A stretch of DNA of 64,000 bases, taken from sequence record OL631479.1. The stretch is one strand, 5' to 3'. Numbering within the stretch: the first letter of the stretch is position 1; every line of letters starts with the position of its first letter. This stretch comes from Escherichia phage ECML-10. This document shows, piece after piece, positions 1 to 64,000 of the stretch. A program made the translations under genes and the position numbers. The notes beneath the pieces were generated by a model. The model was not told the DNA's origin. It was given only the letters and a program-made list of their open reading frames with translations, and searched no databases.

Positions 1-78
1 AGCTAAGTCGTTGGCAAAATCTATTGCATCATCCAGTGCACGAAATTCACCTTCATCTTCTAAATAATCCTCATTCAT
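1..78 (-). CDS. hypothetical protein, N-terminal fragment (gene runs off the left edge)
   Basis: Minus-strand ATG at 78 opens an acidic reading frame (MNEDYLEDEGEF...) that continues past position 1; weak RBS. Confidence 0.3.
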   Translation of the reverse strand, partial: MNEDYLEDEGEFRALDDAIDFANDLA

Positions 79-184
79 GGAACGAAAAACGAGCTTAACC
101 TTAAACATAGCATTACCTGTAGACCTCGTAAGTTAAAATTGTAGCACATCATATTGCAGATCTTATCAGGTAACATTATTTTTG

Positions 185-394
185 TCAACAGATTCCGGCC
201 TTATCTCGCCTGTCTGCGTATTCTTTAATCGCAACCTCATCTGCATTAGTGACCAGGTCTTCAAAGTAACTCTCAAGCTCCTCGTCAATGTCAGGAGACC
301 AGCTCTTTTTCCTGTCAGTGTGAATTGCAGACTTGTTGAACTTATTACAGTTCTTTGCTACCGGATTATTCATTAAGCGCTCCTCAGCGTTCAT
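185..394 (-). CDS. hypothetical protein (69 aa)
   Basis: ORF track; start overlaps stop of upstream gene 384..962 by 11 nt; no clear SD. Confidence 0.4.
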   Translation of the reverse strand: MNAEERLMNNPVAKNCNKFNKSAIHTDRKKSWSPDIDEELESYFEDLVTNADEVAIKEYADRRDKAGIC

Positions 395-962
395 AGTAAA
401 TTTTATTTAACATTACCTCATCCTTTGCAGAAAGAATACCGAGATATGCATCACCGAATCTACCTGCAACAACCTCTGCGTGATACATCACTTCGTTAAT
501 ATCGTCAAGAGTGATAACTGGATGACCGTATCTCTCTGAGTATTGTCTCAGAGTGCGATGTAGGGAGTCATCATCATAGGCAGACTTTTTAATATCACAA
601 ACACGACGAATAGCCTTGATGTCGAAAAACCCTGTACGATACCAACCAAGAAAAAGGTTTCGTGCAGTGTCAACATCTACATCAATACCATCAAGAACCT
701 TATCTACAAGATAGCTGTCATCCTTTGGACCTGCTTCCTTAGTGCGAATGTAGTTGCCATCTTTTCCAGGTGACAGCTCCTTCTCATCACCAACCTGAAT
801 GCCATCATTTGGCGGTGTTAACCACTTATCCGGATGCTTACGATCACGAGCGTTAGAATGATTACGCTGGAAACCTGGCTTCCACTTGAAAGTTTTCTCC
901 ATCTGTTCTTCATTCTGATAACGTTTTGCAATCTTTTCACGGTCATCTTTGCGTGAGCTCAT
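384..962 (-). CDS. hypothetical protein (192 aa)
   Basis: ORF track; SD GAGGAGG 6 nt upstream of ATG at 962. Confidence 0.6.
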   Translation of the reverse strand: MSSRKDDREKIAKRYQNEEQMEKTFKWKPGFQRNHSNARDRKHPDKWLTPPNDGIQVGDEKELSPGKDGNYIRTKEAGPKDDSYLVDKVLDGIDVDVDTARNLFLGWYRTGFFDIKAIRRVCDIKKSAYDDDSLHRTLRQYSERYGHPVITLDDINEVMYHAEVVAGRFGDAYLGILSAKDEVMLNKIYYER

Positions 963-1467
963 AGCTGCCTCCTCTTCAAGTTATAGAAAAACTCACTGTA
1001 TCGCTTTGTAACGAGCTTTTCTATCAAACTGGTGCGATTGCATTACTTGGTATGGTTTATACAGCTGTGGAGCGATTTAGGGGCCTCATTATCCGTTTCC
1101 ACACATAAACTTTATCCAAACTCGCGCGGGAGTCTCTCAACCGACTCCTTACGGCGCTGGCAAGCTTTCGTCGGTGGCCCACATTAGTGCTCGGCCTTTG
1201 GCCTGCGCTATCGCTTCGCTCCCACACATGTTAACAGACCTGCATGTATGCACTTCTGTTATTGTGTGCACTATGGAGGCCCGGCATCTCGCCCCCTCGT
1301 AGGCGAGTGCCAATGAAGGGCCGACACTACCTATAGAAAGTAATAAATTTAAAACATGGTACTTAGGATCTAGTATATTCTACATAAGTTAAGTATATGT
1401 ACTTAGTACCATAAGTACTAGATCTTTTATTTTTTATTATTTAGTTATTTTAGTTATATTCTTTATG

Positions 1468-1548
1468 TGTCCGTATCACGGACAGTTAGTGTCCGTATTA
1501 CGGGCAGATGTGTCCGCGTGACGGACAGTAGTGTCCGTATCACGGACA
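1468..1548. promoter_or_regulatory. array of four 17-bp palindromic operator-like sites (TGTCCGTATCACGGACA and variants)
   Basis: Copies at 1468-1484, 1490-1506, 1511-1527, 1532-1548; centre-to-centre 21-22 bp. Confidence 0.6.
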
Positions 1549-1623
1549 GTTACTAGCCTCTGTTCCAGGGCGAACATAAAACATACGAATCCTTATAGTA
1601 CAGATATTTAAGTTTTTACTGGT

Positions 1624-1974
1624 CTAACCAGTTGTTGACATCCGAATAACTTCTTCTGGTGGCAAAACTTTGGAAAATGTGCATCTTTTACCTCTCCCTT
1701 GTGTGGATATTTCAACCACTCCCGCACATTCTAAAGTTTTAACGCACGCTGCTGCTTTTGTTTTCTTTATCCCAACATCTGCTGCAATTTTCCTTGTGCT
1801 GGGTGTGAAGCGTGAATTTCCTCCAAGCTTATACCAGTTGTGCAGGTAGCAGTATACAATCTTGTCATACAAGTCAAGAACAACAACCTCTCCAGTTGTG
1901 TCATTCAAAACTTTTGACATAGACAGTATTTCAAGGGGGACTTTAAGATATAGCAGCTTATCCCCATCTTTCAT
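1624..1974 (-). CDS. putative DNA-binding protein (possible HTH)
   Basis: ORF track; SD AGGAGA before ATG at 1974; C-terminal RKIAADVGIKKTKAAACVKTLECAGVV resembles a helix-turn-helix; adjacent to palindrome array. Confidence 0.5.
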   Translation of the reverse strand: MKDGDKLLYLKVPLEILSMSKVLNDTTGEVVVLDLYDKIVYCYLHNWYKLGGNSRFTPSTRKIAADVGIKKTKAAACVKTLECAGVVEISTQGRGKRCTFSKVLPPEEVIRMSTTG

Positions 1975-2021
1975 ATCTCCTGATTCTCCTTGTGTGGCAA
2001 TTTTCTTTAAAATAGCAGGGA

Positions 2022-2576
2022 TTACTCCCCGCTGTCAATAGCAAGACTCATTGCAATACGGTATGCCTCTTCTAATGGTAAGAGTCTCCCCCACACATCC
2101 CAACCGACATCAAGCTGCCTGCCAAACAACTGTTGTGTGGTTCCGTGAGCATGACCGAACAGTTGGACTGATCCATGAGGCTTTCTGTTCCACTTTGCAA
2201 ACTGGTAATGGCTCATACAGATCAAATTCTTGTTGTGGCGAAGCTCGTAATAATCTACAACCTCGTGATAGAACTCTTTCATAATTCTGACAGTCGTCCT
2301 TGTGTCATGGTTGCCACGAACAAGAATAATATGTCCGTTCAACATATTTAGAATATCCGGGAGTAAGTTGTTGATATTCTTATCATTAGTGCACGCAATA
2401 TCTCCCAAGTGGAACACAGTGTCTGCAGGTGACACAACAGAGTTCCACTCGGCGATGATTCCTGCATTCATACTGTCAAGATTGTGATCATACTGAGATC
2501 TGTGTTTTTGACATGAATCAAACTCCATGACCCGCTGGTGGAGAAAGTGTGTGTCGCTTGTTACAAAGTATTTCAT
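2022..2576 (-). CDS. calcineurin-like metallophosphoesterase (protein/polynucleotide phosphatase)
   Basis: Start moved to internal ATG (MKYFVTSDTHF); motifs DxH, GDIACTNDKN, GNHD, GHAH typical of the family. Confidence 0.75.
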   Translation of the reverse strand: MKYFVTSDTHFLHQRVMEFDSCQKHRSQYDHNLDSMNAGIIAEWNSVVSPADTVFHLGDIACTNDKNINNLLPDILNMLNGHIILVRGNHDTRTTVRIMKEFYHEVVDYYELRHNKNLICMSHYQFAKWNRKPHGSVQLFGHAHGTTQQLFGRQLDVGWDVWGRLLPLEEAYRIAMSLAIDSGE

Positions 2577-2583
2577 ACATTCC

Positions 2584-2994
2584 TCATTTAAGTTTAATGC
2601 AGTTTTTAAGCTGGCGTTCCATACGATCCACAACCCTGTCTGGAACATCATGAATGCTTTTATTACCGTGGCGGTTTTCAACCACGATCACGGTATAACT
2701 ATACCCATGACTGATTGCCATGTCAATATATTCTTGCACATGTTTTTCTTTTGTAAACGTATTACTTACCACGATACGGTCGTATCCCATACGCATCATA
2801 TCTTCTACGTTATCTTTGCACCATTTTGCTGCAAGTGTTACTTTACTTGCATCCCAGTTGTAATTTCCGTCATCGTCGTACCAGAACATGTCGTTCTCAA
2901 AATGTGGATACAGACCTTCTAAAGATAGAGCATTTGCCAGTGTTGATTTGCCAGACCCTGGTATACCACGCACGATATATAGCATTTTAGACAT
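2584..2994 (-). CDS. polynucleotide kinase-like P-loop kinase (T4 Pnkp kinase-domain homolog)
   Basis: Start moved to ATG 2994 (SD GGGGGA); P-loop GIPGSGKST, RIVVSNT and HDVPDRVV align with T4 Pnkp N-terminal kinase domain. Confidence 0.65.
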   Translation of the reverse strand: MSKMLYIVRGIPGSGKSTLANALSLEGLYPHFENDMFWYDDDGNYNWDASKVTLAAKWCKDNVEDMMRMGYDRIVVSNTFTKEKHVQEYIDMAISHGYSYTVIVVENRHGNKSIHDVPDRVVDRMERQLKNCIKLK

Positions 2995-3112
2995 AGCAAT
3001 CCCCCGTTTTAATTTTAATGATAGTATACCTAACTGTTTTGTTAATTTCAAGTGTTGACACTAGGTTGTTTGTGTGGCAGGATAGACTGACAAAATGACA
3101 AATGAGGAACGT

Positions 3113-4030
3113 ATGATGAAGTATTTTAATGCAGACGATCTAGTTGACAAAGGTCTTGTAACCAGTCGATATTATCCAGATCTTGGATTAAAGATCTATA
3201 AATATGCCAGAAAAGTATTCTACAACAATCTGTGGCATTTGTCCCCTCGTTTGCTGGAGTGCCGAGGCATTGTTGTCGGTAATGAAGGAAATGTTGTGGC
3301 ATGGCCCTTCACAAAAGTGTTTAACTTGGGAGAAAATCACACCAACCTGCCTGACAATAAGCTTGTGACGGCGGTAGAGAAAAAGAACGGATTCCTCGGC
3401 GTGGTGTCATCTCATAAAGGTGAACTATTGTTCTCAACAACCGGATCTCTTGATTCCCCATATTGTAACCTCGCAAAGGAAACCATCCGGGAGCAATGTG
3501 GTAATTTAGATCTTATCAAGAAGGTTATGGGCAATGAAAACATGACATTCATGTTTGAAATTTGTCACCCTTCAGATCCGCATATTGTTCAGGAAGATCA
3601 TGGCGCATATTTGATAGGTTGCAGATATAATGATTCTGGAATAATGCTGCCAGAAGCAGCTTTAGATGGGATTGCCAAATACCTTGGCGCAAAACGTCCT
3701 CACACTGTGCGTGAAATTCCGTTCAGCTATGCAAAAGAATTGGCTGCAGAAACAAGAGGTGAAGGGTATATGATTCGTAAGCCTTACTACCCTTATGATC
3801 TGCAGCTGAAGATCAAGTCTCCATACTATCTGGCACGGAAGGCCGTAATGAGGGGTAAAGCTTGGAAGATTTGGGATGATGATATCTTTAAACGTGTTGA
3901 CGAAGAGTTTTACGGCATGGTAAACTTCATTCGTAGCAATTACACAGAAGATGTGTGGAACTGCCTACTGGAGCAGGAACGCAGGGAGATACTCGACCAC
4001 TATTTCCACAACGAGGACTATATGCAATGA
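3113..4030 (+). CDS. RNA ligase, Rnl1 (T4 RnlA) type
   Basis: ECRGI, FNLGEN, KxNG (EKKNGFLG) lysine motif, EGYMIRK and LKIK match T4 Rnl1 motifs; start set to ATG 3113 (SD GAGGAA). Confidence 0.8.
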   Translation: MMKYFNADDLVDKGLVTSRYYPDLGLKIYKYARKVFYNNLWHLSPRLLECRGIVVGNEGNVVAWPFTKVFNLGENHTNLPDNKLVTAVEKKNGFLGVVSSHKGELLFSTTGSLDSPYCNLAKETIREQCGNLDLIKKVMGNENMTFMFEICHPSDPHIVQEDHGAYLIGCRYNDSGIMLPEAALDGIAKYLGAKRPHTVREIPFSYAKELAAETRGEGYMIRKPYYPYDLQLKIKSPYYLARKAVMRGKAWKIWDDDIFKRVDEEFYGMVNFIRSNYTEDVWNCLLEQERREILDHYFHNEDYMQ

Positions 4031-4377
4031 AGAAGTTGATTGTGTGGCTGGATGATTTGAGAGATCCGTCAAATTATGGACTCCCAGACGCTGTTTGGCT
4101 GAAGAATTCCTCCGAGTTTATGGATTTTATTAACGATAAGGGAAAGCTCTACAGACGCGTTTCTGAGTGGCATATGGACAACGACTTAGGAGAAGTATTC
4201 GAAGGATATGATTGCCTATCCATGTTGGAGGAAAAATTTGTATTCGGTAAGCCTCCAGTGGTTGACAACGTGAAGATTTTCGTACATACTTCTAATCCAT
4301 CAGCGGCTCGTAAATTCATGCTTGCAGCTGACTCGTTTAAAAAGTTTGGAATAGAGATTAAACAAAACATCTACTGA
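4027..4377 (+). CDS. hypothetical protein (117 aa)
   Basis: ATGA start/stop overlap with RNA ligase; WLDDLRDP, HMDNDLG and HTSNP conserved-looking motifs, family not recognised. Confidence 0.55.
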   Translation: MKKLIVWLDDLRDPSNYGLPDAVWLKNSSEFMDFINDKGKLYRRVSEWHMDNDLGEVFEGYDCLSMLEEKFVFGKPPVVDNVKIFVHTSNPSAARKFMLAADSFKKFGIEIKQNIY

Positions 4378-4385
4378 GGACACTT

Positions 4386-5147
4386 ATGCGACGACTGATT
4401 ATTATCTCCGGTGCTGGTTTGAGCGCTGAATCTGGTATTCCCACTTTCCGATCTGGTAGCACTGCAATGTGGGAGAATTTCAGCATCGATGAGGTGTGCA
4501 ACATCCACACCTTTGCCAAGAACTACTATAAGGTGCATGACTTTTACAATGCACGTCGTGTAGCTCTGGGCAGTGTTGATCCTAACCTTGCACATCTTCG
4601 GATCGCTGAGTGGTATTCCCGCTGGTCTGGTCGTGTGATCAACCTTACCACCAATGTAGATGATTTGCTGGAGCGTGCTGGTGTAAAACATGAAGATATT
4701 TTACATGTCCACGGGTATTTGCCTGAAATCACCTACGAAGATGCTGAAGGTAATGATGTAATTAAAAATATCGGATACACGGAGGTAGATACAGGTAAGT
4801 ATACCTGGGTTAAGCCCAATGTAGTGTTCTTCGGTGAGGTTGCTCCTAAGTATACAGACATGTATGACCTGTTGACATCTCTCACAAGCAATGATATGGT
4901 GATCCTGGTAGGTTGTTCTAACACAGTTATTAATTTTAACTGGGAATTGTTTCCTGCTACTTGTAAAGGCACAAAACTGCTGATTGTAAACAAGTATGAT
5001 TCGCAGAGTGCAGATGGAAGTGGCATTTCACGTAGCGACCTTTATCAATATGAGGATCGCGGGATCCCTGTATGGTTTAACGGTGCTGTTGACGCTTTCT
5101 CTGATAAAGTATTTATTGAAACTGTAGAAAACTTTATGGAACTTTAA
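4386..5147 (+). CDS. SIR2-family NAD-dependent deacylase/ADP-ribosyltransferase
   Basis: Sirtuin signature GAGLSAESGIPTFRSG near N-terminus and HVHG catalytic His motif. Confidence 0.75.
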   Translation: MRRLIIISGAGLSAESGIPTFRSGSTAMWENFSIDEVCNIHTFAKNYYKVHDFYNARRVALGSVDPNLAHLRIAEWYSRWSGRVINLTTNVDDLLERAGVKHEDILHVHGYLPEITYEDAEGNDVIKNIGYTEVDTGKYTWVKPNVVFFGEVAPKYTDMYDLLTSLTSNDMVILVGCSNTVINFNWELFPATCKGTKLLIVNKYDSQSADGSGISRSDLYQYEDRGIPVWFNGAVDAFSDKVFIETVENFMEL

Positions 5148-5160
5148 AAGGAGACCTTTA

Positions 5161-5874
5161 ATGCTGAATACTAAACTGATCGACAACCTGGAAAAACTGT
5201 CTCAGCCTGAAAACTACCTTTGGTCTGCCAACTGGGTGGAAAACTGGAACCGTGTGGCAGCTAAGGTGAAAAAATCATACACACCATTCGAATTACAGCT
5301 TAGCTTCATTGAGGAAGAGTTCAATGAAGTTTTGGAAGAGCTGGAGAAAGGTGATGGTGGAGATCACTTGCTAAAAGAGGCCTGCGATCTTCATGTTGTC
5401 ACAAGTTATGCCGCTTATCTTGTTAATGACAATCACGAAAAGTGGTCAAACCTGTTTGATAATCCACGAGGTATTAAGTTCAAGATTGGTGAGTTCTATG
5501 ATACACTGATCGCTGCGAAAAACACCTCTAAGCAAAGAGCGTCTGCTTACCGCTTAGCAGAGTTGTCAACAGCTTTGCTGTTCCAGCTTCGCGGTGATGT
5601 GTGCGGGATGATGCGTAAGGTTCTCAAATCGAATGACAGCAAGTTTGCACGGGTCAACCATCTACGGTATTCACACGGTGCCAGTGCAGATATGCCTGCT
5701 GAACAACTCATCGAGTTGGAGATTAAAGATCTTGAGCGACGCTTTGATGGTCGATATGAAGGTTTTGTTGCCAAGGAAGAATTCTACAACGGTAATAAAG
5801 TTATCATATTCCTTGACAGTAAAGGTAAGATCATGAAGCCTTCAAGCTTCAAGGATGTAACAGAGTATATTTAA
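5161..5874 (+). CDS. hypothetical protein; possible MazG-like NTP pyrophosphohydrolase N-domain
   Basis: ORF track; SD AAGGAG; EEEFNEVLEELEKGDGGD resembles the MazG/HisE EExxE..D motif (tentative). Confidence 0.5.
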   Translation: MLNTKLIDNLEKLSQPENYLWSANWVENWNRVAAKVKKSYTPFELQLSFIEEEFNEVLEELEKGDGGDHLLKEACDLHVVTSYAAYLVNDNHEKWSNLFDNPRGIKFKIGEFYDTLIAAKNTSKQRASAYRLAELSTALLFQLRGDVCGMMRKVLKSNDSKFARVNHLRYSHGASADMPAEQLIELEIKDLERRFDGRYEGFVAKEEFYNGNKVIIFLDSKGKIMKPSSFKDVTEYI

Positions 5875-5880
5875 CAACAT

Positions 5881-5906
5881 AGCCGGGTGATCCCGGCTTT
5901 ACTTGT
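5881..5906 (+). terminator. rho-independent terminator
   Basis: Hairpin AGCCGGG-TGAT-CCCGGCT followed by TTACTTGTTG, just after stop at 5874. Confidence 0.5.
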
Positions 5907-5916
5907 TGTGGAAAGT

Positions 5917-6246
5917 ATGCAAGTGAGGCAGATAGTTATGTACAAGCACTCTAGAGATCTTGAAAACGATGCTGTGTTTGGGGATCAGATGAAAGAGTTG
6001 GTTAAACTCATAGACAGGATAGAGGATAAGTTTGACACTAAGATCTACATCGACAGCAAAGTATTCAACCACAAAATATGGACAAATCTGTGTGTTGGGC
6101 TACATGGTGATAAAGATATTGTAAATTTGGTTGTAATAAAGTTCATAGTGTGGCAGAATAAGACTATACGTTATTCCGATCCACACTTACTTGTTTATCC
6201 TATAAAAGACCTACTACAGAAGGAGGACTGCAATGCCGTTATTTAA
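5917..6246 (+). CDS. hypothetical protein
   Basis: Track ORF 5887..6246 begins inside the terminator hairpin; start moved to ATG 5917. Confidence 0.45.
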   Translation: MQVRQIVMYKHSRDLENDAVFGDQMKELVKLIDRIEDKFDTKIYIDSKVFNHKIWTNLCVGLHGDKDIVNLVVIKFIVWQNKTIRYSDPHLLVYPIKDLLQKEDCNAVI

Positions 6247-6502
6247 TCTTGCTAAACCTGTAGAAGCCCACCAGTTTGACGGAAGCTCTTCATCAGTATC
6301 TGATCTGCAACGGTGGATTGATACAGGTGTGTTTACATCGTCACCTGTTCGGACCAGAGATCTTCGTCGCATGTGTGAGCTTGTCGAGCCTTTTGGTAAC
6401 CTTGTCTTGTACCAGGGAGATTGGCTAGTTGACTTTATGGGAGACTGGTTGGTAATGAGTAAAGAAGAGATGTTTAAAATTTTTAAGGAAGAGGCCGAGT
6501 AA
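6233..6502 (+). CDS. hypothetical protein (89 aa)
   Basis: ORF track; SD AAGGAGGA before ATG 6233. Confidence 0.5.
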   Translation: MPLFNLAKPVEAHQFDGSSSSVSDLQRWIDTGVFTSSPVRTRDLRRMCELVEPFGNLVLYQGDWLVDFMGDWLVMSKEEMFKIFKEEAE

Positions 6503-7785
6503 TGCATCAAATCAAAACAACACTGTACGCACTGAACAAAGATGGCAGCTACCAACAGTGGAAAGTATTCACTGATGGCGAAAAGGTTATCGTAGAGTTT
6601 GGCAAGCTTGACGGTAAATTGCAGTACAAAGAGACGGTATGCACACCTAAGAACGTAGGTCGTGCCAATGAGACTACAGCTGAGCAACAGGCCGAGCTTG
6701 AGGCTATCAGCAAGTGGGAAAAACAAGTCCGTCTGGGGTATGTTGAAAACATGGAAGATTGCGAGCAGGGTGTTGATCTTTTACCCATGCTGGTGCATGA
6801 CTACCTGAAGCGTGGCAAGGCACTTAAATTACCTTGCTGGATCTTGCGTAAGTTAGATGGCCTTCGTCTGCTTGTTGTTTTCCAAAATGGTGAGCCTAAA
6901 TTTATTTCCCGTGGTAATAAGTCCTATCCTATTCAAGGAAAGCTTTTAGAGCAACTTCGTTCTTTCCATTCTACCACTGGGATTAAACAACTTGATGGGG
7001 AACTATACATTCATGGTCTTCCTTTGCAGAAAATAGTGTCTCTTGCTAAACGGTGGCGCACACAGGAAGAGATTCAGGCCGAGATCGATAAAGACTATGA
7101 GGCAGATAAAAAACGCCGTCATGCCGCAATTAAGGCAGGCTTATCAACATACAAAAACTTCAACAAGGTAGATATTCCTGTCGATGTTGAGCCTGTTCGT
7201 GATGATTTGCGTTACGGTGGGTACTGTAGCTACGATCTTGAGTATCACATTTTTGATATTCCTAGCGACAAGGTGTGGTGGGATCCAGAAACAGAGTCTG
7301 GACGCTGCAAGGATCTTATGGATGCAGAGGATACCGTTACCACTCTGATGCTTGACCATATCAAGGTTGTTGACGCAGAGCTTGCGTACACAGTTGATCA
7401 TTGCGAAGAATCTGTTGGTATATTCATGTCCGAAGGATATGAAGGTACCATTATGCGTAACTTCTGTGGTAAATATGAGTATGGTCAGCGAACATCTGAA
7501 GCATTGAAATGGAAAAAGTTCAACGACGCAGAGGTGAAAGTTATTGACGTTGAGAAAGATAAGAATGATGAAGGTGTTCTTATCTGTGTTGACAAGGAAG
7601 GTGTTGTTGTTAAAATGAAGATGAAAGGCACGCACGAGGAGCGTAGCTATGACAGGATGCAGAAAATGATCGGCAAGTTTGTCACCTTCAAATATCAAGC
7701 AAGGACAGAAGACAACAACTACCAATTCCCTGTCGGTATCTGCGTCCGAAATGTTAACCCAGACACTTGGGAGGTTCTGGAATGA
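6502..7785 (+). CDS. ATP-dependent DNA ligase
   Basis: Motif I KLDGLR, motif IV EGTIMRN, motif V KWKKF, and C-terminal GKFVTFKY...FPVGICVR like Chlorella-virus/T7 ligases. Confidence 0.8.
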   Translation: MHQIKTTLYALNKDGSYQQWKVFTDGEKVIVEFGKLDGKLQYKETVCTPKNVGRANETTAEQQAELEAISKWEKQVRLGYVENMEDCEQGVDLLPMLVHDYLKRGKALKLPCWILRKLDGLRLLVVFQNGEPKFISRGNKSYPIQGKLLEQLRSFHSTTGIKQLDGELYIHGLPLQKIVSLAKRWRTQEEIQAEIDKDYEADKKRRHAAIKAGLSTYKNFNKVDIPVDVEPVRDDLRYGGYCSYDLEYHIFDIPSDKVWWDPETESGRCKDLMDAEDTVTTLMLDHIKVVDAELAYTVDHCEESVGIFMSEGYEGTIMRNFCGKYEYGQRTSEALKWKKFNDAEVKVIDVEKDKNDEGVLICVDKEGVVVKMKMKGTHEERSYDRMQKMIGKFVTFKYQARTEDNNYQFPVGICVRNVNPDTWEVLE

Positions 7786-7912
7786 TGTAGGATGGTTTAG
7801 TAGATAACGGTAGCCAATTGAATGATGGTTTTTCAATTGGCACCTACATAACCACACTATGCAGTGTTGTTGTTGATCGGGTTAGTTATGAGTAAACTGG
7901 AGAGTATGAAAA

Positions 7913-8410
7913 ATGAAACTTGATAAAAATGTTCAACGAAAAGCTTTCTTGGATCTTATTGGCTGGGCAGAGGGAACAACAACCCACCCTGCCACCAAAT
8001 GTGGAGGATACGATGTTGTAGCATACGGGATGGACGGAAAACCTGAAATCTTTACAGATTTTTCTACGCACCCTTTTGCAAACGGTCGCCCTGGTAAAGT
8101 GTTTAACTCAAAAGGGCAAAGAACTACAGCCTGCGGTAAATATCAATTTCTTGTCAAATACTGGGAACACTACAAAAAACAGCTTAAGTTGCCGGATTTT
8201 GGACCAGATAGCCAGGATAAGTGGGCAATCCAGTTGATCAGGGAACGTAAAGCACTTGAAGACATAGATAACGGTCATATTAAATCTGCTATACGTAAGA
8301 CCTCAAATATTTGGGCTTCGTTCCCATACAACCAGTACGACCAAAATCCAAAAACCATTGACAAGTTGCTTAAGAAATTTGTAGAGTTTGGAGGTGTTGT
8401 TCTGGATTAA
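7913..8410 (+). CDS. endolysin, lambda R-type lytic transglycosylase
   Basis: KAFLDLIGWAEGT, GYDV, FTDFSTHP, YQFL, SNIWASFP align closely with lambda R lysozyme. Confidence 0.9.
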   Translation: MKLDKNVQRKAFLDLIGWAEGTTTHPATKCGGYDVVAYGMDGKPEIFTDFSTHPFANGRPGKVFNSKGQRTTACGKYQFLVKYWEHYKKQLKLPDFGPDSQDKWAIQLIRERKALEDIDNGHIKSAIRKTSNIWASFPYNQYDQNPKTIDKLLKKFVEFGGVVLD

Positions 8411-8418
8411 TGATCAAA

Positions 8419-8446
8419 AGGTAGGCCACTCGCCTACCTTTCTACA
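8419..8446 (+). terminator. possible terminator hairpin
   Basis: AGGTAGGC-CACTC-GCCTACCT followed by TTCTAC (weak U tract). Confidence 0.35.
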
Positions 8447-8464
8447 CCAGAGGTGTGTTGAGAT

Positions 8465-9226
8465 ATGAAGATACATTTCTTTTTTAATGATCACTATCCT
8501 TATTGGTACAAGGATGGTGATCTAATCTTTTGGAAACCTGGCTACAGTAGGAATGGAAATAGGGCTGGACACTACAACAAAAAGACTGGATATTTCCAAG
8601 TGTACAATAAGCTGACAAATGTTAAACGTGGCAGACATAGGGAAATTTTTGACATGTTTTACGGATGTGTCACAGATACTTGGCATATCGATCATATCGT
8701 CTCTAAGAAAAATTCTACTAACGGAGTGCCTGTAGACAAGATAGAAAACCTTCAAATGTTGAAGCCTTGGGATAACTACTGTAAGAGAGCCTTGGAAAAT
8801 GTGCAAAGCAATAACACCTCTACAGTGACTGGTGTGGTATGGCTGAAAAGAGAGGGTAAGTGGAGGGCAAGTAGAAGGATAAATAGGGTAAATGTTAGGT
8901 TGGGAGATTTTGACACTTTCGAAGAGGCTAAGTCTAGGGTTGAATGGTCAATAGCCAACCCGGAAGAGGCTTTAAAGATAGTTCCAAACCCGCACAAGAA
9001 TAATATCCTGCCAGGTATTGATTGGTCTAAGAAAGATACCTGTTGGAGGGCACGAGATAACAAAGGAAGAAACTTAAGATGCTTCAACGACAGGAAGTGG
9101 CTAAATCCGTGGTGGGAGGCAGTTTGTGCAAGAAAGTCTTGGGAAGTAAACTGTCTCTACGGAGGGATGTCACTAACTGAGTGGAAGTTATCCAGAGGCT
9201 ATCCAAGACCTTGTGTTGAGGATTGA
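8465..9226 (+). CDS. HNH homing endonuclease with AP2-like DNA-binding domain
   Basis: HIDHIVSKKNSTNG...NLQML HNH motif; GVVWLKREGKWRASRRINRVNVRLGDFDTFEEA AP2-like. Confidence 0.75.
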   Translation: MKIHFFFNDHYPYWYKDGDLIFWKPGYSRNGNRAGHYNKKTGYFQVYNKLTNVKRGRHREIFDMFYGCVTDTWHIDHIVSKKNSTNGVPVDKIENLQMLKPWDNYCKRALENVQSNNTSTVTGVVWLKREGKWRASRRINRVNVRLGDFDTFEEAKSRVEWSIANPEEALKIVPNPHKNNILPGIDWSKKDTCWRARDNKGRNLRCFNDRKWLNPWWEAVCARKSWEVNCLYGGMSLTEWKLSRGYPRPCVED

Positions 9227-9289
9227 TCATTGACATAACCACACGGACGTGGTACTGTTACCTCATAAAATGTTTGAGGGGGTTTAACC

Positions 9290-9496
9290 ATGAAAGATTT
9301 TCTGTTGGCAATTTTGTTCATGGCGGCATGTCTGGCCTGTGGTGTCGTGTTTGCAGGTGAAACAGCGTATCTTGTCGATGTATATCGTGACAATGGTAAA
9401 CGTATTTGCCTTTATGAGACAAGCCAAGGTGAGCTCTACGAGCTTGTGAAACAAGGTGAGGCAGGTTCCTGCCCTCGCACCAATTTCTTTGAATGA
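9290..9496 (+). CDS. small protein with N-terminal hydrophobic signal-like segment
   Basis: SD GAGGGGG; MKDFLLAILFMAACLACGVVFAG hydrophobic N-terminus. Confidence 0.45.
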   Translation: MKDFLLAILFMAACLACGVVFAGETAYLVDVYRDNGKRICLYETSQGELYELVKQGEAGSCPRTNFFE

Positions 9497-9506
9497 GGGA
9501 GAACAC

Positions 9507-9971
9507 GTGGAAGACGGACGTTTAATGAAGTCTGAACGAAGGCTTATTGTGCAACTGATCCCAGAAACAGCTTGGTATAATAACCTCCGAAACGCTGTGA
9601 AGAAGAGTGAGTGGGATAAGATCCGCAAGAAGTGCTATAGAGAAGCCAACTACACCTGTGAGGTGTGCGGCGGTAAAGGCAGCAAACACCCAGTGGAGTG
9701 TCATGAACTTTACACTTTCGAAGAGGGAGTGATCCGGCTTGTCGGACTGATAGCACTGTGCCCGGATTGTCACACATCGGTGCATCCTGGGTTAGCAAAT
9801 ATCCGTGGAAAGTATGCTCAGGCAGTTAATCAGTTGGCTAAGGTGAATAAGATCACCAAGAGTATGGCAGAGGCGTATTACCGAGACTGCTTTGCAGAGT
9901 GGCGTGAGCTTAGTAAAGTTCCAGAATGGAAGACTGACTTTTCGTGGATAGAGGGTTACCTTGATGGCTAA
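9507..9971 (+). CDS. HNH-like zinc-finger nuclease, putative
   Basis: Start moved to GTG 9507 (SD GAGGGAG); CEVCGG...H...CPDCH Cys/His cluster. Confidence 0.5.
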   Translation: MEDGRLMKSERRLIVQLIPETAWYNNLRNAVKKSEWDKIRKKCYREANYTCEVCGGKGSKHPVECHELYTFEEGVIRLVGLIALCPDCHTSVHPGLANIRGKYAQAVNQLAKVNKITKSMAEAYYRDCFAEWRELSKVPEWKTDFSWIEGYLDG

Positions 9972-10254
9972 GAGACCTGTAAAAGAGAAATTCGATAAGA
10001 CAGCTTTTGTATTCGATACACCTCTGGACGACATCATTAGAGGTATGCAATCATTGTATCGGAAGGCTGAATCTGAGCAGCTGTCGGAATCAGAACTTTA
10101 CTGGCTCGGTTGGTGGGAGTTAAACCTGCCTAAAGCTGAAAGTTCTTCTCTGAGAACTGTTAAAACGTGCGCCCAAGAAAACGCTGCACTTGGAATCTAC
10201 CACAAAAGGAAAAGATCAACAAAAAGCTCTCCAAGAAAGACTAAAAAGTCTTGA
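9964..10254 (+). CDS. hypothetical protein
   Basis: ORF track; ATG 9964 overlaps upstream stop. Confidence 0.45.
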   Translation: MAKRPVKEKFDKTAFVFDTPLDDIIRGMQSLYRKAESEQLSESELYWLGWWELNLPKAESSSLRTVKTCAQENAALGIYHKRKRSTKSSPRKTKKS

Positions 10255-10280
10255 CAAAAGTGTTATTAATCTGATATTAT
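10251..10280 (+). promoter_or_regulatory. sigma70-type promoter (TTGACA-18-TATTAT)
   Basis: -35 at 10251-10256, -10 at 10275-10280, AT-rich context, 34 nt before gene start. Confidence 0.5.
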
Positions 10281-10313
10281 CGGTCAGATATCTATAAACT
10301 AGGAGAACTAGAT

Positions 10314-10622
10314 ATGCTTAAAATTTTTATTGTTGAAGATAAAGATATTGTCCAGTTGTATGCAAACGAGAATCATAAAGGTATGATTCTGAAGAAGGCA
10401 AGCAACCTTCATGAAAACACAATTCAACCTGGCGATGTAATTAAGATCTGTGGTTATATGATACCAGACTCCTTGATGAAAATAACCCACCACTGGGGGT
10501 CTAATCCGTTCCTTTTTGAAAAGTATTGGGATGTTGAGTCACTTATTGCAGAGAGTGATGATGCATTCCATTACAGCATCCAACCATCTTGCAGAATAAC
10601 TAACAGGAGGGTCTTTGAGTAG
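10314..10622 (+). CDS. hypothetical protein (102 aa)
   Basis: ORF track; SD AGGAGAA. Confidence 0.5.
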   Translation: MLKIFIVEDKDIVQLYANENHKGMILKKASNLHENTIQPGDVIKICGYMIPDSLMKITHHWGSNPFLFEKYWDVESLIAESDDAFHYSIQPSCRITNRRVFE

Positions 10623-11754
10623 AGAATATCCACTTATTGAGTCCATAGATTGTCTGGCTGATCTTCTTGAACCTGACGCTATAGTTTATTATGACTTCGA
10701 TCAGGTTGCATATCAAGCTGCAGCAAGTTGTGAAAAAAGGACAATTGAGGTAACACACAAAGCCTCCGGACGTAAGAAGATGTTTAAAACACGAACAGAG
10801 TTCTGGGGGCGGCAGAAGAACACAGTTGGTGGTTGGTTAAAAGCTGAGAATACCAACCGTGAAGCTGCATGTAAAAAGGCTGGCAAGGAGTTTATTCCGT
10901 GGACACGAGAAGATTTCGATGTCTTGGATATCCAAACCCCTGATCCTGTAGAGAACTGCTTGCACACAATTAAGTGTAAAGCGAATGCAGTCCTTAATTA
11001 TCTCGGTATTCCGGAAGATCGGTGCGTGGGGGTACTTGGAGGCACAGGTAATTTCAGACTAGATCTTCCCATGCCGGAAAGATATAAAGCCAACCGTAAC
11101 AATACTCTTCGACCACTGCTGCTTGGAGATGCAAGACAGTATCTCCAAAAGCAGTATAATGCTCAAGTGATCAACGGTATCGAGGCTGACGACTGGTTAG
11201 CTATCCAGCAATTTGAAGGTTGGAACCACTACCAAAAAACAGGTAAGTTCAACAAGTTTATTATCTCTATTGATAAGGACCAAAGAACACTGCCGGGGCT
11301 TGTGTTCGATCCCATGCGAAACGATAAGGGAGATTTTGTAAGGGAAACCCCTATGCTGATCGATAACGGTATGGGGAACATCTTCATGAAGCCTAATGGA
11401 GAGGTTGGTGGTTACGGAATGCTGTTCTTCGGATACCAAATGCTGTGTGGTGACTCTGCCGACAATATCAAGCCGTATCAAGGACTTATCGGTAAGGGTA
11501 AGTTCGGGGATGCCTCAGCATTCTACCTACTGTCTCAGTGCAGCACTCCAAAGGAGATGTGGGTGGCTATTATTGATCAGTACAAGAAGTGGTTCCCGAA
11601 AGGTGTTGTTAAGTATACTGACTTCAATGGTGTTGATCGTAGAATTTCCGTAGGTCAATGGATGAGTATAATTTTTGACTGTTTGTATATGAAGCGAACA
11701 TTCAATGATCAAACAAAACTTGTTAACGTTCTTAGAAATGTTGGAGCAATTTGA
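10615..11754 (+). CDS. 5'-3' exonuclease / flap endonuclease (T5 D15-like)
   Basis: GIEADDWLAIQ, SIDKDQ, LCGDSADNIKPYQGLIGKGKFG match FEN motifs; TTG start with SD AGGAGG. Confidence 0.65.
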   Translation: MSREYPLIESIDCLADLLEPDAIVYYDFDQVAYQAAASCEKRTIEVTHKASGRKKMFKTRTEFWGRQKNTVGGWLKAENTNREAACKKAGKEFIPWTREDFDVLDIQTPDPVENCLHTIKCKANAVLNYLGIPEDRCVGVLGGTGNFRLDLPMPERYKANRNNTLRPLLLGDARQYLQKQYNAQVINGIEADDWLAIQQFEGWNHYQKTGKFNKFIISIDKDQRTLPGLVFDPMRNDKGDFVRETPMLIDNGMGNIFMKPNGEVGGYGMLFFGYQMLCGDSADNIKPYQGLIGKGKFGDASAFYLLSQCSTPKEMWVAIIDQYKKWFPKGVVKYTDFNGVDRRISVGQWMSIIFDCLYMKRTFNDQTKLVNVLRNVGAI

Positions 11755-12086
11755 TGACTAAAAATTCTGTAGATAGTGCAATTATGGAAGCTGTTTTTGA
11801 GGATGATCATACAACAGGGACACTTAAAACAAAAAATACATTCGTTGTTGCCACAGGTATGTGGCGGTTGTATGAAGATGACACCATTTCATACATCCTG
11901 TACACTGATGATTACGCAGATGACCGTGTATGGTCTGCTGTTTTAAAAGAGGATTGTGAACTGATTGAGGGCGAGCGGTTATGCATGTTCCCCAGTGTGG
12001 AAACAGATGTTAAGCTTTGCTCTCTCGTCTTGTTCAAAGATAAGGCTTATGCTCCTGATGAAGGAGAGGAGGATGAGGAAGTATGA
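11754..12086 (+). CDS. hypothetical acidic protein
   Basis: ORF track; ATG 11754. Confidence 0.5.
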   Translation: MTKNSVDSAIMEAVFEDDHTTGTLKTKNTFVVATGMWRLYEDDTISYILYTDDYADDRVWSAVLKEDCELIEGERLCMFPSVETDVKLCSLVLFKDKAYAPDEGEEDEEV

Positions 12087-12712
12087 GAGAGCGTCTATTA
12101 TCCATAGACCAGTCGTTGACACACACAGCTTGCGTTGTATGGGACGATGGAAAGCCTGTTCATAAGGTTGTGTTACGAACTCAAAGCTCATCTGCAAAAG
12201 AGAAGAAACCAGGGACGGTTTCTTTTGCAACAGCTGCTGAGCGTATTGACTGGATCTGCAAACAGGTCAGATATTATATCCACACGCACGGAGTTGACAC
12301 CGTGGTTATGGAAGGACTTTCCTTCGGATCTCGCGGGGATGCCACACGTGAACTGGCTGGGTTGTTTTACGGTCTCGAAGTTATGCTTTGGGATGCTTTA
12401 GCTGATTGTGAAAATGACGGCCTGTTTAAGGTTCACACAGTGACACCAACAACTGCCAAAAAGTTTGCTCGTAGTCATCTTCCTGAAGAACTTGCTTTTG
12501 AGGAGAAGAAAAAGCTTGACAAAAAGACAGGTAAAGAGCATACTGTGAAGAAACCTGTTACGATGGATAAAAAGTTGATGGTTAAGGCCTGCGAAGTATC
12601 TGAACCAGGGTTCCTAGATGGGATCAATTTGGTACAAGGTAAGGCCGATCTCGCAGATGCTTATTGGATAGGCAGGGCGCATCTGGAGGGGTTATCGCAA
12701 AGCGTAAAATAA
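12083..12712 (+). CDS. RuvC-like Holliday junction resolvase
   Basis: LSIDQSLTHTACVV, VVMEGLSFGSRG, KADLADAYWIGRAHL match RuvC catalytic D/E/D-containing motifs. Confidence 0.6.
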   Translation: MRERLLSIDQSLTHTACVVWDDGKPVHKVVLRTQSSSAKEKKPGTVSFATAAERIDWICKQVRYYIHTHGVDTVVMEGLSFGSRGDATRELAGLFYGLEVMLWDALADCENDGLFKVHTVTPTTAKKFARSHLPEELAFEEKKKLDKKTGKEHTVKKPVTMDKKLMVKACEVSEPGFLDGINLVQGKADLADAYWIGRAHLEGLSQSVK

Positions 12713-13269
12713 GAAAGAAAGCTGTCAAAGCCCCCGTTCATAGCGGGTGGCTAAAAGATTCTAAGGACATAGCCAACTTTCGAAAAGAATTGTCAGAGGA
12801 GCAGGATGGTCTTGATCCGATCTTGTGCGAGCCACTTCGTAAGCCTTGTTTAGATCATGATCATCTGACTGGTCGTTGCAGGGGTGTTTTGTCTCAGTGC
12901 ACTAATACCTTTGAGGGGTATGTGCTTAAATACTGGATGAAATACTGTAACGAGTATACAGATTGCAGTTTATCAGAGGCGTTGCGCCGGATGGCTGACT
13001 ATCTGGAGAAAGACTACAGCGACTTCCCGCTCCACAAAAACTACAGAGATGATATGACAAAGTTCTTGAGGAGATGCTCTAAAGCTACGATTATTGCACG
13101 AGCAGAATCAGATCTCAATCTTGTCATTAATCCAGAGTGCACCAAGCATGAGGCTATTGAGTCCTACATGCAGGAGTTTATAAAGAAAACTGAGGAGAGA
13201 GATTTCTATGGGGATGAAAAAGGTATTCAATCCTTGCGACTCAGTCCTGATCAGGATGAAATACCGTAA
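12664..13269 (+). CDS. endonuclease VII-family nuclease (T4 gp49-like)
   Basis: CEPLRKPCLDHDHLTGRCRGVLSQCTN motif; start uncertain (no ATG; TTG at 12664 overlaps upstream gene). Confidence 0.6.
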   Translation: MDRQGASGGVIAKRKIRKKAVKAPVHSGWLKDSKDIANFRKELSEEQDGLDPILCEPLRKPCLDHDHLTGRCRGVLSQCTNTFEGYVLKYWMKYCNEYTDCSLSEALRRMADYLEKDYSDFPLHKNYRDDMTKFLRRCSKATIIARAESDLNLVINPECTKHEAIESYMQEFIKKTEERDFYGDEKGIQSLRLSPDQDEIP

Positions 13270-13429
13270 CTGGAAAGGTGTTGTTGCAGATCGCTGCGTT
13301 ACTGAGCCTAATTTATGGTTTGGCTCTACAGAGTATCATAAAGAAGAGCAGTGGTTGATGCATGCCTTTGATGTAGACAAGGGCGAATATCGTGACTTCG
13401 CTTTAAAAGACATTCTTCAGTTTTACTAA
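13208..13429 (+). CDS. hypothetical protein (73 aa)
   Basis: SD GAGGAGAGAG before ATG 13208; overlaps 3' end of upstream gene by 62 nt. Confidence 0.4.
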   Translation: MGMKKVFNPCDSVLIRMKYRNWKGVVADRCVTEPNLWFGSTEYHKEEQWLMHAFDVDKGEYRDFALKDILQFY

Positions 13430-13441
13430 GGAATTTTGACG

Positions 13442-14425
13442 ATGATGGCAAAGTTAACTCTTGAGCAAATTTTAACACTAAAGCAGCAGGGATACACTAA
13501 TAGACAAATTGCTCGTGAATTTTTAGGCCGTGAGTCACGTGAGAGTTGGATCCGACTACAGCTTAAACGTGCACAAGAGAATATGTCAGAGATTGTAGGA
13601 GAAGCAACGGAGCGCTTCCTTGAAGAACACAAAGGAGCTAAAGTTTGGGTGTATGATACAGAAACATCACCAACAAACGGCTGGTTCTTTGGGCACTATA
13701 AGACCAACATTCAAACCTGCGGTATTGAAATTATGCCCTATATGCTAACTTTCGCAGGTAAGTGGTTAGACAGTCCTAGTGTGGTTGACTGCGCTCTTCC
13801 CGATTACAAAATGTGGGATGAGGATATTCACAATGACCTCGAATTGATTCAGGACTTGTGGTATTATCTGGATAAATGTGATGTCGCAGTAGCCCACAAT
13901 TCAGGTTTTGACTGTGGGTGGGCAAACCAACGATTTGCATTTCACGGGTTGCCTCCAACAAGCCCATACAAAGAGGTTGACACCCTTAAAATGATCAAGA
14001 AGGCATTCCGTTTGAATGCAAACACTTTGGAGTATGCATGCAAATACTTCCAACTTGCCAGACAGAAACTGATTGACCACACATTTGAAATGTGGATCAA
14101 GTGTGTTCATGGTGATCTTGAGGCGTTTAAACAGATGCGGGAGTACAATGTTGGTGATATCCTATCTCTGGAAGGCCTGTATTTGCTGGCACGCCCGTTT
14201 GCTAAGCAGCACCCCAACATGTCATTGTACTACCAGGATGAGGAGCCAAAAGTTCGTTGCCCACGCTGCGGTGGAGAACACCTTCACGAGGAAGAAGCTT
14301 TGGCGTATACTCAACTGAGTGCATTTAAAACATATCGCTGCGAAGGTTGTGGATCTGTTGTTCGTGACCGTAACAACATCCGTACCAGAGAAGAAATGAA
14401 AAACACCCTGATTCAGATAATCTAA
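13442..14425 (+). CDS. DEDD-family 3'-5' exonuclease with C-terminal zinc ribbon
   Basis: VYDTETS and AHNSGFD exonuclease motifs; CPRCGG...CEGCG; start moved to ATG 13442. Confidence 0.7.
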   Translation: MMAKLTLEQILTLKQQGYTNRQIAREFLGRESRESWIRLQLKRAQENMSEIVGEATERFLEEHKGAKVWVYDTETSPTNGWFFGHYKTNIQTCGIEIMPYMLTFAGKWLDSPSVVDCALPDYKMWDEDIHNDLELIQDLWYYLDKCDVAVAHNSGFDCGWANQRFAFHGLPPTSPYKEVDTLKMIKKAFRLNANTLEYACKYFQLARQKLIDHTFEMWIKCVHGDLEAFKQMREYNVGDILSLEGLYLLARPFAKQHPNMSLYYQDEEPKVRCPRCGGEHLHEEEALAYTQLSAFKTYRCEGCGSVVRDRNNIRTREEMKNTLIQII

Positions 14426-14434
14426 TCAAGTATA

Positions 14435-14458
14435 GGGAGGCTTGCGCCTCCCTTTTCC
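14435..14458 (+). terminator. rho-independent terminator
   Basis: GGGAGGC-TTGC-GCCTCCC followed by TTTTCCTTTT. Confidence 0.6.
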
Positions 14459-14471
14459 TTTTGGAGGCACT

Positions 14472-15290
14472 TTGAGCAAGAAAGAGTCCAACGACAAATA
14501 TTACACAAACCCTGAGTATGCAGAATATCTTGTTGGTAAAGTAAAAGATAAGTATGGAAATTGTGCATACGTTGAGCCTTCTGCTGGAAGGGGTTCTTTT
14601 TCAAAACTATTTTCAGAGATACTGTCTTACGATCTAGTACCAGATCCTGAATTTGAAGGACCAACACCGTGCATTCAGGCAAACTTCTTGGAGGTGCATC
14701 CCAAGGCAGATGTCTTCATAGGTAACCCACCATTTGGCAAGAATTCATCTTTAGCTTGCAAATTCTTTAACCATTGTGCATCATTGCTAGAGCTTGGAGG
14801 GGCTATAGCCTTCATCTTGCCACGGACATTTGAAAAAATATTTTTTGCAAACAAACTGGACATGTCGATGCACCTTGTCTACAGTGAAAGGTGCCCTAAG
14901 AACTCGTTTCTACTTAATGGCAAACCTTATGACGTGCCGTGTGTTTTCCAAATTTGGGAGAAAAAGGCGTGCAACAGGGATCCTGTAGAGATTGGGGAGA
15001 ATAAGTTATTTTCTTTTAGCACTCCAGATGACTACGACTTCTGTGTAAGACGTGTTGGGTATAATGCTGGAAAAGTATTGGGGGAGGATGACCCAAAATC
15101 TGAAGAATCAACATATTTCATAAAATCTTTAGTTGACGGTGTTGACAGAGTGTTTGCTGAATGCTATTCTTCTTTTCAAGAAGAAGCAGGTAAGACTGCC
15201 GGAATGAAGAGTATAGGTAAGAAAGAACTACAATACATTTTGGAGACTAGGTATGATCAAAAGCATAGACTTGACCAAAGAACTTACTGA
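14472..15290 (+). CDS. DNA N6-adenine methyltransferase
   Basis: Motif I VEPSAGRGSF, motif IV GNPPFG, YYTNPE; start set to TTG 14472 (SD GGAGG) because track start lies inside the terminator hairpin. Confidence 0.65.
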   Translation: MSKKESNDKYYTNPEYAEYLVGKVKDKYGNCAYVEPSAGRGSFSKLFSEILSYDLVPDPEFEGPTPCIQANFLEVHPKADVFIGNPPFGKNSSLACKFFNHCASLLELGGAIAFILPRTFEKIFFANKLDMSMHLVYSERCPKNSFLLNGKPYDVPCVFQIWEKKACNRDPVEIGENKLFSFSTPDDYDFCVRRVGYNAGKVLGEDDPKSEESTYFIKSLVDGVDRVFAECYSSFQEEAGKTAGMKSIGKKELQYILETRYDQKHRLDQRTY

Positions 15291-15711
15291 TGCAAAAGCT
15301 TTTGGTGAGACAGCGGTACAAAGGGGGCAGGCGATGGGACTGGCACTACCTTTCGTATTAAAAGAGCACTTTACAGATTTTCAACTTATCAAGGGTGATA
15401 AGGGAATGCTTATCCTGGAGCATAAGTTGAGTAAGAAACGCTATAAAGTTGTTTTTAATTCTAAAGCTCCAACAAAACTGGGATTCAGAACTTACAATCT
15501 TAACCCATCCTACACTAAGGGTGTTGGAAGGGTAGAACAACAGCATTTCAGTGCCAGAGCTTCTTTAGCCCCTTTGATGCTAAATTTCTCAGGGGTGGCT
15601 TTAGGATACCTTGATAAGAAAAGAGTTCTTCATGTCCGTTTCACAGACTTTGTAACGCTTCTAGCCAACAACGAGGTTGATGAAAAGGGACGTGTAAAAA
15701 CAAACTTCTAA
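15253..15711 (+). CDS. hypothetical protein (152 aa)
   Basis: ORF track; SD GGAGA. Confidence 0.5.
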   Translation: MIKSIDLTKELTDAKAFGETAVQRGQAMGLALPFVLKEHFTDFQLIKGDKGMLILEHKLSKKRYKVVFNSKAPTKLGFRTYNLNPSYTKGVGRVEQQHFSARASLAPLMLNFSGVALGYLDKKRVLHVRFTDFVTLLANNEVDEKGRVKTNF

Positions 15712-15738
15712 TAACGCATAGTATGATTGGAGAACGCA

Positions 15739-15930
15739 ATGACACTAAAGTTAACAATTCCAGACAGCTTTTCAGAAGACTTTATCCCAGAAATGATGGG
15801 TAAGATGCGATCATTGCTTGATCAGATCGAGGAAGCTGTTTGGGAAGACGATGCTGTAGTGGCTAACGAGCTGGTAGATAAGTGTAAAAGTATTATTGAT
15901 GCAGTTGAAGAATACCACGGAGGTTTTTGA
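15739..15930 (+). CDS. hypothetical acidic protein
   Basis: Start moved to ATG 15739 (SD GGAGAA). Confidence 0.45.
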   Translation: MTLKLTIPDSFSEDFIPEMMGKMRSLLDQIEEAVWEDDAVVANELVDKCKSIIDAVEEYHGGF

Positions 15931-16544
15931 TGGATATTATTGTTCTTAACGCCCCACCCAGCAGTGGTAAGGATCACATTGCAGATCTCTTGTTGGAAGC
16001 TATTCCTAACTCACACCACCGTGAGGTTAAGGAGATGCTCTTCAGTGTGGCAATTAAGGCAGCTGGTGTAACTCCTCAACTCTGGAATGCACTTTATGAC
16101 CGCCACTACAAAGAAGAGCCTTGCCCTTTCTTAATGATAGACGGCAAGCATGTTTCTCCGCGAGAATGGATGATCCATTGTAGTGAAAATCTGATTAAAC
16201 CTATCTTTGGTGAAGATGCTTTCGGTAAAGCCGCAGTCGCATCTTTGAAGAAAGATTTCCCTAAAGGTAAAGGGGTTGTTGTTTACTCCGATGGTGGATT
16301 CAAAGAGGAGCTGGCATGCCTTAGCGAGTACGCGTACAGCACAGGTGGAGATCTGTTGTTGTTCCGTATTCACCGTGTCGGATATGACTGGGGAAATGAT
16401 TCCAGAACCTATCTAAGTCTGGAAAAGAACGGAATAAAAGGAATTGAGTTCGATGTTGTAAACCCTGAAGGTGCACCTTGGGAATGTGCATCGGAGATTG
16501 TGTGCAAGTATATTGATGCTAAAGAGGCCCAAGAAGAATGTTAA
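15930..16544 (+). CDS. dNMP kinase-like P-loop protein
   Basis: NAPPSSGKDHIADLL resembles T4 gp1 dNMP kinase P-loop; ATGA overlap with upstream gene. Confidence 0.45.
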   Translation: MDIIVLNAPPSSGKDHIADLLLEAIPNSHHREVKEMLFSVAIKAAGVTPQLWNALYDRHYKEEPCPFLMIDGKHVSPREWMIHCSENLIKPIFGEDAFGKAAVASLKKDFPKGKGVVVYSDGGFKEELACLSEYAYSTGGDLLLFRIHRVGYDWGNDSRTYLSLEKNGIKGIEFDVVNPEGAPWECASEIVCKYIDAKEAQEEC

Positions 16545-17131
16545 TCGGTATTGATGTAGATTTGACACTGGTAGATTCAGGAACAGCATGGTGGGAGTGG
16601 TTGGAGCGTTTATATGGTCCAGCCAGTAAGACAGTCACTAAACCTTCTAATGGGTTAATGTATTACGATCTGTCAAAGTATTGGCCTGATCGCCCCAAAG
16701 AAAACATCATAGGGCCTTTTGATTTCTGGAGTGACCCGTTCCTCTACGACTTTCTTAAGCCTGAAGAGGGGGCTATTGAGGTTATGAAAGATTTGGTGGC
16801 TCGTGGTCACAAGCTTGCATTTATCTCGGTATGCAAGAAAGGTCACCTTGCATCTAAATCAAGGTTCTTAAAGCGTTGGACTAGTGATTTTATGGATCTG
16901 GACGATCACACCCAGGGTCACGGCTTCTACGCCACGCATTTCAAGGGAAATGTGGCTGTAGATGTTATAATTGACGACAGGCATGAATACCTGAACCAAT
17001 TCGCTTCACGCCCTGAAGTTATTAAAATCCTAAAAGATACGCCTTATGAGCAATTTGAGGAGTTAAAGGTTAGTGTTGACTATACCGCTAATAGCTGGTA
17101 TAAAATAGGAAAGTTTTTAGAAGGTATTTGA
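16538..17131 (+). CDS. HAD-family 5'-deoxyribonucleotidase-like phosphatase
   Basis: HAD motif I IGIDVDLTLVD; KLAFISV motif-II-like; C-terminal DDRHEYL. Confidence 0.6.
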   Translation: MLIGIDVDLTLVDSGTAWWEWLERLYGPASKTVTKPSNGLMYYDLSKYWPDRPKENIIGPFDFWSDPFLYDFLKPEEGAIEVMKDLVARGHKLAFISVCKKGHLASKSRFLKRWTSDFMDLDDHTQGHGFYATHFKGNVAVDVIIDDRHEYLNQFASRPEVIKILKDTPYEQFEELKVSVDYTANSWYKIGKFLEGI

Positions 17132-17132
17132 A

Positions 17133-17333
17133 ATGGGCAGATGTTCTAAAGGTGGCGATCCTGTAGTCAGATACGGTGACTGGCTAGAGGTGTATGATCT
17201 GGGAGGTAAGCTGGTGTATGCCTCCAGGATCACCCAAGACATGTGCTCCGATATGTTCAACAGATACCTTGCATTTAAGGCCAACATAAACCCAGACGAA
17301 ATTTCCAAAATTAAAACAAGGAGAGCTAAATAA
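17133..17333 (+). CDS. hypothetical protein (66 aa)
   Basis: ORF track; stop overlaps next start. Confidence 0.45.
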   Translation: MGRCSKGGDPVVRYGDWLEVYDLGGKLVYASRITQDMCSDMFNRYLAFKANINPDEISKIKTRRAK

Positions 17334-18316
17334 TGCTAAAACTGTGCACTGCAAAGATCATTGCTGACAGCATTTCCGAGAAAGGTAAGCGCATCACAAC
17401 TTTTGAGCTAGAGTATCCTCGAATTATTCACTCAGAGCTTATGACGCACCGAGTGTTCAGCCGAAACGCCATGTCTTCCCGTGCAGTGCCTGTCGGAAAG
17501 ATGCTGCAACAGATTGTGGAGAATCCGGCAATGCCAGTTCGCTTCGGTGTAAATAAGCGAGGAATGGAAGATGGTGGGGAACACGATCAAAAGATCCGTG
17601 TAGAGTACACTGATATGGAGCTAACTCCGGAAGAGTTTTGGAAAGAAGCTGCAAAAAACGCCGCTTGGCATGCAGAGAAGTTTGCCCTTGCTGGTTACCA
17701 TAAGCAAGTATGTAACCGCTTAGTGGAGCCTTTTCAGCGCATGAAAACAGTTGTAACAAGCACCGAGTGGAATAATTTTTTCCACCTCCGTTGCTGGCAC
17801 GATGCGGATCCTACGATTCAGATGTTAGCTAATTGTATGTGGGAGGCTCTTGTGAATAGCACTCCTGAAATCCTTAAACCGGGTCAATGGCACACTCCAT
17901 ATGTAGAGCACGTTTATTTGGACGGGGAGTTTAACTACGCTGTACGTGACACAGAAGGAAAGCTCTGCATTCTCGATACTAAAGAAGCTCTGTCTATCAG
18001 TGCTAGTTGCTGTGCACAAGTATCTTATCGAAATATTGACAGCACGTTTGAAAAGGCAGACAGTGTGGCTAAAAAATTGATTGGTGGGGATCGTATTCAT
18101 GCAAGCCCTTACGAGCACCAGGCAACACCTATGGATCACGATAACGCAATGGAACGTTTAAACTACTACCTGTCTTCATGTGAAATCACACAAGACATCA
18201 GTACTTGGCAGGAAGGTGTAACCCATCAAGACCGTGATGGTAAATTCTGGTCTGCCAACTTTTGTGGGTGGGTTCAGCACAGACAACTGCTTAATAACCA
18301 CTTCGTGAAAGGTTAA
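17333..18316 (+). CDS. thyX: flavin-dependent thymidylate synthase ThyX-like
   Basis: THRVFSRNAMSSR resembles ThyX signature RHRxxSxNxxSxR (first Arg replaced). Confidence 0.5.
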   Translation: MLKLCTAKIIADSISEKGKRITTFELEYPRIIHSELMTHRVFSRNAMSSRAVPVGKMLQQIVENPAMPVRFGVNKRGMEDGGEHDQKIRVEYTDMELTPEEFWKEAAKNAAWHAEKFALAGYHKQVCNRLVEPFQRMKTVVTSTEWNNFFHLRCWHDADPTIQMLANCMWEALVNSTPEILKPGQWHTPYVEHVYLDGEFNYAVRDTEGKLCILDTKEALSISASCCAQVSYRNIDSTFEKADSVAKKLIGGDRIHASPYEHQATPMDHDNAMERLNYYLSSCEITQDISTWQEGVTHQDRDGKFWSANFCGWVQHRQLLNNHFVKG

Positions 18317-18345
18317 TCCTATCACAGCGATAGGTAACTTTTGTG

Positions 18346-18374
18346 TTGACTAATAGTATTAGATAATCTATAAT
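18346..18374 (+). promoter_or_regulatory. sigma70-type promoter (TTGACT-17-TATAAT)
   Basis: -35 at 18346-18351, -10 at 18369-18374. Confidence 0.5.
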
Positions 18375-18414
18375 AATGGCTCACTTTGTTGGTGAGCCAG
18401 AAATGGAGACAGAT

Positions 18415-18876
18415 ATGAGTAATGTTATGATTCCTAAAAAGACATTTATTTCAGTTACTTTGGATTTCCTATCTACCGTTCCCGGGTTTAACGTTCGCAC
18501 ACGAAACGGTCTCCGAGCTGCACTCTTTGCCGTAGGGTTTGATTTAAAAAGTATTGATGTTCTTCGTGGAAAAAACGTTCGATGCAAAAATAAGCCAACA
18601 CATTATCGAAAGGCAGATGTATTTGCTGGTGTCATGCGTGCAGACTTTAGATACCCGCAAATGTATAACGGTGTAGATATTTTAGATGTGGATAAAGCAC
18701 CTGGTGAGGCAATGCTTGTTCAAGATCTTCCGTATGATATTCCTGTAGAGGATCGTGTTAATGTAAGAAAGTATACAAAACAATCTGAAAAGGCTGAAGA
18801 TATTCATATTGTTGATGAACCTTTCAATTTTGAAGATCTGCATCGCCTGGAAAAATTATTCGGTATTGAAAGCTAA
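18415..18876 (+). CDS. hypothetical protein
   Basis: Track start 18376 lies upstream of predicted transcript start; moved to ATG 18415 (SD GGAGA). Confidence 0.45.
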   Translation: MSNVMIPKKTFISVTLDFLSTVPGFNVRTRNGLRAALFAVGFDLKSIDVLRGKNVRCKNKPTHYRKADVFAGVMRADFRYPQMYNGVDILDVDKAPGEAMLVQDLPYDIPVEDRVNVRKYTKQSEKAEDIHIVDEPFNFEDLHRLEKLFGIES

Positions 18877-18886
18877 GGTGGTGAAG

Positions 18887-19117
18887 ATGAGTCATAACTC
18901 CAAGTGGAAGGATCTTGGTTTTGCAAGTCGGTCAGAGTATGTTGGTTGGCTTTGGTTCAACGGCCTGACAAATGATATTAAAATGTATGATGATGTTTAT
19001 TATGACGAGTATACAGGCAAAATTATAAATATCTCTGTAGAAGAGGATACCTTTATCCAGCAAGATACTGATACCTGCCTTGATAAATACGTTGATGAAG
19101 TGGAGGAAGCAAATTGA
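18887..19117 (+). CDS. hypothetical acidic protein
   Basis: Start moved to ATG 18887 (SD AAGGTGGTG). Confidence 0.5.
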   Translation: MSHNSKWKDLGFASRSEYVGWLWFNGLTNDIKMYDDVYYDEYTGKIINISVEEDTFIQQDTDTCLDKYVDEVEEAN

Positions 19118-21429
19118 TCACCAAGGTAATTAAAAGCAACGGATGTGAAGTGGCATTCGATCCAGAACGTTTAAATAAGGCAGCTATTTTCGGTGACGAC
19201 GGTAACGGCAATTGGTCACATATTGCACTGGATGCATACAAACGACTGTATGATGGATGTACAACCAAAGAAGTTAACCAAGCTATCATAGACTCCTGTG
19301 TTAGCCGTAAAGACGAAGCACATTCCTGTATGGCTGGTCGTGTTCTTATTGGTCAGATTTATAAAGAGGCTTTTGGAGGGTTTACAAAGATCCCTTCCTT
19401 ACCATCATTTTACAACGACATGGTTGAGAAAGGGTATTGGGAGGATATGGGATATAGCTTTACCGAGCTAAACACTTTAGACGCTGTTATTGACCACAGT
19501 AAAGATCTCGGTTATGGCTATGCAGTCCTTAAACAGTTTCGCGACAAATACGGGATCAAGGATACTCTTAAAGACACCTTGTTTGAATCTCCCCAGATGA
19601 TGTTTATGGGGATAGCAATGGCTGTCATGAAGAATATGCCGAAAGAACGTCGTATCAACGATGTTGTAAAATTATACACTTATCTGTCCGACTTAAAGAT
19701 CAATGCCCCGACACCGTACTTAAACGGGCTGCGCACAGGTAAGACAGGGTATGCATCTTGTTGTGTAATAAAAGCTGACGATACAGCAAAATCTATTGGT
19801 GTGGCACGTGAAGTTGCGTACACAATGACGGTTAACCAAGCAGGTATCGGCTACTATTTATCATCAAGATCTGCAGGTGATGGTGTTCGCGGTAACACTA
19901 TTAAACACATGGGTAAGATTCCATATTATCGAGGTATTGACGCTGGGGTTAAGGAGAACAGGCAACAATCACGTGGCGGTTCTGCAACAGTATCATTCCT
20001 TGCACTAGACCCGCAGATTGATGAGCTAATCCGCTTGAGAAACCCTATGACTGTTGCTTCAAAAAGAATCAACACCATGGACTACTCCATCGGTATTAAT
20101 AGGTCGTTTATCAACCGTGTGGCTAAGAATTTAGATTGGATGCTTGTTTCTTATAAGCACGCTCCTCAACTGCATGAGGGTATCTTCACCATGTCTATGG
20201 AGGAGTTTGATGCAGAGGTTGATCGTATTGCTAAAGATGACAGTATCCCTAAAACATGGATCCGAGCCAGAGATCTTGCTGTTGAACTGATCACGCAGCG
20301 TACTGAGGTGGGAAGGCTGTATGTATACTGGACAGATGAGATGAATAGACATACACCTTTTAAAGATGTGATCTATTCAAGTAACCTGTGTGCAGAAATA
20401 GCCCTCCCTACAAAAGGCTATTCAGATATGCGTAATATCTTCAAGTACGATGCTGATGATGGAGAGGTTGCATTGTGCTTCCTGTCATCTCTTGTAGCTG
20501 GAAGGGTTACTCCAGAGGAGTATGAGGATGTTGCATACTACACGGTGCTTATGATTGACAATGTTATGGAAATCATGACATATCCGTATGAAAATATGGA
20601 AAGCACAGTTAAAAAACGCAGATCCATCGGGGTTGGCCTTACCAATGTTGCACATTTTATTGCCAGCCACAAGGTTACTTACGGATCTCCTGAAAGTAAA
20701 CAGCTTGTTCACGATCTTGCAGAACTTCACAGCTACAGCTTGCATAAGGCAAGTTTACGGTTGGCAAAAGAGCGTGGTGTCTGCGAGTGGATGCATAAAA
20801 CAAAATATCCAGAAGGTTGGTTACCAATCGACACCTATAACAAAGAGGTCGATAGCGTGGTGAAAGATCCTTCTCTTAAACAGGATTGGGAAGGGTTACG
20901 TAAAGAAATTATTGAAAATGGTGGGCTACGTAATAGCGTTCTTGAAGCATATATGCCTAATGAAAGCTCTTCGCTGGCAACAAACACCACTAACGGGGTT
21001 TATCCTGTCCGTGAGCACATTATCTTTAAAAAGTCGCCACAAGGGCAGGTGCTGTTTATCGTTCCTGACTATGATGAGTTGAAAGAGTATTACACCTCGG
21101 CTTGGGACGTTGATACTAACGACATGATCGATATGTATGCTGTGATTCAAAAATTTACAGGTCAGGCAATCAGCGCGGATTTATACATAGACTACACCAA
21201 GTTGAAAGATGGTAAAATTTCAATGAAGGAGCAGCTAGGGTACCTTATCCGTGCCACTAAATTCGGGATGAAGACATGGTATTATTTAAACTCCAGGGTT
21301 GGTGCTGGTGACTCATTGGCAGAGGAACTTCATGCCAAGAAACAGGCTGAAGATGAAACCAGAAAGAACTACCCTTTGATTGCAGATAGTTCGGTTGAAG
21401 ATCCGTATTGCGAAAGTTGTGCACTATAA
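19114..21429 (+). CDS. nrdA: ribonucleotide reductase class Ia large subunit
   Basis: 771 aa; N-terminal ATP cone; active-site SNLCAEI; TTG start with SD GGAGGAAG. Confidence 0.9.
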   Translation: MITKVIKSNGCEVAFDPERLNKAAIFGDDGNGNWSHIALDAYKRLYDGCTTKEVNQAIIDSCVSRKDEAHSCMAGRVLIGQIYKEAFGGFTKIPSLPSFYNDMVEKGYWEDMGYSFTELNTLDAVIDHSKDLGYGYAVLKQFRDKYGIKDTLKDTLFESPQMMFMGIAMAVMKNMPKERRINDVVKLYTYLSDLKINAPTPYLNGLRTGKTGYASCCVIKADDTAKSIGVAREVAYTMTVNQAGIGYYLSSRSAGDGVRGNTIKHMGKIPYYRGIDAGVKENRQQSRGGSATVSFLALDPQIDELIRLRNPMTVASKRINTMDYSIGINRSFINRVAKNLDWMLVSYKHAPQLHEGIFTMSMEEFDAEVDRIAKDDSIPKTWIRARDLAVELITQRTEVGRLYVYWTDEMNRHTPFKDVIYSSNLCAEIALPTKGYSDMRNIFKYDADDGEVALCFLSSLVAGRVTPEEYEDVAYYTVLMIDNVMEIMTYPYENMESTVKKRRSIGVGLTNVAHFIASHKVTYGSPESKQLVHDLAELHSYSLHKASLRLAKERGVCEWMHKTKYPEGWLPIDTYNKEVDSVVKDPSLKQDWEGLRKEIIENGGLRNSVLEAYMPNESSSLATNTTNGVYPVREHIIFKKSPQGQVLFIVPDYDELKEYYTSAWDVDTNDMIDMYAVIQKFTGQAISADLYIDYTKLKDGKISMKEQLGYLIRATKFGMKTWYYLNSRVGAGDSLAEELHAKKQAEDETRKNYPLIADSSVEDPYCESCAL

Positions 21430-21435
21430 TTTTAA

Positions 21436-21457
21436 AGGGGCTTCGGCCCCATTTTAG
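21436..21457 (+). terminator. rho-independent terminator
   Basis: GGGGC-TTCG-GCCCC followed by ATTTTA. Confidence 0.55.
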
Positions 21458-21468
21458 AGGTTAGAATA

Positions 21469-22557
21469 ATGGCTGTATTTAATGCTGAGAACACCGCTCA
21501 TAAAACTGGTGACTATCCGCTGTTTCTAGGACAGCAAATGGGTATGTATGACTCTATCAACAAAAAATATCCACAACTGTTTGAACTATACAAAAAACAA
21601 AAAGAGCAAGATTGGGCAGAGGATGAAGTGGATTTGTCGCAATCTATTTCAGATTTTGTAACATGCTCCAAGTCAACTTATGACGTGATGGTGCAGACCT
21701 TGATGTGGCAATGGGAGGCTGATAGCGTTGCGGCAAGATCGATCATCTGCCTCTTTTCACCATTCATCACTAATAGTGAGCTTTTCACTCTATTGATGAA
21801 ACAGTCAGAGATTGAAGTTCTTCACGCACTAACTTACTCAGAGATTGTTAGACAATGCCTCCCCAATGCCCGTGAGATTATAGAAGAGATTCAGGAAAAC
21901 CAAAACGTTCTGAGCAGATCTGGCGTTATTGTCAAATACATGCAAGAGCTCGAGGTTATTGGTGCAAAATACCGACTGGATCCTTCTAGTGTTGAAGAAG
22001 ATGTTGTGCGGAAATGCATTCTTAGAGCGCTTTTTGCACTTTTAGCCCTGGAAAGTATTGAGTTTATTGCAAGTTTTGCATGCACTTTCGCAGTAGCTGA
22101 ACAGGGTATCTTTGTTCAGGTGGCGCAGCTTGTTCAAAAAATCATGCTTGACGAAATGCTACATTCGAAAGGTGATTTTGCCATCATTGATATCCTGCTT
22201 AATGATCCCACATGGGAGAAAAGCTTCCTTGAGATAAAGGGGGAGTTAAAAGAGATTCTTGATGAAGTACGAACCAAAGAGTACGGTTGGAGTGACTATA
22301 TTTTCAGCGAAGGAAGGGCGATTATAGGTCTTAACTCACCGTTGCTTAAAGAATGGGTTGACTATAACTGCTCACCGATTTATGATTACTACGACATCGA
22401 CAAAGACTTTGTGCCGCCAACAAAGGACCCGCTACCGTTTATGCAGGTGTGGATGAAACCTTCATTGCAACAGACGGCGAACCAAGAAATGTCGAACACT
22501 GACTACCGCGTCAACACAACTGTTAACGACGCTGAAGAAGAAATTTGGGAGTTTTAA
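21469..22557 (+). CDS. nrdB: ribonucleotide reductase class Ia small subunit
   Basis: 362 aa directly downstream of nrdA; size and position typical of the radical-generating subunit. Confidence 0.8.
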   Translation: MAVFNAENTAHKTGDYPLFLGQQMGMYDSINKKYPQLFELYKKQKEQDWAEDEVDLSQSISDFVTCSKSTYDVMVQTLMWQWEADSVAARSIICLFSPFITNSELFTLLMKQSEIEVLHALTYSEIVRQCLPNAREIIEEIQENQNVLSRSGVIVKYMQELEVIGAKYRLDPSSVEEDVVRKCILRALFALLALESIEFIASFACTFAVAEQGIFVQVAQLVQKIMLDEMLHSKGDFAIIDILLNDPTWEKSFLEIKGELKEILDEVRTKEYGWSDYIFSEGRAIIGLNSPLLKEWVDYNCSPIYDYYDIDKDFVPPTKDPLPFMQVWMKPSLQQTANQEMSNTDYRVNTTVNDAEEEIWEF

Positions 22558-22560
22558 TAT

Positions 22561-22839
22561 ATGAGCTGCGAAAAATCTTTTTTCATCATCATTTACGGTA
22601 AGGATAACTGCCCACATTGTGTCAGAGCAAAAGAATTTGCAATCAGCAAAGGTCTGCCTTTTGTATATAAGACACTTGGCGAGGGCTACACAAAAGAAGA
22701 GCTTATTGAGAAGTGTAGTCCAATCGTCCCCCGAACGTTGCCGCAGATCTTCTTAGAAAGCGATCTTGACAGTATCCATATAGGCGGTGCCGACGATTTC
22801 ATCTCTTTTGTTAAGAATGGTTTTGGAGAGAAAAAGTGA
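22561..22839 (+). CDS. glutaredoxin-like redoxin
   Basis: CPHC active site, GGADDF motif, 92 aa, between nrdB and nrdD. Confidence 0.7.
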   Translation: MSCEKSFFIIIYGKDNCPHCVRAKEFAISKGLPFVYKTLGEGYTKEELIEKCSPIVPRTLPQIFLESDLDSIHIGGADDFISFVKNGFGEKK

Positions 22840-23681
22840 AAGTTGTAAAACGGGACGGTAGAGAAGAGTTCTATAACGGAATTAAGGTGATCAAGGCGGC
22901 AGAGTCCGCCTTATTTGAGTCTGGACATACTGAAGAAGAAGCTTACCGGATCGCCTGCGAGGTTAATGAAGTTGTTGCTAACAATCTACCAACCGACCAG
23001 TGCACGATCTCTGTAAAAAATATCCATATCCTTGTTGAAGACGCTCTTATGGATATGGGTTTAAAATGTGCAGCCAGAGAATACATCCAGTATAGGCAGA
23101 CAAGAGATAATAACAGAGAGGCAGGTGGAAAACTGCTCGCAGATATTAGTGGCTTCTTGGATCGCACTTGTGATGAATTTACAAAAGAAAACGCAAATAA
23201 GCCTACCAATCATGTACACACTCATCGTGACCTGCTTGCAGGCATCCTTAGCAAACACCTTGCATCAACACAGATCCTGCCAGACCGTGTCTCAGAAGAG
23301 CACAATAAAGGCTTCATCCATGTGCATGATCTTGACTACTTGATCAGTCCGTTAACAAACTGTTGTTTGGTAAATTATCCAGATATGTTGGAAAACGGAT
23401 TCAACATTGGTAACGCCCATGTCAGTAAGCCGAAGTCAATAGGGGTTGCAACAACAATCCTTAGCCAAATCTCTAGTGCGGTAGCTAGTGCTCAATATGG
23501 GGGTCAGACTATGAGCCATATTGATCATTATCTGGCACAGTATGCTGAAGCGACCTATGAGAAGAACCTTAAATTTTGCCAGGAACATTGGTTGCCAGAT
23601 GCTGAGACTGTTGCAATGCAAATGACAGATAAAGACGTATTTGACAGTATGCAGACATTACTTTATCAAATCAACACGTTA
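22836..23681 (+). CDS. nrdD: anaerobic ribonucleotide reductase NrdD, exon 1 (3' boundary approximate)
   Basis: MKVVKRDGREEFYNGIK ATP cone aligns with E. coli NrdD N-terminus; frame stops at 23697 just after conserved NTL. Confidence 0.7.
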
Positions 23682-24483
23682 ACCTCTGTCAACGGTTAAC
23701 AAACTGGCCGTTGTAAAACTCTCCTAACCTCATAAGAGGGGTCGGTAAATCCGGCTAACGGGGAACGCTAAGGCGAAAGCTATGCCAATCCCGTGACTAG
23801 TTCTTACAGGAGTTGGAACGGTTGTAACGACTAACGAAAGGCAGAGATGCTTGACAAACATTTCTGAACCAAGTAGTGTAGGGGTTAGTTGAAATACTAA
23901 CTTCGAAATGGAGAGGCTCTATGAAAAAGATCATTCTTAATGGTGAAGAATCAAACTATGTGATTGATGAGGTTGGAAACGTATACGGAAAACGTGGAAT
24001 GCTACACCCAATATTGTGGGGAGGTTATGGAAAAGGTAACAAGCATGTTAAACGCCGTTATATGTACTCTTTCAACCACAAAGGTAAAAAGATTCGAATC
24101 CAAACCTCAAGGATTGTTGCCTTGTATTGTTTGCCGGATGTCCCAGAAGACCCTGAAAACTGGGAAGTGAATCATAAAGATGGCAATACATTGAATGATC
24201 ATCCGTCTAACCTAGAGTGGGTTTTGCCGGAAGATAATAAGAGACATGCTTTCCGAACAGGACTTTGTCCAGGTAAGTGCTATAGGAAAGTGCAGGCATA
24301 CAAAGGGAAAACCTTGGTGGGTGAATATCCTTCACTCTATGCCTGTGCAAAAGCCTTAAATTTGAACGTAGGTAACGTTCATAGGGCTATCGAAGGAAAT
24401 GCCGAAGGTAAGCATCTCACAATAAAGGGTTATTATCTTATTGAAGTAGAGTAAGAGATAGTCTGGCCCTGTGGAAACACAGG
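23682..24483 (+). mobile_element. probable group I intron interrupting nrdD (boundaries approximate)
   Basis: About 800 nt between two nrdD halves whose products align contiguously with E. coli NrdD; contains a free-standing HNH ORF; exon 1 would end in T and the proposed intron in G. Confidence 0.5.
23921..24454 (+). CDS. intron-encoded HNH homing endonuclease
   Basis: VNHKDGNTLNDHPSNLEWV HNH motif; NUMOD-like YVIDEVGNVYGKRG; SD GGAGAGG. Confidence 0.7.
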   Translation: MKKIILNGEESNYVIDEVGNVYGKRGMLHPILWGGYGKGNKHVKRRYMYSFNHKGKKIRIQTSRIVALYCLPDVPEDPENWEVNHKDGNTLNDHPSNLEWVLPEDNKRHAFRTGLCPGKCYRKVQAYKGKTLVGEYPSLYACAKALNLNVGNVHRAIEGNAEGKHLTIKGYYLIEVE

Positions 24484-25756
24484 GAGGAGACAGCAGACTC
24501 CATTCATCACATTAAGTTTAGGACTGGATACCTCGGTCTTTGGTAGAATGATTACCAAAAACTACTTGAAAGTCCACAAAATGGGTCTTGGTGAAGAACG
24601 TATCACACCTGTGTTCCCTAAAGTGCTGTTCTTCCTAGAAGAGGGTGTCAACATGAACCCTGGAGATCCTAACTATGATTTGAAACGATTAGCTCTGGAA
24701 TGCTCTGCAGAGCGGATTTATCCTGACTTTGTTTCTGTTCCACTAAATCGTAAAGTGACAGGCTCGACAGATGGTAAAGTAACGAGCATGGGTTGCCGGA
24801 GTTTTCTTAGCAAATACAATGACTTGGAAACAGGCGAGGAGAAATACCTTGGTAGATTTAACTTAGGCGTTGTTAGCCTTAACCTGCCAATGATTGCGGC
24901 AAAAGCTAAGACGGAAGGTGTTGATTTCTTTGCCGTTCTTGACGAGTATCTGGATTTGGCATATGAAGCTCACCTTGTAAGGGTTAACCGTCTGAAAGGC
25001 ACCAAAGCAGGGCAGAACCCTATCATGTGGTGTGAAGGCGCTCTTGCTCGCCTGGATCCTGAAGAGAGTATTGATAAACTCTTCTATGACGGGTACGCTT
25101 CCATCAGTATTGGGTATATTGGTGTGTATGAAACCTGTCAGATTTTGGGCAGGGAGGGTGACAAGGCTTTAGCTCTTGGAATACTTCAGCACATGAGAGA
25201 TGCTTGTGAGCGATACAAGAAGGAAAGTAGACTAGCGTTTAGCTTGTACGGCACCCCTTCTGAGAGTCTATGCTATAAAGCTGCAACCTGTCTGGATCGT
25301 GAATATCCTGAAGTGTTGAAGCACGAGCATGAATATCTCACCAACAGTTTCCATCAGCCAGTATGGATCAATAGCTCTCCTTTTGATAAGTGGGAGTATG
25401 AGGAAGGTTTTGCTATGATCTCCTCTGGTGGCAACATCGGATACGTAGAGACACCAAATCTGAAAAACAACTTAGATGCTTTGGAAGCTCTTGTTGATTT
25501 CGGATATAAACACATTATGTATTTTGGTATCAACCAGCCTGTGGATAAATGTCTCAAGTGTGGTTTCTCTGGTGAGTTCAGTGCAACAGCTAAAGGCTTT
25601 GTATGCCCAGAGTGCGGAAACCATGAAGAGGGAACGATCAGCGTAATTCGACGTGTGTCTGGATACCTTTCCAGTCCTAACTCTCGTCCTTACAATAAAG
25701 GTAAGCAAGCGGAAGTTATCGAGCGAGTTAAGCACTACGGAAGTTGTGGTTGCTGA
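24484..25756 (+). CDS. nrdD: anaerobic ribonucleotide reductase NrdD, exon 2 (5' boundary approximate)
   Basis: GLDTSVFGRM...EEGVNMNPGDPNYD aligns with E. coli NrdD; C-terminal Zn ribbon and glycyl-radical motif RVSGYL. Confidence 0.7.
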
Positions 25757-25822
25757 TACTTGACAAAAGCCACAAGGATGTGGCACACTTAGTTCAAAGA
25801 TTAGAGCTAAGAAGGTTCAGCA

Positions 25823-26950
25823 GTGTCCAGAAAACTTACAACAGATGAGTTTATAAAGAGGGCAAAAGCAGTTCATGGAGATAAGTATGATTACTCTAAG
25901 GTTGAGTATGTAAATGCCTGCACCAAGGTTATAATTATCTGCCCATATCATGGAGAATTTGAACAAGCTACCCACCAACACCTTGCAGGACGAGGCTGCC
26001 GGGAATGTGGAAAGCTAAAAATGGCACAAAGCCACATTATACCACATAAGGAGTGGTTGAATGTTATCCAAGAGGTCAATCCTTATGTCGAAGTGATTGG
26101 AGAAATAATAAGCTGCAGAACAAAAGTGCCGTGCCGCTGCAAAATTTGCAGTCATGAATGGTCAGCAATGCCTTATCTTCTTAAACAAGGACATGGGTGC
26201 CCTAGATGCGGCAAGCTAAAATTCGCACAAAGCAGAGCTATAGCCCATACCGAGTGGGTCGAGGACATAACGAAGAAAAATACATATATTGAAATAGTAG
26301 AAAGGGTTAAAAATAGCGATACACCAGTATTGGCACGATGCAAAATTTGTAGTCATGAATGGTTAGCAAGACCATCCCATCTTAAACGAGGGCATGGGTG
26401 CCCTAGATGTAAAGGCAATGCAAAGAGATCCCATGTGGAATGGGTAGGGCATATAAAGGTTGTCAATCCAAGTATTAAAGTGCTTGGAAAAATTAAAAAC
26501 GGCAGTGCAAAAGTATTATGTAGGTGTAAGATTTGTGATTATGAATGGTCTCCTGCTCCTATTAGGCTCAAGCAAGGACATGGGTGCCCTAGATGTGCTA
26601 ACTACGGCTTTTTATCGTACAATCACGGCAAACTTTACATTATGGTTGATGACTTAGAAGTACCAACACTTATGAAGATCGGTATTAGCGTCAGTGTCGA
26701 AGAGAGAAAAGATAGGATATTGAAAAGTGCCAAAAGGGCAGGGGTAGGTATTTATGATCTCTACCTGGCGAAAACGTGGGAAGGATCAACTCAAAACATG
26801 GCAGATTTAGAAAAATCTGTGCATAAGGCCTTCAGCAAGTATAAAATAAACTTCCCTGTAAAATTTGATGGTAGCACAGAATTCTTCTACTACAGGCCTG
26901 AAGTGTTTGACACGGTGGAAGAAGTATACAGGAAGATTTGTGGTAAATGA
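25823..26950 (+). CDS. T5orf172-domain (GIY-YIG superfamily) putative homing endonuclease with four N-terminal Zn-ribbon repeats
   Basis: Four CxxC...GHGCPRC modules; C-terminal KLYIMVDD...LMKIGISVSVEERKDRI resembles the T5orf172 domain; GTG start. Confidence 0.6.
   Translation: MSRKLTTDEFIKRAKAVHGDKYDYSKVEYVNACTKVIIICPYHGEFEQATHQHLAGRGCRECGKLKMAQSHIIPHKEWLNVIQEVNPYVEVIGEIISCRTKVPCRCKICSHEWSAMPYLLKQGHGCPRCGKLKFAQSRAIAHTEWVEDITKKNTYIEIVERVKNSDTPVLARCKICSHEWLARPSHLKRGHGCPRCKGNAKRSHVEWVGHIKVVNPSIKVLGKIKNGSAKVLCRCKICDYEWSPAPIRLKQGHGCPRCANYGFLSYNHGKLYIMVDDLEVPTLMKIGISVSVEERKDRILKSAKRAGVGIYDLYLAKTWEGSTQNMADLEKSVHKAFSKYKINFPVKFDGSTEFFYYRPEVFDTVEEVYRKICGK
26104..26610 (+). repeat. intragenic tandem repeats (about 190-200 nt period) encoding the Zn-ribbon modules
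   Basis: Near-identical stretches GCAAAATTTG(C/T)AGTCATGAATGG and GGACATGGGTGCCCTAGATG recur three times. Confidence 0.6.
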
Positions 26951-27002
26951 TCGTAGAAAGATATGCATATCTTAAATATGCTATTAACTAAGGAGGTTCA
27001 GT

Positions 27003-27119
27003 ATGTCATCGGGTATCTATAAAATCTGCAAGTGCGGTTGTCATTGTAATCTTCGTTGGTGCAAGGCACTGGACGATTTTATTTGGCATTGCCCTAAATG
27101 TGATGCGGAGTATCTATGA
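27003..27119 (+). CDS. Cys-rich 38-aa micro-protein (putative zinc ribbon)
   Basis: SD AAGGAGG before ATG 27003; 8 Cys in 38 aa (CKCGCHC...CPKC); stop overlaps nrdG start (ATGA). Confidence 0.4.
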   Translation: MSSGIYKICKCGCHCNLRWCKALDDFIWHCPKCDAEYL

Positions 27120-27589
27120 ACATTGCCGGATACACAGAAATATCTTACACCGAAGGGCCAGGTATTAGAACTGCCTTATGGGTATCTGGGTGCCCACACG
27201 CCTGCCCTGGTTGCTTTAATCAGGCATTTTGGTCAAAAGATAAAGGAAGAGAGTTCACTGAAGAAGACTTGCAAAAAATCTTGTCAGATTTAGATAACCC
27301 GTCTGTGTGCGGTATCTCTCTGCTGGGTGGAGAACCCTTAGCATACTATAATGAGCCAGATATTATTAACCTGATGGAGAAAATTAAGGAAAAATTTGGT
27401 GACAAGAAAACTATTCTTGTATATACTGGGTTCACATTTGACCATATCTCTAGCGATGTTCTTAAACTGGCTGATATCATCATTGACGGTAAGTATGTAA
27501 AAGATTTACCAACCAAGAAACCGTTCCGAGGTAGCGATAACCAAAGAATGTTTAAAAAAGTATCAGGCGGTTGGGTTCAGGTAGACTAG
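27116..27589 (+). CDS. nrdG: anaerobic ribonucleotide reductase activating protein (radical SAM)
   Basis: Radical-SAM cysteine cluster GCPHACPGC; 157 aa. Confidence 0.85.
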   Translation: MNIAGYTEISYTEGPGIRTALWVSGCPHACPGCFNQAFWSKDKGREFTEEDLQKILSDLDNPSVCGISLLGGEPLAYYNEPDIINLMEKIKEKFGDKKTILVYTGFTFDHISSDVLKLADIIIDGKYVKDLPTKKPFRGSDNQRMFKKVSGGWVQVD

Positions 27590-27592
27590 TTG

Positions 27593-27622
27593 TTGACAAA
27601 GCTTTGTTTAGATAGGTATAAT
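27593..27622 (+). promoter_or_regulatory. sigma70-type promoter (TTGACA-18-TATAAT)
   Basis: -35 at 27593-27598, -10 at 27617-27622. Confidence 0.55.
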
Positions 27623-27653
27623 TATCGTAAAATGAAAGCAGAGGAGGTGCCAA

Positions 27654-27767
27654 ATGGCTAAAAAAGCCTTGAAGAAGGCGTACAAGAAAGAGATTGCGCT
27701 TGAGCTTAAGAAAAAACACAAGCGTGAAAAGAAACATCATGAGGATGAAGAGGGGGTGCAACAGTGA
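27654..27767 (+). CDS. small lysine-rich 37-aa protein
   Basis: SD GAGGAGG before ATG 27654; MAKKALKKAYKKEIALELKKKHKREKKHH; below track size cutoff. Confidence 0.4.
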   Translation: MAKKALKKAYKKEIALELKKKHKREKKHHEDEEGVQQ

Positions 27768-28114
27768 CACAAGAACGTATCGATTTGGCTAATAAGTTTG
27801 TAGATCTCATTTTGCCACGGTTAGTTACTCAACATGCAGACGCTATTTCTACTAATCTTGATGGCTTACGTCTAATGCTAAATCGCACAGATGACCCTCG
27901 TATTCGGGCTGATTTAGAAGCCTCTGCCAACAAACTGGAAAAGTTCTTGCAAGTAGATACGCAAGAAGCCTTACACAAGATTATGGTGGAAGGTTTCTCT
28001 AAAGAATTTACCATTAAAGAGCTTAAGGAGCTGATCCACCAAGAAGAGATGAATATCCGAGTTCAGGCTGTTGCAAGCAGCATGGAGGCGGCTATTGAAA
28101 AACTGTTGCAGTAA
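27764..28114 (+). CDS. hypothetical protein (116 aa)
   Basis: ORF track; GTG start overlapping upstream stop. Confidence 0.5.
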   Translation: MTQERIDLANKFVDLILPRLVTQHADAISTNLDGLRLMLNRTDDPRIRADLEASANKLEKFLQVDTQEALHKIMVEGFSKEFTIKELKELIHQEEMNIRVQAVASSMEAAIEKLLQ

Positions 28115-28152
28115 AAGTACTTGGCACATCTCAATCTGAAAGGAGTCCCAAC

Positions 28153-28941
28153 ATGGGTCGAGCTAAAGAAACAAAACGCATGCGTGATGAAGCTAGAGAG
28201 GCTCGCAAATCTGATCGCCTGCGTAAGGCTGCTGAGAAATTTGCTGACGAACGAGAGCACACCGCTCCAGCTCTCCGACCAATGAATAAAAAGCAGCAAA
28301 AGTATCTTGATTATCTAGGGTCACGTAAGATTATTATTGTAAACGGTGTGTTTGGATCCGGTAAGACATTCATGGCATCTGCATATGCAGGTGATCTTCT
28401 GCGTAAGAATGAGATTGATAAGATCATTGTTGCACGTCCTTATGTACAGACCGGAAAATCAAGCGGATACAAACCGGGAACGTCAATGCAGAAGCTTTGG
28501 CCTTACCTTCGTAGTATGATGGACACGATTTGTCGTCGTGTTGGCAAAGGTGCTTTTGCCGCAATGCTGGGAGACGGTCAGAACAGCCGTATCGAGATTT
28601 GTGAAGTTGAAAGCATTCGTGGTCGTAGTTTCGATGAGCGATGCTTTGTCCTGATTGACGAGGCACAGCAAACTAACCCTGAAGAAATGTTGTCAATTAT
28701 CACAAGGATCTCTGATCAGGCCACCCTTGTAATTATGGGCGATAATAGCCAACGTGACATCCCTGGTAAATCTGGCCTTGCATGGGTGACGGATTTCTTT
28801 ACTCGTCATCCAGATCCTGAGGTTGGAATGATCAGCTTTGATAGTCCAGACGATGTCGTTCGTTCCGGGTTGGGTCGTCAGATTGCACTCAATCTTATTG
28901 AGGATCGTGCAAATCATATTTGGACCCCTGTTTCCGAGTAA
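28153..28941 (+). CDS. phoH: PhoH-like ATPase
   Basis: P-loop GVFGSGKTFMA; 262 aa; SD AAAGGAG. Confidence 0.8.
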   Translation: MGRAKETKRMRDEAREARKSDRLRKAAEKFADEREHTAPALRPMNKKQQKYLDYLGSRKIIIVNGVFGSGKTFMASAYAGDLLRKNEIDKIIVARPYVQTGKSSGYKPGTSMQKLWPYLRSMMDTICRRVGKGAFAAMLGDGQNSRIEICEVESIRGRSFDERCFVLIDEAQQTNPEEMLSIITRISDQATLVIMGDNSQRDIPGKSGLAWVTDFFTRHPDPEVGMISFDSPDDVVRSGLGRQIALNLIEDRANHIWTPVSE

Positions 28942-28985
28942 TACAGAAGGGTGGTTATTCCACCCTTAAATATCTAAAACAGTTG

Positions 28986-29014
28986 TTGACAAATAGGCAA
29001 GCTTTAGATATTAT
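28986..29014 (+). promoter_or_regulatory. sigma70-type promoter (TTGACA-17-TATTAT)
   Basis: -35 at 28986-28991, -10 at 29009-29014. Confidence 0.5.
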
Positions 29015-29042
29015 TATCGGACAAAACAAGGAGAAGGACAGT

Positions 29043-29354
29043 ATGGCCACAATACAAGAGAAACTGAATAAAATATACTGCCTGTTTGTCTATAACGGCG
29101 AGACAATTTTGGCATATAAAGGATCCAAGAATGTATGGATCAAGGACAGTGGTGGTAATATAATCAATTTAGCGTTGCTACGTGAGCGCCGACACAGATT
29201 CTTTATCGAGTCTAGAATTATTGAAAGTAGTACCTGCTACAGAACAGGCGATAAAGTAATTGTTGACAATGATACGTGGTATGTGGTAGACTGGCAATCA
29301 TTGAGCTGTGATGCTTCTGACAATCGTAAGTACTCTATAGTGATTGCTAAATAA
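29043..29354 (+). CDS. hypothetical protein
   Basis: Track start 28920 is upstream of the promoter; moved to ATG 29043 (SD AAGGAGAAGGA). Confidence 0.5.
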   Translation: MATIQEKLNKIYCLFVYNGETILAYKGSKNVWIKDSGGNIINLALLRERRHRFFIESRIIESSTCYRTGDKVIVDNDTWYVVDWQSLSCDASDNRKYSIVIAK

Positions 29355-29414
29355 AGGTAAATGTGAATCAGGTTTAAATAAATAGCTTTCAACTTCCAAT
29401 ATTAAGGATTTCTC

Positions 29415-30464
29415 ATGAATTTAACACCTCGCAGCACCATGGTACACGGCATGAAAGAAAAACAGAACGGTTTCGAACCTATGAGTAATAAAATGTTCGG
29501 TATGCCGGGTGGTATTATGGAAACATACAGCTACCCAACACCAGTTGTTGACCACGTTCTTTATATCGACGATTTGGAAGACTTACAAGATCATATGTCT
29601 CGTCTGCAGACGATCCGTATGGCTCAGCCGGAAGAAAGCATTCGGGTGATCATCAATAGCCCTGGGGGTTGCGTGCACATTGCAATGGCTTATCTGCAGG
29701 CATTCCGCGAGTCTCAGGCAAGCGTTGTTGCACATGCTGAAGGGATGTGTTGCTCTGCTGGAACAATCTTATGGCTTGGTTGCAAAGAACGTACTGTGGC
29801 TCCGGACACAGAATTTATGTTCCACTACTATCAAGGTGGCACTTATGGTAACGGTGTGAACATGAATACTCAGGTCAGCTACTGGAAAAAACGTTTTGAA
29901 CGCCTGATCGAAAAATACTACGGTGAGGTGCTGACAGAAGATGAGATCGCATCCATCACAGCTGGTGGCGAAGTGTGGTTGGACGGAGAAGAGCTGGCAG
30001 CACGCACTGGAGCTATTATTCTGGATGAAGGCAACATACAACGCATCCAGAACGGACAAAAACCGAAAAAGCTTCTGGCAAAAGGTGATGAGGAAGGCGT
30101 GTTAGGTGAAGCAGGTCTTCCGGAGATTCACCAGTGCACATCTTTAGATGAGTTAGTTCATGCTGTTGAATCTGCAAAAGAGGGTGGTTCGAAAGGTGAT
30201 GTTCACACTGTGTTCCTGAATCTGCAGATGGAAAGTGGCGAGACCGTCCGAATTGCCCTGGGTGAGATTACTTCAGAAGATCTGCAGAGATTCTCTGTCG
30301 TTGAACTTCAGGATATTCTGTCTCAATTGAAGACCACTCTGAACGGCGGTGAAGAGGTTAAGGTGAAAGATAAGACTCGCAAGCGTCTTGTGGACAATAT
30401 TATTAAAACAGCAAAAGAGCTCAATGAAAAAATCCTGGGTGCAGGAATTGTCGAAGAAGCTTAA
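29415..30464 (+). CDS. ClpP-like serine protease
   Basis: VINSPGG, GMCCSAG (Ser) and FMFHYYQGG (His) resemble ClpP catalytic motifs. Confidence 0.6.
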   Translation: MNLTPRSTMVHGMKEKQNGFEPMSNKMFGMPGGIMETYSYPTPVVDHVLYIDDLEDLQDHMSRLQTIRMAQPEESIRVIINSPGGCVHIAMAYLQAFRESQASVVAHAEGMCCSAGTILWLGCKERTVAPDTEFMFHYYQGGTYGNGVNMNTQVSYWKKRFERLIEKYYGEVLTEDEIASITAGGEVWLDGEELAARTGAIILDEGNIQRIQNGQKPKKLLAKGDEEGVLGEAGLPEIHQCTSLDELVHAVESAKEGGSKGDVHTVFLNLQMESGETVRIALGEITSEDLQRFSVVELQDILSQLKTTLNGGEEVKVKDKTRKRLVDNIIKTAKELNEKILGAGIVEEA

Positions 30465-30476
30465 ACATTAATTCTA

Positions 30477-30499
30477 AAGCCCTCTTCGGAGGGCTTTTA
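30477..30499 (+). terminator. rho-independent terminator
   Basis: AGCCCTC-TTCG-GAGGGCT followed by TTTTAT. Confidence 0.65.
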
Positions 30500-30515
30500 T
30501 GATCTGGAGATTTGC

Positions 30516-31049
30516 ATGACTTGTGCTAGAAAACCTGATGAACAACGTAACGCATACGATGAGTATGTGACACCGGAGTGGTGTGCAGAAGGGCTGTATG
30601 ACCTCATTCCGTTCCCAGAAGATTGGACCTATTTGGAGCCTTGCAGAAATAGCGCCTCAGGCGTGTTCTACTCCCGTATGCCGTTAGGATCTGCATGGGG
30701 AGAAATCCAAGAAGGTGTTGACTATCTGAATACAGAATACAACCATGTTGACTGTATTATCACCAACCCACCGTACAGCTTGGCTCGTGAGTTTGTAGAC
30801 AAGGCGTTGAAAGATGCTGACGTAGTTATTATGCTTTTGCGTCTTAATTTTCTGGAAAGCAAAGCCAGATTTGAATGGTGGCTTGATAATGCACCTACCA
30901 CTGTGATCACAATATCTAAGCGTCCATCATTCCAATCGAATGGCAGAACTGACGGGCAAGCATATGCATATTTTGTATGGGACAAGAAAAACCGTCTAGA
31001 CTTGCCGCCATTTATGTGGTTGGCACCACCAGAGGCAGATTTGAAATGA
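30516..31049 (+). CDS. DNA N6-adenine methyltransferase (phage Dam-like)
   Basis: CIITNPPYSLAREF motif IV (NPPY). Confidence 0.7.
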   Translation: MTCARKPDEQRNAYDEYVTPEWCAEGLYDLIPFPEDWTYLEPCRNSASGVFYSRMPLGSAWGEIQEGVDYLNTEYNHVDCIITNPPYSLAREFVDKALKDADVVIMLLRLNFLESKARFEWWLDNAPTTVITISKRPSFQSNGRTDGQAYAYFVWDKKNRLDLPPFMWLAPPEADLK

Positions 31050-31330
31050 AAATGAGTGCTAAGGACAAGTTGCACCAGTTAGCGCTAAAACGTCCTGTAA
31101 CGCTCCCTGACGAGCTTAACTCCATTTATGATGCGATTGTAGGGGAGATACAAAATAAAGCGTTAGCAGGCTTTCTGGGATGCGGATTTTCGATAAATCT
31201 ACCCTCACATCTCTCAGATTACTTCCCGCATATTGTTGGGGATTTGAGGGCAGGAGGTCTGCAGGTAGATGTTGTTGGCATCTCTCCAGAGAAAAATAAC
31301 ACGGTTGCCTACTTGACAGTAACCTGGTAG
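31046..31330 (+). CDS. hypothetical protein
   Basis: ATGA overlap with upstream gene; start moved to ATG 31046. Confidence 0.5.
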   Translation: MKMSAKDKLHQLALKRPVTLPDELNSIYDAIVGEIQNKALAGFLGCGFSINLPSHLSDYFPHIVGDLRAGGLQVDVVGISPEKNNTVAYLTVTW

Positions 31331-31364
31331 TTGTGTATTGTTGTTATCAACAAGGGGGTCATTT

Positions 31365-31604
31365 ATGTACAAGTCATTTTCAATTTACTCAAGACAGGCG
31401 AAACACTACACAGAGATCCTGATTACTCAGAAAAAATCTGTAGAGGGTGAGTGGGAGTATCACCATAAAATGTTGCGTCCAGCTTGGGTTTTTGATAGAC
31501 TTATTGCTATGATCCCTCTTGGAGAAGTATACCCTCTGACAGGTCATAGGGATGCTTGGGATTTAATTGATTACATAGATTCATTTAAGGAGCCCAGTGT
31601 ATGA
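31365..31604 (+). CDS. hypothetical protein
   Basis: Start moved to ATG 31365 (SD AAGGGGG). Confidence 0.45.
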   Translation: MYKSFSIYSRQAKHYTEILITQKKSVEGEWEYHHKMLRPAWVFDRLIAMIPLGEVYPLTGHRDAWDLIDYIDSFKEPSV

Positions 31605-31999
31605 AGATTGAGATCACTAAAGAAGGTAAGAAAGTGTCTGGAGACTATGCAACAGTAATTCGAGATTTAATGTTTGAAACCACCAAGTTCGGCACATCTA
31701 AAGTTGGTCAAACGGTGAGTGTGCAAGGTAATATCACCTCAGGAGAGAAGATAATCATCGTGATCAAAGGACAAGATCCTGTGGAAGGAACAGTGGGCCG
31801 AGGAGGCTACCTGTGCATTTCTGAAGAACCGCGCATGCTGGTTGCTGATGACTCCACAGGTAAAAAGCGGGTATGTAACACTGACGAGGTGATGATTATC
31901 TATCCAGTCAACCCAGATGATCCTGCAACATGGATTGTGGGGAATGAAATCTTCTCTTTAGAAGAGTTATCCTTCCCAGCTCCGCGCTCTGTTCAGTAA
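31601..31999 (+). CDS. hypothetical protein (starts MKIEIT)
   Basis: ORF track; ATGA overlap. Confidence 0.5.
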   Translation: MKIEITKEGKKVSGDYATVIRDLMFETTKFGTSKVGQTVSVQGNITSGEKIIIVIKGQDPVEGTVGRGGYLCISEEPRMLVADDSTGKKRVCNTDEVMIIYPVNPDDPATWIVGNEIFSLEELSFPAPRSVQ

Positions 32000-32038
32000 T
32001 AATTTATCTTACCAGGGACGGTAGAAGTAGGAGGTAGC

Positions 32039-32272
32039 ATGAAAGTTAAATTTCTTACAGATTTAGGGTACCCTTCCTTGGTTGACTGCGTTGGTAAAAT
32101 TGTGGAAGCAAAACGACTATCTGCAAACGATAATGTTGTCATGGTTAAGGGAAAAGATTTACTATCTGCAGGTGCAGAGTCTGGCAGGATCTCTCCTGAC
32201 TATACGTATTACCTGTCTTTAAGTAATCTACCAGAACGAGGCGGCAAAGGCCTTGAAGTTGTGGAGGAGTGA
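32039..32272 (+). CDS. small acidic protein, MK(V/I)K family member
   Basis: SD GGAGG; MKVKFL start, C-terminal LEVVEE shared with paralogs. Confidence 0.5.
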   Translation: MKVKFLTDLGYPSLVDCVGKIVEAKRLSANDNVVMVKGKDLLSAGAESGRISPDYTYYLSLSNLPERGGKGLEVVEE

Positions 32273-32796
32273 CAGGTATGCTACTGGTTGATTGGAAAGA
32301 TTTTTATGGCGATAAAGACCCGAAAGCATTTATATATAAGCCTTGGAGATACTCAGAGAGTCAAATTGCTGCAATAAACCTTACAGCAAAGCGCCGAAAA
32401 ATTATTGAAAGTAAATATAGATACGCCCAGCTAGTGGCTGGTGTTTCTCCACAGGTAGAGGGTTTTGTACTTAAACTGTACGAAAAGTTTATGAATTACG
32501 ATTTGTCATTCGTGAAGGTGGGCGAGGATTTATCCCCTGGTAACAACGTAACCCGTTGGAAAGTTTCGTGTGACAAAAAACTCCCGATCAGTATTGAGGT
32601 GTGTCGATACTGGGGGTATCATGATTGTGGATTGTATGACTACCATGATGTGGAAATAAAGCCACGCAATCATCTAAGCGACCCAGAAAAAGATTACTTG
32701 AAGCATGTGATTCTTTCCATGTTTGGAGGGTATATCACAGAGAAAAATAGCGAAGACAGAGTATCCTTTCTTAACAGTTTGAACCAGGAGATGTAA
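32269..32796 (+). CDS. hypothetical protein (175 aa)
   Basis: ORF track; SD GGAGGAG. Confidence 0.55.
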   Translation: MTGMLLVDWKDFYGDKDPKAFIYKPWRYSESQIAAINLTAKRRKIIESKYRYAQLVAGVSPQVEGFVLKLYEKFMNYDLSFVKVGEDLSPGNNVTRWKVSCDKKLPISIEVCRYWGYHDCGLYDYHDVEIKPRNHLSDPEKDYLKHVILSMFGGYITEKNSEDRVSFLNSLNQEM

Positions 32797-32797
32797 T

Positions 32798-33034
32798 ATG
32801 GCCATAGATACTGTGTTGGTTTGGTATTGCGCATTGACCTTTCTGACAATGGTTGTTTTAGCAACTCTTTGCATCATATCTTGTAGAAAAATTAAGTTTG
32901 ACGACTTTATAACTATAATCACTGCCGCACCTTTTTGGCCTGTCGTTCTCTTCATTGTTGTTATGTGCTTGGTAGATCACTGTAAAACCGTCAGAAAAAT
33001 GAAGGAGGCAGATAAGAATGGTAACAGTGACTGA
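32798..33034 (+). CDS. small membrane protein (2 predicted TM segments)
   Basis: Hydrophobic stretches VLVWYCALTFLTMVVLATLCIIS and ITAAPFWPVVLFIVVMCLV. Confidence 0.5.
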   Translation: MAIDTVLVWYCALTFLTMVVLATLCIISCRKIKFDDFITIITAAPFWPVVLFIVVMCLVDHCKTVRKMKEADKNGNSD

Positions 33035-33254
33035 AACTGTTTATACTGTTCTTAGGGAGATTGCATTCTATACAGACCTTAGTTCAGTATCTTCATGGGA
33101 AAAGAGTGTGTATTTAAAATGGTGCGTGAAATTAGAGGTGACCTTCTAATGTTTCAAGCCATGTTTATTGAAATGCTCTCCGGAGTATTACTGCTGGTAG
33201 CCATTTTGGGTGGTGCGGCACTAATGTATAATTATCTTGAAAAAGGGGACAGTA

Positions 33255-33440
33255 ATGACAAAAAATAAATCCTTAGAACAGGCTGAAAACCTTCTCCACG
33301 AGCTGGTAAAGGAGTGGAAAGTTGAATACTCAGATTTTAATGCAAGAGAGGGGGAAGATTATTGGCCTACGGAGCGCTCAGAGGGAGAGTGGTATCAAGA
33401 TTTCATAGAATGGTTATATCAGACGTGTGATGAGGGGTGA
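33255..33440 (+). CDS. hypothetical acidic protein
   Basis: Start moved to ATG 33255 (SD AAGGGGA); a 39-aa hydrophobic ORF at 33149-33268 overlaps in another frame. Confidence 0.4.
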   Translation: MTKNKSLEQAENLLHELVKEWKVEYSDFNAREGEDYWPTERSEGEWYQDFIEWLYQTCDEG

Positions 33441-33898
33441 CGATGTTTGTTAAATATGTAAAAACGTGCCTCAACAACCTTGGTAGAGAGCATTGGTACA
33501 CCTTGCTTGAAAAAGGAGAAATTTTAACAAAATCTGGAAAGATAACTTTGATACCCTTGGATGATAAAGACCCGTCACTACTTGTCATAGATGATTACGT
33601 TACAGGTGTGTCGTACGAGGTCTCTGTGGAGAGGTTAATACGCAGATCTGGAGGGCCTTATGACCGAAGAGAGTATGTTTTCGATTCTGTTACAGAGAAG
33701 GAGGATCCGTCTCTAATGTTTAGGATGGTAATCAGGGATATGAAATCATCTATAAATAGGATCGTAAAGGACATTAAAGAGCCTTTTAGGGTAAAAGTTA
33801 AGAAGTTTTTTGATTCTAAGATTAACATACTCGCCGTTGTGCTAGGCGTAATTCAACTTCTGTTAATTTTGCACTATCTTGAACTGTTGTTCAAGTAG
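33437..33898 (+). CDS. hypothetical protein with C-terminal TM helix
   Basis: ORF track; ILAVVLGVIQLLLILHYLELL. Confidence 0.5.
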   Translation: MTMFVKYVKTCLNNLGREHWYTLLEKGEILTKSGKITLIPLDDKDPSLLVIDDYVTGVSYEVSVERLIRRSGGPYDRREYVFDSVTEKEDPSLMFRMVIRDMKSSINRIVKDIKEPFRVKVKKFFDSKINILAVVLGVIQLLLILHYLELLFK

Positions 33899-33958
33899 TG
33901 TGCAACAAGGCACAAAGGATGTGCCATGATTAAATAAACTAAGAAAGAGGTAGAGAGA

Positions 33959-34306
33959 ATGCCAAAGATTAAGTCGGTATTAATGTGGGCAGCTGTTGTA
34001 GCTTTTGTAGGATACTGGACTTGGGAAACTGAATTAAAAGATATCGGATATACCAGTCTTGAGAGCAAGGCATGCATTGGCATAACCGATGCATTCAGGC
34101 AAAATGCTATGGATCACGAATGTGTTGATGCAGATATAGATGAGAAACTGTCTAAGGACAAGGATTTTTACCATGGTCATGCCTTGCTTGATAGTGGTGA
34201 CACTGTGGAATTCTGGTCGTGGTTCCGTGAAGATGGAACAATAAAGACAGCAGTAAAGATTTCCAACAAAGAGTTAATGCTGTTGCAGCAGAAGGAGGTG
34301 CAATGA
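33959..34306 (+). CDS. membrane-anchored protein (N-terminal TM)
   Basis: SD AAGAGG; VLMWAAVVAFVGYWTW. Confidence 0.5.
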   Translation: MPKIKSVLMWAAVVAFVGYWTWETELKDIGYTSLESKACIGITDAFRQNAMDHECVDADIDEKLSKDKDFYHGHALLDSGDTVEFWSWFREDGTIKTAVKISNKELMLLQQKEVQ

Positions 34307-34590
34307 TTTGGATATCCTACACTGATGGCACCATGCTGTATACCGCAGGTACTAGGTATGAAGTTCAGGAGGACGATAAAAAATTTATCGTAAAAACATT
34401 TGACAAGGACGACAACCTTTTGCTAGAATTGACTTACAAGGTTGGAGAGGTATCCGATATCCAATTGGATTGTGGTCATAAAGATAATCCACTCAAAAAA
34501 CCTGGAATAGGCAAGGCTTCAGAAGAACGTTTGTCTCGTATTGCAGAAAGCGTTTCTCCCCAAAAATCTAAGAAGAGGAGTAGAAAATGA
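34303..34590 (+). CDS. hypothetical protein
   Basis: ORF track; ATGA overlap. Confidence 0.45.
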   Translation: MIWISYTDGTMLYTAGTRYEVQEDDKKFIVKTFDKDDNLLLELTYKVGEVSDIQLDCGHKDNPLKKPGIGKASEERLSRIAESVSPQKSKKRSRK

Positions 34591-34787
34591 GTGACAAAAT
34601 TCTTAAATTTAATACCTACTATGAGAATGATTTGAACGATCTGTATTATATAGTGCGTAGCGAAAACCCGAATGTAGTACTGTTTTGCCGAGAACCTTTC
34701 AAAGGAGAGGAGATTGAATCTACCATGAATGTGGATCAGATTTCACACCTGCTGCTCCTTGGATCATTAAAAGAGGCAGTATTCTAA
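34587..34787 (+). CDS. hypothetical protein
   Basis: ORF track; ATGA overlap. Confidence 0.45.
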   Translation: MSDKILKFNTYYENDLNDLYYIVRSENPNVVLFCREPFKGEEIESTMNVDQISHLLLLGSLKEAVF

Positions 34788-34806
34788 ACCAGGATGGAGG
34801 GTTTTT

Positions 34807-34992
34807 ATGAAGCACTATTGTCTGTCTGGCAGAATGGGTGCAGATTGTGATTGGGTTTTCTTAAAACTTGTCAGTATTCGAGAGTTCATTCCAGAGGAAG
34901 AGCAAGAAAGTGAGCTGATGTCATGGATCAACCATTACGGTAACACTTTTCGGCATGTTAAGGTGGAAGAGTTGCCAAGCGAGGCTGATTGA
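34807..34992 (+). CDS. hypothetical protein
   Basis: ORF track; SD GGAGGG. Confidence 0.4.
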   Translation: MKHYCLSGRMGADCDWVFLKLVSIREFIPEEEQESELMSWINHYGNTFRHVKVEELPSEAD

Positions 34993-35087
34993 CTATGATT
35001 GCATCAATATTAACGTTTATGGGTGGCGTGGCATTCGGATTCATTGTTTGCCTGTTTATAGTGATTATGTCTATGCGAGGCTGAATT

Positions 35088-35381
35088 ATGAAACTTTTTG
35101 AGTGGTTTAAAAAGTTTAAATATAAAGCTGTAGCCATCGTGCCGTGGTCCATTCAGTGGGTGGACGATGAGGGATTACCAATTCCAGGTGATAAAGACAC
35201 GGGATACTGGATCATGCTTGAGAACGGGTTCGGTAAACGGAAATATTCCTGCACGGATACCTCAGGAGCATCTTTTAGGAGAATTCCTGGGTATAAATGT
35301 ATGATTGTGTGGAAGATGTCTGGTGTACCTCCGGCCAATGCACAATATCTTACTACCAATCCAACCACAGAAGAGGACTAG
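35088..35381 (+). CDS. hypothetical protein
   Basis: ORF track. Confidence 0.45.
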   Translation: MKLFEWFKKFKYKAVAIVPWSIQWVDDEGLPIPGDKDTGYWIMLENGFGKRKYSCTDTSGASFRRIPGYKCMIVWKMSGVPPANAQYLTTNPTTEED

Positions 35382-35383
35382 TA

Positions 35384-35665
35384 ATGAAAAAGATTTGCGA
35401 TACAGATGTGGAGTTCAAGGTGTGTAGTAAGGAGACCTATTGGGAAGTGAGACAAAAGGTATATTTGTTTGGACTTATCCCATATTGGTCCAAATTCTAC
35501 TGGGGAGCAGATGAATTAGGGAGATATGCCACCAAAGCTATGGCGCTTATAGGTATAGCTGAATATATTGCTGCTAGGGACAGGGCTGGAAAAACCTGCT
35601 ACTACACTGCTGACGAGATTCGTAACAGTGTTTACGTCCCCCAACCACCTGAAGGAGACCGTTGA
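35384..35665 (+). CDS. hypothetical protein
   Basis: Start moved to ATG 35384 (track start overlapped upstream gene). Confidence 0.45.
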   Translation: MKKICDTDVEFKVCSKETYWEVRQKVYLFGLIPYWSKFYWGADELGRYATKAMALIGIAEYIAARDRAGKTCYYTADEIRNSVYVPQPPEGDR

Positions 35666-35889
35666 TGAAAGTTAAAGTTTTAGATTCAAGCTTCTATATT
35701 GGTCAGGAGCCTTTAGTGGGTAAAGTGTTTACCGCTGTCCATAACGAAGATTATCCTGACCTTTTAAAAATAAAGGGTGCAGATCTTATTGCCGCTGGTG
35801 CATCTCAGGAATGCTTTGACAGTCAGTGGACCTACAACTTTGCCCTAGGTGAGGATGTAGAGATAGTGGAGGACGATCATGAAGGTTAA
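35665..35889 (+). CDS. small acidic protein, MK(V/I)K family member
   Basis: MKVKVLDSSFYIGQ start; C-terminal EDVEIVEDDHEG. Confidence 0.5.
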   Translation: MKVKVLDSSFYIGQEPLVGKVFTAVHNEDYPDLLKIKGADLIAAGASQECFDSQWTYNFALGEDVEIVEDDHEG

Positions 35890-36133
35890 AATTCTTGATT
35901 CTAACGTCTACTTGGGGCAATCCTTCCTGAAAGGAAAGGTCGTACCTGCGGTATACTTTGAAGGGTTGCCGTGGGATGATCCTGTGCGGCAACATCACAG
36001 TTATGTAGGCCACAACGTGGTGTTTATCTTGGGATCAGACCTGATCACCGCTGGTGCACCTGAATATTATTTCGGGGAAGAGTCCTATTATGCCTTTGGG
36101 GTAGGGTCAGATGCAGATATTGTAGAGCTGTGA
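35879..36133 (+). CDS. small acidic protein, MK(V/I)K family member
   Basis: MKVKILDSNVYLGQ start, very similar to preceding gene; C-terminal GSDADIVEL. Confidence 0.5.
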   Translation: MKVKILDSNVYLGQSFLKGKVVPAVYFEGLPWDDPVRQHHSYVGHNVVFILGSDLITAGAPEYYFGEESYYAFGVGSDADIVEL

Positions 36134-36145
36134 TGGGTAACCGTT

Positions 36146-36544
36146 GTGAAAAATAAACTGTTCAAAGTTACAATGAAAATTCGCGGAGCTTGGAGCGTAA
36201 AGCAAGGGCGTATCCCAGAATTTGAGAAAGATTTCTACGTAGTCTCCACCTCGGAGGAGGCTGCATGCTGGCAGGCTGGCTATGCCTATGCAAGAACCTG
36301 GTACGAAGGATACCAGACTGGGGGCTATGACGGAGAAATTGTCAGCAAGGGTGTAGAAGAAATTAATGTGTTGACAAGTGAAAAAGTTTTTGTTATAGTG
36401 CATCCAGATTCCAGAGTGAAGCATTACTGGAATGCCAGAACAAAAACTTGGACACCGTTTGCAGACTCTGCTACACCACTTTTAAACCAAAAAGCTCTTG
36501 ACTCTGCCCCGAGCTATGGGGTTGTTGAAGAAAAGCTAAACTGA
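36146..36544 (+). CDS. hypothetical protein, paralog of 38355..38750
   Basis: Shares HP.S...YW....WTP motif block with 38355..38750. Confidence 0.5.
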   Translation: MKNKLFKVTMKIRGAWSVKQGRIPEFEKDFYVVSTSEEAACWQAGYAYARTWYEGYQTGGYDGEIVSKGVEEINVLTSEKVFVIVHPDSRVKHYWNARTKTWTPFADSATPLLNQKALDSAPSYGVVEEKLN

Positions 36545-36561
36545 AACAGTGAGGTGTCACT

Positions 36562-36852
36562 ATGATGGATTTAATTCTAAATATTGATAACGCAGAAGAA
36601 TTTAAAGACGATGGTGTAACAAGCATGGACAAACCCTGCTCTGCTAAGGTTGACTCAAAATGGACCTACAAGTTTGACGGAGAGATCTTTGCAAATGATG
36701 AGAAGGTTGTAGATGCTGCAGCCATTTTAAACGCTCTAGGGTACGACCCTGTGAATTCTTTGATCAAGGATCCTGTTGAGTTTGCAGAGTATGTTCGAAA
36801 AATGGCAGATCTTGCTGCGGATATTTTAAAAACTATAGACAACAAGCTGTAA
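36562..36852 (+). CDS. hypothetical acidic protein
   Basis: ORF track; SD GAGGTG. Confidence 0.5.
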   Translation: MMDLILNIDNAEEFKDDGVTSMDKPCSAKVDSKWTYKFDGEIFANDEKVVDAAAILNALGYDPVNSLIKDPVEFAEYVRKMADLAADILKTIDNKL

Positions 36853-36934
36853 AAACTGTTGACACAACGCTTCAGATTTAGTATCATTGTTTTCAAAGAG
36901 GGTTTGGTTCCCTCTTCTTTAAAAGGAACACGTT

Positions 36935-37252
36935 ATGCAAATTGAAATCACTGGCAACGTAGAAATCACTGAAGGTATGGTGTCTTTCATTTCCCACAAA
37001 ATGTCTAAGCTGGAGCGTTTGCACCCCTCTGCCAACTATACACGTGTGAGTGTAAAAGTTGAAAATGATCACCAGGAAGTCATGGCGTTCATTTTTGACA
37101 CTTCCGGAAAAGAAGTTATTGCCAAAGCTAAAGGCAGTGACGCTTACGAGGCAACTGACCGTATGGTAGATGTTGCAGCACGTCAGTTGGCTAAATGCGG
37201 TGGAAAGAAAGGTAAAGGGAAGGGCAAAGTAAAGATTGACTTTGGAGAATGA
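36935..37252 (+). CDS. hpf: ribosome hibernation promoting factor (HPF/RaiA/YfiA family)
   Basis: MQIEITGNVEITEG, KLERL, VSVKVEN and GKEVIAKAKGSDAYEATDRMVDVAARQLAK align with E. coli HPF/YfiA (from memory). Confidence 0.7.
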   Translation: MQIEITGNVEITEGMVSFISHKMSKLERLHPSANYTRVSVKVENDHQEVMAFIFDTSGKEVIAKAKGSDAYEATDRMVDVAARQLAKCGGKKGKGKGKVKIDFGE

Positions 37253-37389
37253 GGTGCTACAATGGGCGTGATTAAGAAATTAGTACCAAATGTAGAGATT
37301 GCATGCTTTGAAATTATGTTTGCAATCGCAGTTGTAGTTAATGTGTTAGGTTACGGCTATTAATATCAAATAATTGAGGAGACCTCTAA

Positions 37390-37659
37390 ATGAAAATTAA
37401 ATTATTCAAAACTGAGCTGGCAGACAAAAACTGTGGACTGGTTGAAGGCATGATCGTTGAAGCACAACCAGTGGACTACATGAAGGTAGTTCGTGATGCC
37501 TTGGGTGAAGGCTTTGATCTGATGGAGCCAGCTCTGCGAGAAGATGTTATCGAGATGGCTAAAAAGCACACACCTGAAGGCTTGGTGGTGTTTGTTGCAC
37601 CGGGTAACGGAGAAGAGTTGATTGTAACTCCTGATGTGTATGAGATTGTAGAAGAGTAA
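37390..37659 (+). CDS. small acidic protein, MK(V/I)K family member
   Basis: MKIKLFK start; C-terminal VYEIVEE; SD GAGGAGA. Confidence 0.5.
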   Translation: MKIKLFKTELADKNCGLVEGMIVEAQPVDYMKVVRDALGEGFDLMEPALREDVIEMAKKHTPEGLVVFVAPGNGEELIVTPDVYEIVEE

Positions 37660-37754
37660 TCCTGCTTGGATTAGCATACTTCTCTCAATAAAAAGAAAAG
37701 TTTGTAATTATTTGTGGGAAAGGAATCCCCATCTCTTGCCAGAGGTGATACTAT

Positions 37755-38018
37755 ATGATTGTTTATTTTAAAACTTCAGGTGGATACCCTGATTCTCAAA
37801 GCTTGATCGGAAAAACGTGCACAGCATACTCACCTCTTGATGAGGAGGTAAGCGATATTCTACGAGATATGTATCGGATTGATCCCCAAGAAGCTTTTGA
37901 TCAAAACCTTGTATTTGTCAAGGGCTCAGACATGAAGTCTTTGGGAGCATTCCCTGAAGCAGATGATGATGCCGTTTATTCGTTCATGACTCCTTTTGAA
38001 GCTATGGTTGTTGGGTGA
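37755..38018 (+). CDS. small acidic protein
   Basis: ORF track; SD AGAGGTGA. Confidence 0.5.
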   Translation: MIVYFKTSGGYPDSQSLIGKTCTAYSPLDEEVSDILRDMYRIDPQEAFDQNLVFVKGSDMKSLGAFPEADDDAVYSFMTPFEAMVVG

Positions 38019-38022
38019 GAAT

Positions 38023-38355
38023 ATGAAAGTACGATTTATTGGTGAAACAATTCCTGTGCATCTCCGGTCGCCTGAAGATTCTGCAGATCTTGCATCTCAG
38101 AAGGCGAGAGGTTATGATAAGAAAGTAATCTCAAACGATGTAGAACTTGAGGCTACTAGTTTACCTGACCCTGCTGCATTCTTTAATCATTATGGATACT
38201 ATTTCAGCAATCTGATGAATATCGGTGAGCTTGTGTTTATTAGTGGTGGAGAAATTGTTAGCAAGCTTGGCGGCGATCCGGATGTCTTTCATGAAACCTG
38301 TCCTTTTGCATTTGTGGTAGGTTCAGATGTGGAAGTTATTGAGGAGGTGCGGTAA
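38023..38355 (+). CDS. small acidic protein, MK(V/I)K family member
   Basis: Start moved to ATG 38023 (MKVRFIG); C-terminal GSDVEVIEEV. Confidence 0.5.
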   Translation: MKVRFIGETIPVHLRSPEDSADLASQKARGYDKKVISNDVELEATSLPDPAAFFNHYGYYFSNLMNIGELVFISGGEIVSKLGGDPDVFHETCPFAFVVGSDVEVIEEVR

Positions 38356-38750
38356 TGGTAAGACTATACCGTGTTGAGTATAGCTCAGATACTGTATACA
38401 ACGTAAGAAGCAAAGATCGCAGCGACAGAGTGCAAGAAATGTATGTTCTTGCCGACAGTCCGCTATCTGCAGCGTTCAAGGCAGGGGCTCTTGCATCTCG
38501 TTGGAAATTTGAAGGTGGATCTTTCTATGAAGAAACCCTTGAAGATTCTGTTGTTATTTCTTCTGTAGAGGTTTCAGATGACTACGAAGGGAAAAAGTTC
38601 GTAATGCGGCACCCACACAGCAACATTGCGTACTACTGGGATGTTCTGAACAACGAGTGGACCCCAGATCTTCAGAAGGCTACTGTGCTAACACCGTTTT
38701 TGGCAGATAAGTTTCCACCAGAAGGTAATTTATCCGCACTGTTTCAGTAA
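38355..38750 (+). CDS. hypothetical protein, paralog of 36146..36544
   Basis: FVMRHPHSNIAYYWDVLNNEWTP matches VFVIVHPDSRVKHYWNARTKTWTP. Confidence 0.5.
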   Translation: MVRLYRVEYSSDTVYNVRSKDRSDRVQEMYVLADSPLSAAFKAGALASRWKFEGGSFYEETLEDSVVISSVEVSDDYEGKKFVMRHPHSNIAYYWDVLNNEWTPDLQKATVLTPFLADKFPPEGNLSALFQ

Positions 38751-38826
38751 TTTTCTTGCACACAGGTGTTGACAACGCCAACCCTGTGTGAAATAATACC
38801 TTCATCTTAACAAGACAGGAGACCGA

Positions 38827-39087
38827 TTGATGAAGATTAAATTGAAAAACCTTGAAACGGCAGAGATTCAGGACGGTGTAGATTTCCGTTCTAAAGATGG
38901 TGACATCTTAGAGGTAAATCTTCCAACCTACACGCTGATTAAAGGTTTTGGCAACGTTCCGGAAGAGGATATTCCAGAAATTCTTATGATGTTGATTCTT
39001 GACGGAACTGTGTTTGTAGGTGAAGGTGAGAACGCTATTGCAATCCCAAGCCATTTTTATGAAGTAGTCGACGAAGAGGTGCTGTAA
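38827..39087 (+). CDS. small acidic protein, MK(V/I)K family member
   Basis: MMKIKLKN start; C-terminal FYEVVDEEVL. Confidence 0.5.
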   Translation: MMKIKLKNLETAEIQDGVDFRSKDGDILEVNLPTYTLIKGFGNVPEEDIPEILMMLILDGTVFVGEGENAIAIPSHFYEVVDEEVL

Positions 39088-39438
39088 ATGAAAGTAGAAA
39101 TTACCGGTTTTGATGTGAATGCGGTTCCGGAAGATATTTTATCTAAATTGCCGGAAGGTTTTGGTAACGGTGTTGTGGTGGATGCTGTTCCTCCTACCAA
39201 AGACATTCTGCTGCAGTATGGTGTAGCAGAGGAAGATGTTGATAAAGTTCTTACAATGATGGCAATCGATCGTGTTGTCGTTGTTAAAGGTCTCGATAAT
39301 TTTGAGAGTGATCCTCTGATTATTCGTGGAGATGACTACAAAATCATCGATAATGAAGGCCAAGAGTTCTATGAGCCTTGTGCAGAAGATATTCTTAACT
39401 TATTACTGGAAGCAGGCACCGAAGAGGAGGACGAATAA
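39088..39438 (+). CDS. small acidic protein, MK(V/I)K family member
   Basis: MKVEITGFD start; acidic tail. Confidence 0.5.
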   Translation: MKVEITGFDVNAVPEDILSKLPEGFGNGVVVDAVPPTKDILLQYGVAEEDVDKVLTMMAIDRVVVVKGLDNFESDPLIIRGDDYKIIDNEGQEFYEPCAEDILNLLLEAGTEEEDE

Positions 39439-39767
39439 TGAAGATTGACCCGTTACTGAAGGCTCGTGCAGAAAAAGCGTACACCATTAAGCTGACCAAC
39501 CTGGTTCCTACTTGTCATCCAGATGTAGGTTGGCCCGAAGGTTTGGTGGAGGGAACTGTAACAGCTGCATACCTTCCTAACATCAAATACCTCATGGAGA
39601 TCTTAGAGATGGATGAGGAAACTGCAGAACAGTTCCAGTTGGATATGAAACAGAGTGGGACTCTGGTTATTCACGGGTGGTATAATACTAAAGATGCAGA
39701 AGACCCTCTGGTAACTTCTAATCTGGCATATGAAATCTTAGGGCCTTTGAACCTGGAGGAAGACTAA
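39438..39767 (+). CDS. small acidic protein
   Basis: ORF track; ATGA overlap; MKIDPLL start. Confidence 0.5.
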   Translation: MKIDPLLKARAEKAYTIKLTNLVPTCHPDVGWPEGLVEGTVTAAYLPNIKYLMEILEMDEETAEQFQLDMKQSGTLVIHGWYNTKDAEDPLVTSNLAYEILGPLNLEED

Positions 39768-40054
39768 TGAAAGATCTGGTTAAGATTAAGATTAAAGATA
39801 CCAATGGGGAGCTCAGCCATTTTGGAATTAATGATGGTGACGAGCTGATCGCACACCTGCCTACCAAGGAGGTTGTAAGCAAAGCAGTTGCCGGAGAAGA
39901 AGCTGCAATGCAGGCTGCAGGTGTGGATGAAAACTATGTAGCTATGTGCATGTGCCGAGATCAGGTTGTTCTGTATAAAGCGTATCGACCAAACGGAGCC
40001 ACGGAGTGGCTTGTATTCCGACCCGAAGGATATGAAATCTTAGAGGCACTATGA
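39767..40054 (+). CDS. small acidic protein
   Basis: ORF track; MKDLVKIKIK start. Confidence 0.5.
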   Translation: MKDLVKIKIKDTNGELSHFGINDGDELIAHLPTKEVVSKAVAGEEAAMQAAGVDENYVAMCMCRDQVVLYKAYRPNGATEWLVFRPEGYEILEAL

Positions 40055-40143
40055 TAAATCTTGCCAAGGTTGCAACGGCACTGTTAATTATTTGCTGGTC
40101 AGTAACCTTAACACTGTGTCTTGTATTTCAGTGAGGTGCTTGT

Positions 40144-40407
40144 ATGAACATCCTGATGTGGGTTATAGCAGTGGCGTTTGTTGCATGTTTTTGCTGCTGG
40201 GTTGCGGTGAGGATTTCTGTAGCTACCCTTCGGAAGTTGGGGTTCTCAGAATGGGATATTAATATCCTTTCTTTTCGCAATGAGACAATATCAGCCGCCC
40301 TGCTTTGTAAGAAATTCAAGTGGGAACCTTGTGAGGTCATGAACTATCTAAGAACGGGAGATATCCCTGAAAGATTTAAAAAAGTTCTTGACGGTAAGGA
40401 TAAATGA
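40144..40407 (+). CDS. small membrane protein
   Basis: MNILMWVIAVAFVACFCCWVAV hydrophobic N-terminus. Confidence 0.45.
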   Translation: MNILMWVIAVAFVACFCCWVAVRISVATLRKLGFSEWDINILSFRNETISAALLCKKFKWEPCEVMNYLRTGDIPERFKKVLDGKDK

Positions 40408-40435
40408 TAGTATAGTGACTAACAAGAGGTGAGGA

Positions 40436-40576
40436 ATGACAGATTTTACTGAAGCTTTAATGATGGCCTTGTCTGTTTTAGCGCTATCGGTGTGTTTTGG
40501 GGCGTTATTCACATCTCTGGTTAAAGTTTTACATACAGTATTATTACCCAAGGAGCGCAGTAATGACGAAGATTGA
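40436..40576 (+). CDS. 46-aa hydrophobic micro-protein
   Basis: SD AAGAGGTGAGGA before ATG 40436; ALMMALSVLALSVCFGALF TM-like; below track cutoff. Confidence 0.35.
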   Translation: MTDFTEALMMALSVLALSVCFGALFTSLVKVLHTVLLPKERSNDED

Positions 40577-40814
40577 CTTGAATGCTGGCGACCATGTTGT
40601 TGTCAAATGCATCGGAGATTATCTTGGATTCACAATCGGCAATACTTACGAGGCGGTAGTGGCGAAGGTTTATCATGATAAAGTCCTCAGTCTTGTATTT
40701 GACTGCGATGATGATGGGGATGACCGATACGTCTGTGAGGTGCTGGCACGAGACGATAGTGAAGACCAGAAATTCCTGGTTATTGAACTGAACGGTATTT
40801 TTGTAGAACGTTAA
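40563..40814 (+). CDS. hypothetical protein
   Basis: Start moved to ATG 40563 (SD AAGGAG). Confidence 0.45.
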   Translation: MTKIDLNAGDHVVVKCIGDYLGFTIGNTYEAVVAKVYHDKVLSLVFDCDDDGDDRYVCEVLARDDSEDQKFLVIELNGIFVER

Positions 40815-40842
40815 TTTAAAACAACATAAGGAGACTCTTACT

Positions 40843-41148
40843 ATGGCTAAATCTAAAGTTGAACTGTTCACCTCTCTTCCTTCTGACACTGCAGAGCGTG
40901 ATCGCCTTCGCAAAACAATCGAAGAACTGGTGGAACTCCAACTTCAGATTAAAGATCTGAAAGATGCCATCAAGGATATCATTCTTGTTGAGAAGCAGGA
41001 TCATCTGTATTCTCCTAAATTCATCAAATCTCTGGTGGCTACCGAGTTCGATATTCGATATGAGGCTGAAAAACGTCGAGCTAAAATCGAAGAAGAGGTT
41101 GAGCACATGTCCGAGGCAGACATTCTGTTCAAACGCTCTGTAGAATAA
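40843..41148 (+). CDS. hypothetical protein, predicted coiled coil
   Basis: SD AAGGAGA; charged heptad-like sequence. Confidence 0.5.
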   Translation: MAKSKVELFTSLPSDTAERDRLRKTIEELVELQLQIKDLKDAIKDIILVEKQDHLYSPKFIKSLVATEFDIRYEAEKRRAKIEEEVEHMSEADILFKRSVE

Positions 41149-41156
41149 TGACAAAG

Positions 41157-41181
41157 AGAGGGGCTTGGGCCCCTCTTTTTA
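41157..41181 (+). terminator. rho-independent terminator
   Basis: AGAGGGGC-TTGG-GCCCCTCT followed by TTTTT. Confidence 0.65.
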
Positions 41182-41203
41182 CTATCTATGAAGGAGATTT
41201 GAG

Positions 41204-41530
41204 ATGGGTATACCGATCACTGTAAAAGAATTGAATGAACGTGATGCAGGTGGTCTATGGCCTGCACGAAAAATACGCTGCGTCTACATGAAAGAGAACC
41301 TTGAACATCTTGATCAACAGATCAAGGTCGGTGATATTTTCGAGGTCTTCTATTCCAATCGTCGCAACTGGGAAACCATTCAGCCTTCTGGTTTTGTTCT
41401 TGCCAAACTTGACACTGGAGAAGTGATTATCCCAGGGTTGGATATTGTCTTCGAAATTATCCAGGAGTGGGATCCGGATAAGATTAGATATGAAGAGTTA
41501 TTCGGTGAAGGTATTATCAAACCTGTGTGA
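41204..41530 (+). CDS. hypothetical protein (108 aa)
   Basis: ORF track; SD AAGGAGA. Confidence 0.5.
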   Translation: MGIPITVKELNERDAGGLWPARKIRCVYMKENLEHLDQQIKVGDIFEVFYSNRRNWETIQPSGFVLAKLDTGEVIIPGLDIVFEIIQEWDPDKIRYEELFGEGIIKPV

Positions 41531-41538
41531 GGTGGATT

Positions 41539-41838
41539 ATGTCTACAAAGACGGCTAAATACTCCTACATGCCATCAACCTCTGCAGAGGTAGATTTTAG
41601 TTTCGATGTGTTTCCACTGTTTGAGGTGGTTCTGGCATACCCAACAATACTATCTACTCCGGAATCACTTGTGCCTGTTAAGTTGCAGAACGCCATGCAT
41701 TCTATGCACTACAACAATAAATGCAGGCACAGATGGTGTCAGGACGAGGAAAAAGATCTGGATAGTTTGAGAGATTTTGACAGTCACCTTTTGACACCTT
41801 TCAGCTACTCCAACCTTGATAAGCCATCATGGGTATAG
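41539..41838 (+). CDS. hypothetical protein
   Basis: Start moved to ATG 41539 (SD GAGGTGG). Confidence 0.45.
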   Translation: MSTKTAKYSYMPSTSAEVDFSFDVFPLFEVVLAYPTILSTPESLVPVKLQNAMHSMHYNNKCRHRWCQDEEKDLDSLRDFDSHLLTPFSYSNLDKPSWV

Positions 41839-41862
41839 CAAAATATCAAATTTAAGACACCT

Positions 41863-41890
41863 AGGACGCTCTGTGGCGTCCTTTTCTTTA
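41863..41890 (+). terminator. rho-independent terminator
   Basis: GGACGC-TCTGTG-GCGTCC followed by TTTTCTTT. Confidence 0.6.
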
Positions 41891-42051
41891 TCTGGTGCAC
41901 GATTGCATACCTTGGACAGATAATCTCCTTACAGAGCGTTTAAGAGCTTCCTACAAACAACTCTCTTTTTCGAGCGTAGCGAGAACGCACGTCCGTTTTG
42001 ACCCAAATCCCCATACGCTCGGATTTTAACCAAACCCTCGCGGCGTTTCTA

Positions 42052-42080
42052 TTGACACATTACCGCTCCAGTGATAGTAT
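42052..42080 (+). promoter_or_regulatory. sigma70-type promoter (TTGACA-17-TAGTAT)
   Basis: -35 at 42052-42057, -10 at 42075-42080. Confidence 0.45.
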
Positions 42081-42198
42081 CCACACATAGTTTGTAGAAT
42101 ATGGAATACACAATGAGAACATTGTCCGAAGTTTTAGTAGTGATCCTGATGATCATTACGTCCATAGCGGCTGTTGCCGGAATACTCACGGGTGGAAC

Positions 42199-42411
42199 AT
42201 GATCAACACGCATGCACCTGAAGAGACATCCGAAGGAGTGACCATATGTCCATTGTCTGAGCCAGTGAAAGAGGAAAACTTCGATTCTGAAGATTCTCCA
42301 TCTTCGCTCCAGGTAGATCCTGAGGCTGATGACCTAACGTGGGAAGACATCGTAGACATCTGGTTCTCCATTATGCCTGAGCACGAAGAGTTCAGAGGTG
42401 GTAGACTATGA
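42199..42411 (+). CDS. hypothetical acidic protein (70 aa)
   Basis: ORF track; weak SD. Confidence 0.4.
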   Translation: MINTHAPEETSEGVTICPLSEPVKEENFDSEDSPSSLQVDPEADDLTWEDIVDIWFSIMPEHEEFRGGRL

Positions 42412-42532
42412 AGCACCGAGCCCACACAGGTTCCTCATGCTAAAGCATGGCCTGAAGAGGCAAACGTGTATAATTCCAGTGCATTGGAACGTATAAAACC
42501 CTGTTCACACTCTCATTTCCAGAGGAGATTTC

Positions 42533-42748
42533 ATGAAGATAGAAATATTTGGTGGAGCTGACAACACTCGTGGCCTGATTTACCTTGAATTCGATGAAAC
42601 ATACCTGCCAGAGGTGTTAAATATAGACTCTGTTGCTGAGGCTTTGGGAGTAAACCCTAAAGAACTCCACTCTTGTGCTGAGATCGATGGTTGGGAAGAG
42701 ACCATGAACATTGATTTCAGTGAAGTAGAGGATGAACCGCTGGACTGA
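42533..42748 (+). CDS. small acidic protein, MK(V/I)K family member
   Basis: MKIEIFGG start; SD GGAGA. Confidence 0.5.
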   Translation: MKIEIFGGADNTRGLIYLEFDETYLPEVLNIDSVAEALGVNPKELHSCAEIDGWEETMNIDFSEVEDEPLD

Positions 42749-44329
42749 CACACAATTAGCTGCCCGGCTAAAGTGCTGGAAGCACCTATAACACATCTTT
42801 CAACTAAATTTCCCACCACCACAATCACTTACCTCCCACACATGACTGTTTGCTTGTTTAGTGAGCAGTCATGCCTTGACATTCTTGCCTATCCTGATAA
42901 AATTAAGTTCTTCTCTTTTCTTTTACCGAGTAATTCGGGTTTTCTGTTCTCTTCGGTTTGAAGGGGTATGGAGATACACCTGAGTGAACAGGGTGAACAA
43001 CCGAACATTTGGCTATGGCATTAGCATGGCGAAGCGGACGGGTGACGAAAGAGGGGCCGGAGGACACCAGTCACTGCCATATGATATATGGGTGATAACC
43101 TGAAGAGTCTGAATAAGTGTTTAAGTACCAGTCAGAGGAAAAGGTGAATGGTAGCCGAAGGGGGAGGGGGTTTCTTGTATCTTTAATTTGTATATTATGT
43201 ATACATTCGTAAACCAATCTCATCTGAATCTGTTTACCACACAAAGTGGATAGAGACAAATATTACCTATTAAACTTGAATTATTTATAGAAAATACTAC
43301 AACACTACTTAAGTATTTGATTTTACACACAAATCCTGCAGATATTCACCCCCCATATTTAACATACTTGTAACATATTCCATACTCTACCTGACCGATC
43401 AACTCACCCAACTACATCCTCCATATTTCCCCTGTCTGTACTACCCCTGCCCAGCCGGGAGTCCCGTCATATCTGGCTTTCCAGCAAATATCACACCCAC
43501 AAATATCATTGCCTGAAGAGGGTTTCATCCCATAATACATGCCTTACCTGAAGAGCGCTTCATATACCCCGTAAATTTTTTAATTGACACCCTCCCCGCC
43601 GCCGGAGGGGGTTGGCTTTTCCCACACAGACCCGAAGAGCCAGCCAGAAATATCTGAACAGGTCCAGCTATGCCACGATTTTGACCTGACCTACAGGAGT
43701 GCTTCCCTGTCAGGAGCCGGTAGCGACTGGAGTGCTGCCAGGCGGACGAAATGGGAATACTTCTCATTCTTATAATAATTCTCAAATATCGAGGCAGTGA
43801 GGCAAATTAATAGGTGAGGCCGTTCACACAGTGGCACAACATTTGCAACCTATCTTGTGTGGGGGAATGAGAATACCTATCATTGTGAGAATAGTTATCA
43901 TTACGGGCAATTTAACATAATACCCATTATGCGCACCACTGGCGATCCATACAGGGATTGATAACATGAGTTACTGTTTATGCATATAACAATTATATTT
44001 CTTACTATTTGTGTGGGATATAGTTAGCAGCCAATAGATTAGATATTGACCTGTAGACTTCTGACCGTCCAGACGTCTAAACGCCCACACAACAAGGCTT
44101 ATACATACATCGCTGAATGTAAACAGGGCCGCAAAAATGCTACCATACCAGATTGTAAATTTTTCATACAGCACTTGACAAAGAGGAGAAAAACTTGTCT
44201 GACACTTTAGACACAATAGTGACATAATGGTGACACACTGGGCATACTCAACACACTGGATACAATAACAGTTGTTACTATTGCATGCTTCACTGTTCAC
44301 GTATAGATTGTTTACACAGAGATGATAAG

Positions 44330-44620
44330 CCATGCCATTCGTTTGCATGACAATAATTAACTTGTTTACAATCTTTCACTGGCTATGCCAGGTGACCTTT
44401 GGTCACCCCTTCGGGTGTTTCTATGACATAATATAAAAGCAGGGCAACTATTAGAAGATCTATAGTTGCCTTGCTTGTTATGTCACGATTAACTAAATAC
44501 AAGGCAACTATGATCTGATTAATAGTTTGCAGACAAACTATCACGGGGGTGATGGTTACTGCTTTTATATTATGTCGCGACTCCGTCGCGCCATGCCATT
44601 CGTTTGCATAGTTGCCTTAT
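44330..44620. repeat. complex of direct and inverted repeats (GGCAACTAT iterons, 18-bp inverted pair, CCATTCGTTTGCAT direct pair)
   Basis: GGCAACTAT/ATAGTTGCC four times; GACATAATATAAAAGCAG at 44424-44441 with reverse complement at 44561-44578; CCATTCGTTTGCAT at about 44334 and 44596. Confidence 0.55.
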
Positions 44621-45234
44621 TGTTACGAATAAAACAATTGCATTGTTAATGATTTCTTATCTTTCTCTTAGTCATCTAATGATTCCAGTCAGTATAGTAA
44701 TGTACAGTAAACATTAGACGACTAAAGATTTCTCTGTTTATTATAACTCACCGTTATAATTTCGAGCTGTTTACGAAAAATGTTGACATCCTAGCCGATT
44801 TATGTTATGCAGTTTACACGAATAATTATTTTATGCAGGTATTGACTATTCCGTTATTCTATGGTTGGAATAAATACTTAGCAGGCTATAGACTGGTGAG
44901 CGTACGTAAATTCTGAGATCTGGCGGCTATAGTTATACTCGATTTTTCACGTAGAACACGCTTTTGTGGTTATGTAAGTGCATGAATTATAAGAATTTTT
45001 ATTTGTTGACAAGATATTGAAGATATGCATCAGGTTAAAATTTATGCAATAGCGGCATTACGTGCAATTTTGGAAGGAAAAGCGTGTAAAAATGGCCCTG
45101 CTACCACACAATGAAAGGTTATGCAATAGCTATTTTACATGTATATTTGTACAGTGTGTGGGATTGATGGCTCGTCAATTATTCCACTTGCCAGGTAGGG
45201 CCGTTTGTGGTAGGAAAAGAGAAGACAAAAAGAA

Positions 45235-45251
45235 AGGGGCTTTAAGCCCCT
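45235..45251 (-). terminator. rho-independent terminator for minus-strand block
   Basis: AGGGGC-TTTAA-GCCCCT; minus-strand reading is followed by TTTCTTTTT. Confidence 0.55.
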
Positions 45252-45270
45252 GACCGTTCATCTTGTTGTA

Positions 45271-45534
45271 TTATTTGTTGCTCATCCAGTTTTCCCAAGC
45301 TGCCTGATAATCTGCCTCACTACGGCGGATCTCTTCTTGTTCTTCAAGTCGGATCTCTTCTTCCAGGTACCCCAAGATGTCAGCCTTTTTGGTCTGGCGT
45401 AGCATCCAGTCATCTTTTTTGCGGGTAAAGATCTTATAAGCTTTCTCGCAAACCTCTTTTTTGCTACCTTTCTGGACTTCCAGAACACGATAAGCCATAT
45501 ATTGAACTAGTTTGAGCTGGTCAAGACGTTTCAT
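45271..45534 (-). CDS. hypothetical protein (87 aa)
   Basis: SD AAAGAGGAAAAA before ATG 45534. Confidence 0.55.
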   Translation of the reverse strand: MKRLDQLKLVQYMAYRVLEVQKGSKKEVCEKAYKIFTRKKDDWMLRQTKKADILGYLEEEIRLEEQEEIRRSEADYQAAWENWMSNK

Positions 45535-45596
45535 GATGTTTTTCCTCTTTATGTGGTTTTTGTTCAGTGGGCCTTTTGGCCCGTGTCATTATCTTA

Positions 45597-45869
45597 TTAC
45601 TTACGGCGGCAGAATTCAAGCGTTTTTAATTGATAATCTTCCTCAGCCTGGAGTACAACCGCCTCGATCATTTCGTTGGCATTGTTGAAGCCATACCCTT
45701 TAGCGAACTCATCCGCACCACCTTCGTGATCATGTTCTGCGTTCATCGCTTCCACGAAATGGAATTCAAGATTATTGAGATAAGGGCTTGATGTTCCGTC
45801 CTCTTTTTCGATGAGATCCCAAATAGCATTAAAACGTGATTCGACTTCTTGATTAATCCAGCTTGACAT
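45597..45869 (-). CDS. hypothetical acidic protein (90 aa)
   Basis: SD GAGAGGAAAA before ATG 45869. Confidence 0.55.
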   Translation of the reverse strand: MSSWINQEVESRFNAIWDLIEKEDGTSSPYLNNLEFHFVEAMNAEHDHEGGADEFAKGYGFNNANEMIEAVVLQAEEDYQLKTLEFCRRK

Positions 45870-46080
45870 AATGTTTTCCTCTCTTCTGGTTGTTGTGTGG
45901 GCACTTTTGCCCCTTCAAGATAAATGTTACCCCACCACCTGGCAGATGTCAACGGTTTTTATAGTTCTTATATGACAGGCAGGCCCGGTGATTGTCTCCC
46001 CCCGTCGCCAGGTGCCTGCCGTGTAATAAGTATAACAAAAAACAGGACCATTGCAAGCCCTGTTTTCTAGTTAATAAGGA

Positions 46081-46272
46081 TTATATTTTTTCGCCTATGT
46101 AGTCCGGTCGGTTTTTCTCTGTCATGCGCTTTAGCAATTCTTGCATGTTACTTATGGCTTGTAGTGTATCCTCTTCCAGACTTGAATCAACATAATCAGG
46201 ATCGTCTATGACCTTTCTATGATTATGATAACGCAGTACCGCCAATACCTTTCTAACTTGTTCAACATTCAT
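46081..46272 (-). CDS. hypothetical protein (63 aa)
   Basis: ORF track; weak SD. Confidence 0.45.
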   Translation of the reverse strand: MNVEQVRKVLAVLRYHNHRKVIDDPDYVDSSLEEDTLQAISNMQELLKRMTEKNRPDYIGEKI

Positions 46273-46421
46273 TTTTATCGCTCTTTAAAACAAGGTGCCA
46301 ACCGTTTCTAGTAGATCACTGACCACCAGGACAATACTGATCAGCACATATCTAACCATAAGGGGAAAGAGCGCCAGCGATCCCGCCACAATCCCCAAGG
46401 TAATGATTATCTTTTTCACGG

Positions 46422-46706
46422 TTAACGGTTAACGTAAGCTTTACCGTTCACGGTTATGGGTAGATCCTCCAGGTCTGGATCTTCCTTAAGGTCGCGAGCA
46501 AGCTCACCGCACCGGATACCCTCGAATCCGTAGTACTCTGTTGTACCGTCATTAAAAGTTTTAGCGGCAAGGCATAAGCGATAAGTAACCCCGATTTGAT
46601 TGACGGCATGGATATCCGTTAGATCAACCTCTTTTGCCAGCTCTTTAGCCATTACAGGCGCATTAAGTCCAACAACCAGGGCAACTACTGCGATCATCTT
46701 TTTCAT
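46422..46706 (-). CDS. secreted/periplasmic small protein (signal peptide)
   Basis: MKKMIAVVALVVGLNAPVMAKE signal-peptide-like N-terminus; SD AGAGGA. Confidence 0.55.
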   Translation of the reverse strand: MKKMIAVVALVVGLNAPVMAKELAKEVDLTDIHAVNQIGVTYRLCLAAKTFNDGTTEYYGFEGIRCGELARDLKEDPDLEDLPITVNGKAYVNR

Positions 46707-46797
46707 TGTGTCTATCCTCTTTCTGCTACGTTTAAGGCGGCGGTAACCGCCTGTTTATGTTTTGTTGGTTAATTTTCGGGTATCGGTATAAATTAAA

Positions 46798-47031
46798 CTA
46801 TGCTGTACGCTCAACTATAACAACGGCTTGAGGGATCTCACCTTCAACCACTATCAAGGCTTTTTTCTGCGTGATAGATATCTTTACCCGCTTCAGTGTG
46901 GCGGTAAAATCTTTCATTTCGTCACGTGGTGTTTTAGTGCAATGCCAGATCTCGGGCTTGCCGATCTGTAAGCTGCGCAAGAATTCCGTTTTACCTGTTT
47001 TATTCGTGATCATTTGATTCACCTTATCCAA
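46798..47031 (-). CDS. hypothetical protein
   Basis: ORF track; alternative ATG at 47013. Confidence 0.45.
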   Translation of the reverse strand: MDKVNQMITNKTGKTEFLRSLQIGKPEIWHCTKTPRDEMKDFTATLKRVKISITQKKALIVVEGEIPQAVVIVERTA

Positions 47032-47180
47032 TACCGTGGGAAGATAGGATCATGTTAGCCATAGTTGCAACCACTCCAACCGATAATGCCAGGCCAACTA
47101 CTACAACCGTGAAAATTTTATCTAACATGATTCTACCCTCATTAATGGGCGTTGCCTTATTGCCCCGCCCTACGAAATAC

Positions 47181-47208
47181 ATTCTACCTGATTTACAATT
47201 GTTGTCAA
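47181..47208 (-). promoter_or_regulatory. sigma70-type promoter on minus strand (TTGACA-16-TAGAAT)
   Basis: Plus-strand tgtcaa at 47203-47208 and attcta at 47181-47186. Confidence 0.45.
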
Positions 47209-47214
47209 ACTATT

Positions 47215-47394
47215 TTAACGATAATCATCATATGCTTTATTGACCTGGCGAATATAACATTCAAAAGCTAGATCAATAGATTTATATTCACGGATATATT
47301 CACCATAGGAAACCACATACATTTCTATAGCTTCCTCATATGCGAGGAGAATAGAATCTAAGCCTACGATCTCAGTCTTTGCAATAATAGCCAT
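47215..47394 (-). CDS. hypothetical protein (59 aa)
   Basis: SD GAGGA before ATG 47394; just below track size cutoff. Confidence 0.4.
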   Translation of the reverse strand: MAIIAKTEIVGLDSILLAYEEAIEMYVVSYGEYIREYKSIDLAFECYIRQVNKAYDDYR

Positions 47395-47470
47395 GATTTT
47401 TATCCTCTTTGTGGTTGGTGGGGCTTGTTGCCCCCATTTGATTTATATATTACAGTCTTATATGGTCATG

Positions 47471-47704
47471 TCAACTATTTTCAAAAAATTTTTCTGCTGT
47501 GATATTTTTCCCGGTAGGGTTCGCTACTTTTAAAATTCTATCATGCACCGGACGCCCGAAAGAATAAGATCCGTATACAGTAAACCAATAATTGCCGTCA
47601 GGCTGTACTATTACCGTCGCATATGGTACGCCTTTTTCGTTTTTGCTGACAAAATAGATCACATTGCCATTAATAGCCTCGGCGCGTTTAATTTGTTCCA
47701 TCAT
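47471..47704 (-). CDS. hypothetical protein (77 aa)
   Basis: SD AGGTGA; 5' leader hairpin GGGGCC-GAAAA-GGCCCC upstream. Confidence 0.55.
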   Translation of the reverse strand: MMEQIKRAEAINGNVIYFVSKNEKGVPYATVIVQPDGNYWFTVYGSYSFGRPVHDRILKVANPTGKNITAEKFFENS

Positions 47705-47767
47705 GATGATTCACCTATCTTTATTTTTTCATAGTTTCAGGAGGGGGCCTTTTCGGCCCCGCCAGGT

Positions 47768-48052
47768 TTATTTATTGATAGCGTGCAGCGGGAAAGGTAC
47801 GCCAGGTTGATAGATAACCTTTACAACCTCATCAGGACAAAAGAAATTGCAGAACTCACCGCAATAGGCCTCATCCTCTTTCAACTCTTCATCAACATAC
47901 TCAAAAAAGTAGTCGATGCTTGGATAATCTTGACCAGGGTTATAATCAACCATAGTGAGGACCAGTTCAAGATCATTGCGGATGATATGCATACCAGCTT
48001 TTAAATACTTCGCTTCCATTTTTACTACATCGCCAGCGGTAACAATAGCCAT
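47768..48052 (-). CDS. hypothetical protein
   Basis: Start moved to ATG 48052 (SD AGGAG). Confidence 0.5.
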   Translation of the reverse strand: MAIVTAGDVVKMEAKYLKAGMHIIRNDLELVLTMVDYNPGQDYPSIDYFFEYVDEELKEDEAYCGEFCNFFCPDEVVKVIYQPGVPFPLHAINK

Positions 48053-48184
48053 GGTTTTAACTCCTGTTTCTGTTAATGATTGGAGGCATAACCCCCCTCG
48101 ACAACTCTTATTATCCATATTGTAGGGCTTGATGCAAGTACTTCTTTAAAAAATTTTTAAGTGCCTTGGAGGCCGCTGTAACGC

Positions 48185-48219
48185 CAAAATAATAAAGGCC
48201 ATGCAACCGCATAGCCTTT
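48185..48219 (-). terminator. possible terminator hairpin
   Basis: AAAGGCCATGC-AACC-GCATAGCCTTT (one mismatch); minus-strand reading followed by ATTATTTTGG. Confidence 0.4.
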
Positions 48220-48277
48220 ATGTGATTATATCGCTGCAGGCCCTGCTAGGGGCCTTATTTTGCATCATTTGCCGGAA

Positions 48278-48586
48278 CTATACAGAGAAAACATCGTTCA
48301 CAATAGCGATCACAATGCCGCCCACCTTGTCACGGTCAACAATGCACAAATCACCATAGATCATGTGGTAGTCTGGATGATCTTTCACGGAATAGTCAAT
48401 GAGCGTTTTCTTGTCGTCCAGCTTTGTAACTTCCATTCTCATAACGATATGAGAATCATCAAAGGCATTATTCCGAAAAGTCATAGCCTGACCACCATGG
48501 CACCCAGTGATCTCCACTTCCACACCGTCTACGATCTGACCATTAAAGAAATAAAGATTATTAGCCAGGATAAACATGTTTATCAC
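48278..48586 (-). CDS. hypothetical protein (102 aa)
   Basis: SD AAGGAG before ATG 48586. Confidence 0.55.
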   Translation of the reverse strand: MINMFILANNLYFFNGQIVDGVEVEITGCHGGQAMTFRNNAFDDSHIVMRMEVTKLDDKKTLIDYSVKDHPDYHMIYGDLCIVDRDKVGGIVIAIVNDVFSV

Positions 48587-48635
48587 TCCTTGTTAACTGC
48601 GTGTTATTTTTACCACGATTAAAATTTACTTTACT

Positions 48636-48659
48636 GATGGCCCTGGCGTCAAGGCCATC
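48636..48659. repeat. conserved stop-codon-adjacent stem-loop element, copy 1 (GATGGCC-N10-GGCCATC)
   Basis: Element tttactttactGATGGCCctggcgtcaaGGCCATCtaaaaataaattta; core ends 12 nt before stop of 48671..48871. Confidence 0.6.
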
Positions 48660-48670
48660 TAAAAATAAAT

Positions 48671-48871
48671 TTACAGGCCTACAATCTCTTTGATTCGTTT
48701 AACTGCTGCCTCAGCGCCTTGGGGGTAGAAATTATGGTAACCGATCACGCGAGTGATACTAATTGCAGTTTGATGATCTTCATAATAGCCCTTGAAGATT
48801 TCTTGACCGTCAATCAGCACGGCAATTTTTTCTTCTTTTTTGAAGTTAATAACGCGGATATTGTTGCTCAT
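48671..48871 (-). CDS. hypothetical protein (66 aa)
   Basis: SD AAAGGAGAAA before ATG 48871. Confidence 0.55.
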   Translation of the reverse strand: MSNNIRVINFKKEEKIAVLIDGQEIFKGYYEDHQTAISITRVIGYHNFYPQGAEAAVKRIKEIVGL

Positions 48872-48974
48872 TTTGTTTCTCCTTTCTGGTTTTTGTGTTG
48901 GTGGGGATTAGCTCCCCGTTGATTATTATTATCCATATTTCGGACCGGATTGCAACACCCCGGAAGAAAAATTT

Positions 48975-49008
48975 TTTGAAAAAGTTAGGCCCCCAGGGAT
49001 CGGGGGCC
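48975..49008 (-). terminator. rho-independent terminator
   Basis: GGCCCCC-AGGGATC-GGGGGCC; minus-strand reading followed by TAACTTTTTCAAAAAATTTTTC. Confidence 0.55.
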
Positions 49009-49012
49009 GTTA

Positions 49013-49132
49013 TCAGTTACTTACAGCGATAAAATACATCCCTACGCCTAACAATATTTCAAGGGCGATGATCTCAAGCCATACCATAACCCGGCGCACC
49101 TTATCGGTGCGGGGCTTATCCTTGGTTGTCAT
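49013..49132 (-). CDS. 39-aa membrane micro-protein
   Basis: SD AAAGGGGGAGA before ATG 49132; hydrophobic VMVWLEIIALEILLGVGMYFIAV; below track cutoff. Confidence 0.4.
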   Translation of the reverse strand: MTTKDKPRTDKVRRVMVWLEIIALEILLGVGMYFIAVSN

Positions 49133-49374
49133 CGTCTCCCCCTTTCATCCTGGTAGTAGTGACGTGGTTTACAATGGCCCCCAGGAGTACCATCACCACG
49201 CACATCACAAGAAAAATTATCTCTGTCGTTGTTCGATCCATTGTTATAAAATTCCTTAAGATCAGGCCTGAAAATAAAGCGTTCGTTATTGAATCCATCA
49301 CGCCAGGCGGCTGGCTTCAAATCTTCATCAAAGGGATTAATTAACGTGGTATTATTTAAACGGCTGGCCCACAT
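49129..49374 (-). CDS. hypothetical protein
   Basis: Start moved to ATG 49374 (SD GAGAGGAA). Confidence 0.45.
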   Translation of the reverse strand: MWASRLNNTTLINPFDEDLKPAAWRDGFNNERFIFRPDLKEFYNNGSNNDRDNFSCDVRGDGTPGGHCKPRHYYQDERGRR

Positions 49375-49723
49375 ATTTTCTATTCCTCTCAAATAGGCGA
49401 TCCGCCTCAGTTAAACAAATCTCATGGGCGTGATCTCTGGTTTTAGCTTCATCGAAAACCTGTTGTGCAAGGCTGCAGCGTAGGGAGACTGGAAGATCAC
49501 TATAATAGGCGTTGACAAATGTTTGCGCGTCATACAGGTCGGAAAATACTTTACCCTTTCTATTATCGCCTTTGTCAACAATTGCAAGGATAACAAGTAC
49601 AATAGTTGCAACCACCCCCAGGAAAATAGATATAATAAACCATAAAAAGGCGGATCTACCCATCTTGCCAGCGATCCAGGCGTTAAACAAGGCAACTAAT
49701 ACGGCCAAAATAATAAATTCCAT
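49352..49723 (-). CDS. membrane protein (2 N-terminal TM helices)
   Basis: Start moved to ATG 49723 (SD AAAGAGGT); MEFIILAVLVALFNAWIAG and FLWFIISIFLGVVATIVLVILAIV. Confidence 0.5.
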   Translation of the reverse strand: MEFIILAVLVALFNAWIAGKMGRSAFLWFIISIFLGVVATIVLVILAIVDKGDNRKGKVFSDLYDAQTFVNAYYSDLPVSLRCSLAQQVFDEAKTRDHAHEICLTEADRLFERNRKYVGQPFK

Positions 49724-49787
49724 TCTATGTACCTCTTTTGCAGTTCTGTTTAACAATAAGGCGGCAAATATGCCGCCTGTTACCTGA

Positions 49788-50168
49788 TTAAAAATTATCG
49801 CCGTAAATCTTTCCGCTTTCTGCCCACACCACCACGCGGGGCATACTATCCCACACGTCTTGTTTTAGATTGAGCGCGTGCAATTCTTCGGTGGTGCCCA
49901 TACCAGGCACGGGCTGATTGTATACTGCAAAACGACCACCTGCATAATCATAGGCCAGGGTTAAATCACACTGAATCATCTTTTTGATCATGGCGTTGAG
50001 CATAGCGTTAGCCGCATACTGGTCACGTTTTAAAGGCAACTCTTTGATTAGTTTGCGATAGTTTTCAATGTGATCGCACACTGTTTCACGTGGAAGATCT
50101 TTCATATCCTCGCGAAAGGTAACCAGGTTAAACATAACGGTGTCAATAGCTTTAGTAGTGTTTTTCAT
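49788..50168 (-). CDS. hypothetical protein (126 aa)
   Basis: SD AAAGAGGAAAAC before ATG 50168. Confidence 0.55.
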   Translation of the reverse strand: MKNTTKAIDTVMFNLVTFREDMKDLPRETVCDHIENYRKLIKELPLKRDQYAANAMLNAMIKKMIQCDLTLAYDYAGGRFAVYNQPVPGMGTTEELHALNLKQDVWDSMPRVVVWAESGKIYGDNF

Positions 50169-50482
50169 AATGTTTTCCTCTTTGTTTTGTGTGGGGCAAA
50201 CGTCTTGCCCCCCTTGAGTTTTAATATAGCAAGTTTTTAGATTATTGCAACACTTTATTTATGAAAAACTCATCTCTCCATATTCATCCACATCAAACCG
50301 CCAATCATTGGCCTCAATAAGGCCGATCAGGTTTTCGGTAGTGAACTGTTCTAGATAGGCCTCCTCCAGGTCTACGTAAACCTTGCGGGATAGCTCCCGT
50401 ACCGTCTCGGTGATCAGCTCTTCCAGGTCTTCCACTTTGTTTTCTTTGTTAGTGGCGGGAAGTTTTCCCGTTTACATGCTTA

Positions 50483-50510
50483 AGTATACTTATCGAGATT
50501 TACTTGTCAA
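50483..50510 (-). promoter_or_regulatory. minus-strand promoter (TTGACA-16-TATACT) with downstream GGGAAAACTTCCC hairpin
   Basis: Plus-strand tgtcaa at 50505-50510, agtata at 50483-50488; hairpin at 50457-50469. Confidence 0.5.
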
Positions 50511-50760
50511 CACTATTTTTTAAATTATTGTGGCGCAAAATGTTTAAAATCTCTTCAACGTCATCAACACGGCGGCAATTTTTAAACGCTACCAATTGCC
50601 CCAAGATTTTGATCACTGGGCGGCCTTGCCAGTGCCCCTGGAGAAAGCGCGCTTTAACTTTATCGGTGGAACTATCACGCCACCAAACTGCTTTATTATT
50701 GCAGTAGTAAAAATTATTCAGGACAACATCAACTTTATCAAAATTTTTTAATTTACGCAT
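50500..50760 (-). CDS. hypothetical protein (86 aa)
   Basis: SD AGGAAGGAG before ATG 50760. Confidence 0.55.
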   Translation of the reverse strand: MRKLKNFDKVDVVLNNFYYCNNKAVWWRDSSTDKVKARFLQGHWQGRPVIKILGQLVAFKNCRRVDDVEEILNILRHNNLKNSVDK

Positions 50761-50795
50761 GGCGTTTACTCCTTCCTTCTTGCTTTGATGTGGTT

Positions 50796-50824
50796 AGTAT
50801 ATCCGGACTGTTCCAAGGTGTCAA
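50796..50824 (-). promoter_or_regulatory. minus-strand promoter (TTGACA-17-TATACT)
   Basis: Plus-strand tgtcaa at 50819-50824, agtata at 50796-50801. Confidence 0.5.
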
Positions 50825-50969
50825 TCTTTAAATAAAATCACTGTTAATGATATTTTTAACACCATAAAACGGCCCTAGGTGATGTTTTCAGGTCAATAAA
50901 GGGGATTGCATAGGTAGGGGCTTTTGTGGCGTTTGTGGGGCCAACCAGGGGCGCTATTCGTAGGATAGA

Positions 50970-50999
50970 AATAAAAAGCCCCGCACAATGGCGGGGCGT
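50970..50999 (-). terminator. rho-independent terminator
   Basis: GCCCCGC-ACAATG-GCGGGGC; minus-strand reading followed by TTTTTATTTC. Confidence 0.6.
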
Positions 51000-51005
51000 T
51001 GGTTG

Positions 51006-51203
51006 CTATTTGTCTTTATGGCGGTACCGTTCCGCCTGTCGTTCACGTTCCAAAAGCAGGCCCGGCAGTTTACGATCATAATGATTCCGCCAGATCTTCC
51101 CAAATCTTTTTGGCTTATTTAGTTTATTGTTACGCTGGCGGCGTTCCGGCAGCTCTTCGGAATCATGAGATCGCTTTACAATCTTTTCAAAATTAATCTT
51201 CAT
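51006..51203 (-). CDS. small basic protein
   Basis: Start moved to ATG 51203 (SD AAGGGGGG); Arg/Lys-rich. Confidence 0.5.
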   Translation of the reverse strand: MKINFEKIVKRSHDSEELPERRQRNNKLNKPKRFGKIWRNHYDRKLPGLLLERERQAERYRHKDK

Positions 51204-51540
51204 ATATTCCCCCCTTGCTAACTTCAATATTGGCCTGAATAGCCCGGATACGGCGCTTTATAACTTCCTGATCTGTGTGATCGTATCCCCAAAAGTCTAC
51301 AATTTTTGCGCCCCCCGCTTCCAGGCGGTACAGTGTTTCCTGCATTTTGTAAGCCGGGATCGGTCGCGGTGTTACTTGGTCACCTTCTTTATTTTTATAC
51401 TTTATAATATAATCTTCATTATCGTTGAATGTCCAAAATGGATATTCTGCAAGGGCGGTACTTTCCTTTTTATCCTGGATCTTGTTTACAATTAAAGCCG
51501 TAGCAATAGCGCCAATAATAAAACTAGCCCCGCTGATCAT
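51193..51540 (-). CDS. membrane-anchored protein
   Basis: Start moved to ATG 51540 (SD AAAGGAGA); MISGASFIIGAIATALIV. Confidence 0.5.
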   Translation of the reverse strand: MISGASFIIGAIATALIVNKIQDKKESTALAEYPFWTFNDNEDYIIKYKNKEGDQVTPRPIPAYKMQETLYRLEAGGAKIVDFWGYDHTDQEVIKRRIRAIQANIEVSKGGIYED

Positions 51541-51615
51541 GTACTTTCTCCTTTCATTGTGTTGATAAACTATCTTTATAGATGGCCCTGCTACCAGGAC
51601 CACCGAAAAACCAGC

Positions 51616-51861
51616 TTATTTGACGATACCGACAAAACAGATCCCGCCTTCCCCTATATAGGCAATATCGGTAATTTGATAATTTGTCAAGATCCGCGTG
51701 TTCAGATCATTAATAAAATCGGTCATCGCGTTGGTGTAGTTGTCTTCCGTGTCTAAGGCATAATCCCAGGTGTAAACCTTTTTACGTCCGAAGCCTTTTA
51801 CCATGATACGGGCGCTTTTGGTGTTGGTAGGGGCATAATATTTGGTGATTAGTGCTGCCAT
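51616..51861 (-). CDS. hypothetical protein (81 aa)
   Basis: SD AGGAG before ATG 51861. Confidence 0.55.
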   Translation of the reverse strand: MAALITKYYAPTNTKSARIMVKGFGRKKVYTWDYALDTEDNYTNAMTDFINDLNTRILTNYQITDIAYIGEGGICFVGIVK

Positions 51862-51915
51862 GGTTTTAACTCCTATGCATTAGTTCAGTGTTAACAGTAT
51901 AACGTTTACTTTATT

Positions 51916-51939
51916 GATGGCCCTGGAGTCAAGGCCATC
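51916..51939. repeat. conserved stop-codon-adjacent stem-loop element, copy 2
   Basis: tttactttattGATGGCCctggagtcaaGGCCATCtaaaaataaattta; core ends 12 nt before stop of 51951..52292. Confidence 0.6.
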
Positions 51940-51950
51940 TAAAAATAAAT

Positions 51951-52292
51951 TTACTCGTTTTCTTCCAGTTCTGCAAGCTCTTCTTTCACTTCTTCAAGCT
52001 CTGTATGCAATTCCTGGTATTCTTCATCGTCCTCAATATCCAGGCTGTCGATGTAGTCGCTAAATCCGCAGCGGTAAGCGATAGGATCTAGCTCCTTGAG
52101 GATACGCGACGGAAGAAAAGAAATGTTTCCGATCATAATTTCGCCGTAGATCTCGTCTAACCATTCATCATAGTTTTCGTCGTACTTGTCCTCGTCGATT
52201 TCAAAGTTATCGATCTTGTTCTCAAGGTCTGCGATCTGTTTTTTCAGCGCGGCGATCTGCATAGCTTTTTCTGCGGCGGTCATAGTAGTCAT
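51951..52292 (-). CDS. hypothetical acidic protein, predicted coiled coil
   Basis: SD AAAAGGAGAAAA before ATG 52292. Confidence 0.55.
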   Translation of the reverse strand: MTTMTAAEKAMQIAALKKQIADLENKIDNFEIDEDKYDENYDEWLDEIYGEIMIGNISFLPSRILKELDPIAYRCGFSDYIDSLDIEDDEEYQELHTELEEVKEELAELEENE

Positions 52293-52343
52293 AGTGTTTT
52301 CTCCTTTTGTGTGCTCTGGGAAGTTTTCCCGTTTACGTGTTTA

Positions 52344-52371
52344 AGTATATCGATCTAAGTTAGTTTGTCAA
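52344..52371 (-). promoter_or_regulatory. minus-strand promoter (TTGACA-16-TATACT) with downstream GGGAAAACTTCCC hairpin
   Basis: Plus-strand tgtcaa at 52366-52371, agtata at 52344-52349; hairpin at 52317-52330. Confidence 0.5.
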
Positions 52372-52491
52372 TTAAAAATTTAAGAAAAATTTTGCAAAAC
52401 TGTTAGCGCTACTCATTAACATTTGCGCCAGGATGTAACCGACAACGCAAACGATAATAGTTATCTTTGTGTATTGGCGTGTAGTGCTCAT
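52369..52491 (-). CDS. 40-aa hydrophobic micro-protein
   Basis: SD AAAGGGGG before ATG 52491; below track cutoff. Confidence 0.35.
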
Positions 52492-52536
52492 CTTAAAGCC
52501 CCCTTTTTCGCTTAGTTGAGATTAGTTTACTTTATT

Positions 52537-52560
52537 GAAGGCCCTGGAGTCAAGGCCATC
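52537..52560. repeat. conserved stop-codon-adjacent stem-loop element, copy 3 (one mismatch in stem)
   Basis: tttactttattGAAGGCCctggagtcaaGGCCATCtaaaaataaactta; core ends 12 nt before stop of 52572..52976. Confidence 0.55.
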
Positions 52561-52571
52561 TAAAAATAAAC

Positions 52572-52976
52572 TTAGTAAGTTTTCAGTACTTTACCGTCCA
52601 ACCTGTCAAGCTGGATCTCGATAGCTGCAGAAAACCTATTGTAAACCACATCGCCCATAGAATCCAACCAGTCTATGACATTATACACTTGCTCTTTGTT
52701 CTTGCAGGTCCGGATCCGTTTCATGATGTAAGCCGGATCAATATTGGTACTCTCGTTGGTGTTCCCCTGTACCTGGTTTGCCGTATTAGTTACATCTTTA
52801 ATGGCCTTTACCACCACCTGGAATGGCTTTAAGGTGCCTTTTGCGTTCATCTCACGCGCTTTTGCGGCGCGGTTGTTATATGTTACACAACGGCGGCAAA
52901 TGTTGACCAAATGCATGTCAATAATTTTTTCATCGTTTGCCAGTTCGTTCATGATGCGGCGTACGTTCTTATTCAT
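52572..52976 (-). CDS. hypothetical protein (134 aa)
   Basis: SD AGAGGAAAAG before ATG 52976. Confidence 0.55.
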   Translation of the reverse strand: MNKNVRRIMNELANDEKIIDMHLVNICRRCVTYNNRAAKAREMNAKGTLKPFQVVVKAIKDVTNTANQVQGNTNESTNIDPAYIMKRIRTCKNKEQVYNVIDWLDSMGDVVYNRFSAAIEIQLDRLDGKVLKTY

Positions 52977-53055
52977 AGCTTTTCCTCTGTGTTGGCGGGA
53001 TGTTCCCCGCCTTTTGTGTCTAGTTTACTTAAATTTTGCAGCGTGTCAATGATTT

Positions 53056-53454
53056 TTATTCGTGGGCGCATGTTACAATGTGCTTTTTATAGCCTAGGTG
53101 GTCAGCAAGTGCCGACAAAAACTCTTCTTCGTAGATCCAGCCGTCGGCAGTGATCCCCATAGCATTTAATGCGCTCTCAAGTGCTGCGTTAGCTTTATCA
53201 TAACCGTGACCGCCCGCCTTGCCGCCAGTATAGCCGTACTTATTGTTCTTGTTGTCGTGTATCCAAAAAACGCAGTAGTGAGTGTTCCCGCTGGCGGCGG
53301 CATAATACCGGATCTCAGCTACTTCGTGCAAATTATTGTCATCGTCCAGGCCCACCAGATTATAAGCCTTGTAAAATCCACGATCACGGCGGCAGTTCTT
53401 GACATCAGAAAAAGAAAAGTCCGCATTATCAAAATTAAAGGTAGTGGTTTTCAT
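53056..53454 (-). CDS. hypothetical protein (132 aa)
   Basis: SD AAGAGGA before ATG 53454. Confidence 0.55.
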   Translation of the reverse strand: MKTTTFNFDNADFSFSDVKNCRRDRGFYKAYNLVGLDDDNNLHEVAEIRYYAAASGNTHYCVFWIHDNKNNKYGYTGGKAGGHGYDKANAALESALNAMGITADGWIYEEEFLSALADHLGYKKHIVTCAHE

Positions 53455-53486
53455 GATTTTATCCTCTTAGTGTCTTTTGTGCTTTT

Positions 53487-53515
53487 AGTGTATTTTGTGT
53501 CAGGCCATATGTCAA
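53487..53515 (-). promoter_or_regulatory. minus-strand promoter (TTGACA-17-TACACT)
   Basis: Plus-strand tgtcaa at 53510-53515, agtgta at 53487-53492. Confidence 0.45.
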
Positions 53516-53518
53516 TAC

Positions 53519-53716
53519 TTATTTTTTATTAAACCAGTGGTTGATCTGGCCTTTTGTCAGGGCGCAACGATTAAGTTGGTGCCGGGTATAGCTCTGACCG
53601 CGACGGAATTTATAAAGGCCTTGCCCGTTGTTGATGGTTACGTCCACCTGGCAAACCATTTGATCGGTGACCACCTGGCGAGTGCTGCGACGTACTTTGA
53701 TTCCGTAGGCGTTCAT
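53519..53716 (-). CDS. hypothetical protein
   Basis: Start moved to ATG 53716 (SD GAGAGGA). Confidence 0.45.
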   Translation of the reverse strand: MNAYGIKVRRSTRQVVTDQMVCQVDVTINNGQGLYKFRRGQSYTRHQLNRCALTKGQINHWFNKK

Positions 53717-53795
53717 GATTTTTTTATCCTCTCTGTTAATTAGTGTGGTGTTGTTCACCTTGCGAGGATAAGAATAACAAGAACTGTCCGAGCTG

Positions 53796-53957
53796 TCAAC
53801 CATTAGTTAAAATTATTTTTGCCCCTGCCAGGTTAACCATCATTTTTTCGTACTCTTCTTTATGTTCCAACGCTCCCGCCATAGCCTTTTCAACCAGGGC
53901 GATAGCCTCAGCGTCATTAATAGCTACATTTTCCAGGGGGATTATATTACCTTTCAT
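53796..53957 (-). CDS. 53-aa hypothetical protein
   Basis: SD GGGGAGGT before ATG 53957; below track cutoff. Confidence 0.4.
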   Translation of the reverse strand: MKGNIIPLENVAINDAEAIALVEKAMAGALEHKEEYEKMMVNLAGAKIILTNG

Positions 53958-54149
53958 TTTTGTACCTCCCCTTCAATTGTTACCTATCCTATAGCATAGG
54001 CCCACCAGGTTTACAAGCCTTCATTCTCTCCTGCCTGGTCAGTTAGGTCCTGCCAGGCTGGCCCCGCCAGGTTGCAGCGGTTAGCGCATCAGGTTAGAAA
54101 AATTTTTTGAAAAGTGTTGACAGCGGCCCCGCCAGGTGGCACAATATAC

Positions 54150-54400
54150 CTATCGAAAGGACGGCAGGCACCGGTGACGGGGGAGACAACCACCGGGGAT
54201 GGGCGCTGCATAAAATGAGAACGGTTATCATTATCATTTAAAAATTTATGCAAAAAATCCTTGCTTTCTTTGTCCTGTGTGATACTATAATAACAAGCCG
54301 GGGCAACAGGGGCCGGGAGACAATCACCGGGCCTGCCCGTTATTCTGCAAACGAGAATGATTATCATTCAAAATTCTAAATGAGAACTCCTCGCATTTAA
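54150..54400. repeat. two copies of a duplicated noncoding unit carrying Fur-box-like palindromes
   Basis: GGGAGACAA(C/T)CACCGGG and ...GAGAA(C/T)G(G/A)TTATCATT... occur twice; GAATGATTATCATTC is a perfect 15-bp palindrome. Confidence 0.5.
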
Positions 54401-54419
54401 TAAATTTAATTAGCATGCT

Positions 54420-54960
54420 AATTACCCTCCGTAACAATTTCCTATAAAACAGTATCCCATAAAATATTCCCATATAGAAATTTTAAAAATCCATTTCTGA
54501 AAACGAAAAATCGATTTCGTCCCCAAAAATTTCAGGTCGAGATCCGGAACGATTTCCAGAAAATCCGATTCAGAAAACGAAAAACAGATCGAGTACTGAG
54601 AAATTTATCGAGAAAAATTTTCAGAAAATCCAAGCCATGAAATGAAAAGTAGATCGAGTACTTGGAAAGCTGCACCGCAACTTCAAGATAGTGGTTAGAT
54701 TGTTACCATAGAAGGTTAAGGGCAAGTGGAGGAAGTTCTAGTAGAGGGAGGTTAGCATGTGTGGGAAATCTATAATGGTGGCCTGGAATATGGTGCAAAC
54801 GATAGGATGAGTTATTCAGCTTGTCGCGCCTACTCTGAAAAATCCATTTTAGTTTTCGATCCATTTTCTGATTTTCTAAGAATTTTAAAATATCCAGCCC
54901 GGTGAAATATCAAAAGGAGGAAATCCATTTTAGAAATCCCCCTTACACTTGATATGCCAG
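54420..54960. repeat. AT-rich iteron-dense noncoding region
   Basis: Repeated GAAAATCC, TTCAGAAAACGAAAAA, AGATCGAGTACT and AAATCCATTTTAG motifs; no credible ORF. Confidence 0.55.
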
Positions 54961-54973
54961 GAATTTTCAAGTA

Positions 54974-55303
54974 TCAGCTGTCTTTGTTTTTAGGTTTGTA
55001 CATGCGTAAAGGTATGGTCTTTGTAACATTCCATTTCCTCAATCCTTCCCAGCTCCAGTTGTGGGCGTGGTATCCGGTTATGCATGCACTACTGGAGTGA
55101 TCGTAAGCATAAGAGAACGCTAAGCGCACCAGGTGGGGCCAGTCCTTCCATGGTTGTGGACCGTAAGCTTTTCTCCAACACCGACACAAACTAAATGTCT
55201 CAAGGATAGGAAGGATAACAAACCCATACACTGTCACCAAAATAGTCAGTGCAATGATTGTCAGGAACACATACCCTGCAGTTGAAATGATGATCTCTGT
55301 CAT
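54974..55303 (-). CDS. membrane protein (N-terminal TM helices)
   Basis: SD AAAGGGGA before ATG 55303; ISTAGYVFLTIIALTILVTVYGFVILPIL. Confidence 0.55.
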   Translation of the reverse strand: MTEIIISTAGYVFLTIIALTILVTVYGFVILPILETFSLCRCWRKAYGPQPWKDWPHLVRLAFSYAYDHSSSACITGYHAHNWSWEGLRKWNVTKTIPLRMYKPKNKDS

Positions 55304-55497
55304 TTGTCGTCCCCTTTCTTACGGATATAAATGTGAGAACCTGCCTGTATATAAATTTCTCGACCATCTTCTGCGAAGATGTGGAATACACGGTCACCTT
55401 CGTACTCAATACGAGATATCTTCATAATGGTCTTTCCACCTGGGATACGGATCTCGTCCCCCACAGCGATGTTCCATGCAGATTTAAGCTTAAACAT
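55300..55497 (-). CDS. hypothetical protein
   Basis: Start moved to ATG 55497 (SD AAAGGAGGGTG). Confidence 0.5.
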   Translation of the reverse strand: MFKLKSAWNIAVGDEIRIPGGKTIMKISRIEYEGDRVFHIFAEDGREIYIQAGSHIYIRKKGDDK

Positions 55498-55735
55498 CTG
55501 CACCCTCCTTTGGGAACTTGAACTCTGGCATAGCCATATACGCTACAACAGGGTTGTGATCAAAGTAGAACTGACCGTTAATTATCCCGGTTTTACTCAC
55601 ATAGTTACCAGATCCTGCAAGAACAACCTCGCAAGCTCCGAAATCTACATTGCCATCCTCATCAGCCATGGCTACGATATACTTTCCTAGAGGCATGTTT
55701 TTAACGCCGTCTACAAATGTCCACCCTTTGTTCAT
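55490..55735 (-). CDS. hypothetical protein (81 aa)
   Basis: SD AGGAGA before ATG 55735. Confidence 0.55.
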   Translation of the reverse strand: MNKGWTFVDGVKNMPLGKYIVAMADEDGNVDFGACEVVLAGSGNYVSKTGIINGQFYFDHNPVVAYMAMPEFKFPKEGADV

Positions 55736-55755
55736 ACTTTATCTCCTGCACTTTC

Positions 55756-56088
55756 TTAAGGTAACCAGTAAACAATCTCGCCTTTCAGCTTCATGTCGTT
55801 TCCAACATAAATTTCCCAGCCATCCATCTTAGCAACTGTAGGCCCAAAGTCATCCGCACCCCTTACCTCTTTCCAGGCTCCGTAGTCAGGTTGCCAGATA
55901 TAGAATCCACCTTCTTTGTCCCATGCTCCGTACACTACGTTTAACAGGTTTCCCATTGCAACAATGGTGGGCCGTGGGAATAATACATCTACAGATGCGC
56001 CACAATTTCGGGTATCTTTTAAGTTGCAATCCCAAAAGATGTCTGCCAGTGTGGCGGCGATAGCTTTACGTCTTTCTAATGTTACCAT
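55756..56088 (-). CDS. hypothetical protein (110 aa)
   Basis: ORF track; weak SD. Confidence 0.5.
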   Translation of the reverse strand: MVTLERRKAIAATLADIFWDCNLKDTRNCGASVDVLFPRPTIVAMGNLLNVVYGAWDKEGGFYIWQPDYGAWKEVRGADDFGPTVAKMDGWEIYVGNDMKLKGEIVYWLP

Positions 56089-56097
56089 GTATCATAC

Positions 56098-56289
56098 TCA
56101 CTTGTTGTTAATAAGTTCTAAAACTTTCTGTCTTACTTTGTCAAGGTCTGTTGATTCAAAAACTGTGCGATATCCCCAACTTTGCCCATAGGAGTGACTG
56201 CAATCTCCGTAGCACCATTGCTCAATTTGATAGTATTCAAGGAAGGGGTGCTGTCTAACTATGATGCCATCCCGGTTAAAAATTACCAT
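56098..56289 (-). CDS. hypothetical protein (63 aa)
   Basis: ORF track. Confidence 0.45.
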   Translation of the reverse strand: MVIFNRDGIIVRQHPFLEYYQIEQWCYGDCSHSYGQSWGYRTVFESTDLDKVRQKVLELINNK

Positions 56290-56352
56290 AATACGTCGCT
56301 CTCTGTTAGTCTGTGCGTATATTATACACTGTAGTTTTCAGATGTCAATCTT

Positions 56353-56547
56353 TTACAGGTTACTCCAGTATGCTCGGCATTTACATTTCGGGCAATGAGG
56401 CTCTTTTATGTAATAACCATCAGTCTTTGGAACACTTTTTGGTGCAGTTTTAAGATTGTACCGAGTAAAACACCGGAAGCAGGTTACCTCTCCAACCTGT
56501 TGATCGTTTATCCACTCGCCAGAGTAAAGCTCTCTCTTGTTTCTCAT
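56353..56547 (-). CDS. small zinc-ribbon protein
   Basis: Start moved to ATG 56547; CFRCF...CPKCKC Cys cluster. Confidence 0.45.
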   Translation of the reverse strand: MRNKRELYSGEWINDQQVGEVTCFRCFTRYNLKTAPKSVPKTDGYYIKEPHCPKCKCRAYWSNL

Positions 56548-56576
56548 AATTCTCTCCCAAATCCTCTGCAATCTTA

Positions 56577-56744
56577 TACCAAAATCTCCAGCCAGAAAGC
56601 ACACGGGAACACTTTGATGATTGAATCTTTACCTGGTTCAGCAGTTCTTTTTCCGTAGGGTAGGTAGAAATACCCTCCTGCAGATTCGAACACAGCCCCT
56701 TCGGTTGTATCTATCACAGCCAGAATTAAGATTTTAGTCTCCAT
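56577..56744 (-). CDS. 55-aa hypothetical protein
   Basis: SD GAGAGGGAG before ATG 56744; below track cutoff. Confidence 0.35.
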
Positions 56745-56797
56745 AGTGCTCCCTCTCTCAATCGTTGTGGTGACTATACCATCTCAAAAACCAGCTG

Positions 56798-57256
56798 TCA
56801 ACACTTTTTGTACTCCACCACGATAATATTCATATCAAAAGTGGCAAGGTTAATAACGTCCTCTACGTGCTCCCACTTCAAACCGCCTATGCCGCACCCG
56901 ATCTTAGGGATGTAGAATGGTAAAGTCGATCCACTGAATACCTCATTGACTAGCTCAAAGCCTTTCAGGATTGAGAAATATTCAGCATTAGGCCCTGGGT
57001 AGAACTGAGTATACAGATTGATTCCGTAGACAATACCTCTCGGAGATAAGTGCTCCCATCGGGAGAACGCACCCAGTTTACTTAGGCAACCATATCTAGT
57101 CTCTTTGTCAGCTGCCAATGCTTGAGGGAACTCACGGGAAATCTGTTTTGCTATCCCCTTGCCCATTGTGTGGAAGCAGTTACAACCGTGGATCAGGTGA
57201 CCAGCACCGCTCTTAAAAAGGGAGATTAAATCTCCCTCTACAGTATCAATAATCAC
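56798..57256 (-). CDS. macro-domain protein (ADP-ribose binding/processing)
   Basis: EGDL, HLIHGCNCFHTMGKGIAKQI and PKIGCGIGGL match macro-domain motifs; start set to GTG 57256 (SD AGAGGAG). Confidence 0.6.
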   Translation of the reverse strand: MIIDTVEGDLISLFKSGAGHLIHGCNCFHTMGKGIAKQISREFPQALAADKETRYGCLSKLGAFSRWEHLSPRGIVYGINLYTQFYPGPNAEYFSILKGFELVNEVFSGSTLPFYIPKIGCGIGGLKWEHVEDVINLATFDMNIIVVEYKKC

Positions 57257-57671
57257 GGTATGCCAGCTCCTCTTCCGCAATTTCAAAAAACTCAGTCCAG
57301 CACTGTGGCATATTGGAGTTACCGAAGTGGCTTTCATAGTAAAGGTTCTCACCACTTGGAAGATAGAAATCTGTTACCTCATAGAATCCACAATCGTCGC
57401 ACTCGCCTTCTTCAAACTTAGCCTCAACCTTAATACCGAGGAAGGTGAAAAGTTTATGGATATCTTCAGTTTCGAACTCCCAGTGAATGTTGTTTTCCGC
57501 ATCGGTGTAGAACTGGATCAGCAGACCATTGTCCAGTTTACCAAAATACTCTGTGAAGTAACTTCCTTCCCAGAAATCTTTATGACAAATAATATCCATG
57601 CGTTTGCCCATAATAATGGTGTGAGCGTTTTGGGCATCGTCACGAATCAGTTTTGGCATTTCATAGATCAT
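57246..57671 (-). CDS. hypothetical protein (141 aa)
   Basis: SD GGAGAA before ATG 57671. Confidence 0.55.
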   Translation of the reverse strand: MIYEMPKLIRDDAQNAHTIIMGKRMDIICHKDFWEGSYFTEYFGKLDNGLLIQFYTDAENNIHWEFETEDIHKLFTFLGIKVEAKFEEGECDDCGFYEVTDFYLPSGENLYYESHFGNSNMPQCWTEFFEIAEEELAYRDY

Positions 57672-57739
57672 CTTAGTTCTCCGGGTTCAACAGGTGGTGG
57701 TGCTACAGGAAGATCATAAAACATGGCTATCACAGTCTC

Positions 57740-57937
57740 TTACACAGGAATTGCTTCAAATAGACCGTTATCTATACCGTCCTTCAGATAGAGATTATAT
57801 TCTATGTCGGTATCTGTATAAAGGGCAGCATCCAGCATTCTATCCGTGAGTCCATCCATCGGGTGGAGAAACCACCACCCACGCCAGTCAAAGTAACAGC
57901 CTGGTGCATCTTCTCTTACACGGATTCGATAAATCAT
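57740..57937 (-). CDS. hypothetical protein (65 aa)
   Basis: SD AGGAGG before ATG 57937. Confidence 0.55.
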   Translation of the reverse strand: MIYRIRVREDAPGCYFDWRGWWFLHPMDGLTDRMLDAALYTDTDIEYNLYLKDGIDNGLFEAIPV

Positions 57938-58033
57938 GGGCAGTGGCCTCCTGTTAGCTATACATCCCAGTTTTCTTCGTTCATCACGTCCTCCCGTTCT
58001 ATGAAGTTATAATTGCACACCTTTCAACCTGTG

Positions 58034-58450
58034 TCAACAGAAAACTTCAACAAATTCTTCCACAGTTTTAATGTCGTGGGAAAAAGGTTTACGGCTATAG
58101 CGGGCAATAGCACTATCAACCACCGCCCGGTACTCCAAATCTTCAGAATATTTCATGAAGCATTGCAGCGTCTCTGGGCAGATAGCTAAATAGCTCCACC
58201 ACCCCTCTTCAGATTGGTAGTCGAATCCCATACTCTCCAACCATGAAGCATATACTCCTGCACCCTCTAGCCAGTGGGTATTTTCATCAAGAAATTTATT
58301 CACCGACATGTGTGCTTCCAGGCACTCGTCAAGCTCTTTTCCGTTAACCAGCCATGCACTGACTGTGGCGCATCCGAGGTCTACAGATTGAGTTGGCAGG
58401 TTGTATTGGTCATAGTTCTCAGGTTTAACAATGATATCTTCTAATGTCAT
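58034..58450 (-). CDS. hypothetical protein (138 aa)
   Basis: SD AAGGAGA before ATG 58450. Confidence 0.55.
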   Translation of the reverse strand: MTLEDIIVKPENYDQYNLPTQSVDLGCATVSAWLVNGKELDECLEAHMSVNKFLDENTHWLEGAGVYASWLESMGFDYQSEEGWWSYLAICPETLQCFMKYSEDLEYRAVVDSAIARYSRKPFSHDIKTVEEFVEVFC

Positions 58451-58512
58451 TTTTCAGATCTCCTTATACAAAAATGCCCCACCCTTTCGGGCAGGGCTAT
58501 GTTAGTTAGGTG

Positions 58513-59136
58513 CTAAAAGTATTCATAGAGGTATCCATCTGGGGCTGGAATTTTTTCATGAATGTAGTAATCAACACATATTCCGGTTTCTCTTCTGCAA
58601 GAATTGTGGGATACCCATTCTTTGAGAACGTTGCCATTCATGTCCAGCCTCCTTACATTTTTACACCGTCTACCGCTGGTGCTTCTATGCAACAGAATAT
58701 CCTCTGTCTGCTTGTCTTTATTTTCTCCCCAAGTCGTTAAACGGATATTATCAAAAGAGTACCCTTTGAAATCATCTATCCTGTCACAAGAAGGCTTTTT
58801 CCTTTTGTCGTATCCGCTGGCTACCCACTGGTCATACAACTCTTTGTAACCGTTTAGGTATAGCCACTCCTTAAACTCTTTTTTGGTGTAAGTCGGAGGT
58901 GGGTGACCTCTCTTCTTACTGTTGCACTTTTGAGTCTTGTACAACACGCGGATCACACCTTTTTCTGAAGAGTCGTGGGAAAATTGGTCAGCCTCCCTGC
59001 TGGCCTTCTTGCAACACTCTTTGCACTTATTAAGATGACCGTCAGACATCTTTGGGTGTTTGTAGAACTCGGAGAGGTTTTTCACCTCTCCGCACTTGAT
59101 GCACCTCTTACAATGCGTGGATTCTACTTTTGCCAT
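58513..59136 (-). CDS. putative HNH-type homing endonuclease with N-terminal Cys-rich finger
   Basis: [10 protein letters not shown]...CKECC finger; [23 protein letters not shown] resembles HNH_3; C-terminal [20 protein letters not shown] resembles endonuclease DNA-binding modules; start approximate. Confidence 0.5.
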
Positions 59137-60379
59137 ATTGCAAACCCACCGGAGCGAAAGGTATGTCATCACAGAAGTCGTACTGTGCTGGATTCTGATC
59201 CATCGGGTCATCTTCCTCATCATTTACAGGAGGGGCGTCTACAGTGTTTTGCTGTGGAGCTGCTTCCTGTTTGGCAGCCTGAGGTTCTTGATGGTCAGTT
59301 GACCCAGCACCGTTCTTGATCCAATCGTACAACGGCTCAGCCAGATTAGTCAAGACATCTTTTGCTTCTACAGTAATTGCCGCTGCAAAATCATCAACTT
59401 TCGTTTTCTTGTCAATACGGCGACAAGCGTTCAACACTGCATTACCGACACTGGCACCTACTTCATCTTCAGTTCGGTTGGTGGCTTGAGCATACTCTTT
59501 CTTAAGCTCAATGGTGACTACGTGCAGTGTTTTAGCCACGCCCAGTGGGTCGTCTACCTTAAACCCGCGATCCAGGATGATCTGCAACGCATTGATGCTA
59601 TGCCCCGTTTCCACACCGATAGGGTCGTAAGAGGATTTACGCTTGCCACCGGAGCCTTGAGTGCCGTTCTCTGCCTTAGGAGGATAGGCCTTGAAACCAC
59701 TGATAATGTTTCCAGTGTCTTTGTCAACAATGGCTGCAACACGACCACCTACCACCAGGTCTTTAAGCTGCTCATCAGTGACAACCATAGCACCTTCGCC
59801 AATCTTGTGGTCATTAACAGTAACCACGTTGCCAACAATCTGAGTCACATCACCATAGATGCGTAAAACGTCCTGATTGGCATTCTGCTGAGGTTTCTGC
59901 TTCTGGCCTTGTGATTGTGCACCTTGTTGCTGTTTTTGCTGCTGAGTCGCTGCTGGAGCCTCTCCTGCACCCAGCTTGACCATCTTAGCCAGTGAGCCTT
60001 TGTAATAGGTCTTACCGTTATGCTCGTTTGCCTTCAAAGGGATATTTACGATCCATCCTGGCGTTACGGTTTCCCACTTGTCATCAATCTTAACAGAGAC
60101 AGAGTCTTGATGCCCCGGTTTAAGCAGCTTATCACCCATGCTGATCCAGACTTCTTCACCGCCTTGAAGCAGGTTATCAGAGGAATCCAGTTCAGAAATC
60201 AGTAAAGAGATAGTGTGGCTGGATTCAATTTTCTTACCTTGCCACACGGTGGTTTTAATACCTGTTGCAGGATCAGCCCCTTTAATAGGTTTAATGCTAA
60301 CACGCTTGATCATGCCGTGAGCCAGTAAAACAGTTTCACGCGGATTCATCGGGTTAGCGAATTGTTGAATAACGCTCAT
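59108..60379 (-). CDS. hypothetical protein with Gln-rich linker and acidic tail containing DDIPF
   Basis: 423 aa; [20 protein letters not shown] low-complexity linker; C-terminal DFCDDIPF resembles SSB tail motif; ATG overlaps upstream stop. Confidence 0.55.
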
Positions 60380-60744
60380 TATTTGTCTCCTTGTTCTTCG
60401 TTAGTGTTTGCCGTGTGTGCAAACCCTGCTTGAATTAATTTGTCCTGAACTTGAGCCAACAGGCCCATTGCAAAACTTGTGGTCCCAGAGAGGGCCATCA
60501 ACATATCTCGTTGTTGAGCTACCCAACCTAAGGCATAGTCCAAACGACGATATTTTTCTTCTTCACGCAGAGCCTGAAATAATTGTTCAGCCTCCGGTTG
60601 TTGTGTGAGCTCCTGAAGTCTTCCCATGAAAGAAGAAAGCACTAGCAAAAGAGACACTTGATCTTTACTTAACCCTAAGAAAAATTCTTGAGGTTGTTCT
60701 TGCTCGTTCATCGCAACCGACTCTTGATCGTTCATTTGTTCCAT
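60379..60744 (-). CDS. hypothetical protein (121 aa)
   Basis: SD GGAGAT before ATG 60744. Confidence 0.55.
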   Translation of the reverse strand: MEQMNDQESVAMNEQEQPQEFFLGLSKDQVSLLLVLSSFMGRLQELTQQPEAEQLFQALREEEKYRRLDYALGWVAQQRDMLMALSGTTSFAMGLLAQVQDKLIQAGFAHTANTNEEQGDK

Positions 60745-60827
60745 TATGGAATCTCCGATTTTATTTGAACAACATAGAAGGAGACACTATTTTAGCATCC
60801 CCTTCTGTAAATTACAATAGGTATTTG

Positions 60828-61073
60828 TTAGCCAATCACTTCGAAAGTTCCCCAATTCCCGTCCAGCAGGCAGGTGATCGGATCCCCATCGTCGTCAAAG
60901 ATTTCAAAGTTTTCAGCATCCAGGATGTGGCCCTCGAACACAATACTTTCGTCGCCACCACCAGAGATAACAGCGTATTCCTTACCTTGTGTCAAGTTTT
61001 GACACCCTTTGCCACCAAAACCTACTTCAACACAACGTACTTTCTGTCCTGCGCGAGCAACTACTTCAGCCAT
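60828..61073 (-). CDS. hypothetical protein (81 aa)
   Basis: SD AGGAGA before ATG 61073. Confidence 0.55.
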   Translation of the reverse strand: MAEVVARAGQKVRCVEVGFGGKGCQNLTQGKEYAVISGGGDESIVFEGHILDAENFEIFDDDGDPITCLLDGNWGTFEVIG

Positions 61074-61090
61074 CTTAAGGTCTCCTGATA

Positions 61091-61393
61091 TTAATCGTCA
61101 AGTTCAAAATAGATTTTAACAGCTTCATCAAAGATTGGAATCCCGATGTTGTTGATAAGCTGCCAAACTACCATATCTTTACCGGGGTCTGGGAGAATGT
61201 CAACCTTTCTCCATGCGCTGTATATCCAGTTCGGACCACCTTCTGCACTAACTGGCAGATTTTCACCAGCCTCCTGCAGATACTTATACAGCAAAAGATA
61301 TTCTGGATACTCTAGAACACTGTCCTCTGTAGTGTATAGCAGTTCACGGTATACTTTTAAGAACCCTGCGGGGGTGATGTTTTCAGTCTTCAT
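61091..61393 (-). CDS. hypothetical protein
   Basis: Start moved to ATG 61393 (SD AGGAGAGG). Confidence 0.5.
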   Translation of the reverse strand: MKTENITPAGFLKVYRELLYTTEDSVLEYPEYLLLYKYLQEAGENLPVSAEGGPNWIYSAWRKVDILPDPGKDMVVWQLINNIGIPIFDEAVKIYFELDD

Positions 61394-61772
61394 TTGCTGC
61401 CTCTCCTGCATTCATCAGATCTGCCATAGCGTCACCAACGAAGAGAACAACCACATCGTTGACAGCGTCAGTATCATCTTTGTTGACGTTGCTGAATTTA
61501 GGACACACAGCAATGATCATATAGACACCGTTACCCACCTGAACTGTCCGTGTGGTGCACATCATGGCGGTATTTGTGCCTTCTTTGAAGGCGAAGCCTT
61601 GAAGACGCTCCTCTAAAGTGTTACCGGTAGATTTCAGAAGCGCCAGCTCGTCCAAGGCATAGATGATATCTCCGGAAGTTAGTGTTGCCTTGCCATCAGA
61701 CACCATAATCACTCCATCAGCACCGTCAAGCTTAGAGGCTTCAAAGATATCAATATCCCAAATATTTTTCAT
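61383..61772 (-). CDS. hypothetical protein
   Basis: Start moved to ATG 61772 (SD GAGGAAG); ATGA overlap with upstream stop. Confidence 0.5.
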   Translation of the reverse strand: MKNIWDIDIFEASKLDGADGVIMVSDGKATLTSGDIIYALDELALLKSTGNTLEERLQGFAFKEGTNTAMMCTTRTVQVGNGVYMIIAVCPKFSNVNKDDTDAVNDVVVLFVGDAMADLMNAGEAANED

Positions 61773-62032
61773 CACGCTTCCTCGTCGTCTAAGGAGTTGA
61801 AGATTTCACCGAAGTATTCTAAGACTTCTAGCTCCCGTGTGGTGCAGAAAACACAGTCACCGTTGTCATCCTCGATAACGGCCTCTTTACCCAGCACATC
61901 TACTTCAAGTTTATCGTTCAACAGGACAGCCCCTGTGTAAACTTTGTCGGCTGTGCAGTCCCGAAAAGCAGAGTCCTTCTCCAGATAGTCTGGCTTAACC
62001 TTGGCTTTAATTCGTTGATATTGTTTGGTCAT
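61772..62032 (-). CDS. small Cys-containing protein, paralog of 62096..62350
   Basis: Start moved to ATG 62032 (SD AAAGGGGA); AFRDCT...DDNGDCVFCTTRELEV matches AFKDCT...DDEGDSVWCTVNEVVFV. Confidence 0.5.
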   Translation of the reverse strand: MTKQYQRIKAKVKPDYLEKDSAFRDCTADKVYTGAVLLNDKLEVDVLGKEAVIEDDNGDCVFCTTRELEVLEYFGEIFNSLDDEEA

Positions 62033-62095
62033 TACTGTGGTCCCCTTTCGTTTGGATAGGGCCATTATAATAGGTCCTATCACTGTTGTCAAGTA

Positions 62096-62350
62096 TTAAT
62101 GTTCAGGTTTTACAAAAACTACCTCGTTAACAGTGCACCAGACAGAGTCCCCTTCATCATCTTTAAAGGTAAGGCACTGTGCTGAGTTTTCCAGCTCATC
62201 AATCTCTTCTTGTGATAAAGGAGCCCCTTCTTCCAGAAGGGCTTTTACCAAAGGGTTCTCACAAAACTCTGCTTCATAAATTGCACCGACTGTGCAATCT
62301 TTAAAAGCTCGGTCATTTGCAACGCATTCTGGCTTCAAAGTAATTTTCAT
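62096..62350 (-). CDS. small Cys-containing protein, paralog of 61772..62032
   Basis: SD GAGGAGA before ATG 62350. Confidence 0.55.
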   Translation of the reverse strand: MKITLKPECVANDRAFKDCTVGAIYEAEFCENPLVKALLEEGAPLSQEEIDELENSAQCLTFKDDEGDSVWCTVNEVVFVKPEH

Positions 62351-62426
62351 CTTGGCAGTCTCCTCAGTTATTTAAAAATCAACGCTCTGTTTGTGTGAAG
62401 CATCTTATATCTAATCTTACTTCTTG

Positions 62427-62798
62427 TCAATGGCTATTTTCAATCAGCCACGCAGGGTCGAGGTAAATTTGTTGGCGTGTTGCCCAATGACAAACTTCAT
62501 TGTACATCTGAATCTCTTTGTCTGTCAATTCACGAATAGGCTCATCTATACCCTCATTTTTGTGGTAATCCCAGTCGGCATCGATTTCCCACAGCCATGA
62601 CTTGTTGTCACCACGCTTACGCACACAAAAGTCACCCGGACGGCCTGCCAATGCATTTAAGAACTCGTTCTCCGCTCGCTCTTGGAGAATACTAAGGAGC
62701 AAAACGTTAGAACATGACCGTAGAATATGCTTCAGCTCACAATCATCAATCTCAACTTCAATACGTTGTTTGACTGTGTGGGTACCTTTTACTAACAT
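62427..62798 (-). CDS. hypothetical protein
   Basis: Start moved to ATG 62798 (SD GAGGAGG). Confidence 0.5.
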   Translation of the reverse strand: MLVKGTHTVKQRIEVEIDDCELKHILRSCSNVLLLSILQERAENEFLNALAGRPGDFCVRKRGDNKSWLWEIDADWDYHKNEGIDEPIRELTDKEIQMYNEVCHWATRQQIYLDPAWLIENSH

Positions 62799-62808
62799 CC
62801 TACCTCCT

Positions 62809-63003
62809 CTAAACGAACTCTGCAAGGGTTGTGTTGTTCACTGCACCGCAGTAAATGGAGTATCCCAGCCCATTAGAGTGCAGAAACCACGGCGTTCCGA
62901 AATTATCTTTCACGTAGACATCGCCGTTGCTTGTAAAGGGCCAATATTCTTCGCCAAGGGTAAAATACCTACTCATACCTTCAGCAAGATACTTTACTTT
63001 CAT
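62809..63003 (-). CDS. small protein, member of a three-gene paralog run
   Basis: SD GAAGAGGA; GTPWFLHSNGLGYSIY motif shared with neighbours. Confidence 0.5.
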   Translation of the reverse strand: MKVKYLAEGMSRYFTLGEEYWPFTSNGDVYVKDNFGTPWFLHSNGLGYSIYCGAVNNTTLAEFV

Positions 63004-63227
63004 AGGTCCTCTTCTACAGCTACAAACTTGGCAAGCAGGGTGGTTCCGTAGATATGATACTCACCGTTTGCCAGATGGGAGATAAACCAGGCAATCCCTT
63101 CCTCGTCTTTAATCATCTTGTTTGCACGATTTTTATCGTAATAAACCTCGTAGGTCTTTCCTTCTTTAAAGAATGACAGGTCTGTCATCTTTTCTTCTAC
63201 AAAAGTAGCTTTAACCAAAGTTGTCAT
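63000..63227 (-). CDS. small protein, member of a three-gene paralog run
   Basis: SD AAGGAGA; GIAWFISHLANGEYHIY. Confidence 0.5.
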   Translation of the reverse strand: MTTLVKATFVEEKMTDLSFFKEGKTYEVYYDKNRANKMIKDEEGIAWFISHLANGEYHIYGTTLLAKFVAVEEDL

Positions 63228-63508
63228 TGATCGGTCTCCTTCTTGTTAAGTCTGAATACTGCAATAATAACATTCCCAAGGTGCAGTGTCAAATCATTTC
63301 CAAGATACCACAACATTCCACGGTCATCTTTGATGAAAGGGTAACAATCTGGTGCCTTCCAGACATTGTACACTTTCCCAACCTGAAAGAAATCAGGCCC
63401 TGTTGGGATTTTGGTACCAGGCCACACTTGAGATACCTGAACACACTCCACCTGCATAATAACAGGGATAGTCATAGATGTAAATGTTTTTGTTGGTTCT
63501 ACTACCAT
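63224..63508 (-). CDS. small protein, member of a three-gene paralog run
   Basis: Start moved to ATG 63508 (SD AAAGAGGAGA); RGMLWYLGNDLTLHLGNVI. Confidence 0.5.
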   Translation of the reverse strand: MVVEPTKTFTSMTIPVIMQVECVQVSQVWPGTKIPTGPDFFQVGKVYNVWKAPDCYPFIKDDRGMLWYLGNDLTLHLGNVIIAVFRLNKKETDQ

Positions 63509-63557
63509 AAAAGTCTCCTCTTTGCTCAACAACACTTCCATGTGTTGATAGTTTACA

Positions 63558-63914
63558 TTAGTGACAATCACCCCAATTACGACCACACAAGTATTCACCT
63601 GTGATCTGGAACGGGACTCCCATCATTTTAGAAGCTTGCCAGAAGCAATGTACCACCATTTCGCCCACAGGACTCCAGATAAGTTCAAGCTTTCCGTCAT
63701 CGTTCAGGATAGGATCGTACACCGTGTTTCCGTCTCTGTCAACCACTTCGTTTCCGTTTTCATCCTTGCGTGCCTTTTTGTACTTATGACCGTCAAACAC
63801 ATGAAGTTTGGCCTCCTGCTCTGCCTTAAATGCTTCCAATTCTTCAATTGTGTCGAAGGTGTACACAGTCTTATACTTAGGCGTGTCAGGAACCTGAAGT
63901 TGGTACTCATCCAT
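63558..63914 (-). CDS. hypothetical protein (118 aa)
   Basis: ORF track; weak SD. Confidence 0.45.
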   Translation of the reverse strand: MDEYQLQVPDTPKYKTVYTFDTIEELEAFKAEQEAKLHVFDGHKYKKARKDENGNEVVDRDGNTVYDPILNDDGKLELIWSPVGEMVVHCFWQASKMMGVPFQITGEYLCGRNWGDCH

Positions 63915-64000
63915 CTGTTCAGGTAGGTCGTTAAGCTACCCCGCACCATTACGTGCATAGCCATACAGTTTCCTGTATGGATCGGACTACCTCACTGCCT

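What the first reader, a model, noticed from the sequence alone, without database searches (positions are those of the whole stretch)
35665..38750. Ancient segmental duplication of a three-gene unit
The unit small acidic protein, small acidic protein, then a 130-aa protein occurs twice (35665-36544 and 37755-38750). The third genes are clear paralogs (VFVIVHPDSRVKHYWNARTKTWTP vs FVMRHPHSNIAYYWDVLNNEWTP; WQAGYAYARTWYEG vs FKAGALASRWKFEG), and the second genes share the C-terminal GSD(A/V)(D/E)(I/V) motif. Nucleotide identity has decayed, so the duplication is old and the copies have probably been retained for function.
Basis: seen in the sequence. Interest (0 to 1): 0.5.

Follow-up and report, generated by a model that had tools for sequence, protein, structure and literature searches.

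The report
Duplicated small-gene block in rV5-like phage
An E. coli rV5-like phage carries two old, diverged copies of a block of small genes of unknown function, and these copies belong to larger repeated gene families in a dispensable, fast-changing part of the genome, which is a real but fairly ordinary feature of large phages.

Summary
The window is a Vequintavirus (rV5-like E. coli myophage, 98.6% nt identity to JES2013).

**What holds**
- The two 130-aa proteins (B1 36146-36544, B2 38355-38750) are paralogs: 27.5% identity, BLASTP 6e-10, shuffle z=17, both in phrog_7379.
- The four small acidic proteins belong to one family, "A". An extra copy (A0) lies at 32039-32272, and there are homologs in lambdoid E. 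coli prophages.
- A1 models confidently (pLDDT 92) as an SH3-like beta-barrel.
- The divergence is old (third codon positions are saturated). All six genes are under purifying selection (dN/dS 0.02-0.29).

**What does not hold**
- A strict three-gene duplication is not supported. A1 and A2 are much closer to each other than to A1'/A2', and the tree weakly groups A1' with A2'.
- In relatives, A1-A2 occurs without B1, and a B1-type gene occurs without any neighbouring A.
- Only unit 2 behaves as a discrete block. It sits inside a second paralog family, "C" (five copies).

Unit 1 is deleted in the viable phage Bas59.

**Best reading:** an A-B block duplication within a multi-copy accessory region, probably serving host interaction. 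The function is inferred, not shown. Modest interest.

The parts
35665..35889 (+). A1: 74-aa acidic protein (pI 4.2), A family / phrog_5009; predicted SH3-like five-stranded beta-barrel
35879..36133 (+). A2: 84-aa acidic A-family protein, tandem paralog of A1, with a 14-16 aa insertion between strands 2 and 3
   Evidence: 41% identity to A1, E=1.2e-14; phrog_5009 E=3e-32; alignments; dN/dS 0.07-0.18
36146..36544 (+). B1: 132-aa protein (GTG start), B family / phrog_7379
   Evidence: phrog_7379 E=8e-74; B1-B2 BLASTP E=6e-10; the conserved N-terminal strand supports the GTG start; dN/dS 0.03-0.06; disrupted or deleted in L004 and in Bas59
37755..38018 (+). A1': 87-aa acidic, divergent A-family protein with an insertion of about 22 aa at the same loop
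   Evidence: A-family HMM built without it gives E=1.5e-5; phrog_5009 E=1.2e-4; the Shigella phage CM1 87-aa protein (the size of A1'; identity to the A1' ortholog inferred, not checked) matches the A1 model at TM 0.80; dN/dS 0.07-0.27
38023..38355 (+). A2': 110-aa acidic, divergent A-family protein; the C-terminal half aligns best with A2
   Evidence: hhalign A2-A2' E=4e-7; shuffle z=9.1; HMM iteration 2 E=4.6e-6; dN/dS 0.02-0.29
38355..38750 (+). B2: 131-aa B-family protein / phrog_7379
   Evidence: phrog_7379 E=2.4e-66; ortholog in L006 at 40% identity; dN/dS 0.04-0.28
32039..32272 (+). A0: fifth A-family copy (77 aa), 3.4 kb upstream, not followed by a B-like gene; closest relatives are in lambdoid prophages
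   Evidence: phrog_5009 E=8.5e-36; 31% identity to A1, E=1.4e-6; 50.6% identity to mEp044 gp55; the downstream gene g32269 is not B-like
37390..37659 (+). C1: first member of a second paralogous family of small acidic proteins (context; unit 2 lies between C1 and C2)
   Evidence: hhalign C37390-C38830 E=1.6e-7 and C37390-C39767 E=2e-6; alignment
38830..40054 (+). C2-C5: four tandem C-family genes (38830-39087, 39088-39438, 39438-39767, 39767-40054)
   Evidence: hhalign links between E=2.7e-6 and 1.9e-4; family HMM and alignment
36859..36887 (+). Sigma-70-like promoter (TTGACA-17-TATCAT) in the gap before the HPF gene (36935-37252), downstream of unit 1
   Evidence: HPF matches Pfam PF02482 at 1.4e-12
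38769..38797 (+). Sigma-70-like promoter (TTGACA-17-AATAAT with extended -10 TG) in the gap directly after unit 2

Best explanation
The two units are diverged copies of an old block duplication. They lie inside the accessory arm of a Vequintavirus, on the + strand among replication and nucleotide-metabolism genes, with sigma-70-type promoters.

The duplicated block most likely held one A gene (A2-like) plus one B gene. The A gene was then duplicated in tandem separately in each copy, giving today's A-A-B order twice.

This is one episode in a wider expansion of small acidic protein families in a stretch of about 9 kb: A has 5 copies, C has 5, and B has 2.

The A proteins are about 75-aa SH3-like beta-barrels. 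They tolerate insertions in one loop and are strongly acidic. B is a 130-aa protein found only in this phage group.

All copies are kept by purifying selection within the genus. Yet they diverge quickly between lineages, are gained and lost as blocks, and are not needed for growth on laboratory E. coli.

My inference is that they are accessory host-interaction proteins. They probably work as protein-binding inhibitors or decoys for host factors, for example basic nucleic-acid-binding or defence proteins, with the paralogs aimed at different targets or variants.

Shown: the paralogy, its age, the selection, the A fold, the variable presence among relatives, and the dispensability of unit 1. Inferred: the order of duplication events and the function.
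For: **Identity and context**
- 98.6% nt identity to phage JES2013. The region is a run of small hypothetical genes plus HPF.

**Paralogy**
-.

**A2 is the best match of A2' and is level with A0 for A1'**
- hhalign: A2-A2' E=4e-7 and A2-A1' E=2e-6, against A1-A2' E=7e-6 and A1-A1' E=1.7e-5; A0-A1' is 3e-6.
- In the shuffle test A0-A1' (z=6.4) exceeds A2-A1' (z=5.5).
- A2, A1' and A2' share an insertion at the same loop and a (L/V)VF(V/I)xG(S)D motif.
- The tree groups A1' with A2' at 61%.

**Block behaviour**
- Unit 2 lies between C1 and C2 in the window and in L006. In L008, C1 is followed directly by C2-like genes.
- Chance adjacency: 74 of 2,000,000 permutations.

**Age**
- B1 versus L008 B is 38.6% identical. 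B2 versus L006 B is 40%. B1-type versus B2-type is 27%.

**Selection**
- dN/dS 0.02-0.29 for all six genes.

**Fold**
-.

**Acidity**
-.

**Accessory character**
- B1 is absent from L006 and disrupted in L004. Truncated forms are P0002 and P0003.
- Unit 1 plus about 12 further genes are deleted in the viable phage Bas59.
- An A1/A2 hybrid gene (P0011) shows unequal crossover.
- The A homologs in lambdoid prophages lie in a variable array of small genes between the Q antiterminator and the holin.
- The B family is confined to this phage group across a scan of 1.84 billion representative proteins.
Against: - There is no functional evidence of any kind. There are no Pfam, NCBIfam or PDB sequence relatives, and no paper mentions these genes.
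- The order of duplication events rests on 70 aligned columns and weak bootstrap support (52-61%). Grouping of A1' with A2' could be long-branch attraction.
- In relatives, an unrelated gene (X96) lies where the A2-B1 junction is in the window. So the contiguity of unit 1 may be secondary, the result of a deletion.
- A-B partnership is not obligatory: L006 has A1-A2 without B1, and L008 has B1 without A.
- Early expression is inferred from position and promoter-like motifs only. The promoter scan as a whole is not enriched over shuffles (31 found against 25.8 +/- 5.5).
- The B structure model failed (pLDDT 48).
Confidence: 0.5

Rival explanations
1. Strict three-gene segmental duplication. An ancestral A-A-B block was copied once. 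Unit 2 then diverged faster, or A1 and A2 were later homogenised by gene conversion, which hid the one-to-one relationships.
For: - Same order and orientation of three paralogous genes. Chance adjacency is 3.7e-5.
- A2' matches A2 slightly better than A1: z 9.1 against 7.9, and hhalign E=4e-7 against 7e-6.
- Recombination between A1 and A2 does happen (hybrid gene P0011).
Against: - A1-A2 are 41% identical, while the A-to-A' pairs give weak alignments of z=5-9.
- The A1 and A2 orthologs in L006 cluster by gene, not by genome, so there has been no recent conversion.
- Present-day rates of unit 2 genes are not higher than that of A2. Window-to-L006 identities are A1' 60% and A2' 54%, against A2 44%.
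- A1' shows no preference for A1.
- The tree groups A1' with A2'.
Confidence: 0.2
2. There was no block duplication. The A-A-B order arose twice by independent events in a region crowded with A copies, through tandem duplications and deletions of intervening genes. The two B genes come either from a single-gene duplication or from recombination between diverged phage lineages, each of which carried its own version of one ancestral B gene.
For: - The three lineages show a reciprocal pattern. L008 has only a B1-type gene, L006 has only a B2-type gene, and the window has both.
- An X96 homolog lies between A2 and the B1 position in relatives. This suggests that A2-B1 adjacency in the window came from a deletion.
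- The region is visibly mosaic: the naswa A2 allele, the deletions in L004 and Bas59, and the chimera P0005.
Against: - B1-type and B2-type genes occupy different, conserved positions: upstream of C1 in the window and L008, and downstream of C1 in the window and L006. They are therefore not alleles of one locus.
- Convergent A-A-B order is improbable under random order.
- Unit 2 is flanked by intergenic gaps of 95 and 79 nt and is present or absent as a whole.
Confidence: 0.25
3. The similarity is a chance or compositional artefact of short acidic ORFs, and there is no real paralogy.
For: The A1'-A2' direct comparison is weak (z=2.8). The A-to-C comparison is not significant.
Against: - B1-B2 z=17 and A2-A2' z=9.1 against composition-preserving shuffles.
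- Independent PHROG profiles place the genes in the same families.
- Profile-profile E-values reach 1e-16.
Confidence: 0.01

Closest known systems
PHROG families phrog_7379 (B) and phrog_5009 (A), both 'unknown function'
   Same: B1 and B2 match phrog_7379 over its full length (E=8e-74 and 2e-66). A1, A2 and A0 match phrog_5009 over its full length. So the paralogy is already implicit in that clustering.
   Different: A1' matches phrog_5009 only weakly (E=1.2e-4). A2' and A1' have their own PHROGs (13661 and 13920). No PHROG gives a function, and none records the block arrangement.
SH3-like small beta-barrel fold (PsaE, Spt5/NusG KOW domains, retroviral integrase C-terminal domain, SH3 domains)
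   Different: Z stays below 5 and sequence identity is 4-25%, so this is fold resemblance and not demonstrated homology. KOW and integrase C-terminal domains are basic nucleic-acid binders, whereas the A proteins are strongly acidic (net charge -6 to -10).
Phage accessory regions holding clusters of variable, non-essential anti-defence and host-modifying genes (concept as in Silas et al., bioRxiv 10.1101/2023.04.06.535777)
   Same: The genes are small, fast-diverging and lineage-variable. They are gained, lost and fused by recombination. Unit 1 is dispensable on K-12 (Bas59). Homologs lie in a variable array of small genes in lambdoid prophages.
   Different: No member has a tested counter-defence or toxicity phenotype. 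That study does not mention rV5-like phages.
Multigene families and tandem paralog expansions in large viruses (from my own knowledge: hyperplastic regions of T4-like phages, poxvirus and ASFV multigene families)
   Same: Several families (A with 5 copies, C with 5, B with 2) are expanded side by side. Unequal-crossover products are observed (P0011).
   Different: The copies here are old and strongly diverged. This is not a recent copy-number 'accordion', and no selective agent is known.

Membership tests
B family (phrog_7379) | Full-length match to the family profile | tested here: met
   B1 E=7.9e-74 (profile 1-131 of 131); B2 E=2.4e-66 (1-131 of 131)
A family (phrog_5009) | Full-length match to the family profile | tested here: met
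   A1 E=6e-39, A2 E=3e-32, A0 E=8.5e-36
A family (phrog_5009) | Unit 2 genes A1' and A2' also match the profile | tested here: inconclusive
   A1' E=1.2e-4, covering profile positions 1-58 only. A2' has no PHROG 5009 hit. In-house HMMs and hhalign do place both in the family, and the shuffle z values are 5-9.
Segmental duplication of a three-gene unit | Each gene has a paralog at the same rank, order and strand in the other unit | tested here: met
   A-A-B twice on the + strand; chance 74 of 2,000,000
Segmental duplication of a three-gene unit | One-to-one (positionally matched) closest relationships: A1 with A1', A2 with A2' | tested here: not met
   A1' is closest to A0 and A2, not A1. The tree gives (A1',A2') 61% and (A1,A2) 52%. 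Only A2' shows a slight preference for A2.
Segmental duplication of a three-gene unit | Within-unit paralogs (A1 versus A2) are at least as diverged as between-unit pairs | tested here: not met
   A1-A2 are 41% identical at E=1e-14, whereas the between-unit A pairs give only E=0.007 or worse by BLASTP
Segmental duplication of a three-gene unit | Residual nucleotide, intergenic or flanking-repeat similarity | tested here: not met
   No meaningful blastn match between the units; third codon positions 31-42% identical. This is expected if the event is old, so it is uninformative rather than contrary.
Segmental duplication of a three-gene unit | Units are inherited as units in related genomes | tested here: inconclusive
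   Unit 2 is intact in the window and L006 and wholly absent in L008. Unit 1 is broken up: L006 has A1-A2 and no B1, and L008 has a B1-type gene and no A.
SH3-like beta-barrel fold | Five-stranded barrel topology with significant structural match to known members | tested here: inconclusive
Phage accessory / anti-defence genes | Variable presence among close relatives, and dispensable for lytic growth | tested here: met
   B1 is lost or disrupted in L006, L004 and Bas59. A1, A2 and B1 are deleted in the viable phage Bas59. Unit 2 is absent in L008.
Phage accessory / anti-defence genes | Demonstrated inhibition of a host defence system or another host target | not testable with these tools
   No experimental data found; no anti-defence profile library is available here
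DNA-mimic type inhibitors (Ocr, ArdA, Arn as analogies) | Strongly acidic surface | tested here: met
   A proteins have pI 4.05-4.66 and net charge -6 to -10. This is a composition-level feature only.
DNA-mimic type inhibitors (Ocr, ArdA, Arn as analogies) | Charge pattern that mimics the DNA backbone; binding to a DNA-binding enzyme | not tested
   No surface analysis or complex prediction was possible

The most novel reading that the evidence does not exclude
The A, C and similar small acidic proteins of this arm, at least 10-12 genes in about 10 kb, would be one superfamily of SH3-like barrels. They would diversify mainly through insertions in a single loop, giving the phage a repertoire of variable binders that each neutralise a different host defence or host factor. 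B would act as a partner or effector, and the A-B block would be the unit that gets copied. The shared layout fits this idea: an MK(V/I)K(L/F) first strand, then G-x-V-x-A, then an insertion often starting with LP or P(T/D), then a VVF strand, then a YE(I/V)VE-like end. It is not statistically supported; the best A-to-C hhalign E-value is 0.006 among 190 comparisons.
Probability: 0.15. Interest if true: 0.55.

Novelty: new member of a known kind. Interest (0 to 1): 0.22.

Why it matters
rV5-like phages are among the most commonly isolated E. coli phages and are used for typing, biocontrol and therapy. Yet roughly a tenth of the genome is this run of unannotated small genes.

Three results turn part of that run into a defined target for experiments:
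- A large share of these genes reduces to three paralogous families. One has a confident SH3-like fold and relatives in lambdoid prophages.
- The families turn over as blocks.
- A natural deletion mutant (Bas59) already exists.

If the families prove to be host-takeover or counter-defence factors, the paralogs would show how a lytic phage diversifies one small scaffold against several targets.

As it stands, the finding is a correct but unsurprising observation of old paralogy in a phage accessory region.

Tried and rejected
- Pfam and NCBIfam scans of all A, B and C proteins and of ten neighbouring genes gave nothing except HPF.
- PDB sequence searches with the A and B profiles gave only noise, E>0.01.
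- AlphaFold2 of B1 with a three-sequence alignment gave pLDDT 48, so no fold search was attempted on it.
- An HMMER scan of 1.84 billion representatives with the B profile found only the B1 and B2 orthologs of two further lineages, plus fragments. The hits to large repeat proteins (P0052-P0056) are judged spurious because they are multi-stretch low-complexity repeats.
- The word-based homolog search for B1 found only near-identical proteins and fragments.
- tblastn of B1 and B2 against 50,697 phage records found the Vequintavirus genus only.
- I tested whether the gene after A0 (g32269), or the genes that replace A or B in relatives (X96, X120), are cryptic B homologs. They are not; hhalign E is 0.02 or worse.
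- I tested whether the A and C families are related. This is not significant.
- I tested whether the lambdoid prophage arrays share further genes with this region. Only the single A homolog is shared.
- The afdb50 fold library was unavailable.
- Literature searches on rV5, Vequintavirus and accessory genes found no mention of these genes or of their paralogy.
- There are no tRNAs in the window.


Full report
**What the window is**

The 5.2-kb stretch around the finding is 98.6% identical to Escherichia phage JES2013. It matches about 120 rV5-like phage records at 80-99% identity, nearly all above 90%. The window is therefore a Vequintavirus (Vequintavirinae). In the RefSeq annotation, the region from about 31 kb to 42 kb is a + strand run of small 'hypothetical protein' genes. 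The only named genes nearby are a ClpP-like protease, a methyltransferase and a ribosome hibernation factor. The rV5 genome paper places this arm in one large transcriptional unit that also holds the nucleotide-metabolism and replication genes. That paper reports sigma-70-type promoters spread across the genome and says nothing about paralogs (PMC3606486).

**Checking the observation**

- Unit 1: A1 35665-35889, A2 35879-36133, B1 36146-36544.
- Unit 2: A1' 37755-38018, A2' 38023-38355, B2 38355-38750.

The quoted peptides are present. The four small proteins are acidic (pI 4.05-4.66).

B1 and B2 are clear paralogs.
- 27.5% identity over 120 residues, BLASTP E=6e-10 with composition adjustment.
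- z=17 against 2000 composition-preserving shuffles.
- hhalign E=2e-16.
- Both are full-length members of phrog_7379.

The small proteins form one family.
- A1 and A2 are 41% identical (E=1e-14).
- An HMM seeded only from A1, A2, a third copy and two prophage homologs finds A1' at E=1.5e-5 and A2' at E=0.011 among 419 window ORFs. After A1' is added, A2' reaches E=4.6e-6.
- Direct shuffle tests give A2-A2' z=9.1, A1-A2' z=7.9, A2-A1' z=5.5 and A1-A1' z=5.2.

Nucleotide similarity between the units is gone. Third codon positions are 31-42% identical.

1. There is a fifth A copy, A0, at 32039-32272. It is a strong phrog_5009 member and 31% identical to A1. It is not followed by a B-like gene.
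2. A0 is closer to a 75-aa protein of lambdoid E. coli phages and prophages than to its own in-genome paralogs: 43-51% identity to mEp044 gp55 and to a MagusPhagus protein. In those phages the gene sits in a variable array of 13-25 small genes without Pfam matches, between the Q antiterminator and the holin.
3. The small acidic genes around unit 2 form a second paralogous family, C: 37390, 38830, 39088, 39438 and 39767. hhalign links among them run from E=1.6e-7 to 1.9e-4, and the alignment is convincing. Unit 2 therefore sits inside the C array, between C1 and C2.
4. The GxD(V/A)x(I/V)VE C-terminus is family-wide. It is not a signature of the 'second genes'.

**Comparative genomics**

The B family is extremely narrow.
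- tblastn against 50,697 phage records finds it only in the Vequintavirus genus. Nearly every record has two places, and each copy is at least 95% conserved.
- A full HMMER scan of 1.84 billion representative proteins with a B1+B2 profile finds only two further full-length members, plus fragments.

Those two members led to two more distant lineages from metagenomes and assemblies.

L005-L007 (shown here as L006) share 40-74% amino-acid identity with the window in this arm. The gene order is:
- g35088, g35384, A1 (68%), A2 (44%), an unrelated 96-aa gene (X96), g36562, HPF, C1, A1' (60%), A2' (54%), B2 (40%), an extra P22_Y8K6-family gene, then C2-C5.
- There is no B1.

L008 is more distant. It has:
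- A0.
- An X96 homolog, a 120-aa gene, and a B1-type gene (38.6% to B1, 27% to B2).
- Then C1 followed directly by C2-, C3- and C5-like genes.
- No A1, A2, A1', A2', B2 or HPF.

Three things follow.
- The B1/B2 split predates the separation of these lineages.
- Unit 2 is present or absent as a whole.
- Unit 1 is not a co-inherited unit. A1-A2 occurs without B1, B1 occurs without A genes, and an unrelated gene occupies the A2/B1 junction in relatives. Their contiguity in the window may therefore be secondary.

**Does a three-gene duplication fit?**

The order and orientation argue for a block event. In random permutations of about 45 genes with five A and two B, both B genes are preceded by two A genes in 74 of 2,000,000 trials.

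A single copy of an A-A-B block also predicts that A1 pairs with A1', that A2 pairs with A2', and that A1-A2 are at least as diverged as those pairs. The data say otherwise.
- A1-A2 are by far the closest pair.
- A1' is no closer to A1 than to A0 or A2.
- A2 is the best profile match of A2', and it ties with A0 as the best match of A1' (hhalign 2e-6 vs 3e-6).
- A2, A1' and A2' share an insertion at the same loop and a VF(V/I)xGSD motif.
- A neighbour-joining tree on 70 core columns gives (A1',A2') 61%, (A1,A2) 52% and (A0, prophage) 97%.
- Orthologs cluster by gene across lineages, so recent gene conversion is not the explanation.

The simplest history is duplication of an A2-like + B pair, followed by separate tandem duplication of A in each copy. 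Support is weak because the sequences are short. The strict three-gene model and independent assembly both remain possible.

**Selection and dispensability**

Against seven Vequintavirus genomes, Nei-Gojobori dN/dS is:
- 0.03-0.06 for B1 (intact copies)
- 0.04-0.28 for B2
- 0.07-0.24 for A1
- 0.07-0.18 for A2
- 0.07-0.27 for A1'
- 0.02-0.29 for A2'

The highest values come from near-identical pairs with only one to three synonymous differences. All six are real genes under purifying selection.

They are nevertheless accessory.
- B1 is frameshifted and fused to g36562 by a 220-bp deletion in L004.
- N-terminally truncated forms of B1 occur (P0002, P0003).
- A 70-aa A1/A2 hybrid produced by unequal crossover exists (P0011).
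- The BASEL phage Bas59 (EduardKellenberger) carries a natural deletion of roughly window 32.7-36.46 kb. It removes A1, A2, most of B1 and about a dozen other genes, yet the phage grows on E. coli K-12.

**Structure and function**

With a 34-sequence alignment, A1 models with high confidence (pLDDT 91.7, pTM 0.80). The model is a five-stranded barrel with one short helix.
- In the viral structure library it matches many uncharacterised 60-100 aa phage proteins at TM 0.7-0.87. One of them is an 87-aa protein of Shigella phage CM1, the size of A1' (TM 0.80); I did not confirm that it is the A1' ortholog.
- The insertions of A2, A1' and A2' fall in the loop between strands 2 and 3.
- The B model failed (pLDDT 48).
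- No Pfam, NCBIfam or PDB sequence relatives exist.

Sigma-70-like promoters with 11 of 12 consensus matches lie in the intergenic gaps at 36859-36887 (before HPF) and at 38769-38797 (just after unit 2).

From the position, acidity, small size, lineage-specific turnover, dispensability and the prophage 'moron-like' context, I infer accessory host-interaction proteins. They are most likely protein-binding inhibitors or decoys, and the paralogs are specialised for different targets. This is inference only. No experiment or paper bears on it.

**Verdict**

- Right: there are old paralogous blocks retained by selection.
- Too simple: the genes belong to larger families, the one-to-one three-gene correspondence fails, and one of the two 'units' is not stable in relatives.

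Old paralog expansions in the accessory regions of large phages are a known kind of feature, and the paralogy is already implicit in the PHROG clustering. I rate this a new member of a known kind, of modest interest. The most useful product is a defined set of families (A, B, C), a confident fold for A, and a natural deletion mutant for testing function.

Noticed in passing
window 37390-37659 and 38830-40054: A second family of five paralogous small acidic genes (C1-C5) surrounds unit 2. Its layout resembles the A family: an N-terminal MKIKL strand, a loop insertion starting at LP or P(T), and a C-terminal YEIVEE. The A-to-C sequence link is not significant.
   Followed up: partly
L014 (MZ501061, Bas59 EduardKellenberger) versus window ~32.7-36.46 kb: A natural deletion of about 3.8 kb fuses the N-terminus of g32269 to the last ~28 residues of B1. 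It removes about 14 genes, including A1 and A2. The phage is viable on K-12, so it is a ready-made mutant.
   Followed up: partly
L004 10001-10324 (P0004); also P0011 and P0005: Recombinant genes occur. P0004 is the B1 C-terminus fused to the g36562 C-terminus through a 220-bp deletion. P0011 is an A1/A2 hybrid joined at the shared DLIxAGA motif. P0005 is a chimera of the prophage-type A N-terminus with the A1 C-terminus, seen on a 1.6-kb metagenome contig that could be an assembly artefact.
   Followed up: partly
window 61772-62092 and 62096-62350, - strand: Another tandem pair of small paralogous genes (30% identity, E=6e-9). They have a similar 'MKI.LKP ... insertion ... DD.GD.V.CT' layout.
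   Followed up: partly
window 36935-37252: A phage-encoded ribosome hibernation factor (Pfam Ribosomal_S30AE, E=1.4e-12) has its own strong sigma-70-like promoter. It lies between the two units. It is present in the window and in L006 but absent from the same region of L008.
   Followed up: partly
GenBank MG0656xx records: Eighteen records labelled 'Campylobacter phage' with host C. jejuni are 95-98% identical to E. coli rV5-like phages across this region. They are probably mislabelled or contaminant assemblies.
   Followed up: no
L008 13532-14644 and 1657-2556: The distant relative carries a TnpB / OrfB_IS605 (Cas12f-like) gene and a T5orf172/MUG113 gene inside the same accessory arm.
   Followed up: no
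L012 (phage naswa), ortholog of A2: The A2 allele is only 80% identical at the protein level, with dS 0.87, while flanking genes are 93-100% identical. This indicates local mosaic replacement of a single small gene.
   Followed up: no
L002, L003, L015-L017 (lambdoid phages and prophages): The A homolog lies in a hypervariable array of 13-25 small genes without Pfam matches, between the Q antiterminator and the holin. The number of genes differs between otherwise similar prophages.
   Followed up: partly
L006 12881-13177: The sister lineage has an extra gene of the Pfam Phage_P22_Y8K6 family inserted directly after B2, where the window has only a promoter-bearing gap.
   Followed up: no
window ~42000: GC skew changes sign near 42 kb. 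This coincides with the end of the + strand gene run, which is a strand switch between transcription units.
   Followed up: no

What the first reader, a model, noticed from the sequence alone, without database searches (positions are those of the whole stretch)
36935..37252. Phage-encoded ribosome hibernation promoting factor (HPF/RaiA) homolog
The 105-aa product aligns along its length with E. coli HPF/YfiA as I recall it (MQIEITGNVEITEG vs MQLNITGNNVEITEA; KLERL; VSVKVEN; GKEVIAKAKGSDAYEATDRMVDVAARQLAK vs GGEIHASAEGQDMYAAIDGLIDKLARQLTK). It also carries a Lys/Gly-rich C-terminal extension (GGKKGKGKGKVKIDFGE). A phage copy could shut down or protect host ribosomes during infection.
Basis: partly seen in the sequence, partly recalled or inferred. 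Interest (0 to 1): 0.7.

Follow-up and report, generated by a model that had tools for sequence, protein, structure and literature searches.

The report
Known rV5 phage HPF homolog
The ORF is a real but divergent homolog of the bacterial ribosome hibernation promoting factor, carried by rV5-like E. coli phages; it has been annotated since 2008 and was published and tested in 2019, so it is real but not new, and its role in infection is still unknown.

Summary
Window 36935..37252 (+) encodes the quoted 105-aa protein. It passes the curated cut-offs of Pfam PF02482 and TIGR00741 (HPF/YfiA family). It is 42% identical to E. coli HPF and 25% identical to RaiA. [quoted passage not shown]

The window is a Vequintavirus (rV5-like coliphage). 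The gene is rV5 gp139/ORF144. Many GenBank records already annotate it as sigma-54 modulation factor, HPF or RaiA. Mizuno et al. 2019 (Nat Commun 10:752) described it and expressed it in E. coli. They found no change in 70S/100S profiles and no phage HPF in ribosomes washed with 0.5 M NH4Cl.

This analysis adds several points:
- The gene follows a near-consensus sigma-70 promoter whose -35 box is conserved in a divergent sister lineage.
- It is under strong purifying selection (pN/pS about 0.06).
- It was found in all 118 rV5-like phage records in the collection that hold this region.
- It keeps the ribosome-contact residues R83, K87 and K91 but has lost K80 and K89.
- Its tail varies among isolates by indels and frameshifts.

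The most likely mechanism is salt-sensitive occupation of the 30S decoding channel of vacant host ribosomes early in infection. That mechanism is inferred, not shown. Novelty: already known. Interest: low.

The parts
36859..36887 (+). Sigma-70-type promoter (TTGACA, 17 nt, TATCAT; 11 of 12 consensus positions). It corresponds to rV5 promoter P144.
   Evidence: Found by the promoter scan. It matches the 'Sigma70-type promoter; P144' feature annotated just upstream of rV5 ORF144. The extended -35 box AAACTGTTGACACA is invariant even in the divergent sister lineage L002, where synonymous sites of the gene are saturated. The motif AAACTGTTGACA, allowing 1 mismatch, occurs 8 times in the window against 0.8 expected.
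36896..36916 (+). 7-bp stem-loop in the 5' leader (AAGAGGG, 7-nt loop, CCCTCTT), at or very near the predicted 5' end of the transcript.
   Evidence: Appears in the minimum-free-energy fold, but the z-score is only -0.57, so it is not statistically remarkable. It lies within a 26-nt leader insertion specific to the rV5 lineage. Its 5' arm is the GAGGG that sits at Shine-Dalgarno distance from the ATG in lineage L002. Any function, such as mRNA 5' stabilisation or insulation from upstream read-through, is inferred only.
36924..36927 (+). Shine-Dalgarno AGGA, 7 nt before the ATG.
   Evidence: Read directly from the sequence.
36935..37252 (+). CDS of the 105-aa phage HPF homolog (equivalent to rV5 gp139/ORF144), stop codon included.
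36935..37198 (+). HPF/S30AE core domain, residues 1-88 (beta1 2-7, alpha1 13-29, beta2 33-42, beta3 47-55, beta4 60-67, alpha2 70-90).
   Evidence: The Pfam match covers residues 3-88. The AlphaFold2 model has mean pLDDT 81 and about 84-93 across residues 1-80. Foldseek gives rmsd 1.1 A to E. coli HPF 6h4n_x and to V. cholerae HPF 4hei. Core pN/pS is about 0.06 among 8 Vequintavirus alleles.
37199..37249 (+). Lys/Gly-rich C-terminal tail, residues 89-105 (GGKKGKGKGKVKIDFGE), predicted disordered.
   Evidence: pLDDT is below 50 for residues 90-105. The tail has no counterpart in E. coli HPF. It varies among isolates by KG-repeat indels, a frameshift (APECc02) and a truncation (Murica). The sister lineage has a different but also basic tail, YSKSKGIDKRTAKWDY. 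The C-terminal peptide VKIDFGE of the rV5 protein was detected by mass spectrometry when it was expressed in E. coli (PMC6375957).

Best explanation
This is the Vequintavirus (rV5-type) copy of a short, gammaproteobacterial-type ribosome hibernation promoting factor. The gene was captured from a bacterium before the rV5 lineage split from an uncultured sister lineage. It is now a divergent gene fixed in the phage and kept under strong purifying selection. It is transcribed by host RNA polymerase from a near-consensus sigma-70 promoter, within a block of small genes that looks like a phage early region. The most likely mechanism follows its cellular relatives. [quoted passage not shown] It would be held there by the basic face of helix alpha2 (R83, K87, K91) and helped by the flexible poly-lysine tail. 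Because K80 and K89 are lost, binding is probably weaker or more salt-sensitive than for host HPF. The likely net effect is that the vacant host ribosome pool is parked, and shielded from RNases, during takeover. What is shown: family membership, fold, promoter motif, selection and distribution. What is inferred: ribosome binding, the binding site, the timing of expression and the benefit to the phage.
For: Family and fold:
- PF02482 scores 48.6 bits against a gathering score of 23.7.
- TIGR00741 scores 46.4 bits against a cut-off of 40.9.
- The protein is 42% identical to E. coli HPF.
- The AlphaFold2 model has the canonical topology and superposes on ribosome-bound E. coli HPF 6h4n_x at 1.1 A over 89 columns.

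Ribosome-contact residues:
- Cryo-EM work lists K80, R83, K87 and K91 as the conserved basic track on alpha2 (bioRxiv 10.1101/2025.10.07.680626).
- R83, K87, K91, K23 and K26 (E. coli numbering) are retained in the phage protein, as are the fold hallmarks D69, Y71, D75 and D79.

Expression signals:
- The promoter is TTGACA-17-TATCAT and corresponds to rV5 P144.
- Its -35 box is invariant in the sister lineage.
- The gene sits in a small-ORF block on the same strand.

Selection and distribution:
- Mean pS is 0.24 against pN 0.015 among 8 alleles, with 31 synonymous-only variable codons against 7 that change the amino acid.
- Against the sister lineage, pS is 0.86 (saturated) and pN is 0.26.
- The gene was found in all 118 phage records that hold the region, and at the syntenic position in the sister lineage.
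- Its GC content (43.4%) equals that of the phage (42.6%).
Against: The only direct experiment is negative. rV5 HPF was expressed from pBAD24 in E. coli NM522 and harvested at OD600 of 1. It was detected in crude extract but not in 70S or 100S ribosomes pelleted through 0.5 M NH4Cl, and the 100S peak did not change (PMC6375957). The authors themselves list true loss of ribosome binding as one possible explanation.

Two residues of the basic alpha2 track are lost in both phage lineages. K80, which is K in 17 of 20 cellular relatives, is V or T. K89 is G or S. The beta3 face that contacts m2G966 is also changed: T53 to F or R, and D/E51 to M or S.

The Pfam score of 48.6 bits is about half the 81-100 bits of three cellular homologs scanned. 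No expression-timing data for this phage group turned up in the literature searches.
Confidence: 0.55

Rival explanations
1. Anti-hibernation competitor that behaves like RaiA. The phage protein would occupy the HPF/RaiA site, and its 15-17 residue basic tail would run toward the RMF pocket, as the RaiA tail does. That would exclude RMF and host HPF, prevent 100S dimers, and keep ribosomes as easily reactivated 70S. The phage could then translate in slow-growing or starving hosts, or in hosts pushed into hibernation by a defence response.
For: The tail beyond helix alpha2 is 15 residues. E. coli HPF has 5 and RaiA has 23. Published structures show the RaiA tail heading toward the RMF site, and that tail is thought to block RMF. 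Mizuno et al. proposed that viral HPF might compete with cellular homologs and prevent dimer formation. Weakened core contacts (V80, G89) would suit a readily reversible binder.
Against: The core is much closer to HPF than to RaiA: 55 against 18.6 bits on the NCBIfam equivalog models, and 42% against 25% identity. The tail shares no sequence with the RaiA tail. It is also poorly constrained: frameshifted in APECc02, truncated in Murica, and replaced in the sister lineage. Overexpression did not reduce the small 100S peak, although little RMF would be expected at that growth stage.
Confidence: 0.22
2. Neofunctionalised RNA-binding protein that no longer acts on the ribosome. The HPF fold, which resembles a double-stranded-RNA-binding domain, would have been retargeted to another RNA or protein, such as a phage or host transcript.
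For: The published ribosome-association test was negative. K80 and K89 are lost and the beta3 surface is remodelled. The profile score is low for the family. The phage clade is isolated in sequence space: the nearest non-phage relative among 1.8 billion representatives reaches only E 3.8e-7 at 44% identity. Strong purifying selection shows that the protein does something. Weaker Foldseek hits include dsRBD proteins.
Against: R83, which contacts m4C1402, is kept, as are K87, K91, K23 and K26. The 0.5 M NH4Cl wash and the late-exponential harvest make the negative result inconclusive. No alternative target is suggested by any data here.
Confidence: 0.15
3. Sigma-54 modulation, as the historical name suggests. 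The protein would alter RpoN-dependent host transcription.
For: The only support is the legacy annotation 'sigma 54 modulation factor', carried by rV5 and many other records. From general knowledge, that name comes from the position of cellular hpf next to rpoN, which one search confirms for E. coli.
Against: Every solved structure matched is a ribosome-bound hibernation factor. Nothing in the phage locus relates to RpoN.
Confidence: 0.03
4. Functionless passenger gene, or a gene-calling artefact.
For: The published overexpression produced no phenotype.
Against: pN/pS is about 0.06. The gene was found in all 118 records holding the region and in a sister lineage whose synonymous sites are saturated. 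The gene has its own promoter and ribosome binding site. Peptides including the C-terminus were detected by mass spectrometry when the protein was expressed.
Confidence: 0.02

Closest known systems
rV5 gp139 / ORF144 (ABI79209, YP_002003641), the Vequintavirus 'HPF' described by Mizuno et al. 2019, Nat Commun 10:752
   Same: It is the same gene. It is 98% identical in protein sequence, with two substitutions (T36A, T56N). The length, tail, upstream P144 promoter and neighbouring genes are all the same.
   Different: Only allelic differences. The window's closest genome is phage MiataMamis (99.2% DNA identity), where the gene is labelled 'hypothetical protein'.
E. coli short HPF (YhbH, b3203; PDB 2rql, 6h4n, 6h58, 6y69)
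   Same: The fold and topology match at 1.1 A rmsd. Sequence identity is 42% over 88 residues. K23, K26, D69, Y71, D75, D79, R83, Q84, K87 and K91 are all retained, and there is no C-terminal dimerisation domain.
   Different: The phage protein scores 55 bits, below the 125-bit equivalog cut-off. It carries K80V and K89G, has a changed beta3 face (T53F, D51M, H55F), lacks one residue at N8 (an indel polymorphic among phage isolates) and has one extra residue in the beta3-beta4 loop. It also has a 10-aa longer Lys/Gly tail. It is driven by a phage sigma-70-type promoter rather than sitting in the rpoN operon. No stable ribosome association or 100S effect was seen in the one test.
E. coli RaiA (YfiA / protein Y, b2597; PDB 1n3g, 4v8i)
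   Same: It has the same fold and a C-terminal extension beyond alpha2. RefSeq names the phage gene 'RaiA'.
   Different: Identity is only 25%. The score on the RaiA equivalog model is 18.6 bits against a 158-bit cut-off. The phage tail is basic and Gly-rich, whereas the RaiA tail ends in an acidic stretch (EEVEEE), and the two tails share no sequence.
Other phage HPF-fold proteins: Cronobacter phage GAP32 K4F6Q6, Escherichia phage PBECO4 L7TII8, Xanthomonas phage XaC1, and PHROG 8990
   Same: They are phage-encoded members of the S30AE/HPF fold.
   Different: They share only 18-23% identity with this protein in structure-based alignment. All come from large phage genomes (XaC1 is 349 kb and GAP32 is 359 kb). 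This protein matches their PHROG 8990 only weakly (E 1.8e-6) and belongs to PHROG 12469. They are presumably separate acquisitions. Mizuno et al. place GAP32 apart from the rV5 group in their tree.

Membership tests
HPF/RaiA (S30AE) superfamily, PF02482 / TIGR00741 | Profile match above the curated cut-off across the whole domain | tested here: met
   PF02482 scores 48.6 bits against a gathering score of 23.7, covering residues 3-88 and profile positions 1-83 of 88. TIGR00741 scores 46.4 against 40.9.
HPF/RaiA (S30AE) superfamily, PF02482 / TIGR00741 | [quoted passage not shown] | tested here: met
   The AlphaFold2 elements are E2-7, H13-29, E33-42, E47-55, E60-67 and H70-90, with pLDDT 81. 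The top 36 Foldseek PDB hits are all HPF/RaiA/pY, and rmsd to 6h4n_x and 4hei_A is 1.1 A.
HPF/RaiA (S30AE) superfamily, PF02482 / TIGR00741 | Conserved basic track on helix alpha2 that contacts 16S rRNA (K80, R83, K87, K91, plus K89) | tested here: inconclusive
   R83, K87 and K91 are kept. K80 is V (T in the sister lineage) and K89 is G (S in the sister lineage). K80 is Lys in 17 of 20 cellular relatives. The contact list comes from bioRxiv 10.1101/2025.10.07.680626.
HPF/RaiA (S30AE) superfamily, PF02482 / TIGR00741 | Binds the 30S decoding channel of vacant ribosomes and inhibits translation | not testable with these tools
   The published test was negative under a 0.5 M NH4Cl wash at late exponential phase (PMC6375957). 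Its authors regard it as inconclusive.
Enterobacterial short HPF equivalog (NF007780) | Score at or above the equivalog cut-off | tested here: not met
   55 bits against a cut-off of 125.
Enterobacterial short HPF equivalog (NF007780) | Converts RMF-induced 90S dimers to 100S | not testable with these tools
   The 100S peak did not change on overexpression. RMF levels in that experiment are unknown.
RaiA / YfiA equivalog (NF007654) | Score at or above the equivalog cut-off | tested here: not met
   18.6 bits against a cut-off of 158. Identity to E. coli RaiA is 25%.
RaiA / YfiA equivalog (NF007654) | C-terminal tail that reaches the RMF site and blocks 100S formation | tested here: inconclusive
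   A disordered tail of 15-17 aa exists. It has no sequence similarity to the RaiA tail and varies among isolates. Whether it reaches or blocks the RMF site cannot be computed with these tools.
Long HPF (Firmicutes type, with PF16321 dimerisation domain) | C-terminal dimerisation domain Ribosom_S30AE_C | tested here: not met
   PF16321 gave no hit even at E up to 10, and the protein is only 105 aa. A genuine long HPF (P0026) does show the domain.

The most novel reading that the evidence does not exclude
The phage HPF may not be a simple copy of the host factor. It may be a retuned variant: a weakened core (K80V, K89G), aromatic residues on the beta3 face, and a poly-lysine tail. Such a protein could bind vacant ribosomes reversibly and in a way that excludes RMF. 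During infection it would then act as an anti-hibernation or ribosome-shielding factor. It would keep host ribosomes as intact, quickly reusable 70S, and might counter defences or stress responses that work through RMF/HPF-driven dormancy or rRNA cleavage.
Probability: 0.25. Interest if true: 0.55.

Novelty: already known. Interest (0 to 1): 0.2.

Why it matters
Phage genes that act on the host translation apparatus are of real interest, and this is the main HPF homolog found in cultured phages here. A tblastn search with E. coli HPF matched 129 records in a 50,697-record phage collection, and nearly all of them (about 117) are rV5-like. However, the gene's existence, its family assignment and a first biochemical test are already in GenBank and in the literature. 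The scan therefore rediscovered a known feature. The open question is functional: does the protein bind ribosomes during infection, and what does the phage gain? The residue changes, tail variability, promoter conservation and selection strength reported here would help design that experiment. They do not make the finding new.

Tried and rejected
- Word-indexed homolog search. It returned only 5 near-identical or related phage proteins, so I used the exhaustive representative search instead.
- One hit in that search, P0009 (1160 aa, 9 matched stretches), looked like a multi-HPF-domain protein. It is a PPC-repeat protein and the hit is spurious.
- IMG/VR scan. It gave only 2 loci, both ordinary vequintavirus alleles.
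I reran it without them.
- Leader hairpin 36896-36916. Its folding energy is no better than that of shuffled sequence (z -0.57) and it is absent from the sister lineage. I kept it only as a minor note.
- Rfam over the whole window found no family. There are no tRNA genes in the window.
- Six literature searches looked for later functional work on phage HPF, Vequintavirus hibernation, rV5 early transcription or stationary-phase infection, and one for the legacy 'sigma 54 modulation' name with rV5. Beyond Mizuno 2019, the only relevant item was a 2020 coliphage survey that repeats the annotation, found earlier.
- Recent horizontal transfer or a compositional anomaly is rejected. Gene GC is 43.4% against 42.6% for the window, and the local GC profile is flat.
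- Neighbouring genes gave no functional clue. All belong to PHROGs of unknown function.

Full report
**Observation**

An AGGA Shine-Dalgarno lies 7 nt upstream of the ATG. BLASTP gives 37/88 identities (42%), E 2e-17. The paralog RaiA (also called YfiA, b2597) is only 25% identical. The Lys/Gly-rich C-terminal extension (residues 89-105) is real and makes the protein 10 aa longer than E. coli HPF.

**Family and fold**

Sequence evidence:
- Pfam PF02482 (Ribosomal_S30AE) matches residues 3-88 at E 1.4e-12, with 48.6 bits against a gathering score of 23.7.
- NCBIfam TIGR00741 (HPF/YfiA family) scores 46.4 bits against a cut-off of 40.9.
- The narrow equivalog models are not reached: enterobacterial HPF NF007780 scores 55 against 125, and RaiA NF007654 scores 18.6 against 158.
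- In the PDB sequence search, E. coli HPF (2rql, 6h4n) comes top at about 1e-11, and RaiA reaches only E 0.18.

Structural evidence:
- An AlphaFold2 model was built from 21 aligned sequences. It has mean pLDDT 81.4 and topology E2-7, H13-29, E33-42, E47-55, E60-67, H70-90.
- Foldseek against the PDB returns only HPF/RaiA/pY proteins among its 36 significant hits. The rmsd is 1.1 A to ribosome-bound E. coli HPF 6h4n_x and to V. cholerae HPF 4hei.

**What genome this is, and whether the gene is known**

The 2.5 kb around the gene is 99.2% identical to Escherichia phage MiataMamis and about 97% identical to rV5. In all, 118 phage records match. tblastn finds the protein in 118 records: 117 rV5-like records at 94% identity or more, and one bacterial Salmonella contig at 39.8%. 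The 117 include 18 records labelled 'Campylobacter phage'.

The deposited annotations include 'sigma 54 modulation factor', 'hpf: ribosome hibernation promoting factor', 'ribosome hibernation factor' and 'ribosome-associated translation inhibitor RaiA'. In the rV5 reference the gene is gp139/ORF144, annotated with a 'Sigma70-type promoter; P144' just upstream.

Mizuno et al. 2019 (Nat Commun 10:752, PMC6375957) list rV5 HPF (ABI79209) and five related phage entries in their table of virus-encoded ribosomal proteins. They report that it clusters among gammaproteobacterial HPFs, and they tested it. The test ran as follows:
- The gene was expressed from pBAD24 in E. coli NM522, and cells were harvested at OD600 of 1.
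- Ribosomes were pelleted through a 0.5 M NH4Cl sucrose cushion.
- Peptides of the protein, including the C-terminal VKIDFGE, were found in crude extract.
- None were found in the 70S/100S fractions, and the 100S peak was unchanged.

The authors named three possible reasons: inadequate growth phase, real loss of ribosome binding, or dissociation in salt. They speculated that viral HPF might compete with the host factors to prevent dimerisation. A 2020 survey repeats the annotation for five new rV5 isolates (PMC6969025). Six further literature searches found no later functional work. A search for the legacy 'sigma 54 modulation' name together with rV5 found nothing. The finding is therefore already known.

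**What this analysis adds**

*Context*
- The gene follows a near-consensus sigma-70 promoter at 36859-36887 (TTGACA, 17 nt, TATCAT; 11 of 12 positions).
- It sits in a block on the + strand that has no ORF of 150 aa or more between about 34 and 56.8 kb.
- All its neighbours belong to PHROGs of unknown function.
- This layout resembles a phage early, host-takeover region. No transcript data were found, so early timing is inferred.

*Distribution and age*
- An exhaustive search of 1.8 billion representative proteins finds only one close relative, P0004 (64% identity). The next hit is at 44% identity and E 3.8e-7.
- P0004 lies at the syntenic position on uncultured contigs of 125-137 kb. These contigs are only patchily similar to rV5-like phages: about 73-80% identity over about 30% of the region.
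- The extended -35 box AAACTGTTGACACA is invariant between the two lineages, even though synonymous sites of the gene are saturated (pS 0.86).
- The motif is enriched in the window, at 8 occurrences against 0.8 expected.
- The capture therefore predates the split of the two lineages. Gene GC (43.4%) matches the phage (42.6%).

*Selection*
- Among 8 Vequintavirus alleles the core has mean pS 0.24 and pN 0.015, a ratio of about 0.06.
- There are 31 synonymous-only variable codons against 7 that change the amino acid.
- Against the sister lineage, pN is 0.23 in the core and 0.44 in the tail.

*Ribosome-contact residues*
- Recent cryo-EM work identifies a conserved basic track on alpha2 (K80, R83, K87, K91, plus K89). 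It also describes a beta3/beta4 patch (T53, H/V62) that contacts m2G966, and R83 that contacts m4C1402 (bioRxiv 10.1101/2025.10.07.680626).
- The phage protein keeps R83, K87, K91, K23 and K26, and the fold hallmarks D69, Y71, D75 and D79.
- Both phage lineages have lost K80 (V or T; Lys in 17 of 20 cellular relatives) and K89 (G or S). They have also altered the beta3 face: T53 to F or R, and D/E51 to M or S.
- The Pfam score of 48.6 bits is about half the 81-100 bits of three cellular homologs scanned.

*Tail*
- The rV5-type tail is a KG repeat that varies by indels. YN3 is two residues shorter, and L009 has a Gly in place of the Val.
- It is frameshifted in APECc02 and truncated in Murica.
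- The sister lineage has a different tail that is also basic.
- Basic character therefore seems to be what is retained, rather than exact sequence. Some of these variants could be sequencing errors in a purine-rich tract.

**Mechanism**

The best-supported reading is a divergent but functional short-HPF-type factor that is fixed in the phage and transcribed by host RNA polymerase. By homology and retained contact residues, it would occupy the A/P-site channel of vacant 30S or 70S ribosomes, with the poly-lysine tail adding non-specific rRNA affinity. Loss of K80 and K89 suggests weaker, salt-labile binding. That would reconcile the retained fold and strong selection with the negative result after a 0.5 M NH4Cl wash.

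The benefit to the phage is inferred, with two candidates. The first is parking and protecting ribosomes that become idle during host shut-off. Association with hibernation factors is reported to hinder rRNA cleavage (PMC7764885). The second is the rival model, in which the tail excludes RMF as the RaiA tail does and keeps ribosomes as reusable 70S. A third possibility is that ribosome binding has been lost and the fold retargeted. This cannot be excluded, given the negative experiment and the remodelled surface. The 'sigma-54 modulation' reading rests only on a legacy name. The 'junk gene' reading is contradicted by the selection data.

**Comparison and verdict**

The protein is a member of the HPF/RaiA (S30AE) family by profile and fold. 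It is closest to gammaproteobacterial short HPF. It is not an equivalog of E. coli HPF or RaiA by NCBIfam thresholds, and it is not a long HPF, because it has no PF16321 domain.

Other phage HPF-fold proteins (GAP32, PBECO4, XaC1) are only distantly related to it, and this protein matches their PHROG 8990 only weakly.

The functional suggestion remains untested beyond one negative experiment. Novelty: already known. Interest: low (0.2). The residual interest is the unresolved biological role.

Noticed in passing
window 35662-36544 and 37755-38750: The small genes flanking HPF include paralogs. PHROG 7379 occurs twice (36146-36544 and 38355-38750). PHROG 5009 occurs two to three times (35662-35889, 35879-36133, and weakly 37755-38018). 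This indicates tandem duplicated modules of unknown function in the small-ORF block.
   Followed up: partly
window 37262-37363 (+): A 33-aa hydrophobic ORF (MGVIKKLVPNVEIACFEIMFAIAVVVNVLGYGY, PHROG 15151) starts 10 nt after the HPF stop, and its GAGGTG Shine-Dalgarno overlaps that stop. It is annotated in rV5 as gp140 and called a 'putative membrane protein' in some records. It is absent from the divergent sister lineage L002.
   Followed up: partly
window 36853-36864 and seven other sites (183, 1908, 5564, 44777, 45947, 54111, 56796): The extended -35 motif AAACTGTTGACA, allowing 1 mismatch, occurs 8 times against 0.8 expected by chance. This is consistent with a shared class of strong host-type promoters. 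I did not check which copies are intergenic.
   Followed up: no
window 36889-36934; L002 3960-4000: rV5-lineage phages carry a 26-nt insertion in the HPF leader. It folds the ancestral GAGGG, which sits at Shine-Dalgarno distance from the ATG in lineage L002, into a 7-bp hairpin, and a new AGGA takes over as the Shine-Dalgarno. The hairpin energy is not significant against shuffled sequence.
   Followed up: partly
GenBank MG065644-MG065684 (hits H7-H9, H11, H20-H24 and others): Eighteen unannotated records named 'Campylobacter phage', with host given as C. jejuni or Campylobacter, are 95-98% identical to E. coli rV5-like phages across this region. They are probably mislabelled or contaminant genomes.
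   Followed up: no
GenBank OR062528, OR062525, OR062530, MT884008-MT884010; PHROG 12469: The same HPF gene is annotated as 'ATP-dependent protease La Type I' in several records and as 'hypothetical protein' in many others. The PHROG that contains it (12469) is labelled 'unknown function', although the protein passes the PF02482 threshold.
   Followed up: no
L010 (APECc02), L011 (Murica), L012 (V18), L013 (YN3), L009: HPF alleles differ by indels in the KG-repeat tail, including one frameshift and one truncation. V18 and Murica also have an extra Asn (GNNVEIT), which restores the E. coli HPF spacing at position 8.
   Followed up: yes
window about 42000: The sign of the GC skew flips near 42 kb, and long ORFs switch from the + strand to the - strand (56.8-60.4 kb). 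This marks a divergent or convergent transcription boundary in the phage genome.
   Followed up: no
P0009 (representative-library hit, not in the window): A 1160-aa protein matched the phage HPF in 9 stretches (E 6e-6), but it is a PPC-domain repeat protein. The match is spurious and should not be taken for a multi-HPF protein.
   Followed up: yes

What the first reader, a model, noticed from the sequence alone, without database searches (positions are those of the whole stretch)
42217..43555. Clustered exact 9-mer CCTGAAGAG (five copies in 1.4 kb)
CCTGAAGAG occurs at 42217, 42451, 43099, 43512 and 43547, with a near copy CCGAAGAG at about 43635. I found only one other copy in the window (about 16768). 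The last two copies are direct repeats 35 bp apart in similar context (CCTGAAGAG(G/C)G(T/C)TTCAT). By my rough estimate a given 9-mer is expected about 0.25 times per strand in 64 kb, so the clustering looks non-random. A binding site or a repeated RNA motif are possible.
Basis: seen in the sequence. Interest (0 to 1): 0.5.

Follow-up and report, generated by a model that had tools for sequence, protein, structure and literature searches.

The report
Oriented 9-mer beside phage terminal repeat
The repeated word CCTGAAGAG is a real, conserved, one-directional signal in the non-coding DNA just before the terminal repeat of an rV5-like E. coli phage genome, it recurs in the same place in related phage genera, and its job (probably a protein-binding site used at the genome end) is still unknown.

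Summary
CCTGAAGAG occurs exactly at the five stated positions. It is the most clustered 9-mer in the window and in the whole rV5 genome.

The window is a Vequintavirus. Published termini and the HdK5 record place the 459-bp direct terminal repeat (DTR) at 43741-44199. The cluster therefore fills the non-coding 1.3 kb just left of the DTR, with all copies pointing at it.

Four sites (42451, 43099, 43512, 43547) are almost invariant in 20 relatives. The near copy at 43631 is exact in most relatives. The copy at 42217 is just in-frame Pro-Glu-Glu codons, as are all copies outside the cluster.

The same word, or CCTAAAGAG / CCTGAAGTG, recurs left of the DTR in at least five lineages outside Vequintavirus that share no alignable DNA here. 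It is always on the + strand (28:0; 0.65 expected). Six lineages lack it.

Its function is not established. My best guess (0.38) is an oriented protein-binding DNA site that helps end processing or packaging, like the CCTAAAG arrays beside the T7 terminal repeat. A promoter-box role and an RNA-level role remain possible. It has not been described for this group.

The parts
42451..42459 (+). Site A, exact CCTGAAGAG, in the intergenic space before the last + strand ORF (42533-42748). A TATAAT hexamer follows 9 nt later (42469-42474).
   Evidence: All 9 columns are invariant in 19 relatives. Its 3' flank GCAAACGTG(T/C)ATAAT resembles the 'M2' sites of PhiTE, CR3 and L166.
43099..43107 (+). Site B, exact copy inside the near-invariant 310-bp block.
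   Evidence: One variant (CCTGAAAAG) in 20 sequences.
43512..43520 (+). Site C, exact copy, preceded by the AAATATCA pair. A CATAAT hexamer follows 10 nt later (43531-43536).
   Evidence: Invariant in 17 sequences, while the bases just 5' of it vary (TTG, TCA, TTT).
43547..43555 (+). Site D, exact copy 35 nt after C. Small inverted repeat GAAG-AGCG-CTTC.
   Evidence: Two single-sequence variants in 17 sequences.
43631..43639 (+). Site E, decayed here to CCCGAAGAG but exact in 15 of 17 relatives. It lies 102-110 nt before the left DTR edge and is preceded by TTTCCCACACAGA.
   Evidence: It is equivalent to the 'M1' sites of L166 and PhiTE, which are also preceded by TTTCCCACAC.
42217..42225 (+). 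Copy F. NOT part of the conserved set: in-frame Pro-Glu-Glu codons of ORF 42199-42411.
   Evidence: Present only in the window and in Murica. Frame checked coordinates.
43741..44199 (.). Direct terminal repeat (DTR) of the virion DNA, by homology. The physical left end is at 43741 and the right end at 44199.
   Evidence: The first 459 nt of the HdK5 record equal its last 459 nt and map here with 1 mismatch per 40 nt. Published DTRs: 458 bp (PMC6563267) and 459 bp (PMC7471380). Several other records start or end at these points.
43731..43748 (+). Conserved left-edge sequence AGTGCTGCCA|GGCGGACG (cut site by homology).
   Evidence: CTGCCAG|GC or GTGCTAG|ACGGAC lies 168-213 nt upstream of the island in 15 of the 24 loci scanned; five of the nine that the strict pattern missed carry a looser TTAGACGGAC / CTAAACGGAC form at the same place.
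43910..43936 (+). 27-nt island ATTTAACATAATACCCATTATGCGCAC inside the DTR, conserved across the subfamily. Used as the anchor for cross-genus comparison.
42862..43172 (+). Near-invariant block (8% variable columns against 31% around it). It starts with the promoter TTGACA-16-TGaTAAAAT (42876-42903), is G-rich, and ends in GGGGGAGGGGG+TTTCTT. Candidate genus-specific ncRNA or DNA element. Contains site B.
   Evidence: The + strand folds with z = -1.9 and the - strand with z = 0. No Rfam match. No E. coli match.
43486..43508 (+). Pair of AAATATCA words just upstream of site C. Shared with KPP-1 and PhiTE.

Best explanation
CCTGAAGAG (extended form CCTGAAGAG[G/T]C) is a conserved, orientation-specific cis-element of the non-coding genome-end region of Vequintavirinae. 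In replicating concatemers this region is the junction 'right end - 459-bp terminal repeat - left end'. Here the motif copies occupy the 1.3 kb on the right-end side, and every copy points towards the repeat. I think it acts on DNA as the recognition site of a sequence-specific protein, either the small terminase subunit or another junction-binding factor. That protein would help find, orient or process the terminal repeat during T7-type packaging. The motif would be an accessory signal, not the cut site. The cut-site role fits the separately conserved edge sequence CTGCCA|GGCGGAC and the 27-nt island inside the repeat. Shown: the motif exists, is non-random, is under purifying selection, sits next to the terminal repeat, is polar, and recurs across genera. 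Inferred: that it is read as DNA, that a protein binds it, and that the purpose is end processing or packaging.
For: Statistics: top 9-mer cluster in the window and in the whole rV5 genome.
Selection: in 20 distinct Vequintavirus sequences, 5 of 45 motif columns vary against 31% of neighbouring columns. For sites A, C, D and E it is 4/36 against 38% (P = 3e-4). Conservation begins sharply at the first C.
Position: the DTR maps to 43741-44199. KPP-1, in another genus, has the same layout and is called T7-type by PhageTerm.
Cross-genus recurrence, excluding Vequintavirus: in the 1.5 kb left of the DTR the motif family occurs 28 times on + and 0 on - (0.65 expected per strand). The exact 9-mer occurs 9 times against 0.11 expected. 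About 7 of these sites are independent. No other DNA aligns between these genera here.
DNA rather than RNA: in KPP-1 and L131 one exact copy lies upstream of a transcription start, in the -35/spacer of TTGACCTGAAGAG-N10-TATACT, directly after a strong terminator. It is therefore rarely transcribed.
Co-variation of motif with lineage: PhiTE uses CCTAAAGAG and L153 uses TCTCTGAAGG x3-4, both + strand only. This is as expected for a co-evolving protein and its site.
Precedent: T7 has 11 CCTAAAG copies in the first 340 nt and 5 at the right end, all in one orientation, around its 160-bp terminal repeat. These include ACCTAAAGAGGG.
Against: No experiment or transcript map exists for this region, and nothing shows that a protein binds.
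Six lineages with the same DTR edge and island have no copy within 1.6 kb, so the motif is dispensable for end formation.
Distances to the DTR edge are loose (63-1500 nt) and the spacing between copies is not conserved, except C-D.
The function of the T7 repeats is itself unknown (my own knowledge), so the analogy carries no mechanism.
The polarity equals the local direction of transcription on both sides of the DTR. In Mydovirus the copies inside the DTR are on the - strand. That fits RNA-level or promoter-linked roles equally well.
Relative to the locally conserved stretch 43455-43590, sites C and D are not significantly more conserved (2/18 against 26%, P = 0.11).
Confidence: 0.38

Rival explanations
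1. Promoter or regulator box. The motif is the upstream (-35/-30 region) element of a small family of promoters at the genome end, or the operator of a regulator acting on them. This would be comparable in layout to a T4 MotA box placed about 10 nt upstream of a -10 hexamer. Its orientation would be fixed by the direction of transcription.
For: Site A is followed after 9 nt by TATAAT and then by an ORF with a good Shine-Dalgarno sequence. Site C is followed after 10 nt by CATAAT. KPP-1 and L131 have TTGACCTGAAGAG-N10-TATACT. KPP-1 has TTGACCTGAAGTG-N10-TATTCT. L159 has TTGACCTGAAGTG-N10-TATACT. The M2-type sites of PhiTE, CR3 and L166 keep YATAAN 10-11 nt after the motif. Motif polarity follows transcription on both sides of the DTR.
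Against: Sites B, D, E and most sites in other genera have no -10 hexamer. Over 33 dereplicated sites, -10-like hexamers are not enriched at gaps of 7-12 nt (5 against 5.1 expected) and only weakly at gaps of 9-10 nt (5 against 1.8). The '-35' TTGCCT of site C is TCACCT in 3 relatives, and its -10 is broken in L007. The homologous PVP-SE1 promoter lacks the motif. The motif occurs nowhere else upstream of genes in 138 kb of rV5. One conserved copy sits in a terminator hairpin.
Confidence: 0.22
2. RNA-level element. The motif works in the sense transcripts that run towards the terminal repeat. It could be a short hairpin (CCU-GAAG-AGG) or a single-stranded protein or RNase recognition site that affects termination, read-through, processing or stability.
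For: All copies are in the sense orientation of local transcription. In Mydovirus the motif forms the top of a canonical terminator, GGAGCCUGAAGAGGCUCC plus a U-run. About half of all sites are followed by GC, which gives a 4-bp GCCU/AGGC stem with a GAAG loop. Eight of nine bases match the lambda nutL boxB core CCUGAAGA (boxB sequence from my own knowledge). Site B lies in a candidate ~265-nt ncRNA.
Against: Sites B, D, E and all '...GAG-TC' sites cannot form the hairpin. No covariation was found (covariation term ~0). There is no Rfam match even at E <= 5. Promoter-embedded copies lie upstream of the start site and behind a terminator. No boxA-like sequence was seen upstream of the copies on reading the sequence.
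Confidence: 0.22
3. Replication-origin iterons. The copies would be binding sites for an initiator near a genome-end origin, with the promoter-driven G-rich block supplying a primer or R-loop.
For: The repeats are direct and in one orientation. There is a strong promoter followed by a G-rich (GC skew +0.31 to +0.36) invariant block that ends in GGGGGAGGGGG-TTT. DnaA-box-like TTTTACACA and TTTCCCACA words lie nearby.
Against: Spacing is irregular (35, 84, 413 and 648 nt) and not conserved. There is no adjacent AT-rich unwinding element and no initiator gene. The invariant block has no counterpart in A73 or KPP-1, although the motif does.
Confidence: 0.07
4. No function. The copies would be chance, codon-driven occurrences, or decaying remnants of local duplications.
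For: Copy F and every copy outside the cluster are in-frame Pro-Glu-Glu codons. C and D look like a partly decayed 35-nt duplication.
Against: Sites A-E are non-coding. The shuffles and scan statistics argue against chance. The 9-mer is perfect while the flanks are unrelated, with a sharp 5' conservation boundary. The word recurs in genera with no alignable DNA here (Poisson P ~1e-11).
Confidence: 0.03

Closest known systems
Short-repeat arrays (SRL/SRR) flanking the 160-bp terminal repeat of phage T7
   Same: Both are phages with an exact short DTR. Both carry a 7-9-nt word repeated in a single orientation next to the repeat. The words are nearly the same: T7 CCTAAAG, including ACCTAAAGAGGG at 39698, against CCTGAAGAG(GG). 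PhiTE and CR3 use CCTAAAGAG exactly.
   Different: The T7 copies are dense (about 13-54 nt apart in the array after the repeat) and lie on both sides of and inside the repeat. Here they are 35-650 nt apart and only on the left side in Vequintavirus. T7 is an unrelated podovirus with its own RNA polymerase. The function of the T7 arrays is also unknown (my own knowledge).
Terminase recognition repeats of pac/cos sites (lambda cosB R sites, P1 pac hexamers, SPP1 pacL/pacR boxes)
   Same: These are several short oriented protein-binding repeats near, but not at, the cleavage site. They co-evolve with the terminase.
   Different: Binding to terminase is untested here. The copies extend more than 1 kb from the cut. 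Six related lineages lack them. The comparison rests on my own knowledge of those systems.
T4 middle promoters (MotA box about 12 bp upstream of a -10 hexamer)
   Same: A 9-bp asymmetric box replaces or overlaps the -35 region at a fixed 9-10 bp from a -10-like hexamer at sites A and C and at three Mydovirus sites.
   Different: Only a minority of copies fit this layout. There are no such promoters elsewhere in the genome. No MotA/AsiA homologue was looked for.
Lambda nutL boxB RNA hairpin (GCCCUGAAGAAGGGC)
   Same: It shares CCUGAAGA. Some copies form a short stem with a purine loop, and the orientation is sense to transcription.
   Different: The loop has 4 nt, not 5. Three of the five local sites cannot form the stem. 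There is no boxA. No Rfam match.
Plasmid and phage origin iterons
   Same: Direct repeats in one orientation in a non-coding control region.
   Different: The word is shorter, the spacing is irregular, and there is no adjacent initiator gene or AT-rich element.

Membership tests
T7-type terminal-repeat-flanking short repeats (SRL/SRR) | The phage has exact, short direct terminal repeats (non-permuted genome). | tested here: met
   HdK5 has a 459-bp prefix equal to its suffix, mapping to window 43741-44199. Published DTRs of 458 and 459 bp. KPP-1 has a 514-bp DTR and is called 'T7 type'.
T7-type terminal-repeat-flanking short repeats (SRL/SRR) | A short word repeated many times in one orientation immediately beside the terminal repeat. 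| tested here: met
   Five copies, all on the + strand, lie within 1.3 kb left of the DTR. T7 was checked for comparison.
T7-type terminal-repeat-flanking short repeats (SRL/SRR) | Arrays on both sides of, and within, the terminal repeat, closely spaced (about 13-54 nt in T7). | tested here: not met
   No copy with <=1 mismatch occurs between 43640 and 45880 on either strand. Spacings are 35-648 nt.
Terminase pac/cos recognition site | Bound by the small terminase subunit and required for packaging initiation. | not testable with these tools
   Needs binding and mutational experiments. The absence of the motif from six lineages with the same DTR edge argues that it is at most an accessory.
Sigma-70 or activator-dependent promoter element | A -10 hexamer at a fixed distance downstream of every copy. 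| tested here: not met
   Met for A and C (TATAAT at +9, CATAAT at +10) but not for B, D or E. Across 33 sites there are 5 with a -10-like hexamer against 5.1 expected.
Sigma-70 or activator-dependent promoter element | Found upstream of genes across the genome. | tested here: not met
   All rV5 copies outside the cluster are in-frame PEE codons inside genes.
Lambda-type nut site (boxA + boxB) | A stable hairpin with a 5-nt GNRA-like loop, plus boxA a few nt upstream. | tested here: not met
   The loop would be GAAG (4 nt). The stem is absent at B, D and E. No boxA-like sequence is visible in the flanks.
Replication-origin iterons | Regularly spaced repeats next to an AT-rich region and an initiator gene. 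| tested here: not met
   Spacings of 648, 413, 35 and 84 nt vary between relatives. The flanking ORFs have no Pfam match.
Known RNA families (Rfam 15, including hammerhead CUGANGA cores) | A covariance-model match. | tested here: not met
   No match at the gathering threshold in the window. The only match at E <= 5 in 41800-45400 is a chance RAGATH-13 hit elsewhere.
Type III toxin-antitoxin pseudo-antitoxin repeats (as in related phage PhiTE) | Tandem ~36-nt units that are similar over their whole length. | tested here: not met
   C and D are 35 nt apart, but only 17 of the first 20 nt match and the rest is unrelated. There are only two units. No comparison with the ToxI sequence itself was run.

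The most novel reading that the evidence does not exclude
CCT(G/A)AAGAG would be a polar 'end-pointer' shared by unrelated T7-type terminal-repeat phages: T7 itself (CCTAAAG / CCTAAAGAG) and the myovirus subfamily Vequintavirinae. It would be read either by a common enterobacterial host factor or by convergently evolved machinery. Like KOPS for FtsK or Ter for Tus, it would tell a tracking enzyme (terminase, replisome or RNA polymerase) which way the terminal repeat lies, or stop that enzyme before it. The copies converge on the repeat: + strand on the left, - strand inside or to the right in Mydovirus.
Probability: 0.1. Interest if true: 0.8.

Novelty: new variant of a known kind. Interest (0 to 1): 0.5.

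Why it matters
rV5-like phages are common in E. coli phage collections and in therapy work, including EdH4 and the BASEL Vequintavirinae. Yet the rV5 genome paper labels this 2.6-kb region only as 'non-coding', and I found no analysis of it in the papers I searched.

This work gives window coordinates for the terminal repeat. It defines a conserved edge sequence and a 27-nt island that locate the repeat in most Vequintavirinae tested (the island in all 24 loci, the edge in 15-20 of them), and it identifies an oriented motif that marks the right-end side.

If the motif is a packaging or end-processing accessory, it matters in three ways. It would be needed for engineering these genomes: rebooting, deletions near the ends, and cosmid-like vectors. 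It would give a handle on how myoviruses with T7-type ends recognise their termini. It would also offer a second, independent system for asking what the long-unexplained T7 end repeats do.

Tried and rejected
- Rfam, at the gathering threshold and at E <= 5: nothing relevant.
- tRNA/tmRNA: none.
- Hammerhead core (CUGANGA fits CUGAAGA): no stem I or stem III partners by inspection, and no Rfam match.
- RNA structure conservation: the covariation term is ~0 for site A, the invariant block and the C-D region, because the sequences are too similar.
- A small RNA starting at a site-C promoter with D as its seed: the -35 and -10 are not conserved, insertions of 19-70 nt occur before the hairpin, and the hairpin is a poor terminator.
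- Fur-box and Pho-box look-alikes in and beside the DTR: the best matches (14/19 and 13/18) are no better than elsewhere in the window. Dropped.
- Generic IMG/VR scan for two motif copies 15-45 nt apart: returned only unrelated coding PEE repeats. A wasted scan.
- Exact-context scans of IMG/VR and metagenomes: only 2 + 4 extra Vequintavirus contigs.
- Distant blastn and tblastn of the flanking 71-aa ORF: nothing outside the genus.
- The 101-aa 'transcriptional regulator' as a synteny anchor: it sits elsewhere in phage 4MG. Its only Pfam hint is a sub-threshold GapR-like domain.
- Host origin of the region: no E. coli genome match.
- Enrichment of -10 hexamers after the motif: not significant overall.
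- Coding explanation for A-E: no conserved ORF covers B-E. The small ORFs in the invariant block are broken by stop or missense changes in relatives.
Full report
**1. Observation**

CCTGAAGAG is present exactly at 42217, 42451, 43099, 43512 and 43547, all on the + strand. There are none on the - strand. The near copy is CCCGAAGAG at 43631-43639.

Dinucleotide shuffles of the window give 0.42 copies on average and never 7. The word was picked after looking, so I scored every 9-mer for its densest 1.4-kb cluster.
- This word ranks first in the window.
- Markov order-1, -3 and -5 simulations reach five copies in 0/200, 0/200 and 1/200 runs.
- In the complete rV5 genome (137,947 bp, loci L013-L015) it is again the single most clustered 9-mer. 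Five of its eight + strand copies lie within 1.18 kb.

**2. What the window is**

The region is 92-96% identical to 121 Vequintavirus (rV5-like) records. Nothing outside that genus matches, even at low stringency.

Genes on the + strand end at 42748. Genes on the - strand end at 45271. Between them is a ~2.5-kb stretch without credible ORFs, at the turning point of cumulative GC skew. The rV5 genome paper labels the same stretch only as 'non-coding' and never mentions repeats.

**3. The genome ends lie inside this gap**

- Korf et al. report 458-bp terminal redundancies for the vequintaviruses EdH4 and HdK5 (PMC6563267).
- In the HdK5 record the first 459 nt are identical to the last 459 nt. 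The two ends map to window 43741 and 44199 with one mismatch in 40 nt each.
- Other records start or end at the same two points.

The direct terminal repeat (DTR) is therefore window 43741-44199. The motif cluster occupies the non-coding DNA immediately to its left, which is the right end of the unique sequence. The last site is about 100 nt from the edge.

**4. Which copies are real sites**

In 12 relatives, four sites are always present: A 42451, B 43099, C 43512 and D 43547. The 'near copy' E (43631) is an exact CCTGAAGAG in 11 of the 12. Copy F (42217) is present only in this window and in Murica.

F, both copies outside the cluster here, and the three outside the cluster in rV5 are all in-frame Pro-Glu-Glu codons of long ORFs. 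They are ordinary coding occurrences.

In 20 distinct sequences, 5 of 45 motif columns vary, against 31% of the other columns between 42380 and 43740.
- Leaving out B, which lies in an invariant block, the figure is 4/36 against 38% (P = 3e-4).
- Conservation starts abruptly at the first C. The bases just 5' vary (GG/GA, TTG/TCA/TTT, TTA/TTG, GA/GG).
- About 10 nt on the 3' side are conserved.
- Against the locally conserved stretch 43455-43590 alone, C and D are not significantly better conserved (P = 0.11).

Spacing between sites changes through insertions and deletions, except for the 35 nt between C and D.

**5. Beyond the genus**

KPP-1 (Mydovirus) has a published 514-bp DTR, called T7-type by PhageTerm (PMC9862379). 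It has the same layout of convergent small genes around a gap that holds the DTR. Within 7.5 kb it has three exact copies (0.06 expected, P = 3e-5) plus a near copy. TTGACCTGAAGTGTCAGCC there resembles site E, ACCTGAAGAGTCAGCC.

Low-stringency alignment of the window against KPP-1 and A73 finds almost nothing except a 27-nt island inside the DTR, at window 43910-43936.

I used that island as a search pattern. The sequence at the left DTR edge is also conserved (CTGCCAG|GC or GTGCTAG|ACGGAC) in 15 of the 24 loci. Five more loci show a looser TTAGACGGAC-like form at the same place. Where present, it lies 168-213 nt upstream of the island.

With Vequintavirus excluded, the counts are as follows:

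| Zone | Motif family CCT[AG]AAG[ATC]G, + / - | Expected per strand | Exact 9-mer, + / - | Expected per strand |
|---|---|---|---|---|
| 1.5 kb left of the DTR | 28 / 0 | 0.65 | 9 / 0 | 0.11 |
| DTR zone | 0 / 12 (Mydovirus, two conserved positions) | 0.24 | 0 / 7 | 0.04 |
| Right of the DTR | 1 / 4 | 0.57 | 0 / 1 | 0.10 |

About seven of the exact sites are independent.

Six lineages have no copy. One of them (L153) instead has TCTCTGAAGG three to four times, on the + strand only. PhiTE uses CCTAAAGAG.

The motif is therefore an old, polar, lineage-variable and dispensable feature of the right-end side of the concatemer junction.

**6. Contexts**

Across genera the motif appears in several settings:
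- At the top of a canonical terminator hairpin, GGAGCCUGAAGAGGCUCC plus a U-run (Mydovirus).
- Overlapping the -35 and spacer of good promoters, TTGACCTGAAGAG-N10-TATACT.
- As a pair: M1 (CCTRAAGAG-TCCCACTTG, preceded by TTTCCCACAC) and M2 (CCTRAAGWG-GCRRACCTGTGYATAAC), in PhiTE, L166 and CR3.

Window site E matches M1 and site A matches M2. The extended consensus is CCTGAAGAG[G/T]C.

A -10-like hexamer follows 9-10 nt after the motif at A, C and three Mydovirus sites. Over 33 dereplicated sites this is not enriched at gaps of 7-12 nt (5 against 5.1 expected) and only weakly at gaps of 9-10 nt (5 against 1.8). Half of the sites can form a 4-bp stem with a GAAG loop. The others, including B, D and E, cannot.

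**7. Interpretation**

The motif is functional in the evolutionary sense. How it works is not shown.

I favour a DNA-level protein-binding site that assists recognition or processing of the terminal repeat (0.38), for four reasons:
- Its position is tied to the DTR across genera.
- At least one conserved exact copy lies where it is rarely transcribed: upstream of a start site and behind a terminator.
- The word changes by lineage, as protein-and-site pairs do.
- T7, the model for this packaging type, has the nearly identical word CCTAAAG in one orientation around its own terminal repeat. I checked this in the T7 record: 11 copies in the first 340 nt and 5 at the right end, including ACCTAAAGAGGG.

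The cut sites themselves are better candidates for the essential signal, because the edge sequence and the island are conserved more widely than the motif is.

The main weaknesses are these. The motif is absent from some lineages. Its distances are loose. Its polarity coincides with the direction of transcription on both sides of the DTR, which fits a promoter or regulator box (0.22) or an RNA element (0.22) just as well. Iterons (0.07) and chance or duplication remnants (0.03) are unlikely.

**8. Comparison with known systems, and novelty**

The closest known thing is the SRL/SRR short-repeat arrays of T7. The features met are an exact short DTR and an oriented word beside it. The feature not met is dense arrays on both sides of and inside the repeat.

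It fails the tests for a nut site, for iterons, for a general promoter element, for any Rfam family, and for PhiTE-type pseudo-antitoxin tandem repeats.

I found no description of it in the rV5 paper or in the searches I ran. I rate it a new variant of a known kind, of moderate interest.

Noticed in passing
window 42862-43172: A ~310-bp block that is almost invariant in 20 genomes (8% variable columns), better conserved than the neighbouring genes. It starts with a near-consensus promoter, TTGACA-16-TGaTAAAAT, has a G-rich + strand, and ends in GGGGGAGGGGG-TTTCTT. It is specific to the genus. It has no Rfam match, no E. coli match and no conserved ORF. It is a candidate ~265-nt non-coding RNA or a DNA element.
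   Followed up: partly
window 43741-44199, 43731-43748 and 43910-43936: The 459-bp direct terminal repeat can be placed in the window by homology. Its left-edge sequence (CTGCCA|GGCGGAC) is recognisable in most Vequintavirinae loci scanned, and an internal 27-nt island (ATTTAACATAAWACNNNTTATRCGCAC) was present in every locus recovered with it (CR3, PVP-SE1, PhiTE, KPP-1, A73 and IMG/VR contigs). Together they can be used to locate the termini in unannotated genomes.
   Followed up: yes
window 44200-44240: Immediately after the right DTR edge there are four TGACA(C/T)/GACAC words about 10-11 nt apart. HdK5 has a similar array although the sequence here is otherwise poorly conserved. This may be a protein-binding array at the right cut. 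A resemblance to Pho boxes was not above background.
   Followed up: partly
window 44329-44625: Dense repeats to the right of the DTR. There is an exact 20-nt direct repeat, GCCATGCCATTCGTTTGCAT (44329 and 44590). There is a perfect 18-nt inverted repeat (44425-44442 / 44559-44576). GGCAACTAT / ATAGTTGCC occurs four times in both orientations.
   Followed up: no
window 42222-42272 and 44372-44422; L138 next to site A: A 51-nt imperfect inverted repeat (78%) straddles the DTR. The left arm starts inside motif copy F, within ORF 42199-42411. In IMG/VR contig L138 the same palindrome-rich segment (…CCCGAAGGGGTGACC…GGCATAGCC) sits right after site A. This suggests a small mobile or recombining element associated with the motif.
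   Followed up: partly
window 43752-43902; L001 5085-5120, L002 5070-5103, L012 2607-2640: Three copies of TG(A/G)GAATAnnTnTCATT lie inside the DTR. Some GenBank records (navn, magaca, pangalan) annotate a 34-36-nt 'repeat_region' here without comment. A Fur-box resemblance (14/19) is no better than elsewhere in the window.
   Followed up: partly
window-wide; e.g. 42421, 42835, 43237, 43325, 43622, 44084: CCCACACA and its complement occur 7 + 7 times in the window and CCACACA 13 + 16 times, several-fold above expectation. TTTCCCACAC precedes motif sites in several genera. This may be a second regulatory word.
   Followed up: no
window 25987-26595 (ORF 25823-26950): Three to four tandem coding repeats of ~190-200 nt at 68-71% identity. 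They account for the second-ranked clustered 9-mer, TGGGTGCCC.
   Followed up: partly
GenBank MG0656xx records: Nineteen records labelled 'Campylobacter phage' (several marked UNVERIFIED, unannotated) are 94-96% identical to this E. coli phage genus. They are probably mislabelled or contaminant assemblies.
   Followed up: no
window 42409-42566: The reading frame of ORF 42199-42411 stays open for about 50 codons past its TGA stop. It runs through site A in the CCT-GAA-GAG frame. In rV5 the corresponding ORF 162 is annotated as longer (306 nt). No evidence for read-through was sought.
   Followed up: no
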